From: Leptospiraceae bacterium
GTDB lineage: Bacteria; Spirochaetota; Leptospiria; Leptospirales; Leptospiraceae
Direction of reading: 5' to 3'
Length of the DNA stretch: 64,000 nucleotides
Assembly: GCA_024233875.1 (NCBI GenBank)
Contig: JACKPB010000009.1
Span: 21,191 to 85,190 of the forward strand
In this document: piece by piece, positions 1-64,000 of the stretch
Layout: each line of letters begins with the position of its first letter
How positions within the stretch are numbered: position 1 is the first letter of the stretch
Program-made: the position numbers and the translations under genes
Notes under the pieces: model-generated
What the model saw: only the letters and a program-made list of their open reading frames with translations
Told to the model about the DNA's origin: nothing
Databases searched by the model: none

Positions 1-1257
1 GTTCGGGCGACAAATATCAAAGTTCTGGATTTTCTTCAAAACATCCACAGCGATGTGTACACAAAAGGTACCATCTTCCAAAGAGAAGCAGCCCAGGCAA
101 CCGGGCAAATGTACTTTCTTGTGAGAGGGGAAGTCCGTGCCATCAAGTCCATCAACCAGAAAAACTATTACCTTACCGAATACGATGCAGGAGACTATTT
201 TGGGGAGATTTCTTTTTTCAGCGGAAAGCCCCAATTCGCTTCTTATGTAGTCCATTCGGAACAAGCTGAAATCGTCGCCATAGACCGAAAGACCTTCATG
301 GAAATAGTTGAGATTTTTCCGGAGTTCATTTTCCAGGAATTGAAATCTTTTATCTGGAAACTCATCAATACCGAAAAAGCCAATAGTTTTCTAAAGAGCG
401 AAATCGAAGCCTCCCGAAAAGACACAGACATTCGTGATTACAAGAAAGGTGAGATCATCATAGCAGAAAATGATCCTTCCAATGAAACCATGTACTTCAT
501 TCTCAATGGTGAATTTTTTGTCTTAAAAGACCGGGGAGAGACAAGGGATGTGGTCAATATCATCTCCAAAGGTGACTTCTTCGGAGAACTCTCTTTGATT
601 TCCAACCAACCCCGATCCGCGACCGTAATGGTCAAATCGGACACAGCTTCCTTAATCTTATTCAGTAAGAAGAAATTTATAGAGCAAACCCGTCAGAATC
701 CATCCCTGATGATGTCCATTCTCAAAGCCACAATTGCCAGACTCCTGAGAGCGGAAAAGTCCCTCGACAAAGTCATTAAGAAATTACCTAATCTCGATCC
801 AAATCTTCAGATCAATCTCAATTCCAGCCGATCTGAAAACATAAATATCTTCAAATACGTTCACAGTGTTTATAGTTCAATACTTACCAAAGGCGAAAAA
901 GTCTATTCTGAGGGAGATGCATCCAATGGATCGATGTTTTTCCTTCTCAAAGGAAGCCTATCAGTCTACAAAAGGTTAAATTCCAAACGATTGTACAAGG
1001 TCACCACTCTCGAAGCCGGAGACTTTTTTGGCGAGATGTCTGTAGTTTCCAGTCTTCCCAGATTTCACACGATCATAGCTGCCAGTGATAAGGCCAAAAT
1101 AGCCTCCATAGACAAGAGCATTCTCCAAAAAATCATCAACCTAAACCCGGGTTTCCTCCTCAGCCTTCTCCGAACTGTTATTTGGAAATTGATCATCATG
1201 GAAAAGGCAGTGACCAAGTACAATATTGAATATGATATGTACGAAAGTAACCTTTAG
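1..1257 (+). CDS. Cyclic nucleotide-binding domain protein with at least three tandem cNMP-binding domains. The 5' end is probably truncated by the window edge; the first in-window ATG is at 55.
   Basis: Three copies of the cNMP-binding signature (GDYFGEISFF, GDFFGELSLI, GDFFGEMSVV) each followed by an RxA-like motif. The frame is open from base 1 with no stop upstream of the ATG at 55. Confidence 0.6.
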   Translation, partial: VRATNIKVLDFLQNIHSDVYTKGTIFQREAAQATGQMYFLVRGEVRAIKSINQKNYYLTEYDAGDYFGEISFFSGKPQFASYVVHSEQAEIVAIDRKTFMEIVEIFPEFIFQELKSFIWKLINTEKANSFLKSEIEASRKDTDIRDYKKGEIIIAENDPSNETMYFILNGEFFVLKDRGETRDVVNIISKGDFFGELSLISNQPRSATVMVKSDTASLILFSKKKFIEQTRQNPSLMMSILKATIARLLRAEKSLDKVIKKLPNLDPNLQINLNSSRSENINIFKYVHSVYSSILTKGEKVYSEGDASNGSMFFLLKGSLSVYKRLNSKRLYKVTTLEAGDFFGEMSVVSSLPRFHTIIAASDKAKIASIDKSILQKIINLNPGFLLSLLRTVIWKLIIMEKAVTKYNIEYDMYESNL

Positions 1258-1305
1258 CAATTTTAATTGACCTACTTTCCCTTTAAAAAAATAGTGATCT
1301 ATATT

Positions 1306-1389
<84 letters not shown>

Positions 1390-1398
1390 GTTTTAAAA

Positions 1399-2709
1399 AT
1401 GAATGAAACCCACCTAGTTCTAGCCAGAAAGTATCGACCTCAAAAATTCAAAGAAGTTATCTACCAAGAAATTCCCATCAATGCATTGCAGAATGCTCTC
1501 AAGCACAATCGTGTGGGTCATGCTTATATTTTTTTCGGTCCGAGAGGAGTCGGGAAAACTACAATCGCACGTATTCTAGCCAAACGACTCAACTGTGAAG
1601 CACCGGAGGACAATGAGCCTTGCAACCAATGTACTTCCTGCGTAGAAATCACCAGAGGGGTTTCCAATGACGTCATTGAAATAGATGCGGCGAGCAATCG
1701 GGGGATAGATGACATTCGGGGCCTAAGGGAAAATGTCAAATTCAATGCTATGGGTGGAAGATATCGTGTGTACATCATCGATGAGGTTCACATGCTTTCG
1801 ATTCCGGCATTCAATGCACTCTTAAAAACTCTCGAAGAACCACCACCCCATGTAGTTTTCGTCCTGGCCACCACTGACTTTCACAAGGTTCCCGAGACGA
1901 TTCTCTCCAGATGTCAGGATTTCATTTTCAAGAAAGTCCCCGTTCTCAATCTTCAATCGTACATCGAAACTCTCTGTAAGACAGAAAACCTCAAGTTTGA
2001 TTCGGAAGGTCTCTTTTGGATAGCCAAGAAGGGCGATGGAAGTGTTCGTGATACGCTTTCTTTTATGGAACAGGCGGTCACCTTTACTGATGGAAATCTC
2101 ACCGGTGCAGCAGTTGGCAAAATGATAGGATATCATGGTATCGATCCGCATGAAACTTTACTCAAATCTATTTTAGAAGAATCAAATGCGAATAAACTTT
2201 TAGAGATTTTAGAAAGATACTTTGCTGAAGGGATTGATCTTTCCAGATACCTCTGGGATTTTTTAGATTTCGTTCACTCTTCCATTATGATCAAAGAAAA
2301 CTCAGCTGATAAGGAAAACCTAAATTTTCCTAAGGAAGATATTTTAAAAATCCAACAGCTGGTTTCAACATATCGCACAGAATCCCTACTTCTTATTTCA
2401 GAACGAATTTATTATATTTATGAAAAACTTTCCATGCTCCGTTTGAGAAATTCCTATGAGATCAAAATTTTCCTCGAGATCCAATTGAGAAAACTCATTC
2501 ATGAAATCAACAAACCTTCTCTCGCCGGTGTTCTTGAAAAGATCAATCATCTGAATGAAATGGTCAAAAAAGATATAAATCACTTGCCTAGCCATTCACC
2601 TGAAAATTCTATGGAAGATAAAAAATCAAATCACCCCGGTGATGTGGAAGGGACTCTTAAGGACAAATTCTCCGGCGTAGAAGTTGAAAATTACCCCGAA
2701 ATCGAATAA
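1399..2709 (+). CDS. dnaX: DNA polymerase III subunit gamma/tau
   Basis: N-terminal clamp-loader AAA+ signature (KYRPQKF, GPRGVGKTT Walker A, DEVHML Walker B, SRC motif) and the conserved dnaX-ybaB-recR gene order. Confidence 0.9.
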   Translation: MNETHLVLARKYRPQKFKEVIYQEIPINALQNALKHNRVGHAYIFFGPRGVGKTTIARILAKRLNCEAPEDNEPCNQCTSCVEITRGVSNDVIEIDAASNRGIDDIRGLRENVKFNAMGGRYRVYIIDEVHMLSIPAFNALLKTLEEPPPHVVFVLATTDFHKVPETILSRCQDFIFKKVPVLNLQSYIETLCKTENLKFDSEGLFWIAKKGDGSVRDTLSFMEQAVTFTDGNLTGAAVGKMIGYHGIDPHETLLKSILEESNANKLLEILERYFAEGIDLSRYLWDFLDFVHSSIMIKENSADKENLNFPKEDILKIQQLVSTYRTESLLLISERIYYIYEKLSMLRLRNSYEIKIFLEIQLRKLIHEINKPSLAGVLEKINHLNEMVKKDINHLPSHSPENSMEDKKSNHPGDVEGTLKDKFSGVEVENYPEIE

Positions 2710-2721
2710 AGGATCATCTAA

Positions 2722-3072
2722 ATGTTAGGTAAAAAACTAGGACAACTTTCTGATACACTTTCCAAAATGAAAGATATGAAAAAGCAGATGGCAGCTGCTC
2801 AGAAGAGAATTGCCCTGATTCGTGTCACTGCAACAGCGGGGGCAGGAATGGTGGACGTTACTGTCAGCGGTGATGGTATCGTTACAAATATCAAAATCAA
2901 AAAAGAATTATTCGAAGGTGATGATGTGAAAATGCTTGAAGATCTCATCCTCTCCGCTACCAACGAAGCACTCAAAAAGTCCAAAGAAGCTATGGCACAC
3001 GAACTCAAATCCGTTACAGGTGGTATGGATACCAGCGAACTTGGAAAAATGTTCGGTTTGGACGGTGACTGA
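2722..3072 (+). CDS. ybaB: Nucleoid-associated protein YbaB/EbfC
   Basis: About 115 aa, the typical YbaB sequence pattern ([32 protein letters not shown]...), located immediately downstream of dnaX. Confidence 0.85.
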
Positions 3073-3658
3073 GCAAATCCTTAAAAAGCTAGTTTCCTCA
3101 CTTAGCTCTCTACCGGGCATTGGTAGAAAAAGTGCACTCAGGATTGGCTTTCACATGATTCGTATGGATGAGGATAAATTTCATTCCTTCATCCATACCC
3201 TTGTTTCCATAAAAGAGAGTATTAAGTTTTGCAAGGTCTGTGCAGGTCTGACCGAACTAGAAATTTGCGAAATCTGCTCTTCCCCAATCCGAAACTCCAA
3301 GCTAATCTGTGTGGTGGAGCAACCGGAAGACATCCTCTTCATTGAAAACACAGGGGAGATGTCCGGAAAGTACCATGTCCTCAATGGATCTATCTCCCCT
3401 CTCGATGGGATAGGTCCTGACAAACTCCGAATCAAAGAACTTCTCAATCGATTGAAAGAGGAAGAGATTGAAGAGCTCCTGCTTGCTACAAATCCAACCT
3501 TAGAAGGCGATGCTACAGCAGGTTACATATCATCTTCACTGAAAGACTCAGGAATCAAAATCTCCAGAATAGCTCATGGAATCTCGGTTGGAAGTACATT
3601 GGAATTTGCTGACCAATACACCCTGGGAAAAGCAATCCGTTCCAGATTGCCTTTTTAA
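3065..3658 (+). CDS. recR: Recombination protein RecR. I place the start at GTG 3065; the ORF-track start at 2936 overlaps ybaB in another frame.
   Basis: HhH motif ([13 protein letters not shown]), C4 zinc finger ([16 protein letters not shown]), Toprim region, about 198 aa. The start choice rests on the dnaX-ybaB-recR synteny. Confidence 0.85.
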
Positions 3659-3695
3659 TTAAGAAGTTACAGATAGGTTCACTCTAAGGTTTGAA

Positions 3696-4586
3696 CTAAA
3701 TCCCACCCATTTCAATAGTTTTTTGTAGGACTTCAATTTCTACATCAAAATTCATAGTGACCTTATCGATCAACTTCTGATGGTGTTCTCCGACTGCCTT
3801 AGTGATTGCTTCGATAGTCGGATTGATTTTTTGATTGGCTTCGAGGATCTTATCTTTATCGGTTGATTTTTGGATCTGGGAGTACTTTCCCATTATCCCT
3901 ACCAGAGTGTCCACTGTGTAGGTCAAAAAATGTCTGGATTGAAATGCATCTTCCGGGCTTTTTTTCAATTCCACCCAAAGCGCATCCAGACTTACCATAA
4001 GAGTTTTCAGGTTTTCTTTAGTAGTCGAATCGTAGATTCCCTTGGATAGCTCCCGCAATTCAGTTATTTTTCTGTCAGTGTTCTGAATCAAATTGCTGAA
4101 CATTTCTTTCTTTTCTTCAGAGGAAGAAGAATCGAAAAGCTCATCGATCTTGTTTTTCTCTTTTCTCTTCTGATAGTAAGATCGAAAGGGGGAGAATATT
4201 CTGTGAAAATCTTTCCCATAAGATGTGGAGATTGATGACCAACCCAAGGTGCCGAGATGGTACAACCCCACTCCGATATAGAGTGAAAGCTTAGCCAATT
4301 GACTCAGGGTTCTCTGGGTACTTTCATCGATTCCATATCCAACAAAAAAGAACAAAGCCGCCAGTAAGACATGAAGATAAGTGGACTCCAGAGCCTGATG
4401 AGCTACATAAGGAGACTTCTTCCTGTACTTAAAAAAGGTAAAGAGTGGAAGTACAGCTGTTCCGATAGCCGCAATCGGCAAGGAGATGAACTTTAAAAGT
4501 GAAAGTGGATAGGTGAGAAGGGAAGTGAAGTGCACAGTCCGTGCAGCAGACGCTTCCTCTTCTTTGATATTTTCTTCGTAAGCCAT
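3696..4586 (-). CDS. Hypothetical membrane protein, likely co-transcribed with the TelA-like gene (3-bp gap)
   Basis: N-terminal hydrophobic helices. It abuts the stop of the upstream TelA-like gene. I recognise no family. Confidence 0.4.
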   Translation of the reverse strand: MAYEENIKEEEASAARTVHFTSLLTYPLSLLKFISLPIAAIGTAVLPLFTFFKYRKKSPYVAHQALESTYLHVLLAALFFFVGYGIDESTQRTLSQLAKLSLYIGVGLYHLGTLGWSSISTSYGKDFHRIFSPFRSYYQKRKEKNKIDELFDSSSSEEKKEMFSNLIQNTDRKITELRELSKGIYDSTTKENLKTLMVSLDALWVELKKSPEDAFQSRHFLTYTVDTLVGIMGKYSQIQKSTDKDKILEANQKINPTIEAITKAVGEHHQKLIDKVTMNFDVEIEVLQKTIEMGGI

Positions 4587-4589
4587 AGG

Positions 4590-5690
4590 TTAAGACTTTT
4601 TTATTTCCATTAGTTTGGATTTGAGGTCAGTTTCCATTTTGACCAATTCAACCTCGGCAGCTTTTCTCTTCTGACGTCCTTCGGATTGAACCTTGATCGT
4701 TTCTTCTAGAGTTTGGATGAGATCTCCATTGATCTTTTTGAGACTCTCCAAATCGATGATTCCACGCTCGGACTCTTTGGCGATTTCGATACTGCCCGTC
4801 TTCAGCATTTCTGAGTTCTTTGTGAGTAGTTCATTGGTAGCGTCACTTACCTTTTTCTGAGCTTCCAAAGCTTTCTTCTGTCTCATCAGACCCATAGCAA
4901 TGACGATCTGATTTTTCCAGAGCGGGATGGTATTCAATATTGAACTCTGAATCTTTTCGATTAGGACCTGATTGTTGTTTTGGATCAAACGAATCTGAGG
5001 CGCCATCTGTACTGAAAGCATCTTGCTCAATTTCAAGTCATGGATTTTCTTCTCAAAACGATTGAGCATTTGAGCCATATCCTGATATTTTTGTGCATCT
5101 ACAGGATCTCCGGAGGCTTCACTTTTGGCTTTCAACTGCGGAAGATCTACTTCCATGAGTTCCTTCAACTTCTTCTCTCCGGCTATAATGTGAAGATTCA
5201 ACTCTTTGTAGTACTCAAGATTTTTCTGATAGAGATTGTCCAGGAGAGCTATGTCTTTCAGAAGAGTTTGTCGGGATTTGTGAAGTTCATCGATGATCTT
5301 TTCTATCTGAACACTAACAGTGTCATACTTCGCTAAGAATTTTTTAGAAGAACTTACCAAATTGGAAAGTAAAGGAATCTTTGATAAAAAACTTTCATCG
5401 GTGCTGAGACTATCTACATCCAGTTCTTTGATTTGAAGCATAAGATCAGTGAGGATTTGACCGGAATCACCTGTATCCTTCACCTGAATTTCTTTCAGGA
5501 CTGTATCTGAAAATTCTGAGATCTTAGTCTGAGCCCCTACTCCAAATTGAATGATGGCCTGAGAGTCAGATATATTTATTGACTTACTAATCTCCTCGAC
5601 TTTCTCTATGTCCGTTTTGTTCAGATTGTCGAGTTTTTTTATTTCTTCTACTGATTCTGATTGCACTTGCTGAGCTTGGTTTCCTTCCAC
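4590..5690 (-). CDS. Toxic anion resistance protein (TelA/KlaA family)
   Basis: About 366 aa, acidic and coiled-coil-rich, with the N-terminal pattern typical of the TelA family (…QFGVGAQTKISEFSD…). Call made by family resemblance from memory. Confidence 0.55.
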   Translation of the reverse strand: MEGNQAQQVQSESVEEIKKLDNLNKTDIEKVEEISKSINISDSQAIIQFGVGAQTKISEFSDTVLKEIQVKDTGDSGQILTDLMLQIKELDVDSLSTDESFLSKIPLLSNLVSSSKKFLAKYDTVSVQIEKIIDELHKSRQTLLKDIALLDNLYQKNLEYYKELNLHIIAGEKKLKELMEVDLPQLKAKSEASGDPVDAQKYQDMAQMLNRFEKKIHDLKLSKMLSVQMAPQIRLIQNNNQVLIEKIQSSILNTIPLWKNQIVIAMGLMRQKKALEAQKKVSDATNELLTKNSEMLKTGSIEIAKESERGIIDLESLKKINGDLIQTLEETIKVQSEGRQKRKAAEVELVKMETDLKSKLMEIKKS

Positions 5691-5754
5691 ATTGAACTCC
5701 TTTCCCTAACAGACTAAAATGAGAAAACAAAATAGCAATTTCTTTTTCTTTCTT

Positions 5755-6156
5755 TTACCATTTCGGTTTACTGATTTTTTCAATCAGGAAAACTCCCAAT
5801 AAAAGTGGGGGGATAGTGAGGACTCCCAGCATGAGAAAACCTGTGCTTCCCAACATCAGAATAGAAATGACAACTTCAGAACCTTCTTCTATACCCTGGT
5901 CGGAAAGTACCATAAGAGCTGCATAGAAAAGGGAAGCCAGGTAATCCAGAAACAATCCTACAATAAACAATTTCTTGAATCGATCAGTGTAGATTTGAGT
6001 CGCTACACCTCCGAGTATCAGCCCGATGGCTAAAATAGGAACCAAAAGAGGAACCAAGATCTTAGGATCCAGCTCATTCTGATATGGATAGCCAAGAAAA
6101 AATACAACCAGAGCGGCAATACAGTAGAGGATTGAAATCAATAGACCTTTTAGCAT
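5755..6156 (-). CDS. Small integral membrane protein (4 predicted TM helices), hypothetical
   Basis: Strongly hydrophobic 133-aa ORF, 1-bp gap to the downstream FAD oxidase gene. Confidence 0.4.
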   Translation of the reverse strand: MLKGLLISILYCIAALVVFFLGYPYQNELDPKILVPLLVPILAIGLILGGVATQIYTDRFKKLFIVGLFLDYLASLFYAALMVLSDQGIEEGSEVVISILMLGSTGFLMLGVLTIPPLLLGVFLIEKISKPKW

Positions 6157-6157
6157 A

Positions 6158-7576
6158 TCAGGAAAGAAAGACCCTTTTATAAAGATCAGATTCTAAAATC
6201 TGTTTTGGATCATATTTCTTTTTTAAAGATTTGAATTTTTCGATTGTTTCTTTAGAAAAAATCTTCTCAGCTACTATCGGTCGAAGTGTGCTATCCTTGG
6301 CAAAATAAAAACGTCCTCCGGCTTTGATCACAATCTCATCCATCTCGTAGGCCAGATCCCAAAGGGCTTTTTTATTTCTTCGGGTTACAGGAAAGTCCAT
6401 AGCCATTGAGTATCCATCCAAACTATGTGTGAGCAAATAATTGTCCGGTTTGTGTTTTTTGAAAACAGCCAGAAAAGAGACCAGACCTCTTTTTTGACAG
6501 AGCTTCAAGATCTCATTCATACTATCGATAGCAGTCTCTTTAGGAAGAAAGACCTGGTACTGAATCATACTCCCCGGTTTGTAAATAAATTTCCAATTGG
6601 GAACATAATCAAGCAGGAAGGCATATTCAGCATGACCCTGCTGATAGGGCTTGGTGAGGATCAGACCACTCAGGTACTTAGCAAAATTTACCAGCTTCAT
6701 TCCCAGATGATTGGAAAAGGGGAACATTAAAATCCACATCCAGGACTTGGGGATCAAACCAAAAAAACGGGTGGGGAGATTCTGGTTTTCAAGTTTGATA
6801 TTGTTTTTAAAATCAGGATCCTTGCCTTCAGGGATATAATCCGCTTTGTGAATCAGTCCTCTTCCCAGAGAGCTTCCACCTGCAAATGCATCCACCCATC
6901 CTACCAGATAATCTGAAGTCTGATAGTTTGCTTCAAAGTAGTCTGCCATTTCCTGTAAAGACTTTGTCGGAACCGGAATTACGTCCAATTTGCCGGAATA
7001 GATCTTTTTCATTTTGATGGAAACTTCCAAAAAGCATCCCAGCATTCCCATCCCACTGATAGCAGAATAGAACAACTCTTCATTGGAATTTTTGGAACAG
7101 GTGAGGATTTCTCCTTCAGGGGTTAAGAAAGTAAATTCCAGTACATGTTCACCGATGGTTCCCACTTTGAAATTGTTCTTCCCGTGGATATTCATGGAAA
7201 GAGCTCCACCGATCGTAGGCATCATGGTTCCACTGACAACCGGTGGCCAAAATCCTTTCTCAATGATGAATTCCCAAATCTGTTTGATTGTCACACCGGA
7301 TTGAACACGAATGACGCCTGTGATTTGATTCCAATCGATAATCTTATTGTAGAGACTCATGTCGACGATGAAACCGTCCGACTGAAGGGAGGCATCCCCA
7401 TAAGAACAACCCCCACCCCGAAAAACGATTTTCTTATTGTGGGTTTGGGCATATTGAAATATTTTTTTGACTTCTTCAGCTGAAGATGGTGTGAATACAG
7501 GTGATGTGGCTGAATGGGTCATACCCCAGGAGAGAACTTTTTCTGCTGCCGGTACTGTTAGATTTTGATTTTCCAT
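6158..7576 (-). CDS. FAD-binding oxidoreductase of the PCMH/FAD_binding_4 type, DprE1-like (decaprenylphosphoryl-ribose 2'-oxidase family)
   Basis: FAD-binding motif ([13 protein letters not shown] resembles the DprE1 GRSYGD motif), about 470 aa, immediately followed by a short-chain dehydrogenase (the DprE1-DprE2 arrangement). Confidence 0.55.
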
Positions 7577-7580
7577 TTGT

Positions 7581-8324
7581 TTAAACGTTCAACCTTTTGA
7601 AGATAAATGAGGGAATGCTTTTGATGACCAGAGCAACGAGTCCCCATCTGGCTGGAACATAGATGGATTCTTTTCCCTTTTTTGCAGCATTCAGAATGAT
7701 GGTTGCTGCTTTTTCCGCAGAGATAAGCCAGAATAGACCCGGCATCCCTTTTGTCATGTCCGTATCAATGAATCCGGGTTTGACAGTCAGTACAGTGATA
7801 CCTTTCCTGGCCAATCGATTCCTGAGAGCTTCCAGATAGGTATTCAGTGCAGCTTTAGATGTATTGTATCCGGGATTTCCTACCCGACCCCGATCTCCGG
7901 CAATAGATGAAATTCCAATGATCTTTCCATTTCCCTGCTTTTGAAAGTACTGAGCCGCTTCATTCAACCAGGCTATGGCTCCTTCCAGATTGATTCTCAT
8001 CATTCTAAGATCTTTTTCGGTATTGAATTCATCCATTTCCACTTTTTCCATAATACCCGCAGAAAAATAGATTTCATCCAATCCACCCAGATCTTTTACT
8101 AATTTTTCAAAGAGAGCTTTTACTTCAGAAGTATTAGAGACATCATGGGAGATAGAAAATGATTTTGAGGAGTCCGGCAGAGAGCCACATTCTTGAATTC
8201 GTTCCTCAATCTGATCCTTTCGTCGAGCAACAAATCCTACAGTGTTTCCGGATTTCAAAGAGATCTTACCGATCTCCGCTCCAATACCGGAAGAAGCTCC
8301 TACTACAATAATTTTTTTCGCCAT
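7581..8324 (-). CDS. Short-chain dehydrogenase/reductase (SDR), DprE2-like partner of the upstream FAD oxidase
   Basis: TGxxxGIG Rossmann motif ([13 protein letters not shown]), YxxxK catalytic motif (YNTSKAA), about 247 aa, 4-bp gap to the FAD oxidase. Confidence 0.6.
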
Positions 8325-8578
8325 TTTTACTTATTCCATTTTTCCTATTTTTGATCGCCAAATTTCTATTTCTAGAATTTGTACTCGTACAAAAATACAA
8401 TTTTCATATGTACCAGTTTTCAGAAACCTTGCGGATTTCTCTCTTAGGTATCTAGCCATTTTGTAGCGGATTCTTCTGTGAATCCACAAATACTTTTGAA
8501 AATGACTATAAAAATCAGTATCTTTGTACCAATTTTTTCGAAGTACTTTATAGGAAAAGCTAAAAAAACGGGAGATTT

Positions 8579-10198
8579 TTAAGCGGGTGGCTTCTTGGCA
8601 CCACTATCACTGATCGCAACCATCGTAGCATGATCCTGACCATGAAAAAAGTTCATCATGAAAGAGGTTTGCATAACAGATAATTTTTCCACCTGTCTTC
8701 GATATTTAATCGTCGCTCCGGGAAATGCGGCTCCCTTTACGATCAAATTGATTTTTTCGGAGTTGTATCTGGTTGTTTTTAATTCTTCATACTTATTGAT
8801 GAGTTTTTTATGAAAATCATTCTTCTTTTTGAAGGTATCGATTAGATTCTTGTATTTAGTCTTTCTGGCTTCATCTACTTTCCCGCGACTCTGCTTGATG
8901 ATATTGTTCATCTGCTGGACCTGAGGAATCAGATTGGAAAGTTCTTTTTCTGAATTTCGAATCATATTTCCCAATTCACTAAAGAGTCGATCATTTCTAA
9001 AGTGATATCCCATTTCTACTACTACATCCACACCTGCGTTAGAACCCAGATTGAAAGTAGAGAGGCTGGAAAATGCTATGATTTCTGAGCCCAAAATCGC
9101 GGAGTTTTGTCCCGTTAGAAGCACACTTCCCAGGCAATAGATCTTAGAATTGAGGATGGAACCCTCAATAATCACATCTCCATCGACTTCGATGATCGTG
9201 TTCTCAATAAATTTTGCGGAAACATTGCCTTTAACCTTGATGACGCCTTTGTTTTTGAGTTTGATTCCACCTTTGACAGCCAAATCTCCCCCAACTTCCA
9301 AATCAGATGATTCAACGTTCTCATTGACGATCAAAGCTCCTGTACAGGCTACTTTGGAACCTTCTTCGATCGAACCCTCAACTGTAACTGTGCCCTGATA
9401 GTTGACATTGCCTGTTGTCAGTCCGACACTGCTTCCAATATTGAGTTGCTCGGAGACATTTATGGATTCATCGGTTGTGAATAGTACTCCATTGGTAGCG
9501 GCAGTGTATTCCAGAAAAATCTTTTCCGGATCCTCAGGTGCGACTACTGTATCTGTGTTGATATTGCTTCCGATCACAACTTTGGGTTTTTTGATACTTG
9601 GAGGATTCAATAACTCTCCATATACATTTTTACCCTGCTTTCCGGGAACTCCCTGAAAGACTGTTGCTATTTTTTCACCTTTTTTTATGGATATGTACTT
9701 ATCCAGATTTCGATAATCTGCCTTACCATCATCCCGTATAACAACTCTCTGGTTGTGAGGATGGTAAAATTTAACCCAACCATCTATTCCCTTAACAACG
9801 GGTACTCCTTCACAGATCTTCATTCGAACTGTTGTTTCTTCGGAGTTCCCATTTTTGATCTTATTGATCTCTGCCATTATATCGTTGATGGCATTGAAAT
9901 TGACCATGTCAGAAGCTAGTTTGGTATTGTTTGTAATATAACTATATATTTCAGTTTGGTTGATTTCATTGAAATTCATCCCGACGGTATCAATGACCAT
10001 AAATGCTTCTAAATTATTTGTGGTGACTTCAACACTCATATGCAAGAGTGGGTCAGGATTGGAATTGCTTCTTTTTTTCTTTACTTTGTCACTAGAAATA
10101 CTTGGATTAGTAGCTTCAGAGATAGTCTCTGGTGTTGGAGGTGTTTCGGGTGTAGGTTCTATTGGTGGAATATCATTATTATTTTCTTCAACACTCAT
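8579..10198 (-). CDS. FapA/DUF342 family protein (beta-solenoid plus coiled coil)
   Basis: A central region of short beta-strand repeats rich in G/V/I (…VEGSIEEGSKVACTGALIVNENVESSDLEVGGDLAVKGGIKLKNKGVIKVKGNV…) followed by a C-terminal coiled coil, and an N-terminal Pro/Thr-rich low-complexity region. Confidence 0.45.
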   Translation of the reverse strand: MSVEENNNDIPPIEPTPETPPTPETISEATNPSISSDKVKKKRSNSNPDPLLHMSVEVTTNNLEAFMVIDTVGMNFNEINQTEIYSYITNNTKLASDMVNFNAINDIMAEINKIKNGNSEETTVRMKICEGVPVVKGIDGWVKFYHPHNQRVVIRDDGKADYRNLDKYISIKKGEKIATVFQGVPGKQGKNVYGELLNPPSIKKPKVVIGSNINTDTVVAPEDPEKIFLEYTAATNGVLFTTDESINVSEQLNIGSSVGLTTGNVNYQGTVTVEGSIEEGSKVACTGALIVNENVESSDLEVGGDLAVKGGIKLKNKGVIKVKGNVSAKFIENTIIEVDGDVIIEGSILNSKIYCLGSVLLTGQNSAILGSEIIAFSSLSTFNLGSNAGVDVVVEMGYHFRNDRLFSELGNMIRNSEKELSNLIPQVQQMNNIIKQSRGKVDEARKTKYKNLIDTFKKKNDFHKKLINKYEELKTTRYNSEKINLIVKGAAFPGATIKYRRQVEKLSVMQTSFMMNFFHGQDHATMVAISDSGAKKPPA

Positions 10199-10220
10199 AT
10201 ATATCTTCCAATCTCATAGA

Positions 10221-11249
10221 CTAAATTTTATTAAAAAATGAACCAAATATATTTGATAATCCGGGAACATCTTTCAATCCCATCCAAGCTGTTCTTGTAT
10301 CTCCATGAGATAATAATTCGGTTATTTCAAGTTTCACTTCTTTATTTAATTTTTCAAGCTTTAAAGCTAAATTTATTGATTCTGTTTCAGATATCACTTT
10401 ATCACTTTTCCCATGCACTAAGAATAGAGGCACTTTAAGGCTATCAATTTTATTTATCGGCGAGAGATTCCTAATTAACGACCTTGATTTCACACTTATT
10501 TCATTTTGTAAGAAAAATCTGAAATCTTTTTGATACAATACTTTATTGTAAATATCCCTATCTCTTTCATTTAATTTTTCAAAGATTTTGGGTGCAATAG
10601 CATTCTCTCCCTTTCGATAAAGAGCATTGTCTAAAGCTGCTTCATAAAATATAGATTTCAAAAAATCAGAGTTTTTTACAATATTTTCAATAAAATTATA
10701 AAAAAGTATGAAAGTACCATAATTATCCGAATCAAAATTTTCCACCACATAAGGGATAGTCGTTTCAAAATTGGAATAGCTTCCCAAAGCTAGGATGGAC
10801 TGAAAACTTGAATCCAAACCGGATTGACAGAGGGAAAGTAACCCCATTCCTCCGGAAAAACTAACCCCAAACAAGCCCAAATGTTTTTCTTCCAACCGAT
10901 AGGATTCTATCAAAGTTCTCAGGACAGATTCTAAAGATGTGATACTTTGTTCTCTAATGATGAGATTTTTGATATCCTGAACCTCGGGAACCAGAACCCG
11001 ATAGCCCATGTAAGTTATGATCTTTGCCAGTTTGAAGATTCGAGGATCGTCTATCCCCAAAGAATTCATTCCATGCAAAAGAATAATAGTACTTTCGGGG
11101 TGACTCTTCTGAAATTGGTAGGATTTTAAACGAAAACCCGGAACTCGAGAGGATTGTCCTATGAAGACTTCCTCCTCGATTATCTTTGACTCACCCTGAA
11201 TGAAATAAAATCCGGAAAGAAATTTCAATCCGACTAACGGTGAAATCAT
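10221..11249 (-). CDS. Alpha/beta hydrolase (esterase/lipase-like)
   Basis: HG oxyanion motif (LLHGMNS), GxSxG nucleophile elbow (GVSFSGG), C-terminal HG...D catalytic-triad region. Confidence 0.6.
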   Translation of the reverse strand: MISPLVGLKFLSGFYFIQGESKIIEEEVFIGQSSRVPGFRLKSYQFQKSHPESTIILLHGMNSLGIDDPRIFKLAKIITYMGYRVLVPEVQDIKNLIIREQSITSLESVLRTLIESYRLEEKHLGLFGVSFSGGMGLLSLCQSGLDSSFQSILALGSYSNFETTIPYVVENFDSDNYGTFILFYNFIENIVKNSDFLKSIFYEAALDNALYRKGENAIAPKIFEKLNERDRDIYNKVLYQKDFRFFLQNEISVKSRSLIRNLSPINKIDSLKVPLFLVHGKSDKVISETESINLALKLEKLNKEVKLEITELLSHGDTRTAWMGLKDVPGLSNIFGSFFNKI

Positions 11250-11255
11250 TCAAAT

Positions 11256-12650
11256 CTAAGTTTTTTCTATGTACAACTTGTAATTGTTCACTCCTGCACT
11301 CACTGCTTCGCTGAGTGCATTCATTGCCTTTTCATTCCATTTTTGAGGAAATTTGATCGAAGGATTGAAGTCGCAGGATCCAATATTTAAATCCAATGTC
11401 TTATTCGTCTTTCTCAGACTATTGAGCAATTCCTTCAATGAATGACCCAATTTTTCTCTAAATTCAATGCTAATGAACATTGCCACAGTATCCTGATTGA
11501 CCTTGTAGATCTCGGGTTTCTTTCCTAGAATCTCCTGAAGACTTTCACCCAATTGTCCCATCACTTTTTCAGGATCTGGATTGTTTAGAATTTTTATGAG
11601 TGTCAGATTTTGAGAGATATCCAAAGTCACCCGATAGTTCAGAATATTCTGGAAATGTTCCATGGAGTACACATTGATATTGGTATCCGTATTTCCGGAT
11701 TGAAAGAGAAAGGTCTGGTGATAGTATCTGGAAAAAGATTTGATTTCTGACCAAATGGGGTTGATATCCAAATTCTTTTTGGGTTCTGAAAATTGCATCT
11801 TGACCGCTCCAAAAAGTTGGTCATTGTTTACCATTGGCAGGACTGCATCAGAATGAGTTGATGAAAATGCACCCAATTTCTTTCTTAAAAATTTCATCAC
11901 TTCTTCGGTTATGTCCACTCTCTCCGTAACAGGGTTGTAGTAGAAGAATTGGTCATTTTTCTTTTCGATATATCTCACAAATTGATTGTTCTTTAAGAAA
12001 TAGATAGAAAGTGACTTGCAGCTCTGAATTCCGTGCAATTTGTTCAAAAACTCTTTGGTGATGTTTTCAATGTCCAGATGTTTGGTTCTGAAAACCTGAT
12101 CGTAATTCATCAACTTGCATTCGATCTGGGGAGGTTTGGCTCTAGGAGTGGTGACCTGCGGAAGAGTTGGTGGAACAACTGTTTGGTCTGTTTTGGTTCC
12201 TTCAGGTTTCTTTTCGTTGATTTTTTCGATTTTGGAAACTGTATCAGAAGGAGAGGTGATGGAAGGCTTGGTCGAAGTTTCCATCTCGGGAGTAGTGGCA
12301 GTCAAAACGGGCTCTGTGTTCGGAAGCGTCTTTGAAATTGTTGGTGGAGTGGCTTCCACAGCCTGGGTGGTTCCCATTGTATCTTCTACTTTTTTCTTTT
12401 CCTGCTTGGGTTTCGGTGAGGTCGTGGGAAGTCCTGATTTCATGGCTGAATTTCTGGCAGACACCTGCCGTTTGTAAGCATCACTCTTGGGAAAGAGATG
12501 AACAATCAAGAGGAGACTTCCTATAGAAATAGAAAAAAATATGGAACCCCAAATGTAGACTTCAGTCTGAGTAACAAGCGGTTGCGCTGTTTTTGCGTGG
12601 ACGGAAATAGAGGTTAGAAAAAAGATTAAGAATATAAGGATATTTTTCAT
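11256..12650 (-). CDS. Hypothetical membrane-anchored protein with a Pro/Thr-rich linker and a C-terminal globular domain
   Basis: Signal/TM segments at the N-terminus, then a low-complexity T/P-rich stretch of about 120 aa, then an unassigned domain of about 280 aa. Confidence 0.35.
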   Translation of the reverse strand: MKNILIFLIFFLTSISVHAKTAQPLVTQTEVYIWGSIFFSISIGSLLLIVHLFPKSDAYKRQVSARNSAMKSGLPTTSPKPKQEKKKVEDTMGTTQAVEATPPTISKTLPNTEPVLTATTPEMETSTKPSITSPSDTVSKIEKINEKKPEGTKTDQTVVPPTLPQVTTPRAKPPQIECKLMNYDQVFRTKHLDIENITKEFLNKLHGIQSCKSLSIYFLKNNQFVRYIEKKNDQFFYYNPVTERVDITEEVMKFLRKKLGAFSSTHSDAVLPMVNNDQLFGAVKMQFSEPKKNLDINPIWSEIKSFSRYYHQTFLFQSGNTDTNINVYSMEHFQNILNYRVTLDISQNLTLIKILNNPDPEKVMGQLGESLQEILGKKPEIYKVNQDTVAMFISIEFREKLGHSLKELLNSLRKTNKTLDLNIGSCDFNPSIKFPQKWNEKAMNALSEAVSAGVNNYKLYIEKT

Positions 12651-12726
12651 AGTAATTACGGGCTTTTGTACTTATTAACGGTCAAAGCTTCCTGTTTCAA
12701 TAGAAATTCAAAAAATAATAGAACAA

Positions 12727-13470
12727 ATGAAATTATACAACGATCTAGCAGAGTATTATTATGAAATAGAAAAGCCTGGCAGGCAAATTCAAGAAGAAAT
12801 TTCTTTTATTTTGAATGTTTTTTCAAAATATCAGGTAAAATCCTCCCTGGATTTCGGATGCGGTAGCGGAGAGCATGTAAATGCCCTAAAAGACCACATA
12901 GCTATCACCGGGATAGATATCTCCAATGCCATGGTGGAAGTTGCCAAAAAAAGGTTTCCTGGTTGCAATTTTCTTCAGGGAGATCTTCGGTCCTTCCAAA
13001 ATCATACCAAAGTAGACTCCCTAATTTGTATGTTCGGAACCTTCAATTATATGATCGATGATGAAGAAATTGTAACTTCCTTAAAAAATCTCAGTGAGAA
13101 CCTAAAAACCAATGGAATCGCTGTTTTTGAAATCTGGAGCATTTACCCCATCCAAAAAATCAAAAGAAAGCCCATCTCACCTGTCAGTCTCAGTCGGGTC
13201 GGAGATTTAATGATCAAAAGGAATCGGGGTTTCAAAATTTCTACCGGTGTGGATGGCATAGAAAACATAGTAGAAGTGAATTTTATTTTCAATCTGGACA
13301 AAAAAGTAATCAAAGACAAACACAAGATGAGAGTTTTCAGTGAAAATGAATTTCAAATCCACCTTCAATCAGCAGGTTTCGATCTTCTCGAAAACTTTGG
13401 CAACTTTAAAATGGAAAACTTCTCTCATACTACAGGAAGGATGCTATTGGTTTGTAAGAAAAAGGACTGA
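12727..13470 (+). CDS. Class I SAM-dependent methyltransferase
   Basis: Motif I LDFGCGSGEH, post-I acidic residue, about 247 aa. Confidence 0.7.
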   Translation: MKLYNDLAEYYYEIEKPGRQIQEEISFILNVFSKYQVKSSLDFGCGSGEHVNALKDHIAITGIDISNAMVEVAKKRFPGCNFLQGDLRSFQNHTKVDSLICMFGTFNYMIDDEEIVTSLKNLSENLKTNGIAVFEIWSIYPIQKIKRKPISPVSLSRVGDLMIKRNRGFKISTGVDGIENIVEVNFIFNLDKKVIKDKHKMRVFSENEFQIHLQSAGFDLLENFGNFKMENFSHTTGRMLLVCKKKD

Positions 13471-14603
13471 TGAAGAAATTACAATTCCCCTTTCGCTTTA
13501 GCCTAATTTCTATTTTTGTATTTTTCTCCTTTTTTTTAGTATTTGTTTATACGGAAGATTTTCTCCTCCTCGATCCAATCGAAAAAAATGGAAATCTCAT
13601 CATTCCACAAAGTGTTTTTCTCTATAGGTTTTATCTCACACTAGTTCTTTCGGTTGTAGGAGGTTTGATTTCCTATTATGCATTTTATCTTGTTCAGAAA
13701 GAAGTAGATAGGATCAGGCTCTTGCTTCTGGATTGGGGCAGAAAAAACCTGAATGAACTCGATCTAATCACCCAATCACCATTTCCTGAATTTGATAAAA
13801 TCCGTGAAGTATTTCGGGCCTCCCGGTTTTCTCATCTTGCCAGGGAAACTGAGGCAATGAATCTCTACATGGAAGAAATCAATAAAGATCAGATTACACG
13901 TATCTTTCCCTCCTCCATCCATATACAGATCAATAAAATAAAAAACTTGGACATTGCTGTGTACCCCCAGAGTTCACAAAATCCTCTTATGGATCTAGTA
14001 CATATCATGGAGCTGAGAAATGGATGCATCATCTTACTGGCCGGCACTCCTATCACCGATACAGTAACTGCATCATACAAGTCTAGCTTACTATCGATTA
14101 TGTCTCTAGCCGGTGAACTCAATTATCAAAATGAAGAAGATCTTTACATTCACATTCTGAATACAGTGCACAATCAGGATTGGAAGGGTCTCAGGTTTAC
14201 TTTTGTTTATATTTCAGGAATTTCAGAAAAAATCTATTATTGTAATTTTCAAAAATTGCCCATCCTGCATCACTTCCCCGAAAGAGTCGAAGAGCTTCCC
14301 ACTGCAGGTGAAACCGAATTTCCCTTTCAGTACAATATCATAGACCCGGGTGGAGAAAGTTTTTCGGAAGGGGAAGACCTCCTCTTTCTTTCAGATACAC
14401 TTCTTGACATGAAGAAAATTGATATCACTGTATTCTTGGAAGACTACAAAAAACAGATTTCCGTTGAGAAAAAAGTTTTTTCTTCTTCCAGAGAATTGAT
14501 CTTATACTTTACTAAATCTCTAAATGATTGGCTAAAATCAAAGGAAAACCTAGAAAATTACTCAGATTTTTTATCTCTTGTTGCCATCAGAAAGAAAAAA
14601 TAA
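13470..14603 (+). CDS. Hypothetical membrane protein (two N-terminal TM helices), possibly a degenerate PP2C/SpoIIE-like domain
   Basis: N-terminal TM segments. The C-terminal region has a weak resemblance to the SpoIIE fold; no confident family. Confidence 0.3.
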   Translation: MKKLQFPFRFSLISIFVFFSFFLVFVYTEDFLLLDPIEKNGNLIIPQSVFLYRFYLTLVLSVVGGLISYYAFYLVQKEVDRIRLLLLDWGRKNLNELDLITQSPFPEFDKIREVFRASRFSHLARETEAMNLYMEEINKDQITRIFPSSIHIQINKIKNLDIAVYPQSSQNPLMDLVHIMELRNGCIILLAGTPITDTVTASYKSSLLSIMSLAGELNYQNEEDLYIHILNTVHNQDWKGLRFTFVYISGISEKIYYCNFQKLPILHHFPERVEELPTAGETEFPFQYNIIDPGGESFSEGEDLLFLSDTLLDMKKIDITVFLEDYKKQISVEKKVFSSSRELILYFTKSLNDWLKSKENLENYSDFLSLVAIRKKK

Positions 14604-14626
14604 TTTTATACATTGAGGGGGGATTG

Positions 14627-15541
14627 ATGTTAAAATTAGAAAAAGTTTCCAAAGCTTACATTACACCGGAAGGAAAATTGCCGGTTCTCCGAGATCTCAC
14701 AGCAGATATTCCTGCTGGTAGCTTTATTTCTGTAATGGGTCCATCGGGTTCAGGAAAGTCAACCTTTCTGGGAATTGCTGCCGGTTTGGACAAACCGGAT
14801 TCAGGGAAAATTTTGATCGATGGTGATGACATCACTCAGAAAACAGAAAACGAGTTGGCTGTAATACGTTCTCAAAAAATTGGATTTATCTTTCAAAACT
14901 TTCAACTGATCAAGAACCTCACCGCACTGGAAAATGTGGCTCTGCCCCTATTGATAGGCGGAAAACTCAAAGACAACGAGATCATGCAGAGAGCGGAAGA
15001 GATTTTGATTAAAGTCTCACTCAAGGATCGGATGAAACACCTCCCCGGTCAACTGTCCGGTGGCGAAGAACAGAGAGTAGCCCTAGCCAGAGCTTTCATA
15101 AACAATCCCAAACTTCTCTTCGCTGATGAACCCACAGGCAATTTAGATGCCAGAAATGGGGAAATCGTTATGAAAATGTTGATAGATCTGAACAAGACTT
15201 TCGGATCCACTTTAATCATCGTTACCCATGATCCTGTGGTCTCTTCTTTTACCGACAAGGTCTTAGAAATGAGAGATGGTAGACTCATGGAAAAACCCAA
15301 GCAGATGAATCCGTACTACGGTATACCGACTCTTGACGAGACTCCGGTTACAGAAACAAAATCAATCCCTCCGACCAAAAAAAGAATAGGAAAGAAGAAA
15401 TTATCCAATCAATCAGGAGTGAAAAAGAAAATAAAATCTGCTTATTTCGTAGGTTCAGCTCCCGGTTCAACTGAATCCGAGACTCCAATACCGAGTAAAA
15501 AAAAGGCCATAGGTAAGAAAAAATCGGTAAAAAGGAAATAG
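14627..15541 (+). CDS. ABC transporter ATP-binding protein (MacB/LolD-like) with an unusual Lys-rich C-terminal tail. I place the start at ATG 14627, preceded by a GAGGGGGG Shine-Dalgarno.
   Basis: Walker A GPSGSGKST, Q-loop, signature LSGGEEQRVALARA, Walker B LLFADEPTGNLD, H-loop VTHD. The C-terminal roughly 90 aa carries a repeated KK(R/K)IGKKK motif. Confidence 0.85.
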   Translation: MLKLEKVSKAYITPEGKLPVLRDLTADIPAGSFISVMGPSGSGKSTFLGIAAGLDKPDSGKILIDGDDITQKTENELAVIRSQKIGFIFQNFQLIKNLTALENVALPLLIGGKLKDNEIMQRAEEILIKVSLKDRMKHLPGQLSGGEEQRVALARAFINNPKLLFADEPTGNLDARNGEIVMKMLIDLNKTFGSTLIIVTHDPVVSSFTDKVLEMRDGRLMEKPKQMNPYYGIPTLDETPVTETKSIPPTKKRIGKKKLSNQSGVKKKIKSAYFVGSAPGSTESETPIPSKKKAIGKKKSVKRK

Positions 15542-15543
15542 GT

Positions 15544-18081
15544 ATGAGTTTACTTTTTCATTTTTTCAGAAAACAAATCAGTATTACATCATTCTCTTCT
15601 TTTCGTTTCATCATAGCGATTTCTATAGGTGTGGGTTCCATTATCGGGATCAATTCCTATCGAAAGAGTTTAGAAAATAAGATTTTTAGTGAATCAAAAT
15701 CGCTTATGGGTGGAGACATTCAGATTTCTACATCAAGAAAATTTACATCTAAAGATGAAAAATTTATCGAAGCGAACCTACCCTATGGAAGTCGAATCCG
15801 ATACAGTGTCAACTTCCCCTCAATGCTTTCCAATCCTAATAATTCAGAATCTTCTTTGAGCCTAATCAAAGGACACGATTCGGAATTCCCACTCTATGGA
15901 AAAATCATTACAGAACCGGATGATGCATTTGATACCCTCCAGCACGATGAGATACTTCTCGATCACAATCTTGCCAGAAATCTTAAAGTCGAAATAAAGG
16001 ACAAGGTTCATTTGGGAGAAGCCGAATTTACAGTTACGGGTTATATCATTCAGGAGCCGGTTTCGGTTGGCAACTTCATCTCCCTTGCCCCAAGTTCAAT
16101 CATTAGTATCCATAGTATTCAGGATACCGGTCTCGAAGCGCGGGGAAGTAGAATTCGTTACAATGCACTGGTCGCCCTACCGGATAACTATGATGCCAAA
16201 TCAGTAAAAGAAGAGTTATTTTCTAGCTTTTTAGAAAAAGATATGACGATTTTTCATAATACCGAAATCGGATCCGGTTCACAAAAATTCATCAATAGTA
16301 CGATGGATTATATTTCACTCTTGGGCCTTTCCTCATTTTTCCTCGGTATCATCTCTTCCTTAGTCATTGTTAGAACAAGGATAACTGAGAAAACCGGTGA
16401 CATAGCTGTGTTCAAATGCTTGGGTGCCAATTCCTGGTTTTCAGTAAAAATTTTCCTCTCTGAAATATTGATTCTCTCTACCATAGGTAGTTTCTTAGGA
16501 GTTCTGGCAGGCTACTTTTTTCAATTCTTCATTCCGGATCTCACCGGCTCAGACGCTCTCAAAGACATTCAACCTAAGATCTACCCAAATTCATTGTACT
16601 GGGGATTGTCGGTAGGAATTTTGATTCCGGTTCTTCTTACTCTGGATTCCCTCTACACTGTTTTTATCCAAAGTCCTCTGACTGCAATACGACAGAGCAA
16701 TGCTGACGTTCCCGGTTTTCAAATCCGCTTGAATTTCCTTACGATAATTCAAATCATTATCATTTTCCTTGCATTTTTCGGATTGGCATATTTTGAAACA
16801 AACAGTCTCTTTAAAGCAGCGATCTTCACTACCATTCTTCTTTTCTTACCTTTAAGTCTCTTCATCATTTACAGATTATTTCGTTTGATAGGAAAGTATA
16901 TTGCCGCACATGGAATTGTTTCGGGAAAATTAAGACTCGTCCTCGGGAAAATCTCACGAAATGGTAGTGGGTTGAGTATGCCTACCATTGGCATAGGTTC
17001 CGCTCTGACGATTCTACTACTATCAATATTCTTAAAAAATGGACTCATTGCACTCAGTGGATGGAATCTAAAAGAAAAGAGAGCCAATGTTTTTGTAATG
17101 GATCTCCGACCGGAGCAATTGGAATTCACCAAAGCACTTGTGGAAAAGTTTCAAGCAGAAAAAGTTCTCTTCTCACCGGTGATTGGTGCAAGACTTTCAG
17201 CGATCAACGGAAAACCAGTTAAAAAAGATGAAATGGAAATCGATTCCACAAAACGGGACTGGAAGTCAACAGCCAAAACCCGCGAGTACTTTCTCTCCTA
17301 TCGGGACACTCTGTATGACACAGAACAGGTAGATTCAGGAAATTTCTGGGGTCAGGTAAATGATGAAAGCCTTATTTCTGTAGAAAAAGATTTTGCCAAA
17401 GCTCTGGGTGTTGGTGTTGGAGATGTTTTGTCGTTCAATGTTCAGGGAATAGAGATCACCGGGAAGATATCCAACCTCAGGACTGTAAATTGGGCTGATA
17501 TGAAACCAAATTTTGTAGTAATTTTTTCTCCTTCTGTCCTATCCAAGGCTCCGGGGTACTTTCTCGGTTCTTTTTTCCTACCCGATCAGGCCCAGAGATA
17601 TAATTTTCAAAAAGAATTGGTATCACGTTATCCCAATGCACTGGTCATTGATATTGAGAAAACATTGAACGGTTTGAATGATATGGTTTTAAAGATTACA
17701 GATATCATTAATCTTATGACATATTTTATTCTTTCTTCTGCAATCTTACTCCTCTTTTCGAGTTTGTATCTCCAGGAAAAAGATAGAAATAGGGAAACTA
17801 CCTTGTATATGATTGTAGGAGCAAATCATACTTTCATTCGTTCTCTCTATACTATCGAAGGTTTACTTATCTCACTCTACGCATTTTCTGTAGCATCAGT
17901 ATTCAGTCTAATTGCAAATTACTTTATTTCTAAAGAAATATTGAATGTAAATACAGTGATACCGTTTTCAAATCTTATCTTTGTATTCATTGTCTCCACT
18001 CTTTTGATTTTGATTGTTTATCTTTTTACCATAAATTCTACCTTGAAAAAATCTCCTAAGAAAACTCTTCCGGGTGAATGA
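15544..18081 (+). CDS. ABC transporter permease, FtsX family (MacB-like large permease with two FtsX domains)
   Basis: 845 aa with two blocks of 3-4 TM helices separated by large extracytoplasmic domains, 2-bp gap to the ABC ATPase. Confidence 0.7.
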   Translation: MSLLFHFFRKQISITSFSSFRFIIAISIGVGSIIGINSYRKSLENKIFSESKSLMGGDIQISTSRKFTSKDEKFIEANLPYGSRIRYSVNFPSMLSNPNNSESSLSLIKGHDSEFPLYGKIITEPDDAFDTLQHDEILLDHNLARNLKVEIKDKVHLGEAEFTVTGYIIQEPVSVGNFISLAPSSIISIHSIQDTGLEARGSRIRYNALVALPDNYDAKSVKEELFSSFLEKDMTIFHNTEIGSGSQKFINSTMDYISLLGLSSFFLGIISSLVIVRTRITEKTGDIAVFKCLGANSWFSVKIFLSEILILSTIGSFLGVLAGYFFQFFIPDLTGSDALKDIQPKIYPNSLYWGLSVGILIPVLLTLDSLYTVFIQSPLTAIRQSNADVPGFQIRLNFLTIIQIIIIFLAFFGLAYFETNSLFKAAIFTTILLFLPLSLFIIYRLFRLIGKYIAAHGIVSGKLRLVLGKISRNGSGLSMPTIGIGSALTILLLSIFLKNGLIALSGWNLKEKRANVFVMDLRPEQLEFTKALVEKFQAEKVLFSPVIGARLSAINGKPVKKDEMEIDSTKRDWKSTAKTREYFLSYRDTLYDTEQVDSGNFWGQVNDESLISVEKDFAKALGVGVGDVLSFNVQGIEITGKISNLRTVNWADMKPNFVVIFSPSVLSKAPGYFLGSFFLPDQAQRYNFQKELVSRYPNALVIDIEKTLNGLNDMVLKITDIINLMTYFILSSAILLLFSSLYLQEKDRNRETTLYMIVGANHTFIRSLYTIEGLLISLYAFSVASVFSLIANYFISKEILNVNTVIPFSNLIFVFIVSTLLILIVYLFTINSTLKKSPKKTLPGE

Positions 18082-18084
18082 TCT

Positions 18085-19560
18085 ATGAATTTTCAATACC
18101 CGGATCTTCTCGCTATACTAGGATATTTGACTATCGTCACAGCAATTGGACTCTATGCCGGTCGATCGAGAGACTCCAAAGATTTTTTTTTAGGAGGAAA
18201 ATCTCTTCATTGGACAGCGATTATGCTCTCCATTATCGCCACAGAAACTTCCAGTCTAACTTTTTTAAATGTCCCTGGAATTAGTTATTATGAAGATTAT
18301 GCGTTTCTACAATTAGCATTTGGATTTATTCTGGGAAGGGTTGTAGTTTCTATACTAATCCTTCCAATGTATTACAAATCGGGTTACACATCTATCTACG
18401 AATGGATTGGTGAAAAGTTTGGGAAATCTTCTCAAAAATACACTTCTGCAATTTTTCTAATCACAAGAGTTTTATCGGATGGAGTTCGACTCTATGCTAC
18501 TTCAATTCCTGTTGCACTCATTTTGAGTTCGATTTTGGATAATAAGTTTTCAGATTTCCAAATATCTATTCTCACTTTATTTTTGATTACTTTTATCACT
18601 CTTCTTTATACTGTATACGGAGGATTTCGATCAGTTGTCTTTACAGATGTGATACAATTCATAGTCTACATCGGTGGAGGAGTTTTTTCATTAGTCTATA
18701 TCTACTCTAATCTGAATCCCAATCTGAATATTTCTCAGATTTATCATAAATTATCAGAATCAGGAAAACTAACCATTTTCAGAGGATTTCAGGGAGAATT
18801 TTTTACATCTACATATTATTTTGTAAATGCAATTTTTGCAGGAATATTAATTTCTATCGGTTCGCATGGAGTTGATCAAATGTTTGCCCAACGATTACTA
18901 GCTTGTAATACAGAGAGAGAAAGCAGACTCGCCTTGATCGGTTCGGGGATTTTGGTCTTTTTTCAATTTTTATTATTTTTAATGATAGGTTCCCTTTTAT
19001 TCATTCATTACGGTAATAGTACGGAAAATCAAACAAAAGTATTTTCAATGTACATCATTCAAAACATTCCAAGTCCAATTCTCGGTCTTTTAGTTGCCGC
19101 TGTTCTGGCCAGCGCAATGTCGACTCTTTCCAGTTCAATTAATTCGATGAGCCTATCTTTTTTAATCGATTTTCGAGGACAGGATTCAAATAGCAACACT
19201 TTGGCTCAATCTAAGTACACCAGTTTTCTATGGGGAATTGTCCTCTTTTTGAGTTCACTTCTCCCCTATTATTTATCAGAAAGGTATCAGGGAGGTTTGG
19301 TGGATTTGGGTTTACGAATTACTTCCTTCACATTTGGTCCAATGATAGGAATTTTTCTATTAGGAAAATGGAAGAGAGAGCTAATAGTCTCGCCTGTCTA
19401 TCTTAATTCTTCAATAGCTATTTCTATATTCTTTACCATGTGTATTAGCTATTTTTTCACAGTAGCTCTCTTTTTTCTAATCCCAATAGGAATGACAATA
19501 TTCTTTGTTTTGATATTCTTATTCCACGGAAATCAGTTTGATTCCAATGATTTCTATTGA
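18085..19560 (+). CDS. Sodium:solute symporter family (SSF) transporter
   Basis: About 13 TM helices and the SSF N-terminal pattern (…AGRSRDSKDFFLGGKSLHWTAIMLSIIATETS…). Confidence 0.65.
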   Translation: MNFQYPDLLAILGYLTIVTAIGLYAGRSRDSKDFFLGGKSLHWTAIMLSIIATETSSLTFLNVPGISYYEDYAFLQLAFGFILGRVVVSILILPMYYKSGYTSIYEWIGEKFGKSSQKYTSAIFLITRVLSDGVRLYATSIPVALILSSILDNKFSDFQISILTLFLITFITLLYTVYGGFRSVVFTDVIQFIVYIGGGVFSLVYIYSNLNPNLNISQIYHKLSESGKLTIFRGFQGEFFTSTYYFVNAIFAGILISIGSHGVDQMFAQRLLACNTERESRLALIGSGILVFFQFLLFLMIGSLLFIHYGNSTENQTKVFSMYIIQNIPSPILGLLVAAVLASAMSTLSSSINSMSLSFLIDFRGQDSNSNTLAQSKYTSFLWGIVLFLSSLLPYYLSERYQGGLVDLGLRITSFTFGPMIGIFLLGKWKRELIVSPVYLNSSIAISIFFTMCISYFFTVALFFLIPIGMTIFFVLIFLFHGNQFDSNDFY

Positions 19561-19619
19561 ATGGATAGCTTTTAAAGACTTTAAAAAAGTGTTATTTCAA
19601 AGAATTTGATGAAATTGTA

Positions 19620-20282
19620 TTACATCAAATTCTTTACGGCATATAGCTTTGCCTGCTTCGTATCATCCAGGATTTGAAGATCTAAATGATTGAAGAGTTT
19701 TTGCATAACCATTATACCACGCATGAGAGTAGTAGTAGCAGTGTACTTTTTCTCTATCTCTTTTTCCAGATCGATTTCTTTAATACGATTGATAATCTCA
19801 ATTTCTAATTTACGATCTGCAATTTTAGTTTTGATATATACGCTGGTCCCATCTCCATACTTGGCAGCATTTTCGATGGCTTCAATAGTAGCGATATTGA
19901 TATCTACGATATCTTCTTCGCTCACATCATTGCAATTGAGAAAAAACTCTAACCTGGATCTAACATACTGAATCGGTGAGAAATCAAAAGCACCATAGAC
20001 TTCGTATGAATCCTCAACCCACTCGCCGGGTTGTTTAATGAAACTCTCTCCGGGTGTGAATTCTTTGGGATCAAACACTCCGTTCTTTATGAGACCTTTT
20101 TTCAGTAAATCATTCAGAACAGTCTTTACATCATCTATATGTATATGAGAGAAATCTTTTTTTTGGATACTCAAACCGAGTTTGACCCACGACAAGAAAT
20201 CTTCAGGATACCCGGTAAGTCCGAAAGGTATTATCTTGTTTATTTCATCCTGAATGTCTTGTACTGAATTTGGATTTACCAT
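19620..20282 (-). CDS. GHKL-type ATP-binding protein (anti-sigma regulatory factor / RsbW-like serine kinase fold)
   Basis: HATPase_c motifs (IEAIENAAKYGDG N-box, G-rich loop). Similar to the central domain of the 44037..45380 protein. Confidence 0.5.
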   Translation of the reverse strand: MVNPNSVQDIQDEINKIIPFGLTGYPEDFLSWVKLGLSIQKKDFSHIHIDDVKTVLNDLLKKGLIKNGVFDPKEFTPGESFIKQPGEWVEDSYEVYGAFDFSPIQYVRSRLEFFLNCNDVSEEDIVDINIATIEAIENAAKYGDGTSVYIKTKIADRKLEIEIINRIKEIDLEKEIEKKYTATTTLMRGIMVMQKLFNHLDLQILDDTKQAKLYAVKNLM

Positions 20283-20329
20283 ATTATTCCAACTAAAATC
20301 ATCTTTTTCTTATTGTAAAGTCATAAATT

Positions 20330-20788
20330 TCAAATTTCAGAAGATATCTGCCTAAAGGCTTCGTATGCCACTACTGCCACTGCATTACTCAAATTTAAAC
20401 TTCTAACAGGACCGTGAATTGGAATCCTTATCTTCTGATCATCATTGAATTCTTCATGAATTTCTCCGGGCAACCCTGAGGTTTCATTTCCAAAAACAAA
20501 GACGGATTCATTTGAAAACTTTCGATCAAAAAGTAAATTTTTAGCAAATTTTGTAACTAAATAAATATTTTTTCTATCAGAAAATTTTCCAAAAAACTCA
20601 TTGAAATCTTCATAAAAATATAAAGTCAAATCTTTCCAATGATCCAAACCTGCCCGACGAACTGATTTTTCATCCATATCAAAAGCAGGCTTTCCAATTA
20701 TATGAAGGGGAATGTCCAATCCAACACACAACCGGGAAATGTTTCCTGTGTTCGGTGGAATTTCGGGACGATAGAGAGCTATATGTAT
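20330..20788 (-). CDS. trmL: tRNA (cytidine/uridine-2'-O-)-methyltransferase TrmL (SPOUT family), with start at a non-canonical ATA. The ORF track begins at internal TTG 20731.
   Basis: The conserved TrmL N-terminus (IALYRPEIPPNTGNISRLC) lies upstream of the first TTG/ATG in frame. The C-terminal SPOUT motifs are present (IRIPIHGPVRSLNLSNAVAVVAYEAFRQ). AAGGAG lies 8 nt upstream of ATA 20788..20786. Confidence 0.6.
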   Translation of the reverse strand: MHIALYRPEIPPNTGNISRLCVGLDIPLHIIGKPAFDMDEKSVRRAGLDHWKDLTLYFYEDFNEFFGKFSDRKNIYLVTKFAKNLLFDRKFSNESVFVFGNETSGLPGEIHEEFNDDQKIRIPIHGPVRSLNLSNAVAVVAYEAFRQISSEI

Positions 20789-20790
20789 CT

Positions 20791-21936
20791 CTATTTCTCC
20801 TTTTTTGAAATCGATTTCTTTAATAACAAACCAAAACTGGAAGAATGACTGACTTCCTGATCTGTAAGATAACTTCTAAAGTCTAACTCTTCTCGGGTTG
20901 ATTTAGCTTTTTCTATGGAAGCAGAGATTTGCCTCTTAACAGGGTTTACTTCCTGAATGAAGACTTCGATTTTGTCTCCCTGCTTGAATTTTGTATTCAA
21001 TGGAGTTCGCAAAGGCAATCCTGTTTCTTTGTTCGGTACCAGACAATGGAAAGTATCTGAGAGCTTAACGAAAATACCAAAAGGTTTTAAACTTTCAATA
21101 GTTCCCTCAATTATATCGCCCTCTTTATAGGGGATTGAATTTGCCCAGGGATCATTCAATGAACTCTTCAGGCTAAGGGTGAATTTATTTTCTTTCCAAT
21201 CGAGCTGCAATACCTGAGCTCTGAGTGACTGACCTACCTGAAATTCATTCTCCAGGACCAGTCCACGTTTGAAACTGGTTTCACTCTGTGGAATCAGAGC
21301 ATCCACTCCATTCATATCAACTATCAAACCAAATTTATGAATGGATTTGATTGTACATGAAACAAAGGATCCTTCTTTAAGTTCTTCTTTGAGAAGGTCT
21401 CTTTTTAAAAGTTTTTCTTTATCAGAAAGTTTTTTGGAAGATACAATGATTTTTTTGGATTTGCTTTGGATTTCGTGGATGATAAATCTACTCTTTACTC
21501 CGGAGAGTGATTTAGATTTTTCTGATGAGTCTATTTGTGAAAATGGACAAAAAGCTATCAATGAGTCCAACTTGACTTCATAACCATTGCTCAACTCCTG
21601 ACCGTACTGTCCGACTACCGGAATGTCATACACTTGTGCAATTTCAAGTGATTCGATAGAAATCTCTTCACCGCTCAAATTATAAGTGAAATAATAGTCG
21701 CCATGATCTTCTCTCAGAAAGTACACATCAAGAAACTCACCTTTGCGGGGAAGTTCAAGATCCTGAAATTCTTGAGTGGATAAAATACCCTGAAGCCCAT
21801 CTTCTGTTTTTACAAAGATATAGTCATCTCTTATGTCTACGATAGAAACCCGGAAGGGTGTGCCGGATTCTAAACTTTTTCGTTTTTTAAAATTTTCTTC
21901 TAAGAGTTGTGCGAATTTTGAATTCCGATCTTTCAT
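20791..21936 (-). CDS. S1 RNA-binding domain protein (at least three S1-like domains)
   Basis: Repeated S1 OB-fold patterns (GDIIEGTIESLKPFGIFVKL; GSFVSCTIKSIHKFGLIVDM; FKQGDKIEVFIQEV). Confidence 0.5.
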   Translation of the reverse strand: MKDRNSKFAQLLEENFKKRKSLESGTPFRVSIVDIRDDYIFVKTEDGLQGILSTQEFQDLELPRKGEFLDVYFLREDHGDYYFTYNLSGEEISIESLEIAQVYDIPVVGQYGQELSNGYEVKLDSLIAFCPFSQIDSSEKSKSLSGVKSRFIIHEIQSKSKKIIVSSKKLSDKEKLLKRDLLKEELKEGSFVSCTIKSIHKFGLIVDMNGVDALIPQSETSFKRGLVLENEFQVGQSLRAQVLQLDWKENKFTLSLKSSLNDPWANSIPYKEGDIIEGTIESLKPFGIFVKLSDTFHCLVPNKETGLPLRTPLNTKFKQGDKIEVFIQEVNPVKRQISASIEKAKSTREELDFRSYLTDQEVSHSSSFGLLLKKSISKKEK

Positions 21937-21942
21937 ATCTTC

Positions 21943-22212
21943 CTACTTATCCAATTTTACAATCTCAATCTGTCCATCGGTACTGTTAATGTTTTCAATT
22001 TTATTTAAATAAAATTTCATTAGTTCGCTAATTTGATCAGTAAAATCCGAATTCAATAGAGATTTTAGAATTCGATTCAAAGCAATTTCATTTGGAATTG
22101 TGAATTCTGTGGAGATATCTTTTACGATTTTTGAATTCAAGAGTTCTTTCTTTAATAAGTCATCCATACGTTTATCCGATACCCAAGTTGGTTTTTTAAA
22201 TTTGAAATTCAA
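21943..22212 (-). CDS. Hypothetical small protein
   Basis: 89-aa ORF, 6 bp upstream of the S1-domain gene; no recognisable family. Confidence 0.3.
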   Translation of the reverse strand: MNFKFKKPTWVSDKRMDDLLKKELLNSKIVKDISTEFTIPNEIALNRILKSLLNSDFTDQISELMKFYLNKIENINSTDGQIEIVKLDK

Positions 22213-22333
22213 ACAATAATTTTTAAATTTGGAAATTTAATTTTTCTCAGACTCCTTAAGGATTCATTTAGATCTGATAGGAAGTAGATTTGATTTTTGC
22301 TTTTCTATTTTTGATGAGGAAGGGAGGGAAAAT

Positions 22334-22361
22334 AAAAAGAGCGGAGGTTTTCCGCTCTTTT
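22334..22361 (-). terminator. Rho-independent terminator (bidirectional-capable hairpin) downstream of the 22371..22787 gene
   Basis: Perfect inverted repeat AAAAGAGCGGA-GGTTTT-TCCGCTCTTTT, with T-runs on both strands. Confidence 0.65.
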
Positions 22362-22370
22362 GGGTAGGGG

Positions 22371-22787
22371 TTATTTTAAAGCTAGTTTTTTGTATTCTTC
22401 TACCGGATTTTGAGCTACAGAGATATTTTGATAGTATTCTGCTTGTTGGTCAAGTAGATCAGCTTTTTGAAGCATGTCTCTGGACTTGATAGCTTGAGCT
22501 CTAAACTTTCCACCGGTAGCAACTTTCGCCATTTCTCTGTATCTTTGAGCTTCTTGTTTTTTAGCAAGAGCTATATTTGAGAAGTATTTAGCAACTGCAG
22601 TTTTTTGACCCGGAGTTACAGCGCCTTCAACGAGAGCTTGTTCCAGAAGTCTGGATTCTGTCTCACTGCTAGTTGCTGAGATTGAAGTTACTGCCAAGAT
22701 TGCTGCGAAGATTGTGATTGCTTTTAGTGTTGTTTTCATGTCTTTAACCCTTTTTGTATATTTGACCATTTGTAGTATAGGTTGCAA
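22371..22787 (-). CDS. Hypothetical secreted protein. The functional start is probably the internal Met at 22739, giving an MKTTLKAITIFAAILAVTSISA signal peptide.
   Basis: Signal-peptide-like N-terminus followed by a helical, charged 110-aa body, then a terminator. Confidence 0.4.
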   Translation of the reverse strand: MQPILQMVKYTKRVKDMKTTLKAITIFAAILAVTSISATSSETESRLLEQALVEGAVTPGQKTAVAKYFSNIALAKKQEAQRYREMAKVATGGKFRAQAIKSRDMLQKADLLDQQAEYYQNISVAQNPVEEYKKLALK

Positions 22788-23242
22788 TTAGTGTACCAGG
22801 TATTTTTTTAAAAAAAATATCGAATTTCCTAGGTTTTTGAATGATTCAAAAGAAATTGATTAATTTTAAGGCTTACTTTTAATCTATTTAGGATTAATAT
22901 TAATCTAAAAAGACAAAAATTGCTTAGAACTATTGAAGTTTGGTTATTTTTAATTAATTAATAAAAAATGAATTTGAATTCTATTGGTTAATCTTTGGAC
23001 AATTTTTTACTTTTTAATCATCCGAAAATAAATAGATCATTCTATAAACAAATCTAACCTAAGTTGCATCTTTATGATACATATTTTCTCTTCATTTTTT
23101 TAAGTCTTACAATTTTGGCTGAGGCACTTGATCTTTTTCTTCTTTTTTTTGATGAATTTCTTCTTTTTTTCTAGTATTTAGCTCTGAAAAAGGAAAATAT
23201 CTTAGAGAAAAAATCAATTTCTCTTAGAATCAAGAGTTCAAG

Positions 23243-23350
23243 TCATTTTCAAAAAGAATTGCGCATTCACTGTTCGATCAGCAATTAAATGGCTACGACC
23301 CTTAAACAGAAAAACGCAATTTTTTTTGAGAACTGGAATATAAGAAAATT
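23243..23350. repeat. Copy A of a roughly 105-bp intergenic repeat family (core TCATTTTCAA...CGCATTCACTG...AAATGGCTAC...AGAAAAACGCAAT...GAGAACTGGA.TATA)
   Basis: About 80 percent identity to 35118..35225 when aligned by eye, with several short indels. Confidence 0.6.
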
Positions 23351-23492
23351 TACTAATTTTCTACCAGGCAGATCTAGAATTCCCGGAATTGATCATAGAT
23401 TTTTGAGGAAATAATTGGAGAGAATGAATTTTTTAATAAATAAGGAGGGATAAGGGAAACTGATGGGTAAAAAATACCCATCTGCTGTTTTC

Positions 23493-24125
23493 TTATTCTG
23501 CGCCGGCTTCTACCAGAGCTTTGATTATGTCTTTGTAATTTTTTTCTTTGGCATAATTCAGTGCAGTCTTTCCCTTGATATTGGTATCATTTACATTTGG
23601 TTTGTTTTCTAAAATGAATTGAACTGTTTGGACTCTACCTTCATATGATGCCCACATTAAAGGAGTCACTCCCTTGTCATCTTTTGTATTGATGTCTGCA
23701 CCTTTTTCCAAAAGCATTTTCGCTATGGGCAGTAGATTTTTTCTGAGTGATATAGAAAGGGATGTCTTACCATTTTCCCCTCTGACTTTTAAATCAGCAT
23801 TGTTTTCTAAAAGAACAGAGACTACATCTTTATTTCCATTACCACAGGCAATCATAAGAGGCGTCAAATCGCGAATCCTGGAGTTGACATCCCCTCCCGA
23901 CTGAATAGCCCTCTTGAGTCCACCCACATCGCCGCTGACTACATGACGAAAGAGCTCTTCATTAGCATGGGGATTGAACTTTGGTTGATCTGAGGTGGAT
24001 TCAGTAGAGGAATCTTTCTTTGATTCTTCTTTTTTAGGCTCCTCTTTTGCAGTTTCTTTGGATTCCTGTGCTATTGCTACTGAAAACCCCAGAAATATAA
24101 TCAGTAATGGGATAACTTTTTTCAT
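23493..24125 (-). CDS. Secreted ankyrin-repeat protein
   Basis: N-terminal signal peptide (MKKVIPLLIIFLGFSVAIAQ) and 3-4 ankyrin repeats (…TPLMIACGNGNKDVVSVLLENNADLKV…; …GVTPLMWASYEGRVQTVQFILENKPNVN…; …GKTALNYAKEKNYKDIIKALVEAGAE). Confidence 0.75.
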   Translation of the reverse strand: MKKVIPLLIIFLGFSVAIAQESKETAKEEPKKEESKKDSSTESTSDQPKFNPHANEELFRHVVSGDVGGLKRAIQSGGDVNSRIRDLTPLMIACGNGNKDVVSVLLENNADLKVRGENGKTSLSISLRKNLLPIAKMLLEKGADINTKDDKGVTPLMWASYEGRVQTVQFILENKPNVNDTNIKGKTALNYAKEKNYKDIIKALVEAGAE

Positions 24126-24376
24126 GGAAAACTCCTTTTCTAAGATTTCATTTTGATTGATCTTTCAGATAATTTCCTAAATTTCAATGGAAAGCCAAAA
24201 CAATAGTTTAGACCGGTACACATTATTGTTTGATTGAAAGGGAACAATCAGTTTCTTCTCACTAACCAATTTCTTAATAATTCTTGTACTCTCCTGTTTG
24301 GCAAATCGTTATTCAATCAAATCAGGAAAATTTGAAAAATCATTTCGAAATCCTATAGTTATCATCGAAAAAAAAA

Positions 24377-26101
24377 TTACTTCGCTACACATCGAACATA
24401 AAAGATATTTGTTTTTGATGAAAAATAACTCTCGAAGTTTTTCATATTTATATTGTAAGCGTTGTCCGAATCTTCTTCGTGTGGAGTGGATGACCAATAT
24501 TCACAACAGGGTTTAGAAAGTAATTTTCGAGATTTGCTCTCGTAACCGATTTTCAACTCCTGTTTTGTAGGCAGGCGCATACCCAGATTTCTACAATGAG
24601 TGGAAGCTGAGTACCAATTCATACGTTTCACCTCTGTAGATTGCCAGATGAGATCTCCAGCCGAAATGTAACCATTATTCGTCTGAATGGGAACCTCGTC
24701 CTCGGGCTCTGATTTTTCGTCTTCAGGATCTTCGGAAGGGTCTTTTTTTTCTTCTTCCGGTGGTGGATTCAATTCGATTTTTTTTAAGTTGATCTGTCTT
24801 TGCTCGATGCTCTTTACATCTTTGAGTAAAATGTCTACTGACTCTTCGTTGTAGCCTTCTAAAAGAATAGAATATTTGTAATTTCCGGGTTCACGTTTTG
24901 AAGTTGAGTAGGGAGTGATCCCTTCATAAAGATTTGTGTTTTTATCCACAACCTTGGCACCGGGAGGAATCGTCTCCAGGACAATATTGATGGTTGGATT
25001 CTCGAGGATCACTTTGTATCCCAAAAACCCACCGATTCCCAACCCCAAAAACAAAAATGCAAAAATCAACCCCCAACTGTTTTGGATCGCATGGTGGGAG
25101 GTGGGAGTGAGATTGAGTTTTGTGCCTATCAACTCTCCCAATTCGAGAGCAAATTCGCTAGCAGTTTGATATCGCTTCTTTCTGCTTTTGGCACAGGCTT
25201 TTTCTATAATTTTTTCGGTTTTGTCGCTGACTTTTAGATAATCCGGATCTGTTCTCTCAACTCTTCCGCGAATTCTCTGATTGAGGCTGGGTAATTTCTC
25301 TTTGACCTGCTTAATCATGATCGAAAGACCGCTATCCCCCTTGAAGGGCAATTCGCCGGCCAATAGCTCAAACAGCATGATTCCAACAGAGTAGACATCA
25401 CTTCTTCCATCTATGTCTTTTCTACCCTGACATTGTTCGGGACTCATGTAATTGGCTGTACCCATAGTCATCCGTGTGCGGGTGATGGAAGAATCGGATA
25501 TCTTAGCGATCCCAAAATCAACAATGATAGGCTCTCCGGTATTCCGAAACATGATATTTGCAGGTTTTATGTCTCTATGAGATTGGAGATTGTTTTCGTG
25601 ACAAAAATGGAGGGCATCTAAAATTTTTGTAATGATTTCAATGGCTTCTTTGAAAGGAAATTGAACTCCCCTTTCTTTAAATTCTTTGATTTTGTCAGCC
25701 AGAGAACCACCGGGAGCATACTCCATGATATAATAAGGGCGGTCATTGCACACTCCTACGTCGATGACTTCAACGATATTCATGTGCTTCAAGCGAGCGG
25801 GAGTCCTCGCTTCGAGTAAGAATCTTTCGCGAATTTCTTCATCATTGGAAATGTCTTCATTGAGAATCTTTACTACTACTTTTCTTTGAAGAGCGGTTTG
25901 CTCCCCCAGATAGACTGTAGCCATTCCTCCCTTCCCGATTTTCTTTTCCAAAACAAATTTTGGAAAAAGATGCTCATTGAGCATATCCAAATCGGAATCT
26001 TTGGTAGAAGAGGAACTAGTCCCACCACTGAGACTATTTCCACACTGACCACAAAACTTCAACTGGTCGGCATTTTCAAATCCGCAATAAAAACACTTCA
26101 T
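24377..26101 (-). CDS. Serine/threonine protein kinase. Domain order: N-terminal zinc ribbon, Hanks-type kinase domain, one TM helix, PEGA-like domain, C-terminal Lcl/DUF1566-like domain.
   Basis: CxxC...CxxC at the N-terminus. Kinase motifs: GxGxxG-like GKGGMATVY, VVVK, HRDIKPANIM, DFG, SPE. A hydrophobic helix (WGLIFAFLFLGLGIGGFLGY). A PEGA-like stretch (IPPGAKVVDKNTNLYEGITPY…EGY). C-terminal motifs resembling DUF1566 (WQSTEV…RLPTKQEL…YWSSTP…VRCV). Confidence 0.8.
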   Translation of the reverse strand: MKCFYCGFENADQLKFCGQCGNSLSGGTSSSSTKDSDLDMLNEHLFPKFVLEKKIGKGGMATVYLGEQTALQRKVVVKILNEDISNDEEIRERFLLEARTPARLKHMNIVEVIDVGVCNDRPYYIMEYAPGGSLADKIKEFKERGVQFPFKEAIEIITKILDALHFCHENNLQSHRDIKPANIMFRNTGEPIIVDFGIAKISDSSITRTRMTMGTANYMSPEQCQGRKDIDGRSDVYSVGIMLFELLAGELPFKGDSGLSIMIKQVKEKLPSLNQRIRGRVERTDPDYLKVSDKTEKIIEKACAKSRKKRYQTASEFALELGELIGTKLNLTPTSHHAIQNSWGLIFAFLFLGLGIGGFLGYKVILENPTINIVLETIPPGAKVVDKNTNLYEGITPYSTSKREPGNYKYSILLEGYNEESVDILLKDVKSIEQRQINLKKIELNPPPEEEKKDPSEDPEDEKSEPEDEVPIQTNNGYISAGDLIWQSTEVKRMNWYSASTHCRNLGMRLPTKQELKIGYESKSRKLLSKPCCEYWSSTPHEEDSDNAYNINMKNFESYFSSKTNIFYVRCVAK

Positions 26102-26105
26102 TTTA

Positions 26106-26489
26106 TTAAGATAATTCTGAAATATAGTCTCTATATTTTTGAGAATCCATCAAACCTTCTCTACCGGACAAATCAACATTCTTGAGTTTTATCAACCATG
26201 AACCATAAGCATCTTTATTGAGAAGAGATGGATCACTGACTACTGATTCGTTGATCTCCACAACTTCTCCCGAAATAGGAGAGTAAAGATCTTCTGCGGC
26301 CTTTACAGATTCCAGGGTCCCGCAGGATTCACCTTTCTCAATCTTAGAACCGACTTTCGGGAGTTGGACAAAAACAAGATCTCCTAATGAATTCTGAGCA
26401 AAATCAGAGATACCAATGGTTGCCAGATCTGATTCTAACTTCAACCATTCATGTTTTTCTGTATATTCTAAACCATCTAGTACATTCAT
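26106..26489 (-). CDS. gcvH: Glycine cleavage system H protein
   Basis: Lipoyl-attachment region (…CGTLESVKAAEDLYSPISGEV…), about 127 aa, downstream of gcvT. Confidence 0.9.
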   Translation of the reverse strand: MNVLDGLEYTEKHEWLKLESDLATIGISDFAQNSLGDLVFVQLPKVGSKIEKGESCGTLESVKAAEDLYSPISGEVVEINESVVSDPSLLNKDAYGSWLIKLKNVDLSGREGLMDSQKYRDYISELS

Positions 26490-26498
26490 TGAATTACC

Positions 26499-27611
26499 TT
26501 AATTATTTTTTTTAACCTTTGTTGGAACAAAGCTTCCTTTTTGAAGGATGGCCTTTTTCTTCTCTCCTCGAATTTCTACCATAACTTCTTCAGAAGATCC
26601 GAGCTCTTCAGAGATCACCAGAGCGATACCTATGCCTTTTTTCAAGACAGGTGAAAATGTACCTGACGTGACAAGACCAATCTCTCTTCCTGAAGTAGAA
26701 AAAATCGGGAAGTGCTCTCTCAACACTCCAGCTCCTTCTAAAACAATTCCAATCATCTTAATTTCACAACCATTTTTCTTTTGATCAATAATATTATCGT
26801 AACCAAAGTACTTGATAGCCTTTTCTTTTACAATCCAAGAAATTCCCGATTCTACCGGGTTGCGGATCATACTCAGTTCATGACCATATAGGGGATATCT
26901 CATCTCTATTCGGAGAGTGTCCCTGGCTCCCAAACCTATGGGTTTCAGACCCCGGGGCAAACCTACTTCAAGAATTTTCTTCCAAAGTTGTACACCATAT
27001 GCATTGGAACTATAGATCTCAAAACCATCTTCCCCTGTGTATCCGGTTCTGGAAATGATTAAGGTTTCTGATTGAATGCTTTTTTCTACAAAATTATAGT
27101 AATTTATGTCGGATAAAGAAAATCCAAAAACTTCAGAAAGAATTTCTTCAGCCAGAGGGCCCTGGATGGCCAGAAGATGGTAGTCCTGGCTGGCATTGGT
27201 AATCTTTACGCCGGGATCATACTTGATTAGAAAATTATAAACACTTTCAAAATTAGAAGCATTCGAGCAAATCATGTACTTTTCTTCATTGAATCGATAG
27301 AGAGTGATGTCATCTACAATCCCTCCCTGCTCATTCAAGACAGCATTGTACTGAACCTGACCGTCTTTCATTGTACCTACTGTGTTGCAGGTTAGTTTTT
27401 CTAAAAATGGTAGGAGAAGATCTTTTGAGTTTTCAATAAAAATCTGACCCATATGAGAGACATCGAATAGCCCGGCTTTAGTTCTGGTAGCCATGTGCTC
27501 ATCAATGATACTGGAATATTGCAAAGGCATCTCCCAACCACCAAAAGGAGTCATCTTTGCTTTCATTTCTTTATGTGTGTCGTTTAAGGGGGTCTTTTTT
27601 AATGTTTCCAA
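26499..27611 (-). CDS. gcvT: Glycine cleavage system aminomethyltransferase T
   Basis: About 370 aa with the GcvT family pattern (…GWEMPLQYSSIIDEHMATRTKAGLFDVSHMGQ…). Confidence 0.9.
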   Translation of the reverse strand: METLKKTPLNDTHKEMKAKMTPFGGWEMPLQYSSIIDEHMATRTKAGLFDVSHMGQIFIENSKDLLLPFLEKLTCNTVGTMKDGQVQYNAVLNEQGGIVDDITLYRFNEEKYMICSNASNFESVYNFLIKYDPGVKITNASQDYHLLAIQGPLAEEILSEVFGFSLSDINYYNFVEKSIQSETLIISRTGYTGEDGFEIYSSNAYGVQLWKKILEVGLPRGLKPIGLGARDTLRIEMRYPLYGHELSMIRNPVESGISWIVKEKAIKYFGYDNIIDQKKNGCEIKMIGIVLEGAGVLREHFPIFSTSGREIGLVTSGTFSPVLKKGIGIALVISEELGSSEEVMVEIRGEKKKAILQKGSFVPTKVKKNN

Positions 27612-27677
27612 AACAATCCAACATCCTAAGTTTTTTTAACCAGTATTTACATAGGATAAAGAAAGAAAAAGAACTTT

Positions 27678-28535
27678 TCAATATTTCATGATTCGGTTTT
27701 GAAACCCGGAAATATAAGATCTTCCAAATATATTTACATGTACCAACATAGGATAGATCTGCCAGAAATCTCTGCGTTCCCTGTATCCAGATTCTAATCC
27801 TATCAAGGGAGCGATTTCTTCTATCCAACCGGCAGGAAATCCTCCGAAAAGTTCGGACATTGCGAAATCCTGTTCGGGAATTGAATAACTCAGACTGGGA
27901 TCTATGAGATAAACCCCTTTTTTGGATCCGAGAACATTTCCACTCCAAAGATCTCCATGAACCAAGACTGGTGAATGGGAATCCAAGCCCCAATTTTCAG
28001 CACAACGAAAATGGATTTCTTCCAGCTTCAATAAGTGATCCGTATCCAATAATCCATTAGAAATTGCTTTAGATACCAGAGGATAGAGTCTTTGAGTCCA
28101 GAAAAACTCAGAAAATTTCTCGAAGTAAGCATTGGTTTGAGAGAGCGTCCCGATGTAATTGTTTCTTTCAAACCCGAATTTTGAGTTTTTATTTTGATAC
28201 AATACGATTAGAGTTTCAATCAAATCCTTTTTCTGAATTCGATCTGTATCAATGTATTCCATAAATAAATAGGATTGATTTTGATACTTAAGAAGATGAA
28301 ACAATTCCGGAACTCTTACTTTCTTTTGAAAGAGGTAATTCAATGAATAACTCTCTACCTCTGCAAGTTCTTGGTTATCAATTACCTTTACTATCACCCG
28401 CTTTTCATGATCCCGAATCAGGTAAATAGGGAAAAGGCTCTGAGAAAAAAAAGAAACTTTTACTGAACCCGGATTAGTAAATAAATTAAACAGTTCTCCG
28501 GAATCTATAAGCTTATGAATTGTACTTTCCATCAA
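27678..28535 (-). CDS. Fructosamine kinase family protein (protein-kinase-like fold phosphotransferase)
   Basis: Catalytic HGDLWSGN motif and the IDP... Mg-binding region, about 285 aa. Confidence 0.7.
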   Translation of the reverse strand: MMESTIHKLIDSGELFNLFTNPGSVKVSFFSQSLFPIYLIRDHEKRVIVKVIDNQELAEVESYSLNYLFQKKVRVPELFHLLKYQNQSYLFMEYIDTDRIQKKDLIETLIVLYQNKNSKFGFERNNYIGTLSQTNAYFEKFSEFFWTQRLYPLVSKAISNGLLDTDHLLKLEEIHFRCAENWGLDSHSPVLVHGDLWSGNVLGSKKGVYLIDPSLSYSIPEQDFAMSELFGGFPAGWIEEIAPLIGLESGYRERRDFWQIYPMLVHVNIFGRSYISGFQNRIMKY

Positions 28536-37516: not shown

Positions 37517-38788
37517 ATGGATAAAGTTCTCAGTAACCCGCCCAAAAATATATCCTCTAAACACATTTTACTAGTTGATGATGATCCATTAATCCTCTCC
37601 ACTCTTCAAAAAATATTGAATTCAGAAAATATACCATCGATTGGTTATACCGATCCTTTGAAAGCTCTGGATTCGCTAAGAGAGTACAAACATTCTGTGG
37701 TGATCTGCGATCTATTCATGCCTCAAATGGGTGGAGAAGAGTTCCTAAAAATCGCTCTGGAAATACAACCCTATGCCATCCTACTCATTCTTTCCGGACA
37801 TCAGGATGTCAGTAGTGCCACACGTCTCATCAGAAAAGGTGCATATGACTATCTGATCAAACCCCTGGATCCTAAAGACCTTATCTTTTATGTCTCTAGA
37901 TCTTTCGAGATTTTTGACCTGAGAAAGCACGAAAGACTCACCGAGATTGAAAAAAAGATTCGAATTGAAACTCAGTTGAACTGGAACTTATACAAAGAGT
38001 CCATCATAAGGAAATCCTCAGATAAAAAAGACAGCAATATCATAGGAAATCTCAATGCCGGATTGATTCAGGGAGCGGGTATAGGAAATATCATTACCCT
38101 GGCGACTCTTATCAAATCCTCAGCTTCAATCCAGGATGATCAGTACATGATCAGCAAAGATATCATGGATATATTTTTTCAGAGCGCCGAAAATGCCTCA
38201 AAGGTTTTGGATGTTCTGAGTGAAGTAGAGTACATCATTGACAATGAAATCCCTTTGACAAAAATTTCTCTCCCCGATTTTCAAGAAACCATTCATATGG
38301 AAGTTGATGGCTTGTACCACTTCCAAAGAATTAATAACAACCATATGCGAGTTGGAAGAAACAATAGTCTCCCTTCAAAGAAATACGTTCTCATCAATCA
38401 GGAATACTTCACAAAAGCATTGAAAGAAATATTGGTCAACGCGATGAAATTTTCTATTTTTGGAAGTACTATCTATGTACTTTTTGAATTGAATGATAAA
38501 TTTATAAAAGTTTCAACCTTAAACTCTCCCGAGCTCAGTAACGGGAAGAGTCATATTCTGGAAGAGGACTACCAATCGATAGTATTTGAACCCTTCATAC
38601 GATTTTCTGATCATACTGACGAAAGGTACAATTCTTTCAATCTTGGGATAGGTTTGACTCTGGTCGAAAAAATCATTACCAGACACAATGGTAAGATCTA
38701 CATATCCAGCTTGAAAAATTTTCTCTCTACAGAAACTTCCGGAAAATTGATTTCAATGTCATTTGAAATTCCGATAGTAGAAAGTTAA
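37517..38788 (+). CDS. Response-regulator receiver domain fused to a histidine-kinase-like ATPase domain (no canonical HisKA phosphoacceptor seen)
   Basis: REC motifs (ILLVDDDPLI; CDLFMP; SGHQD…K). The C-terminal HATPase_c carries an N-box (LKEILVNAMKFS) and a G2-box (GIGLTLVEKII). Confidence 0.55.
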   Translation: MDKVLSNPPKNISSKHILLVDDDPLILSTLQKILNSENIPSIGYTDPLKALDSLREYKHSVVICDLFMPQMGGEEFLKIALEIQPYAILLILSGHQDVSSATRLIRKGAYDYLIKPLDPKDLIFYVSRSFEIFDLRKHERLTEIEKKIRIETQLNWNLYKESIIRKSSDKKDSNIIGNLNAGLIQGAGIGNIITLATLIKSSASIQDDQYMISKDIMDIFFQSAENASKVLDVLSEVEYIIDNEIPLTKISLPDFQETIHMEVDGLYHFQRINNNHMRVGRNNSLPSKKYVLINQEYFTKALKEILVNAMKFSIFGSTIYVLFELNDKFIKVSTLNSPELSNGKSHILEEDYQSIVFEPFIRFSDHTDERYNSFNLGIGLTLVEKIITRHNGKIYISSLKNFLSTETSGKLISMSFEIPIVES

Positions 38789-39042
38789 ATTTATTCTAAA
38801 TACATTTCAAGACTTTCTGTAAGTATTGGATCTGATTCACATTTCTTAGCTACCAAATCTGGTAGAAATCCTCAGATTTCAACCGAGGAATTTCATAAGT
38901 CACAAATATTTAAAATTTTTTATCAAAATATCTTCCCAAACTCAAAAAAGGGGAATTCTTTTGATTTCTATTATTAAAAAACTTTTCAGAAAGGATACAT
39001 TTTTAAAAAGGTATTATTAGAAACACATTCGGATAAACCATT

Positions 39043-40353
39043 ATGAGAGAAATTAAAACAGTAACAATTCTAGGTGCCAATGGTGCCATGGGTGCGGGAA
39101 GTGCGGGAGTCATTGCTTCTTTTGGTGAAGCAAAAGTCCACATGCTAGCCCGTGATCTGGGAAAAGCGAACGAAGGAATTTCCAAGGCTATCAAATCTGT
39201 CCGTACTGACACAATCAAAGATAGAATGATAGCAGGTACATATGATAATGACCTAGCCAAAGCAGTTTCAGAATCAGATTGGGTTTTTGAGTTAGTAGCT
39301 GAAAGTTATGAAGTCAAAGAACCCATAAACAAAGAAATTGCCAAGCATAGAAAACCCGGGACCATAGTATCCACTGTATCTTCCGGTTTATCTATTGAAC
39401 GTCTGGCTAAATCTTTTGATGAAGATGGTCAAAAACATTATTTTGGAACTCATTTCTTCAATCCTCCCTACAAAATGATTCTCTGTGAATTAGTATCACA
39501 CAAAGGCAATGACCCTAAGATCAAGTCTGAACTGGGTGCCTATCTGGAAAATGTCCTACGCAGAGCAGTAGTTTATACAAACGACACACCGGCTTTTGCA
39601 GGAAATCGCATTGGTTTTCAATTGATGAATGAGATTGCCCAATTGGCTGAAAGATATTCAGATAAGGGTGGAATCGCTCTTATGGACGAAATCATGGGTG
39701 GATTCACCGGTCGGGCAATGGGCCCTCTGGCGACAGTCGATTTCGTAGGACTGGATGTTCACAAAGCTATCGTAGACAATCTTTACGAATTTACCAAAGA
39801 TGCAGCTCATGAAACCTTCAAGTTGCCCGGTTACATGCAAAAACTCATCGATTCCGGTAACCTGGGAGCCAAATCGGGACAGGGTCTTATGAAGAGATCC
39901 AAAACTGCTGATGGAAAAAGAGAAAAGTTCGTGTACAATATCGCTACAGGAAATTACGATCCCTATCCAAAATTTGATATCGCTTTCACAAAACAAGCCT
40001 CTGATAGAATCAGAAGTTCTGACTACAAAGGTGCAATGGAAATCATCAAATCAGCAAAAGGTTTGGAAGCCGAGCTCTGCCGATACTTTATGGCACGATA
40101 CATCAGCTACTCACTTTCCATCGTGGGTGAAGTTGTAGACAATAAAGAAAACGCTGACAAAGCTATGGGTTTTGGATTCAACTGGGTGCCTGCTTCTGCA
40201 TTTGTAGATCTCCTGGGAGGAGTCAAATCCAGTATCCAGTTTATCGAGGATGCTAAAGTTCCCGTTCCTGATGTCCTTGCTAAAGCTGACAATTCCAAAC
40301 CATTCTATGAATTGCATGATATTTTAGATGCACGGGCTCTATTCCGAGCGTAA
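39043..40353 (+). CDS. 3-hydroxyacyl-CoA dehydrogenase family protein
   Basis: N-terminal Rossmann motif ([17 protein letters not shown]), the 3HCDH signature region and a duplicated C-terminal domain. Followed by a thiolase gene. Confidence 0.7.
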
Positions 40354-40370
40354 TTCTGAGGAGAAAAATT

Positions 40371-41636
40371 ATGGCAGAAAAAGTTTTTATATTAGGTGGA
40401 GAACAAACCGATTTCCAGAGAAACTGGTCCAAAGAAGGCAAAACCTTCATGGCTATGATGCGTGAAGTAGTTGAAGACGCTCTCCAGAAAACCGGAATGG
40501 AATATTCTGAAATCAAACGATTGAATGAAACCAACAGAGTAGCAGTTTTTGTTGGAAATTTTGATGCAGAACAATATGCGAACCAGGGTCATTTGGGAGC
40601 ATTTCTCACTGAAGTTCATCCTGCATTCAACGGAGTTCCCGGTGGTCGTTATGAGGCAGCCTGCGCTTCCGGTTCGGTAGCTCTCGATGCTGCATCCGCT
40701 CACATTCGTGCAGGGGACTATGATCTAGCTGTTGTAGTGGGGATCGAAGTGATGAAGACTGTCAACTCCGCTATCGGTGGTGATTTTCTCGGAACTGCGG
40801 CTTACTACGAAAAAGAAGCCAAAGGGATCGAGTTCCCCTTTCCAAAATTATTCGGAAAATTAGCCGATGTGATTTTGGATCGATACAAACTCAAAGAAGA
40901 AGTTTTCATGGATGCTCTTGCTGAGATTTCCCGAATCAATTATGACAATGCAAAACGTAATCCCAAATCTCAAACCAGAACCTGGTTTATGAACAAAGAA
41001 CATGCTTGTTCGAGAGGTGGCGAAAACAATATGTCTGTTGGTGGAAGACTTTGCATTACCGACTGCTCTCAGGTTACTGATGGAGCCGCTGTAGTCTTTT
41101 TGGCTTCTTCTTCTTACGCTGAAGAGTTTGCAAAGAAAACTGGTAAAAAATCCAGCGATTTCCCTCAGGTCAAAGGTTGGGGACACAGAGTGGCTCCCGT
41201 AACTTTCGCAGGAAAAGTGGCTGAATCAGAAGGCAACAAATTCATCGTTCCCTGGACAAGACAGGCTGTAGATGACGCATACAAAAGAGCCGGAATGAAT
41301 GTAGATCAGATTGATGTTTTTGAAACTCATGATTGCTTCACATCCAGTGAATATGCTGCGATTTCTGCATTCGGAATCACCGAACCCGGAAAAGAGCACG
41401 AAGCTATTCAAAATGGGATCATCGACTTCAAAGGCAAAAAGCCAATCAACCCGAGTGGTGGATTGATCGGAGTGGGTCACCCGGTAGGAGCAAGTGGAGT
41501 GAGAATGATGCTGGATCTCTACAAGCAGGTTACCGGTACAGCCGGTGGGTATCAGGTAGAAGGTGCCAAAAATGGTTTGATGTTGAACATTGGAGGATCC
41601 GCTACCACAAATATGGTTTTCGTAGTTGGTAAATAA
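40371..41636 (+). CDS. Thiolase family protein (acetyl-CoA C-acyltransferase / SCP-x-like thiolase)
   Basis: Thiolase fold pattern with active-site Cys region (…[12 protein letters not shown]…) and C-terminal …CITDCSQ…/GHPVGASG motifs. Confidence 0.65.
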
Positions 41637-41641
41637 TCAGT

Positions 41642-42646
41642 TTGTACCTACCGCGACACTATAAAATCGATAAGAAAAAATCCGTCAATATAAAGCCATT
41701 TGTATTGATGGTTCTCATCATCGGAATTGGATTTGCTCTCTTCTCCAAGAAGAAGGAAATCCAATTCCTTTTTGCGGGGAATATTTCCCAAAAGTACACA
41801 AAATTAGAAAAAAAAATAATCTCCGGTATGGTATCCGGAAAAATCGAAAAAGAGTTCATCGGGGATTTTCAAGAAATCTCATTGGCTTTTTTTAATTCTG
41901 AGCCCACCAATCCTTCAGCACATCATGGACTGGCAAAAGCAGCCTACTACGAACTAGTAACCACAAACTTCTCTTTTGATGTAGACAAACTGCTTCACTT
42001 TGTTACCAATTCCAATTCCTCATCTACATCACTCACAGAAGTAAAACCCATTTTAGATAAAATATATAGAAACGCCCTAAGAGCCAAAGTATTTAGAAAT
42101 GAATTTCCCGAAATGGATTCCAATCAATTATTGATTTCTCTCTGCGAAACTCTCGAAGGTAGAAAACGCCCCGCACTCATTCTAGAACAACTTATCCAAA
42201 TCAAATATGAAAATATCTCACCGGAACTAAAACCTATCTTCCTCTGGCTCAATTTTATCACTACAGTCAATTCAGGTGATTTGGATGCTCTGGAAGCAAT
42301 TTTTGAAATGAACAAAAAATTAGAATCGGGATTGAACATCAAAATCAAAAAACGTGAATTTGGATTTTTGATGGGAATCGCTAATTACAATCAAAAAGAA
42401 TATGTTCAGGCACTTCAATACTTCAGAGAATCCAGAATTCAAAAAATGGATTTTTTAACAATAGAGTCGATAAAATTTGAAGCTTCTATCTTTCATATAC
42501 AAAACCTACACGAAAAAGCAATCTCCCTTTTAGAAAATCTCTACACAACCCTGAACAATGAAGACGAAACCATCAAAGAAAAAATTCGCCTTATCCTACT
42601 TACCAAACCCGGATTGCGTTCTAAACTAGTGGGACTGGAACAATGA
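41642..42646 (+). CDS. Hypothetical protein with an N-terminal TM helix and a helical-repeat (TPR-like) body
   Basis: One TM helix (FVLMVLIIGIGFALF). Overlaps the pyrC start by 4 bp. Confidence 0.3.
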   Translation: MYLPRHYKIDKKKSVNIKPFVLMVLIIGIGFALFSKKKEIQFLFAGNISQKYTKLEKKIISGMVSGKIEKEFIGDFQEISLAFFNSEPTNPSAHHGLAKAAYYELVTTNFSFDVDKLLHFVTNSNSSSTSLTEVKPILDKIYRNALRAKVFRNEFPEMDSNQLLISLCETLEGRKRPALILEQLIQIKYENISPELKPIFLWLNFITTVNSGDLDALEAIFEMNKKLESGLNIKIKKREFGFLMGIANYNQKEYVQALQYFRESRIQKMDFLTIESIKFEASIFHIQNLHEKAISLLENLYTTLNNEDETIKEKIRLILLTKPGLRSKLVGLEQ

Positions 42647-43893
42647 CTTCATCCATTTCCGGTAAGATTGCGACTCATGAGAAAACATTTTATGGGTCGA
42701 TTGTCTTTGACCAAAATTCTGGTTTAATACAAGAAATCCTTCCAGACAAGATTATTGAAAACTCCAAAAAATTCTCTGACTCCTGTGTGATCTTCCCCGG
42801 ATTTGGAGACATTCACGTCCATGCTAGAGAGGATGCATCCGGAAAGCATACTTACAAAGAAGACTATTTAAGCTGTGGAAATGCCGCAATCAATGGTGGC
42901 GTAGTTCAGATCTGTGATATGCCCAACAATCCGATTCCGCCTATCGATGACTCCTCCTACAACCAAAAAAAAATTCTCTCCCAGAAGTCTCCCATTCATG
43001 TGACACTCTATGCCGGAGTCGGACCGGATACCCAACCTCTCTCTCAAAATGTACCCTACAAAGCATTCATGGGCCCCTCGATAGGAGAGTTGTATTTCAA
43101 AAACAATGAAGATCTCGAGAAGACTATTTCACGGTACACCGGTCAAAATGTAAGCTTTCATTGTGAAGATCCTATCATTCTAGAAAAATCCAAGTCAGAA
43201 AGATTGCACGAAGACAGAAGACCCAGAGAAGCAGAACTTCTTGCGACTGATTTTGCACTTTATTTGATAGAAAAGTACAATCTTCGGGGAAAGCTCTGTC
43301 ATTACTCCACCGGAGATGGCCTAAAGAAAATCATTCAGGCAAAAGAAAAAGGTATCCGTGTGACCTGTGAAGTCACTCCTACCCATCTTTTCTTTGATCG
43401 CTCCATGTTGAATGAAGAAAATTACAAATGGTTTCAAATGAACCCACCTCTTAGAAATGCTGAAGACAAAGAAATTCTACTTCAGGCTCTCAAAGATGGG
43501 CACATTGACTACTTAGCCACAGATCACGCTCCGCATACTCGTGAAGAGAAAGAAAATCATATCAGCGGAATCTCCCAATTGGATACTTTCGGTCTTTTTG
43601 CAACACATCTAATCTTAGAAAAAAACGTATCTCTTCAAAAAATTGTAGAAGTATGCTCCAAAAACCCGGGAAGCTTTGTTCAGGAATATCTTCCTACCCA
43701 CTTCGGAAAGGGTTTTGGAGTTTTGGAACCCGGATACAGTGCTTCCTTTACAATTTTGAATCTTCAGAAACCCACAGTTTTCTCAAAAGAAAAAATCAAG
43801 AGTAAAAGTGGATGGTCTCCATTTGAGGGTCATACGTTCCCAGGATCGATTGAATCTGTTTTTTATCACGGGAAAGAGATAAATCATACTTAG
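42643..43893 (+). CDS. pyrC: Dihydroorotase (amidohydrolase superfamily)
   Basis: Metal-binding motifs DIHVHAR and DHAPH, a catalytic Asp region, about 416 aa. Confidence 0.7.
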   Translation: MTSSISGKIATHEKTFYGSIVFDQNSGLIQEILPDKIIENSKKFSDSCVIFPGFGDIHVHAREDASGKHTYKEDYLSCGNAAINGGVVQICDMPNNPIPPIDDSSYNQKKILSQKSPIHVTLYAGVGPDTQPLSQNVPYKAFMGPSIGELYFKNNEDLEKTISRYTGQNVSFHCEDPIILEKSKSERLHEDRRPREAELLATDFALYLIEKYNLRGKLCHYSTGDGLKKIIQAKEKGIRVTCEVTPTHLFFDRSMLNEENYKWFQMNPPLRNAEDKEILLQALKDGHIDYLATDHAPHTREEKENHISGISQLDTFGLFATHLILEKNVSLQKIVEVCSKNPGSFVQEYLPTHFGKGFGVLEPGYSASFTILNLQKPTVFSKEKIKSKSGWSPFEGHTFPGSIESVFYHGKEINHT

Positions 43894-44036
43894 ATAAAAA
43901 CCAAAATCAATTTTTATGGTTTTCAGAATTCATATAAAAAATAAACTCTGATTAATTACGTTATTCTTATGATTTCAAATTCCATTCCCCTCAATTTCAA
44001 TAGATAGCTTTCTCTAATGCTTTTGACTTTAAGAAA

Positions 44037-45380
44037 ATGATAGATTTTAAACTTCTCACCACACAAAAACTTCCAATCCAGATAGAAGAATTGCAATTTT
44101 GTGTGTACAGTAAGGATCAATTGATTCGGGAAAAGATTCAAAAAACTGTATCACTTCTCAACCTAAATCAATTCAAACTTAAGTACAGTTTTTTTACTAA
44201 CCTGGATGAATCTATTGAATTCATCACTTACAATCAAAAATCTAAGATTTTATTCCTGGACTACAATCAATCTTACGAAAGGGATTCGATTCAAAGAAGG
44301 ATCATTGAAATTCACAATGACCCCTGGTTGCACGGAACTTTGATTGTAATACTAGCCAATCAACTAACTTCTAAAGAATTTGAGGAACTATTAAATTATG
44401 GTGTGATTGATATCATTTCTTCAAAAGATCTATTAGAAAAATCAAATCTTCTTCTGAGAATCATTTCAAGTATCTACAACAAACTTCGATTCAATCAGTT
44501 TTCACAGAACAATTCAATCATCAAAAATGGTCGTATTCGTATCAAATCCGATCTGAATCTAATTCCGGATGTTTGTGATCTTTTGATAAGTTATTCGTAT
44601 CAAATTGGAATCAGAAATCTAAAACAACTTTCCAAGATATATCTTACACTTTTTGAAATGATTTCAAACGCTATTGAACATGGGAACTGTGGAATAGGTT
44701 TTTATAAGAAATCTGAGTTGATCAAAAAGAATATCAATCTAAGTACCTACATCTCTGAAATGAATCAAAACCCGGATATCGCATCCAAAAGAGTTGAGAT
44801 AAAGTACGAACTGCAAACTCAAATAGCCAGGTTTCAGATTTCTGATCAGGGAGAAGGTTTTGATGTAAGAAAAACCATTCAACTCGAACAGATCAAAGAT
44901 TTGAATCGTGTGAACGGTCGGGGTATTTTGATGTCAACCAAACTTGTTGACTCTCTCCAGTACAATTCCATCGGAAATAAGGTTCGTTTTTCTCTCAAAA
45001 ATCCCCAGGAATTTGTCCCTAAGAATTCTCCTATTTTTGATTTCTCTAATGAAAAAGAACTAGTTTTGAAAGAGGGAGAAATACTCATACGGGAAGATAC
45101 AGATGCAGACTTCTTGTATTTTATTATTTCCGGAAAACTGGGCGTCTACAAGAACAATCGACTGATCGCTACCTTAAATCATGAGGATATATTTGTAGGA
45201 GAGATGTCCTTCCTTGAACAAACACAGAGGACGGGAACTGTCATTGCTCTCTCACAATCTAAGGTTTTGCCCATATCCCAAAGAGGATTCATCGATATGC
45301 TTAAGACGTATCCTTATGCTGGAGTTGTTCTGGCCAGATTGCTTTCAAAAAGATTGATTCGAAGAAACCTCTCAGATTGA
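44037..45380 (+). CDS. Multidomain regulator: N-terminal receiver-like region, a GHKL ATPase (anti-sigma-factor-kinase-like) domain and a C-terminal cyclic-nucleotide-binding domain
   Basis: GHKL N-box (EMISNAIEHGN) and G-boxes (DQGEGFD; NGRGILM). C-terminal cNMP motif (…VGEMSFLEQTQRTGTVIALS…). Confidence 0.55.
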   Translation: MIDFKLLTTQKLPIQIEELQFCVYSKDQLIREKIQKTVSLLNLNQFKLKYSFFTNLDESIEFITYNQKSKILFLDYNQSYERDSIQRRIIEIHNDPWLHGTLIVILANQLTSKEFEELLNYGVIDIISSKDLLEKSNLLLRIISSIYNKLRFNQFSQNNSIIKNGRIRIKSDLNLIPDVCDLLISYSYQIGIRNLKQLSKIYLTLFEMISNAIEHGNCGIGFYKKSELIKKNINLSTYISEMNQNPDIASKRVEIKYELQTQIARFQISDQGEGFDVRKTIQLEQIKDLNRVNGRGILMSTKLVDSLQYNSIGNKVRFSLKNPQEFVPKNSPIFDFSNEKELVLKEGEILIREDTDADFLYFIISGKLGVYKNNRLIATLNHEDIFVGEMSFLEQTQRTGTVIALSQSKVLPISQRGFIDMLKTYPYAGVVLARLLSKRLIRRNLSD

Positions 45381-45630
45381 GATCTTCTAAAGTTCGAATC
45401 CACACTCTTCCCAAAAAAAATATTCTTCTGTTTCATAAAAATTTTAGGAAACTCTAAAATTTAGTGCTGATATTTTTAATGCGACATAACTTTTATATAA
45501 AATTTTGACTCACTTCTCTATTCATTGATGGGATTTAGTACATGGTTTTTTGGGGATTCAATTTGAATTTGTATAGACAACAATAGTTTTTCATATACTC
45601 TGTCCAAAAGAGAAAAGGGAATCATCAGAC

Positions 45631-46002
45631 ATGATTATCGTTGAAGGGATAGACCACTTAAATTTAGCAGTTACTGACTTACAGAAATCAGTAGCTTTTT
45701 ACTCCGAGATCTTCGATTTTGAAATTGAGGATGATGCACATAGGGGATATGTCGTAATGACCTTAGACCCGATTAAGATTAAGTTAGTCAAAGTGGACAA
45801 AGTAGAAAATCCACTCAGTGCACTAAATATTCCACAGTTTAGTTTTGTAATGGATGTTGATGACTTCACTGAAGCCATAACAGAGTTCGAAGCCAAAGGA
45901 ATCGAAATTGTAAAAGGACCGGAAACCACAGAAAATGGTGGTGAAACTCTCTTATTCAAAGATCCGGACAACAATCTTATCGAAATTTTCTACACAAATT
46001 AA
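45631..46002 (+). CDS. VOC family protein (glyoxalase/bleomycin-resistance/dioxygenase fold)
   Basis: 123 aa, N-terminal HLNLAV…Y motif and a paired beta-alpha-beta-beta-beta module pattern. Confidence 0.65.
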   Translation: MIIVEGIDHLNLAVTDLQKSVAFYSEIFDFEIEDDAHRGYVVMTLDPIKIKLVKVDKVENPLSALNIPQFSFVMDVDDFTEAITEFEAKGIEIVKGPETTENGGETLLFKDPDNNLIEIFYTN

Positions 46003-46035
46003 TTTACGGGTCGATGACCCGTATCACTCCTAACA

Positions 46036-47148
46036 ATGGATTACCGTTCTCAAAAAGAATTAGCAAAATCTGCAATAGAATTAGTTGAAAAGTTCCAATC
46101 CCGTTGGAAACTTCTAAATCTTCAAACAGATTCTGATCGTCTCGCTTCTTATAAAGAAAGAGCCGCATCCCCTGACTTCTGGAATGATCCGGAAAAAGCT
46201 CAGGAAATCACCAAACTCCAAAAACAAATTGAAACAAAATTAGCTCCCTGGCTGGAAATCAAACAGGAGATCCTCGATTTTCCCGATCTAATTGAACTCA
46301 CACTAGAAGAAGAAGGTGAGTCAGCCCTGGCTACTTTAAATGCCGACCTAACGGTTCTAGAGGAGAAATTTGAAGATCTAGAGATTCTTGGTGCCCTTGC
46401 CGGTCCGGAAGACTCCAGCAATGCATTTTTTAATATTCACCCCGGTGCGGGTGGGACAGAGAGCCAGGATTGGGCTGACATTCTCTTCCGTATGTATTCC
46501 CGTTATTTCGAATCAAAGGGATACCAGGTGGATATAGTTGACTACCAGGAAGGGGAAGGTGCAGGTATCAAAAATGTAACTCTCTATGTTCAGGGGGAGT
46601 ACGCTTTCGGATACCTAAAAGGAGAAAATGGAATCCATAGATTGGTTCGTATTTCTCCTTTTGATGCAAACAAACGAAGACACACATCCTTTGCATCTGT
46701 TCACGTCGAGCCCGAATTGGATGACAGTATAAATGTAGTCATAGAAGACAAAGACTTACGTGTCGACACCTACCGATCCTCAGGGGCAGGAGGTCAGCAT
46801 GTCAACAAGACTGATTCAGCAGTGCGAATGACTCACATTCCCACAGGAATCGTTGTTCAATGCCAAAATGAGCGCTCTCAAATCAAGAACCGTTCCACTG
46901 CTATGAAAATGTTGAAAGCCAAACTTTTTGAATTAGAAAAGCAAAAAAACGCTGACGAAGCGGCTAAGAAATCAGGCGAAAAGAAGGACATTGCCTGGGG
47001 ATCTCAGATCAGAAGCTATGTCTTTCATCCGTACAATATGATAAAAGACCATCGCACCGACCATGAAACTGCGAATATCGGTCCTGTCATGGATGGTGAT
47101 TTAGATCCCTTTATCATGGCGTATCTCAAATCACAGATAGCCAAATAA
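46036..47148 (+). CDS. prfB: Peptide chain release factor 2 (single continuous ORF; no programmed +1 frameshift site)
   Basis: SPF tripeptide-region homolog, universal GGQ motif ([16 protein letters not shown]), RF2-type N-terminus (…[11 protein letters not shown]…). Confidence 0.9.
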
Positions 47149-47190
47149 AATCATTACAACTCACCTTAAGTTAAGCACTCCACTATTCTA

Positions 47191-48546
47191 TCAATCGTTC
47201 TTTATGGTTTCTACCGGGTCCAGATTTGCCGCCCAACGTGCAGGGAAATAACCTGCCAATCCCGAAAGAATTGTTGAAGCTGTTGTCACCATAAAAATGA
47301 AAGAAATATCTATATCTACAGGAAGATGATCAAAGTAATAAATATCTTTTGGAACCAGTTCGATATTTCTCCAGGATGATTTATAAAATATTGGACCGAA
47401 GAAATTTATGGTCTCGCTCAATCCATTGATGATTGTTTCCAAATTATTAGCGTAGTAGACGCCTATGATTCCACCGATTACTGAAGACAGCAAACCAATG
47501 ATCATAGAATTTAAGGTAAAAATGAGTAAAATGGATGAGGAAGGTAGGCCGAGTGCTTTGAGGATACCGATTGATTTTCTTTTAGAACGTACAAGTGAGT
47601 ACACTGTGGCTACCATGCCCAGAGCGGCCAGGATAATGAAGAGAAAGACAATATTGGAAATTATCGTTTTTTCCATTCGGAGAGCAGCGAGAAAATTTGC
47701 CTGTTCCTCGGCAATTGTTTTGACAATAAAGTAATTTCCGGAGCTTTCGATTTTCTTATTGAAATCAATCTCTCGAATAGTATCCAGAATTAGCTCTTTG
47801 ACATATTCCAATTCATCTAAGGATTTTACTTTGAGAGTCAACTGATTTACGGAATTGTTAAGTTTAAAAAACTTTTGTGCAACAGGAAGAGATAGATAAA
47901 CAAATTTTGAATCGTAATTGTAGTACCCTGTCTTGAACAATCCTACGATCTCAAAATTATTTACATTGAGCTCCACTCCTCGGGTAACATTGAAACTTCC
48001 ACTGGGAACCGCTATCGTGATTGCCCGTCCGAGATGAAACCCATAGAGATTGAACATTTCTTTCCCGATGACTACGGTATTGTTTGAATTGATCGTATTG
48101 ATGGATTCTCTATTGTAGTACTCCAACCTCGGAAAATTTGGGATCTCATTTTGCATGAGTGATTTTGTATCCTCCACCGGGATAGCCCGAATCATGATAG
48201 GTACAAAAGTATTATTGTTTTGAAGAAGTCCGTGGCTGGTGATATTTCCCTGGATTGTCACGATCCGTTTTTTCAACTCTTCATTTTCAAGTAGAACCGA
48301 AATCACCTTTTCGTAATTCTTTATCTCCCCTGTCCCATAATTGTTCTCAATAGTGACATGAGGACCTCCATTCCAGAGGGACTCCTTAACCTGCTTTTGG
48401 AATCCATTGAAAATAGAAAGGACAACAATTAGAAGAGAAACACCAACTGCCATGACAATGAAAGAAAGTCTGGATTTGAGGGACAAGAGACCGAATGCCC
48501 TGGAGCCTCTGATGTATCTGAATGTGATGAGTGAGATTATATTCAT
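47191..48546 (-). CDS. Lipoprotein-releasing system transmembrane permease (LolC/LolE family, FtsX-like)
   Basis: N-terminal LolC/E pattern ([19 protein letters not shown]…), 4 TM helices with a large periplasmic loop and a C-terminal FtsX domain. Confidence 0.7.
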
Positions 48547-48753
48547 TTCGATTGATTCCGAATGAGAATTATGTCTAGTAAGATGGCCTTAGAAGCGGTA
48601 TGGAGCTTAGAATCTCTGAATATCCTTTCCATTTTTAAATTTGGAAAATCCTGATTTTGTTTACTTCTCATTATACCTTAGGATTTTTTGAGAGTGGATT
48701 TTTGGGAAGCAAAATAATCCTAATTTCCTAGCCAAATCTCCAGAGTTCAGAAT

Positions 48754-49731
48754 TCACTGTAGAAATTTTTCTAAATACTTTTTCAACTCGGAGGTATAAA
48801 AATTTCTTCCTATCAAATTAAAATGTGATGCATCGTAGTACAATCTTTCATCTGTTTTGAATCTTTCATCATTGATATAGACATATTTGATATGACTTGC
48901 CTCCGCACCCCGAAAGTAATTACGCGTAGGATCAAATAGAGATTCATCGAAAAGTTCGATCATAGGTGTTTCCAGAAGAAGAAACTGAACTTCGGGATAC
49001 TTTTTCATCAATTCTACAGAAAGTTCAAAATGTTTCACAAAACCTTCATCAAAATCTAAGAATTCTTTGGGATCTCCGTAGAGTTTTTTCCAGTCTTCGA
49101 TTTTCGATTCTTCCGGTGGTGTTCCTGATTGATTAGTCTCCTGAGAGTAAAGGGGAGAGACAAGAGCCAGGGTAATTGGTAACTTATCAAACATTTTTGA
49201 ATAAATGAAGTAAGCTTCTGAGTTCAATGAGTAGGATCTGAAAAGTTTCTTCATATAGGAATCAAAGCTACCTTGCCATTTGTAATTCAGATACTCACGA
49301 AATAAGCCACTGTGATAGTAGCCCTGAAGAGATTTGTATGATTCGTCACCATATCGTTTTTTATTGAAAGCAAATCGATCTGTGTGGAAAAGAATGAGTT
49401 TCGGTGGATTTTCTTTGTGCTTATCCAGATAATCTTTCAGGAAGTAGTAGCGAAATTCCATGGTTCCCCCGGCCAGAGAAAACATATCGACTTTCTTTTG
49501 AAGACCAGCGGACAATTCTTCTGAATCGATTGCCCATAGAATATTGCTGCTACCCAGGATCAAAATATCTGCTCTTTGATTCATTTTACCAAAATGATTC
49601 ATTTTATCGAATAAGGGAAATCCGGCTTTGTAACAAAAACTATCCAAAGCAAAAACCATAACAAAAAGAAAAAGAGTTTTCTTTGTCCAATCCGGAAGTT
49701 TAAAACTGGTTGTAGATGAATGTGGATCCAT
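48754..49731 (-). CDS. DUF1574-like / AlgJ-AlgX-DltD-like periplasmic protein (SGNH-hydrolase-like fold), partner of the MBOAT acyltransferase
   Basis: N-terminal TM anchor, a putative catalytic Ser block (ILILGSSN), and 32-bp overlap with the MBOAT gene. Confidence 0.45.
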   Translation of the reverse strand: MDPHSSTTSFKLPDWTKKTLFLFVMVFALDSFCYKAGFPLFDKMNHFGKMNQRADILILGSSNILWAIDSEELSAGLQKKVDMFSLAGGTMEFRYYFLKDYLDKHKENPPKLILFHTDRFAFNKKRYGDESYKSLQGYYHSGLFREYLNYKWQGSFDSYMKKLFRSYSLNSEAYFIYSKMFDKLPITLALVSPLYSQETNQSGTPPEESKIEDWKKLYGDPKEFLDFDEGFVKHFELSVELMKKYPEVQFLLLETPMIELFDESLFDPTRNYFRGAEASHIKYVYINDERFKTDERLYYDASHFNLIGRNFYTSELKKYLEKFLQ

Positions 49732-51121
49732 AAAAAACTCCCGAGAATAGTATTACAATAAATAGAAAAGAATAAAAGAAGATCATAGAATATACTTTTT
49801 TATTCGTGTATTCCAAATCTGTTTTTGTATCAAAGTATTGATCACGAACCAGTTCGACTACGACAAATAAGAACAAGATTAGAAATGCGCTTTTTTGGTA
49901 GAAAGGTAGCAATAATTCATCATTGATTACAATTCGGGGATGTAACAGACGATCGAAAAATCCCTTTAGTTGATTTTGATTTTGAACCTTGAAAAAAATT
50001 AATGAAAACACAGAAATTTGAAAAGTGAAAAACCGGGCGATCCAATTTCTCAAATTTTCATTGAAATGTAGTTTTTCATAAATTGAATCCCGAAATTCCA
50101 GGGTATACGTAGAAAATGACATATACACACCCTGGATGAATCCGTATAAGAAATAGGATATGGTAAACCCATGCCAGAGTCCCACCGCAATCATATTGAT
50201 CATAAGGCTGAGAGGTGTACCGATCCTCTCAAAATTTCTCAAACTCATCCGGAGGGGCATGAATAGATAATCTCTCAACCAGGAAGAAAAACTAATGTGC
50301 CATCTCCTCCAATAGTCTGGGATATTTGTCGCAAGATAGGGTTTGTCAAAATTTTCAGGAGAAATGATACCAAACAATCTCGCCGAACCTATAGAAATAT
50401 CAGTAAAACCTGAGAAATCACAGTACAACTGAAAAATATAAAAGTAAGGTGCACTCCAAACCATAGTGTCCGGGTACTGATCGGGAGAGGAAAAAATAGG
50501 ATTGATGTACATTCCAATACGATCAGCGACTACCAGTTTCTTAAAAAAACCATAAACTATCAATTGAATTCCTATATATAGATGAATCTTTTTAAAAGGA
50601 ATTTTCTGATTGATTTGTTCCAGAAAGTCATCCGGCCTCTGGATCGGACCGCTGGGCAATTGAGGAAAAAAGGCGATGTAGAGTAAAAAATAGAAAATAT
50701 CTTTCTCAGTTTCATATTTTTCCCAGAAGACATCCAGGAGATAACTGATCAATTTGAAAGAGTAATAAGAAATACCCAGAGGATAGAGGAAAGATTCTAC
50801 TTTTAAAAATGAAAATTCAGGGATTCCGACAAGATTCGGTAAGGACTTGAAAAAAAATATCCAGGAGATGGTAAGAAGTAAACCGGGATATAAAAATAAT
50901 TTTTTTTGATTTTCTTCGGATGCTTCTATCTTCCTTGCCAGGTAGTACACCAGAACGGAAATCACCAGCATGTATAGGGTTAAATAGAAATTAAAAAAAC
51001 TGTAAAAGAAAAGTGAAGCTAAGAGTAAAAAATAATTTTTAATTTTATGACCGGGAATCAAATGATAGATTCCCAGTACACCTGATAAAAAACCTAAATA
51101 TTTGAGGGAATTAAAATCCAT
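49700..51121 (-). CDS. MBOAT family membrane-bound O-acyltransferase (DltB/AlgI-like)
   Basis: About 11 TM helices, an invariant His in the VGLWHG block, and the conserved RRWHISFSSWLRDYLF motif typical of DltB/AlgI. Confidence 0.8.
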   Translation of the reverse strand: MDFNSLKYLGFLSGVLGIYHLIPGHKIKNYFLLLASLFFYSFFNFYLTLYMLVISVLVYYLARKIEASEENQKKLFLYPGLLLTISWIFFFKSLPNLVGIPEFSFLKVESFLYPLGISYYSFKLISYLLDVFWEKYETEKDIFYFLLYIAFFPQLPSGPIQRPDDFLEQINQKIPFKKIHLYIGIQLIVYGFFKKLVVADRIGMYINPIFSSPDQYPDTMVWSAPYFYIFQLYCDFSGFTDISIGSARLFGIISPENFDKPYLATNIPDYWRRWHISFSSWLRDYLFMPLRMSLRNFERIGTPLSLMINMIAVGLWHGFTISYFLYGFIQGVYMSFSTYTLEFRDSIYEKLHFNENLRNWIARFFTFQISVFSLIFFKVQNQNQLKGFFDRLLHPRIVINDELLLPFYQKSAFLILFLFVVVELVRDQYFDTKTDLEYTNKKVYSMIFFYSFLFIVILFSGVFYGSTFIYNQF

Positions 51122-51364
51122 TTAACCCAGTTTTTGGTGTATCACATCTATAAGTTTCCCAACATTGGGCAATCCTTGGATTTCTTTGGTAGTGAATTTG
51201 ATTTTAAATGATTTTTCGATAGCTACGATTAGATTGATATGGTTTAGAGAATCCCAACCCTTCACATCTTTGGCTGTCATTTCATCATGGATCTGAATAT
51301 CCGGCTTTTTAAAGATTTTTGTAAAAATCTCATTCAATTGATCTGTGACTTCTTCTCTACTCAT
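51122..51364 (-). CDS. Acyl carrier protein (DltC-like small carrier protein)
   Basis: 80 aa, phosphopantetheine-attachment Ser in GWDSLNHINL, 1-bp gap to the MBOAT gene. Confidence 0.75.
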   Translation of the reverse strand: MSREEVTDQLNEIFTKIFKKPDIQIHDEMTAKDVKGWDSLNHINLIVAIEKSFKIKFTTKEIQGLPNVGKLIDVIHQKLG

Positions 51365-51368
51365 TTTT

Positions 51369-53135
51369 TTAAACCTCTTCTTCTAAGAATACTTTGCTGG
51401 GATTGTACTTACTTACATCCAAACTCCAGAACGTACTTCCGTCTTCCCCGGATTCGATGCATTCAAATCCAAATTTCTGATAAAAATCCTTTACCATAGA
51501 ATTTTTGGATGTTGGGATATAGGTTCCTTTTACCTTCGTCTTTCCATTTTGGGAAGCAAGTAAAAAAATCTGATTCATCATAAATTGTTCCACACCACGG
51601 GCCAAAACCCTACAACTCATAATCCATTCGTCAATTAGATAACTCTCAGATTCATTCTTTACAATCACAACCGAAATCAAACCATAGTCTCCAAATTTAT
51701 CTTTTAATTTTATATAAAAGGGAAAATAGTTTTCCTTATCTTCCATAAATGCACTACACTCTTCTTCTGTATAACGTAGAGTTGTTAAATTAAATTGATT
51801 GGATCTCTGGATCAATTGAGCTATCCGGGGTAAATGAAAGGTATCAAATCTTTTTATCCCGATCTTCATTTCTAAAGATTTCAAATAATCATCAATATTA
51901 TTATAAGATTTTTGTAGAGACTGTCTTTCAAACTCTACTCTATACATATCTCCTCGTTCCTTATCTTCATCTGTATAGGAAACTGTTTGAAATAGATTGA
52001 GTTCAGATATATGTCTTACATACAGAGCGGGGTCTTCGGGTAATTCCGGGACAATCACTTCAGGTAAAAATTGTCTTACAAGATTTCTTTCATATGGATT
52101 ATCATCCAGAAAAACAATAGAATCATATCCAATATTCAAAGATTCTTTAATGAACTTTATATTATCAGCCTTATTATTCCAGTTAGCAACAAAAATTGAA
52201 ATGTCAGACTCTTTCAAAACCATTTCCGGATGTTCTCTGAAAGGGAGGAGTGCGTTTTCTTCCTGATTTTTACTACAAACAGCGAGAATGATTCCACGTT
52301 TTTTCAGTTCTAAAATAAAGTGTTGAAAGTCAACAAAGGGTTCTCCCTCACCTAGATGCCCGAGAGCGATTCCTTCCAATCCATCATCTCCAATCACACC
52401 ACCCCAGAGAGTATTGTCCAGATCCAAAACTACCGCTTTGACAGATCGGATTTTCAGGGAGACAACTAAATCTACAACTTCCTGAGAAATGTACGGAATG
52501 TAGTCCAGAGCACAGGGAGTTTTACTATGATACCAAAGTGTCTCATCCAGGAAATTCTTTCTTCCGTGATACGAAGCTGTCCTTTCAAAATCCAAAACAT
52601 AGATATTTTTCTGAGAGGCAGTGAAATCAGACAAATACTGATTCATTTTTCTGCTGAGGTTAACGAGAGAGTCACCTGTCTTAGTTTCGAATGTACCGAA
52701 GACATTTTCCACAGGTAAAACTAAATTAGAAACCAGGATAGGTATATGAAAGTTGTTTTGAGCATTTTGAAGAATTCCGGAAAGTTTTTCAGATTCCTCC
52801 GAAAAGAAATCTTCCCGTTTCAACTTGGACAAATAGAATTTTGTTCGAAATTGTTGGATTGTTCTAATGATTACAATTAGATCCGGTTTGAAATCATACA
52901 ATCCGGAAGATGGATTGAAAAGCTCTAATTCTATTGAATCGAAAGGAGCCTCATAAATCTCCGCCTGAAAGTCATTCAAATAAAAAAGCGTTTTGGTGAT
53001 CACATGGATTTGCTGGGTCGCACAATCTCCGAGAATCGCTAATTTGATCTTATTATTTTCCGGTTTGAAATCTATATCTCTATATTCAGAAAACAATTCA
53101 AAATAATCCAACTTTTCTAATTCATATTTGTACAT
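51369..53135 (-). CDS. FkbH-like protein (HAD-superfamily subfamily IIIC phosphatase domain with a C-terminal GNAT-like domain)
   Basis: FkbH signature VVLDLDNTLWGGVIGDDG (HAD motif I DxDxT) plus downstream HAD motifs (…CSKN…; …DDNP…). C-terminal acyltransferase-like region. Confidence 0.7.
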   Translation of the reverse strand: MYKYELEKLDYFELFSEYRDIDFKPENNKIKLAILGDCATQQIHVITKTLFYLNDFQAEIYEAPFDSIELELFNPSSGLYDFKPDLIVIIRTIQQFRTKFYLSKLKREDFFSEESEKLSGILQNAQNNFHIPILVSNLVLPVENVFGTFETKTGDSLVNLSRKMNQYLSDFTASQKNIYVLDFERTASYHGRKNFLDETLWYHSKTPCALDYIPYISQEVVDLVVSLKIRSVKAVVLDLDNTLWGGVIGDDGLEGIALGHLGEGEPFVDFQHFILELKKRGIILAVCSKNQEENALLPFREHPEMVLKESDISIFVANWNNKADNIKFIKESLNIGYDSIVFLDDNPYERNLVRQFLPEVIVPELPEDPALYVRHISELNLFQTVSYTDEDKERGDMYRVEFERQSLQKSYNNIDDYLKSLEMKIGIKRFDTFHLPRIAQLIQRSNQFNLTTLRYTEEECSAFMEDKENYFPFYIKLKDKFGDYGLISVVIVKNESESYLIDEWIMSCRVLARGVEQFMMNQIFLLASQNGKTKVKGTYIPTSKNSMVKDFYQKFGFECIESGEDGSTFWSLDVSKYNPSKVFLEEEV

Positions 53136-53252
53136 GATTTTCCCTCCGGTTATTTGACAATCCGTCTACAAACAATTTTTGTATGTTGGAATAAATGAAA
53201 AAAATATATATAACTTTGAACAATCTGAAGACAACATCTTATTAGAAAAATT

Positions 53253-53678
53253 CTAAAGGATACCGGATTGAATTCTGGCTTCCACAGATAGTTTATTTTG
53301 AGTAATGTTGAAAATCTCAAAATCTAAAATCACAACATGAACCGATTCTACAATCTGAGAAAGAGTGCATTTTACTTCGAGTTCATCACCCACATAGATT
53401 GGAGACTTGAATTGGGTTTCAGTTGATTGAGTAAAGGATCTATCACCGGGAAAGATCGTACCAGTAAAATTGGAAAGAATACCATTGATCATGCTACCGT
53501 GAATGACTATATCCTTAAAACCTCTCTCTCTAGCATAAATAGCACTCGTATGGACAGAGCTGGTATCTTTAAAGAGATTTAGATAATTTTCATAATCATC
53601 TTTTGTAATTTGATATTTGTGTGTGACGAAATGACCTTCTTCATGATTTTGAAAAAATTTTTCGATATAATCATCCAT
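53253..53678 (-). CDS. MaoC-like (hotdog fold) dehydratase
   Basis: 141 aa, hotdog-fold pattern (…IHGSMINGILSNFTGTIFPGDRS…). Confidence 0.5.
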   Translation of the reverse strand: MDDYIEKFFQNHEEGHFVTHKYQITKDDYENYLNLFKDTSSVHTSAIYARERGFKDIVIHGSMINGILSNFTGTIFPGDRSFTQSTETQFKSPIYVGDELEVKCTLSQIVESVHVVILDFEIFNITQNKLSVEARIQSGIL

Positions 53679-53901
53679 TCAATATTTCCTGAATCTTCCT
53701 TTTTTTCAATTTTTAATAATAGTTTATGATTAGTAAGTTGGGATTAGATAATGTCGAGTTTTTAATTTTCATTGAATGCTCTTTATTTCGAAAATGAATC
53801 GAAAACTTGAAATAGTCAAGGTGATAGTTTTTGGAGAACTAAGATAGAAGCTGGGAATAAATCCCAACTTCCATCTAAATTCATTTTTTTAGTGTTCTAA
53901 A

Positions 53902-54660
53902 TCAATGCCCACCACCGGCTTTGAATCCTCCACCGTGAACTTCTAATGTGATACCGGTAATGTATCCGGCAGCATCACTTGCTAAGAAAGCAGCTGCATT
54001 TGCTATATCATCGGGTTTTCCTGTTCTACCCAGATAAATAGCATTTTTCATGCCTTCTCTGATGTTTTCGGGAATGGCTGCTGTCATGTCTGTTTCAATA
54101 AATCCGGGAGCGATTGCATTTACACGAATTCCTCTGGATGCCAATTCCATAGCACAGGATTTTGTAAAACCAATCACACCGGCTTTGGATGCGGAGTAAT
54201 TTGTTTGACCTGCGTTTCCGTAGATACCAACTATAGAAGTCATATTAACAATTGAACCGCTTTTTTGCTTCATCATGTACTTGATAGCAGCTTGAGTAGT
54301 ATTGAATACCCCTGTCAGGTTGACCTGAATCACAGCATCCCACTGTTCTTTTTTCATTCTCATTAGGAGAGTGTCTTTTGTAATACCAGCGTTGTTTACC
54401 AGAATATCAACAGAACCAAACTCTTTATTGCATGTCTCAATTAAATTAACTGCTTCCGCATCATTAGTAACGTTACAAACAACCGGTATAGCTGTAATAC
54501 CTTTTGATTTAAACTCTTCAGCGGTAGCCTTTGTAGCTTCCTCGTTCATATCAGTAATGACGACTTTTGCTCCCAGTTCCCCAAATTTAAGTGCTATTGA
54601 TTTACCTATCCCTCTTGCAGATCCGGTAACAATCGCGGTCTTATTTTTAAAATCAATCAT
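53902..54660 (-). CDS. fabG: 3-oxoacyl-[acyl-carrier-protein] reductase
   Basis: TGSARGIGKSIA, NAG, YSASKAG motifs, within a plsX-fabG context. Confidence 0.85.
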   Translation of the reverse strand: MIDFKNKTAIVTGSARGIGKSIALKFGELGAKVVITDMNEEATKATAEEFKSKGITAIPVVCNVTNDAEAVNLIETCNKEFGSVDILVNNAGITKDTLLMRMKKEQWDAVIQVNLTGVFNTTQAAIKYMMKQKSGSIVNMTSIVGIYGNAGQTNYSASKAGVIGFTKSCAMELASRGIRVNAIAPGFIETDMTAAIPENIREGMKNAIYLGRTGKPDDIANAAAFLASDAAGYITGITLEVHGGGFKAGGGH

Positions 54661-54674
54661 GGAAATCTCCTTTT

Positions 54675-55679
54675 TTATATCTTAAATTTTTTAATATTTT
54701 CAGCTATTCTTACATTCACATCATTTCTGGCGCATTCCACAACTACCCGAATGGCATTTTTAACAGCCAGAGCAGATGAGGAACCATGTCCTATAATGCA
54801 TGTTCCATTCACTCCGAGTAGTACAGCACCACCATATTCAGCATAGTCCAGACGCTTTTTCATGGCCTTCAGTGTGGGTTGTAGAAGCAATGCTCCCGTC
54901 TTCGCAATGCTGGATTGAGAAATGTTATCCTTCAAAATATGGAAAATTGATTTGATCAATCCTTCTGTAGCCTTTAGGACAATGTTTCCGGTAAAACCGT
55001 CACAGACAACTACATCTACCTCTCTACCACTTCCATAAAGATCTCTACCTTCAATATTTCCAACAAACTTTACAGGTAATTTTTTTAAGATTTCAAATGT
55101 TTTTAGGGTGAGTGAATTCCCTTTTTTGTCTTCTTCGCCATTGGACAAAATACCGATTTTGGGGTTTGGAATTCCGAAAATTTCTCTGGCGTAGATTTCG
55201 CCCATGACTGCAAATTGGGCAAGATACTCCGGTTTGCAGTCAACGTTTGCCCCGGCATCGAGCAATAAGGTGGGTGTTCCCATTTCTTGAGGAAGTGGGA
55301 CGGCTATCGGAGGTCTCTGAACTCCCTGAATCCTACCCAAATGCATAAGAGCCGCAGCCATAGTTGCCCCTGTATTTCCAGGAGAAAATATACCTACACA
55401 CTCTCTATCTGCGACTAATTTGACTGACTGTACTATAGAGGATTCAATCTTTGTTTTGACTGCTAAGGATGGAGAATCATCCATGTCAATGACTTCTTCT
55501 GCATGGATGATTTTGAGTTTGTCTGAATCAAAGCTGAATCCCAGGATAATTTCTCCCAGGATCTCTTCTCTACCGACTAAATAAGTGGATATTCCGTATT
55601 GATTGATTGCATCTATGGCCCCTTCAACGATTTCTGCGGGACCTAAATCGCCGCTCATTGTATCAACGGCGACCCACAT
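54675..55679 (-). CDS. plsX: Phosphate acyltransferase PlsX
   Basis: Family pattern (…[11 protein letters not shown]…; …[11 protein letters not shown]…), between rpmF and fabG. Confidence 0.9.
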
Positions 55680-55684
55680 GATTC

Positions 55685-55885
55685 TTACTCTTCTGCTTTA
55701 GGCTTTTTTACCTTAGGAGCAACAATCAATTTTCCACCATAATGTCCACAGGTCGGGCAAACTCTGTGTGGTAGAATATAAGCACCGCAGCTTTTGCAGA
55801 GAACTAAATTTGGCTTACCAATCGCATGGTGAGACCTGTGCATTCTCTTTTTGGATTTTGATTTTCTTCTTTTGGGTGCTGCCAT
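55685..55885 (-). CDS. rpmF: 50S ribosomal protein L32
   Basis: [19 protein letters not shown]… N-terminus and a CxxC…CxxC zinc ribbon. Confidence 0.9.
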
Positions 55886-56095
55886 TTTTTTCCTCTTCTA
55901 TCTCTGGAGAATAAATATTTTTGAAGTGATTTCTTCGTTGTACTGTGAATAATAAAAAGTTTTTCCTCCCCAATCAAAAGGGATCAAAACTTAAATCAAC
56001 CTAGAACTAAGATTTTTTAGAAAGCTAATTTTACAATAAAAAAATGTACAACTGAGTTAGAAATCAAGAATGTATTTATGAAAATAAGTAGAAAT

Positions 56096-56695
56096 CTATT
56101 GATTTAAATCATTATGTCGCATCATTTTGAAATAGGCACTTTTATCAGGCCAAATCGCGGAAAATGCACCTCTCAATTGATTCATTTCATACTCCAAAGC
56201 CCTATCTTCCGGATACAATTCTTTTAATTGTGAAATCAATTCAGGATCCATATCATTGGATTTACCATGGCATTGAAGACAGAGAGAATTATTGATCTTA
56301 ATGGGTCTCATCACCCGAAATCCTTCAGATGTTTTCGTGAAAGAGACTGATATTTCTTTGCCTTCTTTCAATTCCTTTGCCCATTTTTGAAGAACTATAC
56401 TTTCCCATTCATCCGGTTTGTGGTCCGGATTGCGATACTTTTCGGAAACCCTACGGATTCGAATTGAATGGGTATCGAGATAATCTTTCTCTTTAGCAGG
56501 AGAAATCAATTTGCAATTGGAAATCGATCCGAGAGGACCGGTCCGCTTCATAGAAGTACTCAGCTCTTTAGAGAGATCCATTTGAAATTGATCAAACAAT
56601 CCCAATACTATCTTTTGTTTTTGTGAATCATCTACTGATTGATTGCACTGACCCAAAAGCATAAAAGATACAAGCAAGAGTAATATTCTATTCAT
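56096..56695 (-). CDS. DUF3365-like periplasmic protein with a single c-type heme-binding CxxCH motif
   Basis: Signal peptide, then a CLQCHGK motif near the C-terminus. Confidence 0.4.
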   Translation of the reverse strand: MNRILLLLVSFMLLGQCNQSVDDSQKQKIVLGLFDQFQMDLSKELSTSMKRTGPLGSISNCKLISPAKEKDYLDTHSIRIRRVSEKYRNPDHKPDEWESIVLQKWAKELKEGKEISVSFTKTSEGFRVMRPIKINNSLCLQCHGKSNDMDPELISQLKELYPEDRALEYEMNQLRGAFSAIWPDKSAYFKMMRHNDLNQ

Positions 56696-56700
56696 ATTTT

Positions 56701-57279
56701 CTATCGACTTCCTTTGATTTTTCCAATCATGTCAATTCTATCTCTATAATGACGATCCCGATCTACAGATTCTGTTTTTTTTCTACGTTCGGACTGAAAA
56801 CTTTTGATCAATTCCAAACCTCTGGAACCATCATTTCCTACACGTCTCGAATAGATTCTGGTGTTTTCATTCTGAACAAATGGTTTGTCTTCTAAAGCCT
56901 TTTCCAGTTTTGTTTCGTTAAAATCAGCCGTTGCTTTCACAACATTCCCTTCCGGTTTCGCCTCTTCATCCAACATAAAGTTTTGAAGAAAAACTTTAGG
57001 TAAAACCATCAATTCTTCTTTGATTTCGGGATCTACAATCATGGAGTGTTTTTTGGAATATCTTTCTATTCCCTCATCCACAATTTCTCGCTCTACATTG
57101 ATTTTGTATTTTTTGATATCACAACCGCAGGGTTTGAAATAGAGCACGATAGGTTCGTAAACGATCTCCTTTTCAGGAACCTGATCAGAACTTGCACAGC
57201 CGATCAATAGAATCAGTGAGAACACATAACCTAAAAAGCTTAAAAACCTTGAACTTGAATTCATAGTATTGATTTTCAT
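56701..57279 (-). CDS. Hypothetical lipoprotein
   Basis: Signal peptide with lipobox (LLIGCASS). 5-bp gap to the DUF3365 gene. Confidence 0.4.
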   Translation of the reverse strand: MKINTMNSSSRFLSFLGYVFSLILLIGCASSDQVPEKEIVYEPIVLYFKPCGCDIKKYKINVEREIVDEGIERYSKKHSMIVDPEIKEELMVLPKVFLQNFMLDEEAKPEGNVVKATADFNETKLEKALEDKPFVQNENTRIYSRRVGNDGSRGLELIKSFQSERRKKTESVDRDRHYRDRIDMIGKIKGSR

Positions 57280-57399
57280 AATCAGGATTCTAAAATATTT
57301 TTTTTATTCTTATTCACTAGAGTCCACTAATTTTTATAAAAATCCTAAAAATATGTCTCATTATAAATCTTACGACTACAGGTAGATGGAAAAAAAGCA

Positions 57400-59436
57400 T
57401 TATAAAAATGAATCATGATACAATTCTTCGTAATCATTTTTGGTGCGAAATTCTGTGATCAGTAAAGTGATATCATCCTCAAAATGCCCATCCTTGTTTT
57501 GAGAAAACAAGAGGACTTCATCGAATATAATATTAGCTAGATCTTCAACTTCTTTATGATGGTTTTGAATGACAATCGACAGGAGCCTATCTTCACCCAG
57601 CATTTCATTTTTTGGACTTCGGGCTTCTGTAATACCATCTGTGTAAAGAATGATTTTATCCCCGTCTTCCAGTTGAATCTGTTCTTCCACACAGGAGGGA
57701 GAAAACAATTCATTGATCACCCTTCCCCGTGAACTTATAAATTTTCCGAATCCATCCTTCCTAACTAAAATGAGAGGAAGATGACCCGCATTGGCAAACC
57801 TCAACTCTCCGGTACTCAAATTCAACCGACAGACAATCGCTGAAAGAAAATGCTTACTCATCTTTCCGGACAATGACTCCGAAATCCTTGTGATAGTTCT
57901 GGTTGGAGATAGTTTCTTTTCAAAGCAATCCTGAACTGTCATTTTTACCATTGTAGCCAGAAAGGCGGCAGGAACTCCATGGCCGGACACATCACAAATA
58001 AACAAAAAAAGATCATTTTTATTTGCATAATTAAAATCTAATAGGTCTCCACCCACTCCCATCATGGGTTGGTACCGGAAGGAAATCGCAGCTCCGGAAA
58101 GATCAGGAGTATCCTTTGGAAGCAGAGACAATTGAATTTTTTTGGCTAACTCTATCTGCTTTTCTAGCTCTTTAGATTGCATTTGGATAGTATTGGTACG
58201 TTCTACCACTTTCTTTTCGAGACTATCATTCAATTGCGTAATCTCACTGATGAGATTGTACTGAACTTCTGAGGCTATTTTTAAGTTATTAACCATTGCA
58301 TTGAAGCTCTTTGCCAATCTACCAAATTCATCTTTTGAGTTCAAATTTACAAGAGTTTCCAGGTTTCCCAGACTTAACTTTTCAACAGCATCCGTGAGTA
58401 GTTTTAGAGGAGATGTAAAGTATCCTGCTAATATAAGTGATAAAAATGTTGTAAGAATAAATGTAATACATGAAATGATTAGGGCTACGGTTGTAAATTT
58501 CTTCTTGAATTCTTTGATCTCACTGTTCTCGATATCTACAATAACTATCCCCGAAATTTCTCCATTTGAGTCTTTGATTAATGAATATGCACTCATAAAG
58601 TGCCCATAGCTATTCAGAACTGCTTCTTCGTCTATGAAATCAGTCTTGGTATTAATGATTTTTTTTATTTTATTGATAGTACTTTCTTTTTCAATAAAAT
58701 CAGCACCGGGATCCGATCCAGGTTTATTCTTCTCGGTAAAAGAGAATTGAAAAATTACTTCTTTATTTTCAAATTGAATTTTTTTATCCAGGATTCGATG
58801 GTCCTTATCCAGATAATCATTTTGGATGATCACCCTCATGGGACTTTCCTGAATGATCCTTACTATTTCCACTTCATTTTGTAATATGACTTTGTGATCT
58901 CCTCTCTTCTCTGATCTTAGTTTTAAACTTTTGTAATTCTCAAGTGGTATATCCACATTTTCCAGGTAAGTATCAAACCCATATTCAATATGAATCATAT
59001 GATTCTTGACATAAAAATTATAACTGAACTCAGGTGATTCCACCCAAACCATATCTTCCTGATTGACAGTTCCATCCACTCCATAGAAAAAATTTTCCGA
59101 TTCTTTTTGATAATTCAAAGTGTAGATATATTTTACTGTTTCTTCGGATTGAAAAATATATCTTATTATCGAATGATATTTTTGGTATTCCGGAGTTTGG
59201 ATACTCTCAACAGAATTCAACTTCTTATGAACATCACCATCTATGGAAAAGGAAATGAATTTTGCTATTGAGAGTTTGTGAGCCCGAAAGTCTTTAATGA
59301 ACATTTCGATGAGGTAGGAGTACATCGTAACTCCGAGAAGAACAGATATAAATATATCTATAAAAATAAATCCCAGGATTATTTTTCTTCTCAGGCTCTG
59401 TTCTATCATTATAAATAGACCACGTCCGTGAACCAT
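57400..59436 (-). CDS. PP2C-family serine phosphatase (SpoIIE/RsbU-like) with a periplasmic sensor domain and a HAMP linker
   Basis: Two TM helices flanking a sensor domain of about 270 aa, a HAMP region (…LKLLTDAVEKLSLGNLETLV…FGRLAKSFNAMVNNLK), then SpoIIE motifs (GGDLLDF…ICDVSGHGVPAAFL…ILYTDGITEA…). Confidence 0.8.
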   Translation of the reverse strand: MVHGRGLFIMIEQSLRRKIILGFIFIDIFISVLLGVTMYSYLIEMFIKDFRAHKLSIAKFISFSIDGDVHKKLNSVESIQTPEYQKYHSIIRYIFQSEETVKYIYTLNYQKESENFFYGVDGTVNQEDMVWVESPEFSYNFYVKNHMIHIEYGFDTYLENVDIPLENYKSLKLRSEKRGDHKVILQNEVEIVRIIQESPMRVIIQNDYLDKDHRILDKKIQFENKEVIFQFSFTEKNKPGSDPGADFIEKESTINKIKKIINTKTDFIDEEAVLNSYGHFMSAYSLIKDSNGEISGIVIVDIENSEIKEFKKKFTTVALIISCITFILTTFLSLILAGYFTSPLKLLTDAVEKLSLGNLETLVNLNSKDEFGRLAKSFNAMVNNLKIASEVQYNLISEITQLNDSLEKKVVERTNTIQMQSKELEKQIELAKKIQLSLLPKDTPDLSGAAISFRYQPMMGVGGDLLDFNYANKNDLFLFICDVSGHGVPAAFLATMVKMTVQDCFEKKLSPTRTITRISESLSGKMSKHFLSAIVCRLNLSTGELRFANAGHLPLILVRKDGFGKFISSRGRVINELFSPSCVEEQIQLEDGDKIILYTDGITEARSPKNEMLGEDRLLSIVIQNHHKEVEDLANIIFDEVLLFSQNKDGHFEDDITLLITEFRTKNDYEELYHDSFL

Positions 59437-61166
59437 TCAGATTTATTACCTGCTTTGTCCTGAACCTGAATCTGTATAATGAAGTAGCTTTTGAATTTTT
59501 TAAAATTAAGTGGGATTTCTAATTTGATAAAATTTCTATCCCGATCAAACTCAAAAGGATAGGAACTTCCTTCAAATAGTACTGTCATATTATTAGAAAT
59601 TCCCGAACCTCTGTCATACACAGCATAAAACCTCTCCAGCATTCTTGGATCCTTTACCTCGGGAAGGTTGAAATCCCTATATACCATATAAGGAAAATTG
59701 ATAACAGGAGGTGTCTTGTCTTTCATGATTGCGATGATACCCAATCTTGTTAGATTGAAACCCAATGATTTTCCTGATTTTTTCTCATTTAGTGCTACCC
59801 ATTGCTTGAATGCTGTATCATAAATGTACAATCCATCATCTTTATCCGGAAAATTGCCCCTGTATTCCCCTCTTGCATATCCCTTCCATGAATAGTTAAC
59901 AGACTTCACTTCATACGCATCACTCACCTGAGTAAATCCCGGGAAAGCCAGATCTTCGGGAATTTTGTCCAATTTATTGATTTCAATTTTTCCTTCTCCG
60001 GAAACTTTTGAGTTTCGAAAGTCCAACTTCAAAACCCCATCTGCGGAAGTGAAAGATTTTTGCAATACAACAGCCTTCTTGGGAGCCGGTTTTCCAATTT
60101 GTATAGGGATATCAATGGAGGAAATATTTCCGGAAGAATCCAAGAGTTCTGCTTTCAATACTTTTAGAGAACCTTCCACCAATCCATTCAAATCTAAAGA
60201 ATAATCCCCTGCGGGAGAATTGAAAAGATTGTAAACATACATAGTAGGGCTAAGAGAAGAAGTATTGATATCATACAAATTATCTCTATGGGAGGCTTCT
60301 CGATAGGACATTTGATCTAAAGTTTTTGAATACAAAACTTTATAGTCATCCAATAGCTTTACACCGTACACATTGTTTCTATTTCGGGAAGTCATGATAT
60401 CATATCCGGCAATTCGAATTCGTAACTTTCCATTTATCCGGATTGGATCTTTCAATTCTTCAAAGGAATAGGTACCGTCTTCGTTTTTGATCACAGGATA
60501 ATTTTCTGAAAACCCGGAATCGGAATCTATGTACACGGATTGAATGATGGGAGGGGTCGTATCATTTTGAAGATAATTAGGAAATTTCAATGGATTGTAA
60601 TAAGAAGAATGATCATACAATTCCAGATGCAAATGGGATACTCCAGACCCCGTCTCTCCTGATCTGGCAATCTTTGTCCCGGCTGTGAAGTGAAACATAT
60701 CGGGATTGATCTTTACAGAAAAACCTCTCGGATTTCCCAAAAGTCTCAGGCTATGTTTTAAATCCTCCAATCCGGATACATCACCATTCAAATCATTCAA
60801 ATGAGCATACCTGGCATACATATTTAAGGAAGGAGAATAGAGGACAATGCTTAAGCCATAACCATAATCGGAATAGCTCATCGTTGCTAGTCTTGCATCG
60901 AATACACTTAGTACGGGAAATCCATTGATCCCGTAGGTTTTAAAATCACATCCCATATGTAGGTGAGAATTTCGATATTCCGCAAAGCTTCCCGATATAG
61001 GCAATTTCATTTCGAGAGGCCAAATGATCTTTTTCATTTTTTCATCATCTATAGGAAAAATTGCTAATGGAAAAACCAAAATAGTTAATATAAAATTAAT
61101 AAATTTATTCATTTTTATCTCAAAGTACTTCATTTGTTTATGTAGCGAACTTTCCAATTTTTTCAA
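59409..61166 (-). CDS. M23 family metallopeptidase (LytM domain) with a large C-terminal extension
   Basis: HxxxD and HxH motifs (HMGCDF…; GVSHLHLELYD), a signal peptide, and 28-bp overlap with the RsbU-like gene. Confidence 0.7.
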   Translation of the reverse strand: MKKLESSLHKQMKYFEIKMNKFINFILTILVFPLAIFPIDDEKMKKIIWPLEMKLPISGSFAEYRNSHLHMGCDFKTYGINGFPVLSVFDARLATMSYSDYGYGLSIVLYSPSLNMYARYAHLNDLNGDVSGLEDLKHSLRLLGNPRGFSVKINPDMFHFTAGTKIARSGETGSGVSHLHLELYDHSSYYNPLKFPNYLQNDTTPPIIQSVYIDSDSGFSENYPVIKNEDGTYSFEELKDPIRINGKLRIRIAGYDIMTSRNRNNVYGVKLLDDYKVLYSKTLDQMSYREASHRDNLYDINTSSLSPTMYVYNLFNSPAGDYSLDLNGLVEGSLKVLKAELLDSSGNISSIDIPIQIGKPAPKKAVVLQKSFTSADGVLKLDFRNSKVSGEGKIEINKLDKIPEDLAFPGFTQVSDAYEVKSVNYSWKGYARGEYRGNFPDKDDGLYIYDTAFKQWVALNEKKSGKSLGFNLTRLGIIAIMKDKTPPVINFPYMVYRDFNLPEVKDPRMLERFYAVYDRGSGISNNMTVLFEGSSYPFEFDRDRNFIKLEIPLNFKKFKSYFIIQIQVQDKAGNKSEWFTDVVYL

Positions 61167-61289
61167 CCAAAAAGGAGAAATCGAAAATAATTTTCTCTTG
61201 TAATTTAAAATCTATCTGTTTTCCTATTTACCTGATCGATTTAATTAAAAAAGAACAGTGAGGGAGAATACTTACATTAATTTCCTATT

Positions 61290-62435
61290 ATGAATAAAAA
61301 CCATTACAATCAGAATTCAATCAATTCGCAATGGGTAGAATCAGAAGGAACAGTAGAGATTCTTCTTCCAAAAATTCTTGATGAAAAGAATGTTTCGTTC
61401 CTATGGGCTAAATTTACAGATCCAATTCGATCCTCCAAATTCAAAACTTTAAAAATCAACGCAAACGAAGTTGAATATTGCAATGGTATCGGTGTTGCCC
61501 TTCTCTATCAATGGAAGAAGGATTGTACTTCCGGACAAAAGGAATTTCTAATCGATGGACTCAAAAAAGAATTCTATGCATTGATCTCAAACTTTGAAAA
61601 TTCCGAACTCGGGCATCAGATCCATGAATCGGAAGAAAAACAGAATACTCTAGAATTTATTGGTCATCAGGTAGAAGAAAAAATCAAAAAATTAGAAAAG
61701 ACAATAGAGTTTATCGGAGAAACGTCTGTTGCATTCCTAAAATTTTTAAAAAATCCTATAAAAAACGTCAGATGGGGAGAAGTTCTCATCGTTTCAGAAA
61801 AGAGTGGAGTGGATGCTCTCGTGATCATAGTCCTGATAGGCTTTCTCCTGGGCTTGATTATGTCATTTCAATCAGCCATTCCCATGCAAAAATTTGGAGC
61901 GGAAATTTTTGTAGCCAATCTGGTCGGTCTCTCTATGTTTCGGGAGCTCGGTCCTCTTATGACAGCGATCATTCTGGCAGGACGCTCCGGATCTTCCTTT
62001 GCCGCAGAAATTGGAACCATGAAAGTCAGTGAAGAATTAGATGCCTTGAATACAATGGGGTTGAATTCCATCCAATTTCTGATCCTCCCGAGAATGATTG
62101 CAGGAATGATAGTATCACCAATTCTAACGATATTTTTGAATCTTGCAGGACTGGTAGGATCCTGCCTGGTGATAATGAGTTTGGGCTACCCTCTTGTGAC
62201 ATTCACCAAACAGGTAGCCAGTTCTGTTGATCTTCTGGATCTTTTCAGTGGGCTCTTCAAATCCGTGGTTTTCGGACTCCTTGTGGCCGGAATCGGTTGT
62301 GCATCAGGTATCAATACGAAAGAGGGAGCGAGTGCGGTAGGTGAATCAACAACCTCCTCAGTAGTTACCGGAATCATAGTCATAAGTATTACAGATGGTT
62401 TCTTTTCGATAGCATTTTACTATTTAGGTATCTAA
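61290..62435 (+). CDS. MlaE-family ABC permease with an N-terminal STAS-like (MlaB-like) extension of about 120 aa
   Basis: The C-terminal 260 aa matches the MlaE pattern (…ELDALNTMGLNSIQFLILPRMIAGMIVSPILT…). The N-terminal region has a STAS-like pattern (…TVEILLPKILDEKNV…INANEVEYCNGIGVALLYQW…). Confidence 0.7.
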   Translation: MNKNHYNQNSINSQWVESEGTVEILLPKILDEKNVSFLWAKFTDPIRSSKFKTLKINANEVEYCNGIGVALLYQWKKDCTSGQKEFLIDGLKKEFYALISNFENSELGHQIHESEEKQNTLEFIGHQVEEKIKKLEKTIEFIGETSVAFLKFLKNPIKNVRWGEVLIVSEKSGVDALVIIVLIGFLLGLIMSFQSAIPMQKFGAEIFVANLVGLSMFRELGPLMTAIILAGRSGSSFAAEIGTMKVSEELDALNTMGLNSIQFLILPRMIAGMIVSPILTIFLNLAGLVGSCLVIMSLGYPLVTFTKQVASSVDLLDLFSGLFKSVVFGLLVAGIGCASGINTKEGASAVGESTTSSVVTGIIVISITDGFFSIAFYYLGI

Positions 62436-63187
62436 TGGAAACAATCATCAAAGTAAACAACCTGACAGTGATACTGGGCGGTAGAAAGATTTTAGATGAT
62501 ATCTCTTTTGATGTACAACGCGGGGAGATATTTGTAATACTCGGTGGTTCGGGCTGCGGAAAGAGTACTCTTCTCAAACACATGATTGGATTGATGAAAC
62601 CCGCATCCGGAACAATTTTAATCGAAGGCGATGACATAGTTCCGGCCGAAGATGAATTGCGATTGAAGATTCTGAGAAAATTTGGTGTGATGTACCAAAT
62701 GGGTGCTCTCTTCGGATCCATGAATCTTATAGAAAATGTCTCTCTTCCACTCAGAGAATTTACCAGTTTGAATGAAGAAGCTATTGAATTGGTCGCTCAT
62801 ATGAAATTAAAATTGGTCGGTTTGGAAAACTTTTCCAAGCATATGCCGTCAGAAATCAGTGGGGGAATGAAAAAAAGAGCCGCTATTGCCAGAGCGATGG
62901 CACTGGATCCCAAAATTTTATTTTTGGATGAACCCTCAGCCGGCCTGGATCCGATTACTTCAGCTGAGTTGGACAATCTAATCATCTCGCTTTCTCGGAA
63001 CCTCGGTATTACGTTTGTAGTTGTGACTCATGAACTCCCGAGTATATACAAAATTGCTGATCGTGTGATCATGCTGGACAAAAGAATTCGTAAAATTATT
63101 GCAACAGGACACCCGGAAACCCTAAGAGATACTCACGAAGATGCCTGGGTTCGACAATTCTTTAACAGAGAAGTATCTAATAACTAG
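62435..63187 (+). CDS. MlaF-type ABC transporter ATP-binding protein
   Basis: Walker A GGSGCGKST, signature SGGMKKRAAIARA, Walker B ILFLDEPSAGLD. Confidence 0.85.
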   Translation: METIIKVNNLTVILGGRKILDDISFDVQRGEIFVILGGSGCGKSTLLKHMIGLMKPASGTILIEGDDIVPAEDELRLKILRKFGVMYQMGALFGSMNLIENVSLPLREFTSLNEEAIELVAHMKLKLVGLENFSKHMPSEISGGMKKRAAIARAMALDPKILFLDEPSAGLDPITSAELDNLIISLSRNLGITFVVVTHELPSIYKIADRVIMLDKRIRKIIATGHPETLRDTHEDAWVRQFFNREVSNN

Positions 63188-63197
63188 GAGATAAAAA

Positions 63198-64000
63198 ATG
63201 GAAAAAAAATCAAAACATTACAAAATGGGAATATTCGTATTGGGGAGTTTGTTCATCCTAACTCTCTTTATATTTTTATTGGGTGCCAGATCACTTTTTG
63301 AATCCAGAGTTATAGTAGAGACATATTTCGATGAATCCGTTCATGGTCTGGATGTAGGCTCTGCAGTAAAATATCGGGGAGTAGCCATAGGAAATGTAAA
63401 AGAAATCTCATTTGTTCAGGATAAGTACAAATTGGATATCAATCATCCCGATTACGCCAAAGGGAGATATGTTCTCATTCAAATGTCAATCCGGGATACA
63501 TTCAATTTCAATGTAAGTGATGGAAGCAAAAAACTAGAAAAAATGATTCATGATGGTCTGAGGGTGAAAATTACTTCCCAGGGGCTAACCGGAACTGCTT
63601 ATTTAGAGATAAATTATTTTGATATTGAATCCAATCCCGTTATGAATGTAAGTTGGAAACCGGAAAGTATTTACATTCCATCTACCCAGAGCACATTTAC
63701 CAAAATCGGAGCTTCCCTGGACGAACTCATTCAAAAAATAGATAAAGCAGATATAGATAAGTTCATTATCAATCTGGATAAATTGATAGTTACTTCAGAA
63801 AAATCATTGAATGATGCAAAAATCGAAGATCTAAGCAAAACGACAATCACCCTACTTTCTGAAATGAGACAAACCAATAAATCTCTAAACAGTTTTTTCT
63901 CCGATCCTTCAATGAAGGCTCTACCTGCTAAAATCGATACAACTTTTGCTTCGATGAATAAAAGTATGACAAAGCTAAACCAAATTCTTACAAACAATCA
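63198..64000 (+). CDS. MlaD/MCE-domain substrate-binding protein (3' end truncated by the window edge)
   Basis: N-terminal TM helix plus the MCE domain pattern (…VETYFDESVHGLDVGSAVKYRGVAIGNVKEI…). The ORF is open to the window end. Confidence 0.7.
   Translation, partial: MEKKSKHYKMGIFVLGSLFILTLFIFLLGARSLFESRVIVETYFDESVHGLDVGSAVKYRGVAIGNVKEISFVQDKYKLDINHPDYAKGRYVLIQMSIRDTFNFNVSDGSKKLEKMIHDGLRVKITSQGLTGTAYLEINYFDIESNPVMNVSWKPESIYIPSTQSTFTKIGASLDELIQKIDKADIDKFIINLDKLIVTSEKSLNDAKIEDLSKTTITLLSEMRQTNKSLNSFFSDPSMKALPAKIDTTFASMNKSMTKLNQILTNN

What the first reader, a model, noticed from the sequence alone, without database searches (positions are those of the whole stretch)
48754..53135. Dlt-like polymer O-acylation module with an FkbH-like loader in place of DltA
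Four co-directional, tightly packed genes encode an FkbH-like HAD phosphatase/acyltransferase, a small acyl carrier protein, an MBOAT membrane O-acyltransferase and a DUF1574/AlgJ/DltD-like periplasmic protein. FkbH loads a glyceryl unit from 1,3-bisphosphoglycerate onto an ACP in methoxymalonyl-ACP biosynthesis. The architecture mirrors DltA-DltC-DltB-DltD (D-alanylation of teichoic acids) with FkbH where DltA would sit, where DltA activates the substrate. That predicts transfer of a glyceryl or glycerate-derived acyl group from a carrier protein across the membrane onto an extracytoplasmic polymer such as LPS, a glycolipid or a glycan. I know of no characterised modification of this type.
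Basis: partly seen in the sequence, partly recalled or inferred. Interest (0 to 1): 0.65.

Follow-up and report, generated by a model that had tools for sequence, protein, structure and literature searches.

The report
Carrier-protein-fed envelope O-acylation module with FkbH loader
This gene cluster looks like a cousin of the teichoic-acid D-alanylation machinery, but it appears to take a three-carbon hydroxy-acid (glycerate, probably converted to lactate) from glycolysis, load it on a small carrier protein and pass it across the membrane onto a surface polymer, a modification route found in many phyla that I could not find described in the literature.

Summary
On the minus strand, 53135-48754 holds four tightly packed genes (gaps 4, 0 and -32 bp). 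They encode a full FkbH-type loader (TIGR01686, 301 bits), an 80-aa carrier protein with the WDSL serine, an MBOAT, and a membrane-anchored SGNH-fold protein.

Three points need correcting or adding:
- ORF4 has no Pfam hit of its own. It is SGNH/DltD-like by predicted fold, by catalytic motifs and by family-level links to DUF1574.
- The MBOAT ends exactly in FIYNQF, the FxYxxF acyl-shuttle motif of DltX and PatA. It is therefore a PatA/AlgI-type MBOAT that nevertheless has its own carrier protein.
- The MaoC-like dehydratase just upstream (53678-53253) belongs to the module. In relatives it pairs with, or is fused to, an SDR. This points to lactyl-ACP rather than glyceryl-ACP as the donor here.

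The module FkbH-ACP-MBOAT(FxYxxF)-SGNH recurs in 83 distinct loci from at least 15 phyla, often inside glycan loci, and is present on Sinorhizobium meliloti pSymB. I found no paper describing it. A 2025 mechanistic paper states that MBOAT/SGNH pathways other than Dlt lack a carrier protein.

Verdict: new variant of a known kind. The function is inferred, not shown. Interest 0.7.

The parts
51369..53135 (-). FkbH-like loader, 588 aa. It has an N-terminal extension (FkbH_N/NEX, residues 31-224), a HAD-IIIC phosphatase subdomain (motif I D238-L-D-N-T242 at 52410-52424; S288, K322, D344-D345) and a C-terminal acyltransferase subdomain with invariant Cys508 in the MSCR block (51612-51614).
   Evidence: TIGR01686 301 bits > 146.65; PF21211 1e-31; 292 bits to PDB 3slr, the uncharacterised BF1531; invariant columns; coordinates verified. 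The three-subdomain architecture of FkbH-like proteins is described in PMC12304814.
51122..51364 (-). Dedicated acyl carrier protein, 80 aa. The phosphopantetheine attachment site is Ser39 in W-D-S-L (51245-51256). It is not the housekeeping AcpP.
   Evidence: PP-binding 24.5 bits; best AcpP models 30-38 bits against cut-offs of 66-71; DltC model 18.5 against 68; 45-71% identical to module ACPs of Dyella, Binatia and L003; WDS in 74/75 orthologous ACPs.
49700..51121 (-). MBOAT membrane O-acyltransferase, 473 aa. The catalytic His317 lies in G-L-W-H-G (50168-50182). Two extra C-terminal hydrophobic helices (about 403-430 and 441-471) follow the core. The protein ends exactly in F468-I-Y470-N-Q-F473 (49703-49720), the FxYxxF acyl-shuttle motif.
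   Evidence: 103 bits to DltB 6bug/8jem, His aligned with the DltB GFWHG; 65/69 complete module MBOATs end in the motif. The motif and the acyl-Tyr mechanism are described in PMC12148441.
48754..49731 (-). SGNH-fold acyltransferase partner, 325 aa. It has one N-terminal hydrophobic anchor (about residues 20-38, with Lys residues before it), G60-S-S62-N (49543-49554) and D300-A-S-H303 (48823-48834). It overlaps the MBOAT stop by 32 bp.
   Evidence: family alignment; AF2 model; 489 relatives; invariant G60, S62, P256, H303, near-invariant D300; relatives hit DUF1574/GDSL/SGNH/DltD/ALGX; SGNH fold; DltD, PatB and OatA-C among the matches.
53253..53678 (-). MaoC-like (hot-dog, hydratase-2 type) dehydratase, 141 aa, with D38-T-S-S-V-H43 (53550-53567). 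It lies 117 bp upstream of the FkbH gene on the same strand. Proposed role: dehydration of glyceryl-ACP to pyruvoyl-ACP.
   Evidence: PF01575 9e-11; 40% and 32% identical to the MaoC genes that sit in the module in L003 and Binatia; MaoC-SDR-FkbH order in relatives; MaoC in 18/83 loci; MaoC-SDR fusion proteins next to FkbH-ACP in three lineages.
53902..54660 (-). FabG-type 3-oxoacyl-ACP reductase, 252 aa. It is only a candidate part. It sits where relatives have a dedicated module SDR and could supply the ketoreduction (pyruvoyl-ACP to lactyl-ACP). It may equally be just the housekeeping fabG of the rpmF-plsX-fabG row.
   Evidence: TIGR01830 330 bits > 297.75; only 31-33% identical to the module SDRs; no module-type SDR anywhere else in the 64-kb window.

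Best explanation
This is a carrier-protein-dependent MBOAT-SGNH pathway. It esterifies an extracytoplasmic polymer, most likely a surface glycan, with a three-carbon hydroxy-acyl group taken from glycolysis.

Proposed steps:
1. In the cytoplasm the FkbH-like enzyme captures 1,3-bisphosphoglycerate as a thioester (candidate Cys508). It removes the 3-phosphate with its HAD domain (Asp238 nucleophile) and passes D-glyceryl to the phosphopantetheine arm on Ser39 of the dedicated ACP. This step is inferred from the family.
2. The MaoC-like dehydratase removes the 3-OH to give enol-pyruvoyl/pyruvoyl-ACP. A ketoreductase then reduces it to lactyl-ACP. Relatives have a dedicated SDR for this; here it is possibly the adjacent FabG. 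This step is inferred from gene linkage, from gene fusions and from the D-lactyl-ACP-forming FkbH loading modules of polyketide synthases.
3. The acyl-ACP docks on the cytoplasmic face of the MBOAT, as DltC does on DltB. His317 catalyses transfer of the acyl group to Tyr470 of the C-terminal FIYNQF motif on the outer face. This step is inferred from DltB/DltX and PatA.
4. The membrane-anchored SGNH protein takes the acyl group onto Ser62 (triad Ser62-Asp300-His303) and delivers it to a hydroxyl of the acceptor.

What is shown here: the domains, the catalytic motifs, the fold, and the gene linkage across phyla. What is inferred: the substrate, the identity of the acyl group, the ACP-MBOAT hand-over, and the acceptor.
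For: - Domains and motifs.
- SGNH fold and triad of ORF4.
- Tight coupling in the window (gaps 4, 0 and -32 bp).
- Conserved linkage in 83 distinct loci from at least 15 phyla: ACP in 75, MBOAT in 66, ORF4-family SGNH in 47. The commonest order is FkbH-ACP-MBOAT-SGNH. The ACP-to-MBOAT gap is <=30 bp in 30 of 54 loci.
- Where the order is rearranged, the ACP stays next to the MBOAT (L004, L012).
- 65 of 69 complete module MBOATs end in FxYxxF. This is the acyl-Tyr shuttle shown experimentally for DltX and PatA (PMC12148441).
- MaoC, and usually an SDR, sit in the module in the closest relatives. MaoC-SDR fusion proteins follow FkbH-ACP in Nannocystis, Nitrospira and Niveispirillum.
- A table in PMC7901079 lists FkbH loading modules as giving D-lactate-ACP from 1,3-BPG.
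- The flanking genes sampled are most often glycan-synthesis genes: GT2, NDP-sugar epimerases/dehydratases, Wzx-type Polysacc_synt, Polysacc_synt_2 and, in L076, Wzy_C.
- A phosphoglycerate mutase gene lies next to FkbH in L055.
Against: - No biochemistry exists for any member of this clade. Use of 1,3-BPG is extrapolated from polyketide FkbH proteins.
- The window lacks the dedicated SDR that its closest relatives have. Reduction to lactyl therefore depends on FabG or an unlinked enzyme, and the donor could be glyceroyl or pyruvoyl.
- A fused FxYxxF MBOAT is otherwise characteristic of acetyl-CoA users, so direct use of acyl-ACP is unproven.
- In the window the module is not inside a glycan locus. 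Its neighbours are rpmF-plsX-fabG and a lolC/E-like permease, so the acceptor here is unknown.
- Some FkbH-ACP pairs lack an MBOAT and pair with other transferases such as WcbI. FkbH-ACP is therefore not tied exclusively to MBOATs.
Confidence: 0.6

Rival explanations
1. The machinery is the same, but the glyceroyl group is transferred unchanged (+88 Da). On this view the MaoC-like gene upstream is unrelated to the module in this genome, or has another role such as thioester proofreading.
For: Most loci (65 of 83) have FkbH-ACP-MBOAT without MaoC, so plain glyceroyl is probably the commonest donor in the family. The window lacks the dedicated SDR. There is a 117-bp gap between the MaoC and FkbH genes.
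Against: The window MaoC is 40% identical to the MaoC that sits in the module of relatives at 58-61% FkbH identity, and it keeps the D-x4-H hydratase motif. MaoC without a dedicated SDR also occurs inside other modules (L010, L020, L030, L043, L053).
Confidence: 0.2
2. Two independent functions are merely co-located. The MBOAT-SGNH pair is an ordinary acetyl-CoA-dependent O-acetyltransferase like PatA/PatB or AlgI/AlgJ. FkbH-ACP-MaoC makes an acyl donor for a cytoplasmic acyltransferase that decorates the same glycan, for example N- or O-acylation of a sugar nucleotide.
For: The MBOAT has the PatA/AlgI architecture with the fused FxYxxF motif. FkbH-ACP occurs without an MBOAT in about 20% of loci, and with a WcbI-type cytoplasmic acyltransferase in Niveispirillum. 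In C. jejuni an FkbH-domain gene (cj1302) lies in the flagellar glycosylation locus.
Against: There is no cytoplasmic acyltransferase candidate in the window cluster. The ACP stop codon abuts the MBOAT start codon (0-bp gap), and this adjacency recurs in most loci across phyla, including rearranged ones. An 80% co-occurrence of a rare gene family within 9 kb is hard to explain by a shared target alone.
Confidence: 0.12
3. The acceptor in this organism is a membrane lipid or lipoprotein rather than a polysaccharide. The suggestion comes from the flanking plsX-fabG and lolC/E-like genes.
For: The window context has no glycosyltransferases nearby. The Leptospiraceae relatives also carry the cassette outside glycan loci.
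Against: The flanks differ between the window, L003 and L086, so the cassette moves as a unit and its neighbours are uninformative. In other phyla the context is clearly glycan biosynthesis. All characterised bacterial MBOAT-SGNH pairs act on glycopolymers.
Confidence: 0.1
4. The genes supply a glycerate-derived unit for a secondary metabolite (a tetronate, or a methoxymalonyl-type polyketide extender).
For: All characterised FkbH proteins belong to such pathways.
Against: The cluster and the window have no ketosynthase, FabH-like condensing enzyme, FkbI/K-type dehydrogenase or O-methyltransferase. The partners are an MBOAT and an SGNH protein instead.
Confidence: 0.03

Closest known systems
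Dlt pathway (DltA, DltC, DltB, DltX, DltD) for D-alanylation of teichoic acids
   Same: A small carrier protein is encoded next to an MBOAT and an N-terminally anchored SGNH-fold transferase. The FxYxxF acyl-Tyr shuttle is present. DltB is the best-scoring solved relative of the MBOAT, and DltD is among the structural matches of ORF4.
   Different: There is no adenylating DltA; an FkbH-type phosphatase/acyltransferase loads the carrier. There is no DltX microprotein; the shuttle motif is fused to the MBOAT. The MBOAT and ACP score well below the DltB and DltC equivalog cut-offs. The predicted acyl group is a neutral hydroxy-acid, not a cationic amino acid. The system occurs in diderm as well as monoderm phyla.
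Acetyl-CoA-dependent MBOAT-SGNH pairs: PatA/PatB (peptidoglycan), AlgI/AlgJ/AlgX (alginate), WssH/WssI (cellulose)
   Same: The MBOAT has two extra C-terminal helices ending in FxYxxF, a catalytic His and a separate SGNH partner.
   Different: PMC12148441 describes those pathways as lacking a carrier protein and using acyl-CoA. Here a dedicated ACP and its loader are translationally coupled to the MBOAT.
FkbH/FkbJ-type glyceryl-ACP formation (methoxymalonyl-ACP and tetronate 'glycerate utilisation' operons)
   Same: A full-length FkbH domain above the TIGR01686 cut-off, with NEX, HAD and acyltransferase subdomains, sits next to a stand-alone ACP.
   Different: The downstream partners are not dehydrogenases, an O-methyltransferase or FabH-like condensing enzymes. 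They are an MBOAT and an SGNH protein. The context is the cell envelope, not a polyketide cluster.
FkbH-containing loading modules of trans-AT polyketide synthases that yield D-lactyl-ACP (the DH-KR-FkbH-ACP layout of bryostatin BryA is from my own recollection; the table entry is in PMC7901079)
   Same: FkbH, a dehydratase, a ketoreductase and a carrier are combined, implying glyceryl to pyruvoyl to lactyl on the carrier.
   Different: Here the dehydratase is a free-standing MaoC hot-dog protein. The reductase is a free-standing SDR (fused to MaoC in some lineages), not a PKS domain. The product is handed to an MBOAT, not a ketosynthase.
Campylobacter jejuni flagellar glycosylation locus gene cj1302 (FkbH domain)
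   Same: An FkbH-domain gene lies in a glycan-modification locus outside polyketide metabolism.
   Different: No MBOAT-SGNH pair is reported there. The modification presumably occurs in the cytoplasm, and the gene's function was not tested in that paper.

Membership tests
FkbH family (TIGR01686; glyceryl-ACP-forming phosphatase/acyltransferase) | Full-length match to the FkbH domain model above the curated cut-off | tested here: met
   301.1 bits against a cut-off of 146.65, residues 232-558. FkbH_N PF21211 matches at 1e-31.
FkbH family (TIGR01686; glyceryl-ACP-forming phosphatase/acyltransferase) | HAD phosphatase motifs (DxDxT, S/T, K, DD) | tested here: met
   D238-L-D240-N-T242, S288, K322 and D344-D345 are all invariant in 15 diverse homologues.
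FkbH family (TIGR01686; glyceryl-ACP-forming phosphatase/acyltransferase) | Conserved Cys in the C-terminal acyltransferase subdomain (acyl-S-enzyme) | tested here: inconclusive
   Cys508 in the invariant MSCRVL block is the obvious candidate. I could not align it to an experimentally mapped residue, because no solved structure covers this subdomain.
FkbH family (TIGR01686; glyceryl-ACP-forming phosphatase/acyltransferase) | Adjacent stand-alone ACP with a phosphopantetheine Ser | tested here: met
   The ACP gene lies 4 bp downstream, with Ser39 in WDSL. An ACP is present in 75 of 83 loci.
FkbH family (TIGR01686; glyceryl-ACP-forming phosphatase/acyltransferase) | Uses 1,3-bisphosphoglycerate to form glyceryl-ACP | not testable with these tools
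   This needs an in vitro loading assay with intact-protein mass spectrometry.
Dlt D-alanylation system | DltA adenylation enzyme (D-alanine-carrier protein ligase) | tested here: not met
   There is no AMP-binding enzyme in the cluster. The loader is FkbH-type.
Dlt D-alanylation system | DltB equivalog MBOAT | tested here: not met
   TIGR04091 scores 183 bits against a cut-off of 375. The protein is homologous (103 bits to PDB DltB) but is not an equivalog.
Dlt D-alanylation system | DltC equivalog carrier protein | tested here: not met
   NF003464 scores 18.5 bits against a cut-off of 68.
Dlt D-alanylation system | Separate DltX microprotein carrying the FxYxxF motif | tested here: not met
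   The motif is fused to the MBOAT C-terminus, FIYNQF followed by the stop codon. Gaps of 4, 0 and -32 bp leave no room for a separate small gene inside the cluster.
Dlt D-alanylation system | DltD: N-terminally anchored SGNH-fold transferase with a Ser-Asp-His triad | tested here: met
MBOAT-SGNH envelope polymer acyltransferases (PatA/PatB type) | MBOAT with an invariant catalytic His | tested here: met
   His317 in GLWHG aligns with the DltB GFWHG.
MBOAT-SGNH envelope polymer acyltransferases (PatA/PatB type) | C-terminal FxYxxF acyl-shuttle motif fused to the MBOAT on extra helices | tested here: met
   F468-I-Y470-N-Q-F473 lies at the exact C-terminus, after two extra hydrophobic segments. 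The definition comes from PMC12148441.
MBOAT-SGNH envelope polymer acyltransferases (PatA/PatB type) | Acyl-CoA as donor and no carrier protein | tested here: not met
   The part of this feature that can be tested from sequence, absence of a carrier protein, is not met. A dedicated ACP is translationally coupled to the MBOAT and is conserved with it across phyla. Actual donor use was not tested biochemically.
Pfam DUF1574 (PF07611) | Match to the family model | tested here: not met
   The window ORF4 has no hit even at E<10. Among 40 distant homologues, 9 hit DUF1574 weakly. A true DUF1574 gene lies directly upstream of the closest FkbH homologue in L088.

The most novel reading that the evidence does not exclude
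FkbH-ACP-MBOAT(FxYxxF)-SGNH would be a widespread, unrecognised second class of carrier-protein-dependent trans-envelope acylation system, found in at least 15 phyla, both monoderm and diderm, including S. meliloti pSymB. It would install glycolysis-derived C3 hydroxy-acyl esters on surface glycans: glyceroyl, lactyl where MaoC and an SDR are present, and O-methylated variants where methyltransferases are inserted. In this Leptospiraceae-like genome the group would be lactyl, the hydroxy isostere of the D-alanyl ester of teichoic acids. The system could also be the unknown source of glycerate esters on polysaccharides such as the sphingans.
Probability: 0.45. Interest if true: 0.8.

Novelty: new variant of a known kind. 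Interest (0 to 1): 0.7.

Why it matters
The 2025 mechanistic paper on MBOAT-SGNH pathways (PMC12148441) treats Dlt as the one such pathway that uses a carrier protein and describes the others as acyl-CoA users. A second carrier-fed class, loaded directly from 1,3-bisphosphoglycerate rather than by an adenylating enzyme, would do several things:
- It would extend the known chemistry of envelope polymer decoration beyond acetyl and D-alanyl.
- It would link central glycolysis to surface modification.
- It would give a testable genetic basis for ester-linked glycerate or lactate on bacterial glycans. The module is common in gut Bacteroidota and Clostridia, where such decorations could affect phage and immune recognition.
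- It would show that PatA/AlgI-type MBOATs with a fused Tyr shuttle can accept acyl-ACP.

S. meliloti carries the module on pSymB, so genetics are immediately feasible.

Tried and rejected
**Searches that led nowhere**
- Direct Pfam, NCBIfam and PDB sequence searches of ORF4 gave nothing usable. Fold prediction and a profile search were needed instead.
- hhalign of the ORF4 family against the DUF1574 protein of L088 was not significant.
- The afdb50 fold library was unavailable.
- The key Dlt mechanism paper (PMC10664464) is not held. I relied on its summary in PMC12148441.
- Literature searches for FkbH+DltB, gellan+glycerate+acyltransferase, and glyceryl/lactyl-ACP+O-acyltransferase found nothing relevant. 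The only paper holding both meliloti and FkbH is the oocydin polyketide paper.
- FkbH+MBOAT found only the suomilide/aeruginosin clusters, where the two act independently.
- The promoter/terminator scan was uninformative: fewer promoter-like sites than in shuffles, and no terminator between the genes.
- Rfam found nothing in the window.
- A search of the window for a module-type SDR, a second MBOAT, another ACP or an ORF4 paralogue found none.

**Ideas rejected**
- The ACP as the housekeeping AcpP: its scores are far below the cut-offs.
- A polyketide or tetronate cluster: there are no condensing enzymes.
- The lolC/E-like gene as part of the module: the 492-aa gene at the equivalent position in L086 is unrelated.
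- Horizontal-transfer signal: GC content shows no anomaly over the module.

Full report

The region 48754-53135 carries four minus-strand ORFs at exactly the stated coordinates. They are 53135-51369 (588 aa), 51364-51122 (80 aa), 51121-49700 (473 aa) and 49731-48754 (325 aa). The gaps between them are 4, 0 and -32 bp.

- ORF1 is a complete FkbH-type protein. It matches FkbH_N PF21211 (1e-31), TIGR01686 at 301 bits (cut-off 147) and HAD-IIIC TIGR01681. Its N-terminal two-thirds match the uncharacterised B. fragilis structure 3slr at 292 bits.
- ORF2 is a PP-binding carrier. It scores far below the cut-offs for both AcpP and DltC.
- ORF3 is an MBOAT. Its best NCBIfam and PDB relatives are DltB (183 bits, below the 375 equivalog cut-off; 103 bits to 6bug/8jem). 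The catalytic His of DltB aligns with His317.
- ORF4 has no Pfam, NCBIfam or PDB sequence match.

**2. What ORF4 is**

A word-indexed search found 14 relatives. A profile search of 1.84 billion representatives found 489 at E<=0.001. Across 40 diverse members only G60, S62, P256 and H303 are invariant, and D300 is nearly so. This is the GxS...DxxH signature of SGNH enzymes.

Among the 40 relatives, 9 hit DUF1574, 7 Lipase_GDSL_2, 4 SGNH, 3 DltD and 1 ALGX. The closest FkbH homologue (64% identical, L088) has a true DUF1574 gene directly upstream. ORF4 has one N-terminal hydrophobic segment (residues 20-38) preceded by lysines.

ORF4 is therefore a membrane-anchored, probably extracytoplasmic SGNH-fold transferase. 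It is a functional analogue of DltD, PatB and AlgJ.

**3.

All three were passed.

- The HAD Asp pair is present (D238-L-D240-N-T242). Together with S288, K322 and D344-D345 it is invariant in 15 homologues drawn from the protein database. An invariant Cys508 sits in the most conserved block, MSCRVL.
- The ACP has W-D-S39-L, and 74 of 75 orthologous ACPs have WDS.
- Synteny is strong, as described in the next section.

**4. Distribution and synteny**

The FkbH-like protein has thousands of full-length relatives at about 50% identity in very different taxa.

With five further loci from metagenome and genome look-ups, of which two were duplicates, I analysed 83 distinct loci by phmmer and hmmsearch:

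| Feature | Loci (of 83) |
|---|---|
| ACP present | 75 |
| ACP adjacent to FkbH | 63 |
| MBOAT present | 66 |
| ORF4-family SGNH present | 47 |
| SGNH adjacent to the MBOAT | 37 |

The commonest order is FkbH-ACP-MBOAT-SGNH. The ACP-to-MBOAT gap is <=30 bp in 30 of 54 co-oriented pairs. Where the order is shuffled, the ACP stays with the MBOAT (L004, L012).

The taxa include Leptospiraceae, Treponema, Bacteroidota, Clostridia, Alpha- and Gammaproteobacteria, Myxococcota, Acidobacteriota, Nitrospira, Verrucomicrobiota, Planctomycetota, Omnitrophota, Elusimicrobia, Bdellovibrionota, Desulfovibrio and Cyanobacteria.

tblastn against plasmids found the module on pSymB of about 40 Sinorhizobium meliloti strains, including strain 2011. 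There it is arranged as:
- an MBOAT ending in FLYQGF;
- a 409-aa protein with an N-terminal anchor, a GGS motif and a DPGH motif, misannotated as a TonB-dependent receptor;
- the ACP;
- the FkbH-like gene.

It lies near kps-type capsule genes.

**5.

(a) *The MBOAT ends exactly in F468-I-Y470-N-Q-F473.* This follows two extra hydrophobic helices. It is the FxYxxF 'acyl shuttle' motif. Its Tyr is acylated in DltX and in PatA, and it hands the acyl group to the SGNH partner (PMC12148441). Of 69 complete module MBOATs, 65 end in this motif. That paper states that MBOAT/SGNH pathways other than Dlt lack a carrier protein because they use acyl-CoA. The present module combines the PatA/AlgI architecture with a dedicated carrier.

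(b) *The 141-aa MaoC-like dehydratase 117 bp upstream (53678-53253) is part of the module.* Four lines of evidence support this:
- It is 40% identical to the L003 MaoC and 32% to the Binatia MaoC, both of which sit in the cassette MaoC-SDR-FkbH-ACP-MBOAT-SGNH.
- The same cassette occurs in the Leptospiraceae relative (L006, re-fetched as L086) and in L089.
- MaoC occurs in 18 of 83 loci.
- MaoC-SDR fusion proteins follow FkbH-ACP in Nannocystis, Nitrospira and a Niveispirillum plasmid.

The window MaoC keeps the hydratase-2 Asp and His (D38, H43). The window has no module-type SDR anywhere in its 64 kb. A bona fide FabG (330 bits to TIGR01830) sits immediately upstream instead.

**6. Mechanism**

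*Inferred from family knowledge.* FkbH-like enzymes convert 1,3-bisphosphoglycerate to glyceryl-ACP. They consist of NEX, phosphatase and acyltransferase subdomains.

*Inferred from linkage, fusions and precedent.* A hot-dog dehydratase acting on 2,3-dihydroxypropanoyl-ACP would give enol-pyruvoyl/pyruvoyl-ACP. A ketoreductase would then give lactyl-ACP. FkbH loading modules are tabulated as yielding D-lactate-ACP from 1,3-BPG (PMC7901079). My recollection that BryA of the bryostatin pathway has a DH-KR-FkbH-ACP loading module is from memory and was not checked here.

*Inferred from Dlt and PatAB.* The acyl-ACP docks on the MBOAT. His317 transfers the acyl group to Tyr470. Ser62 of the SGNH protein takes it and esterifies an acceptor hydroxyl.

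*Variants.* Modules without MaoC (most loci) would deliver glyceroyl. Methyltransferase genes inserted in some modules (L076, L004, L087) suggest O-methylated variants. Sulfotransferase and PAPS genes beside the Dyella module suggest sulfated variants, as on the FkbH-loaded glycerate of suomilide.

**7. Acceptor**

I sampled 148 flanking genes from 75 loci. The most frequent families were GT2, NDP-sugar epimerases/dehydratases, Polysacc_synt_2, GDP-mannose dehydratase-like and Wzx-type Polysacc_synt.
- L076 has Wzy_C, two GT2 genes and a hexapeptide acetyltransferase.
- The Binatia locus has GT1, GT2 and PMT_2 genes.

The usual target is therefore a surface glycan.

In the window and its spirochaete-like relatives the cassette stands alone with different flanks: rpmF-plsX-fabG and a lolC/E-like gene here, and other genes in L003 and L086. 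The acceptor in this organism is unknown.

**8. Comparison with known systems and novelty**

The module works like Dlt but is not a member. It has no DltA and no separate DltX, and its scores for DltB and DltC are sub-threshold. It shares the architecture of PatA/AlgI-type pairs but has a carrier protein. Its loader is a true FkbH-family member, used outside polyketide metabolism.

Full-text searches found no paper combining FkbH with DltB, and none combining glyceryl- or lactyl-ACP with O-acyltransferases. The one paper holding both FkbH and meliloti is the oocydin polyketide paper and is unrelated. FkbH with MBOAT appeared only in unrelated cyanobacterial peptide clusters. The library is incomplete, so prior description cannot be excluded.

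I rate the module a new variant of a known kind, with interest 0.7.

**9. Limits**

Everything beyond domains, motifs, fold and linkage is inference. The identity of the acyl group (lactyl, glyceroyl or pyruvoyl), the direct ACP-to-MBOAT transfer and the acceptor all need experiments (see next steps). The FkbH motif counts in the genome loci are partly circular, because those loci were retrieved with patterns from the DLDNTLW and MSCRVL blocks. The independent alignment is the fair test.

Noticed in passing
L090 (S. meliloti 2011 pSymB, NC_020560.1 622225-641886) and L092 (CP140883.1): The model rhizobium S. meliloti carries the module on pSymB as MBOAT(FLYQGF)-409aa SGNH-like-ACP-FkbH. It lies beside the lsr operon and near kps-type capsule export genes. 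The 409-aa partner is annotated as a 'TonB-dependent receptor', but it has an N-terminal anchor, a GGS motif and a DPGH motif.
   Followed up: partly
L007:11031-12569, L073:2119-3762, L091:10820-12268: Fused MaoC-SDR proteins (482-547 aa) are encoded directly after FkbH-ACP in Nannocystis, Nitrospira and a Niveispirillum plasmid. In the last of these a WcbI-family acyltransferase takes the place of the MBOAT. L007 and L091 were confirmed by Pfam; L073 is inferred only from its length and a weak (23-bit) SDR match.
   Followed up: partly
L088:503-1621: The closest FkbH homologue (64% identical, from a Logan assembly) has a true Pfam DUF1574 gene immediately upstream. This links the Leptospira-expanded DUF1574 family to the module.
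   Followed up: partly
L076:10820-11785; L004:9773-11308; L087:6597-7529; L001/L002 flanks: Methyltransferase genes are inserted between or beside FkbH, ACP and MBOAT in several lineages. Sulfotransferase and PAPS-synthesis genes flank the Dyella module. This hints at O-methylated or sulfated glyceroyl variants.
   Followed up: no
L092:7798-8265, L068:10968-11366, L087:7526-7924; window 45631-46002 (+): VOC/glyoxalase-family genes (the family that includes methylmalonyl-CoA epimerase) recur next to the modules and could epimerise the C2 centre of the acyl-ACP. The window ORF at 45631-46002 is a possible VOC/glyoxalase by eye only (no HMM was run) and is separated from the module by the lolC/E-like and prfB genes.
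   Followed up: no
L055:9986-11287: A 2,3-bisphosphoglycerate-independent phosphoglycerate mutase (PhosphMutase/Metalloenzyme) gene lies next to an FkbH gene in an Oscillospiraceae MAG. This is consistent with a phosphoglycerate-derived substrate.
   Followed up: no
Flanks of many loci (alignment A4): Split transketolase genes (N-terminal, pyrimidine-binding and C-terminal parts) and aldo/keto reductases recur among the two nearest neighbours of the modules.
   Followed up: no
window 46036-47148 (+): The 370-aa ORF here looks by eye like peptide chain release factor 2 (no HMM was run). If so, it is encoded as one uninterrupted ORF, without the programmed +1 frameshift common in bacterial prfB genes.
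   Followed up: no
whole window: The source organism seems absent from the protein and genome collections. The best FkbH match is 64% identical, and the best named genome is an uncultured Leptospiraceae MAG at 58%. ORF4, however, has a 99%-identical copy on a 1.5-kb Logan contig (P0121). Only one tRNA (Ser-GGA, 1305-1390) and no Rfam family were found.
   Followed up: no
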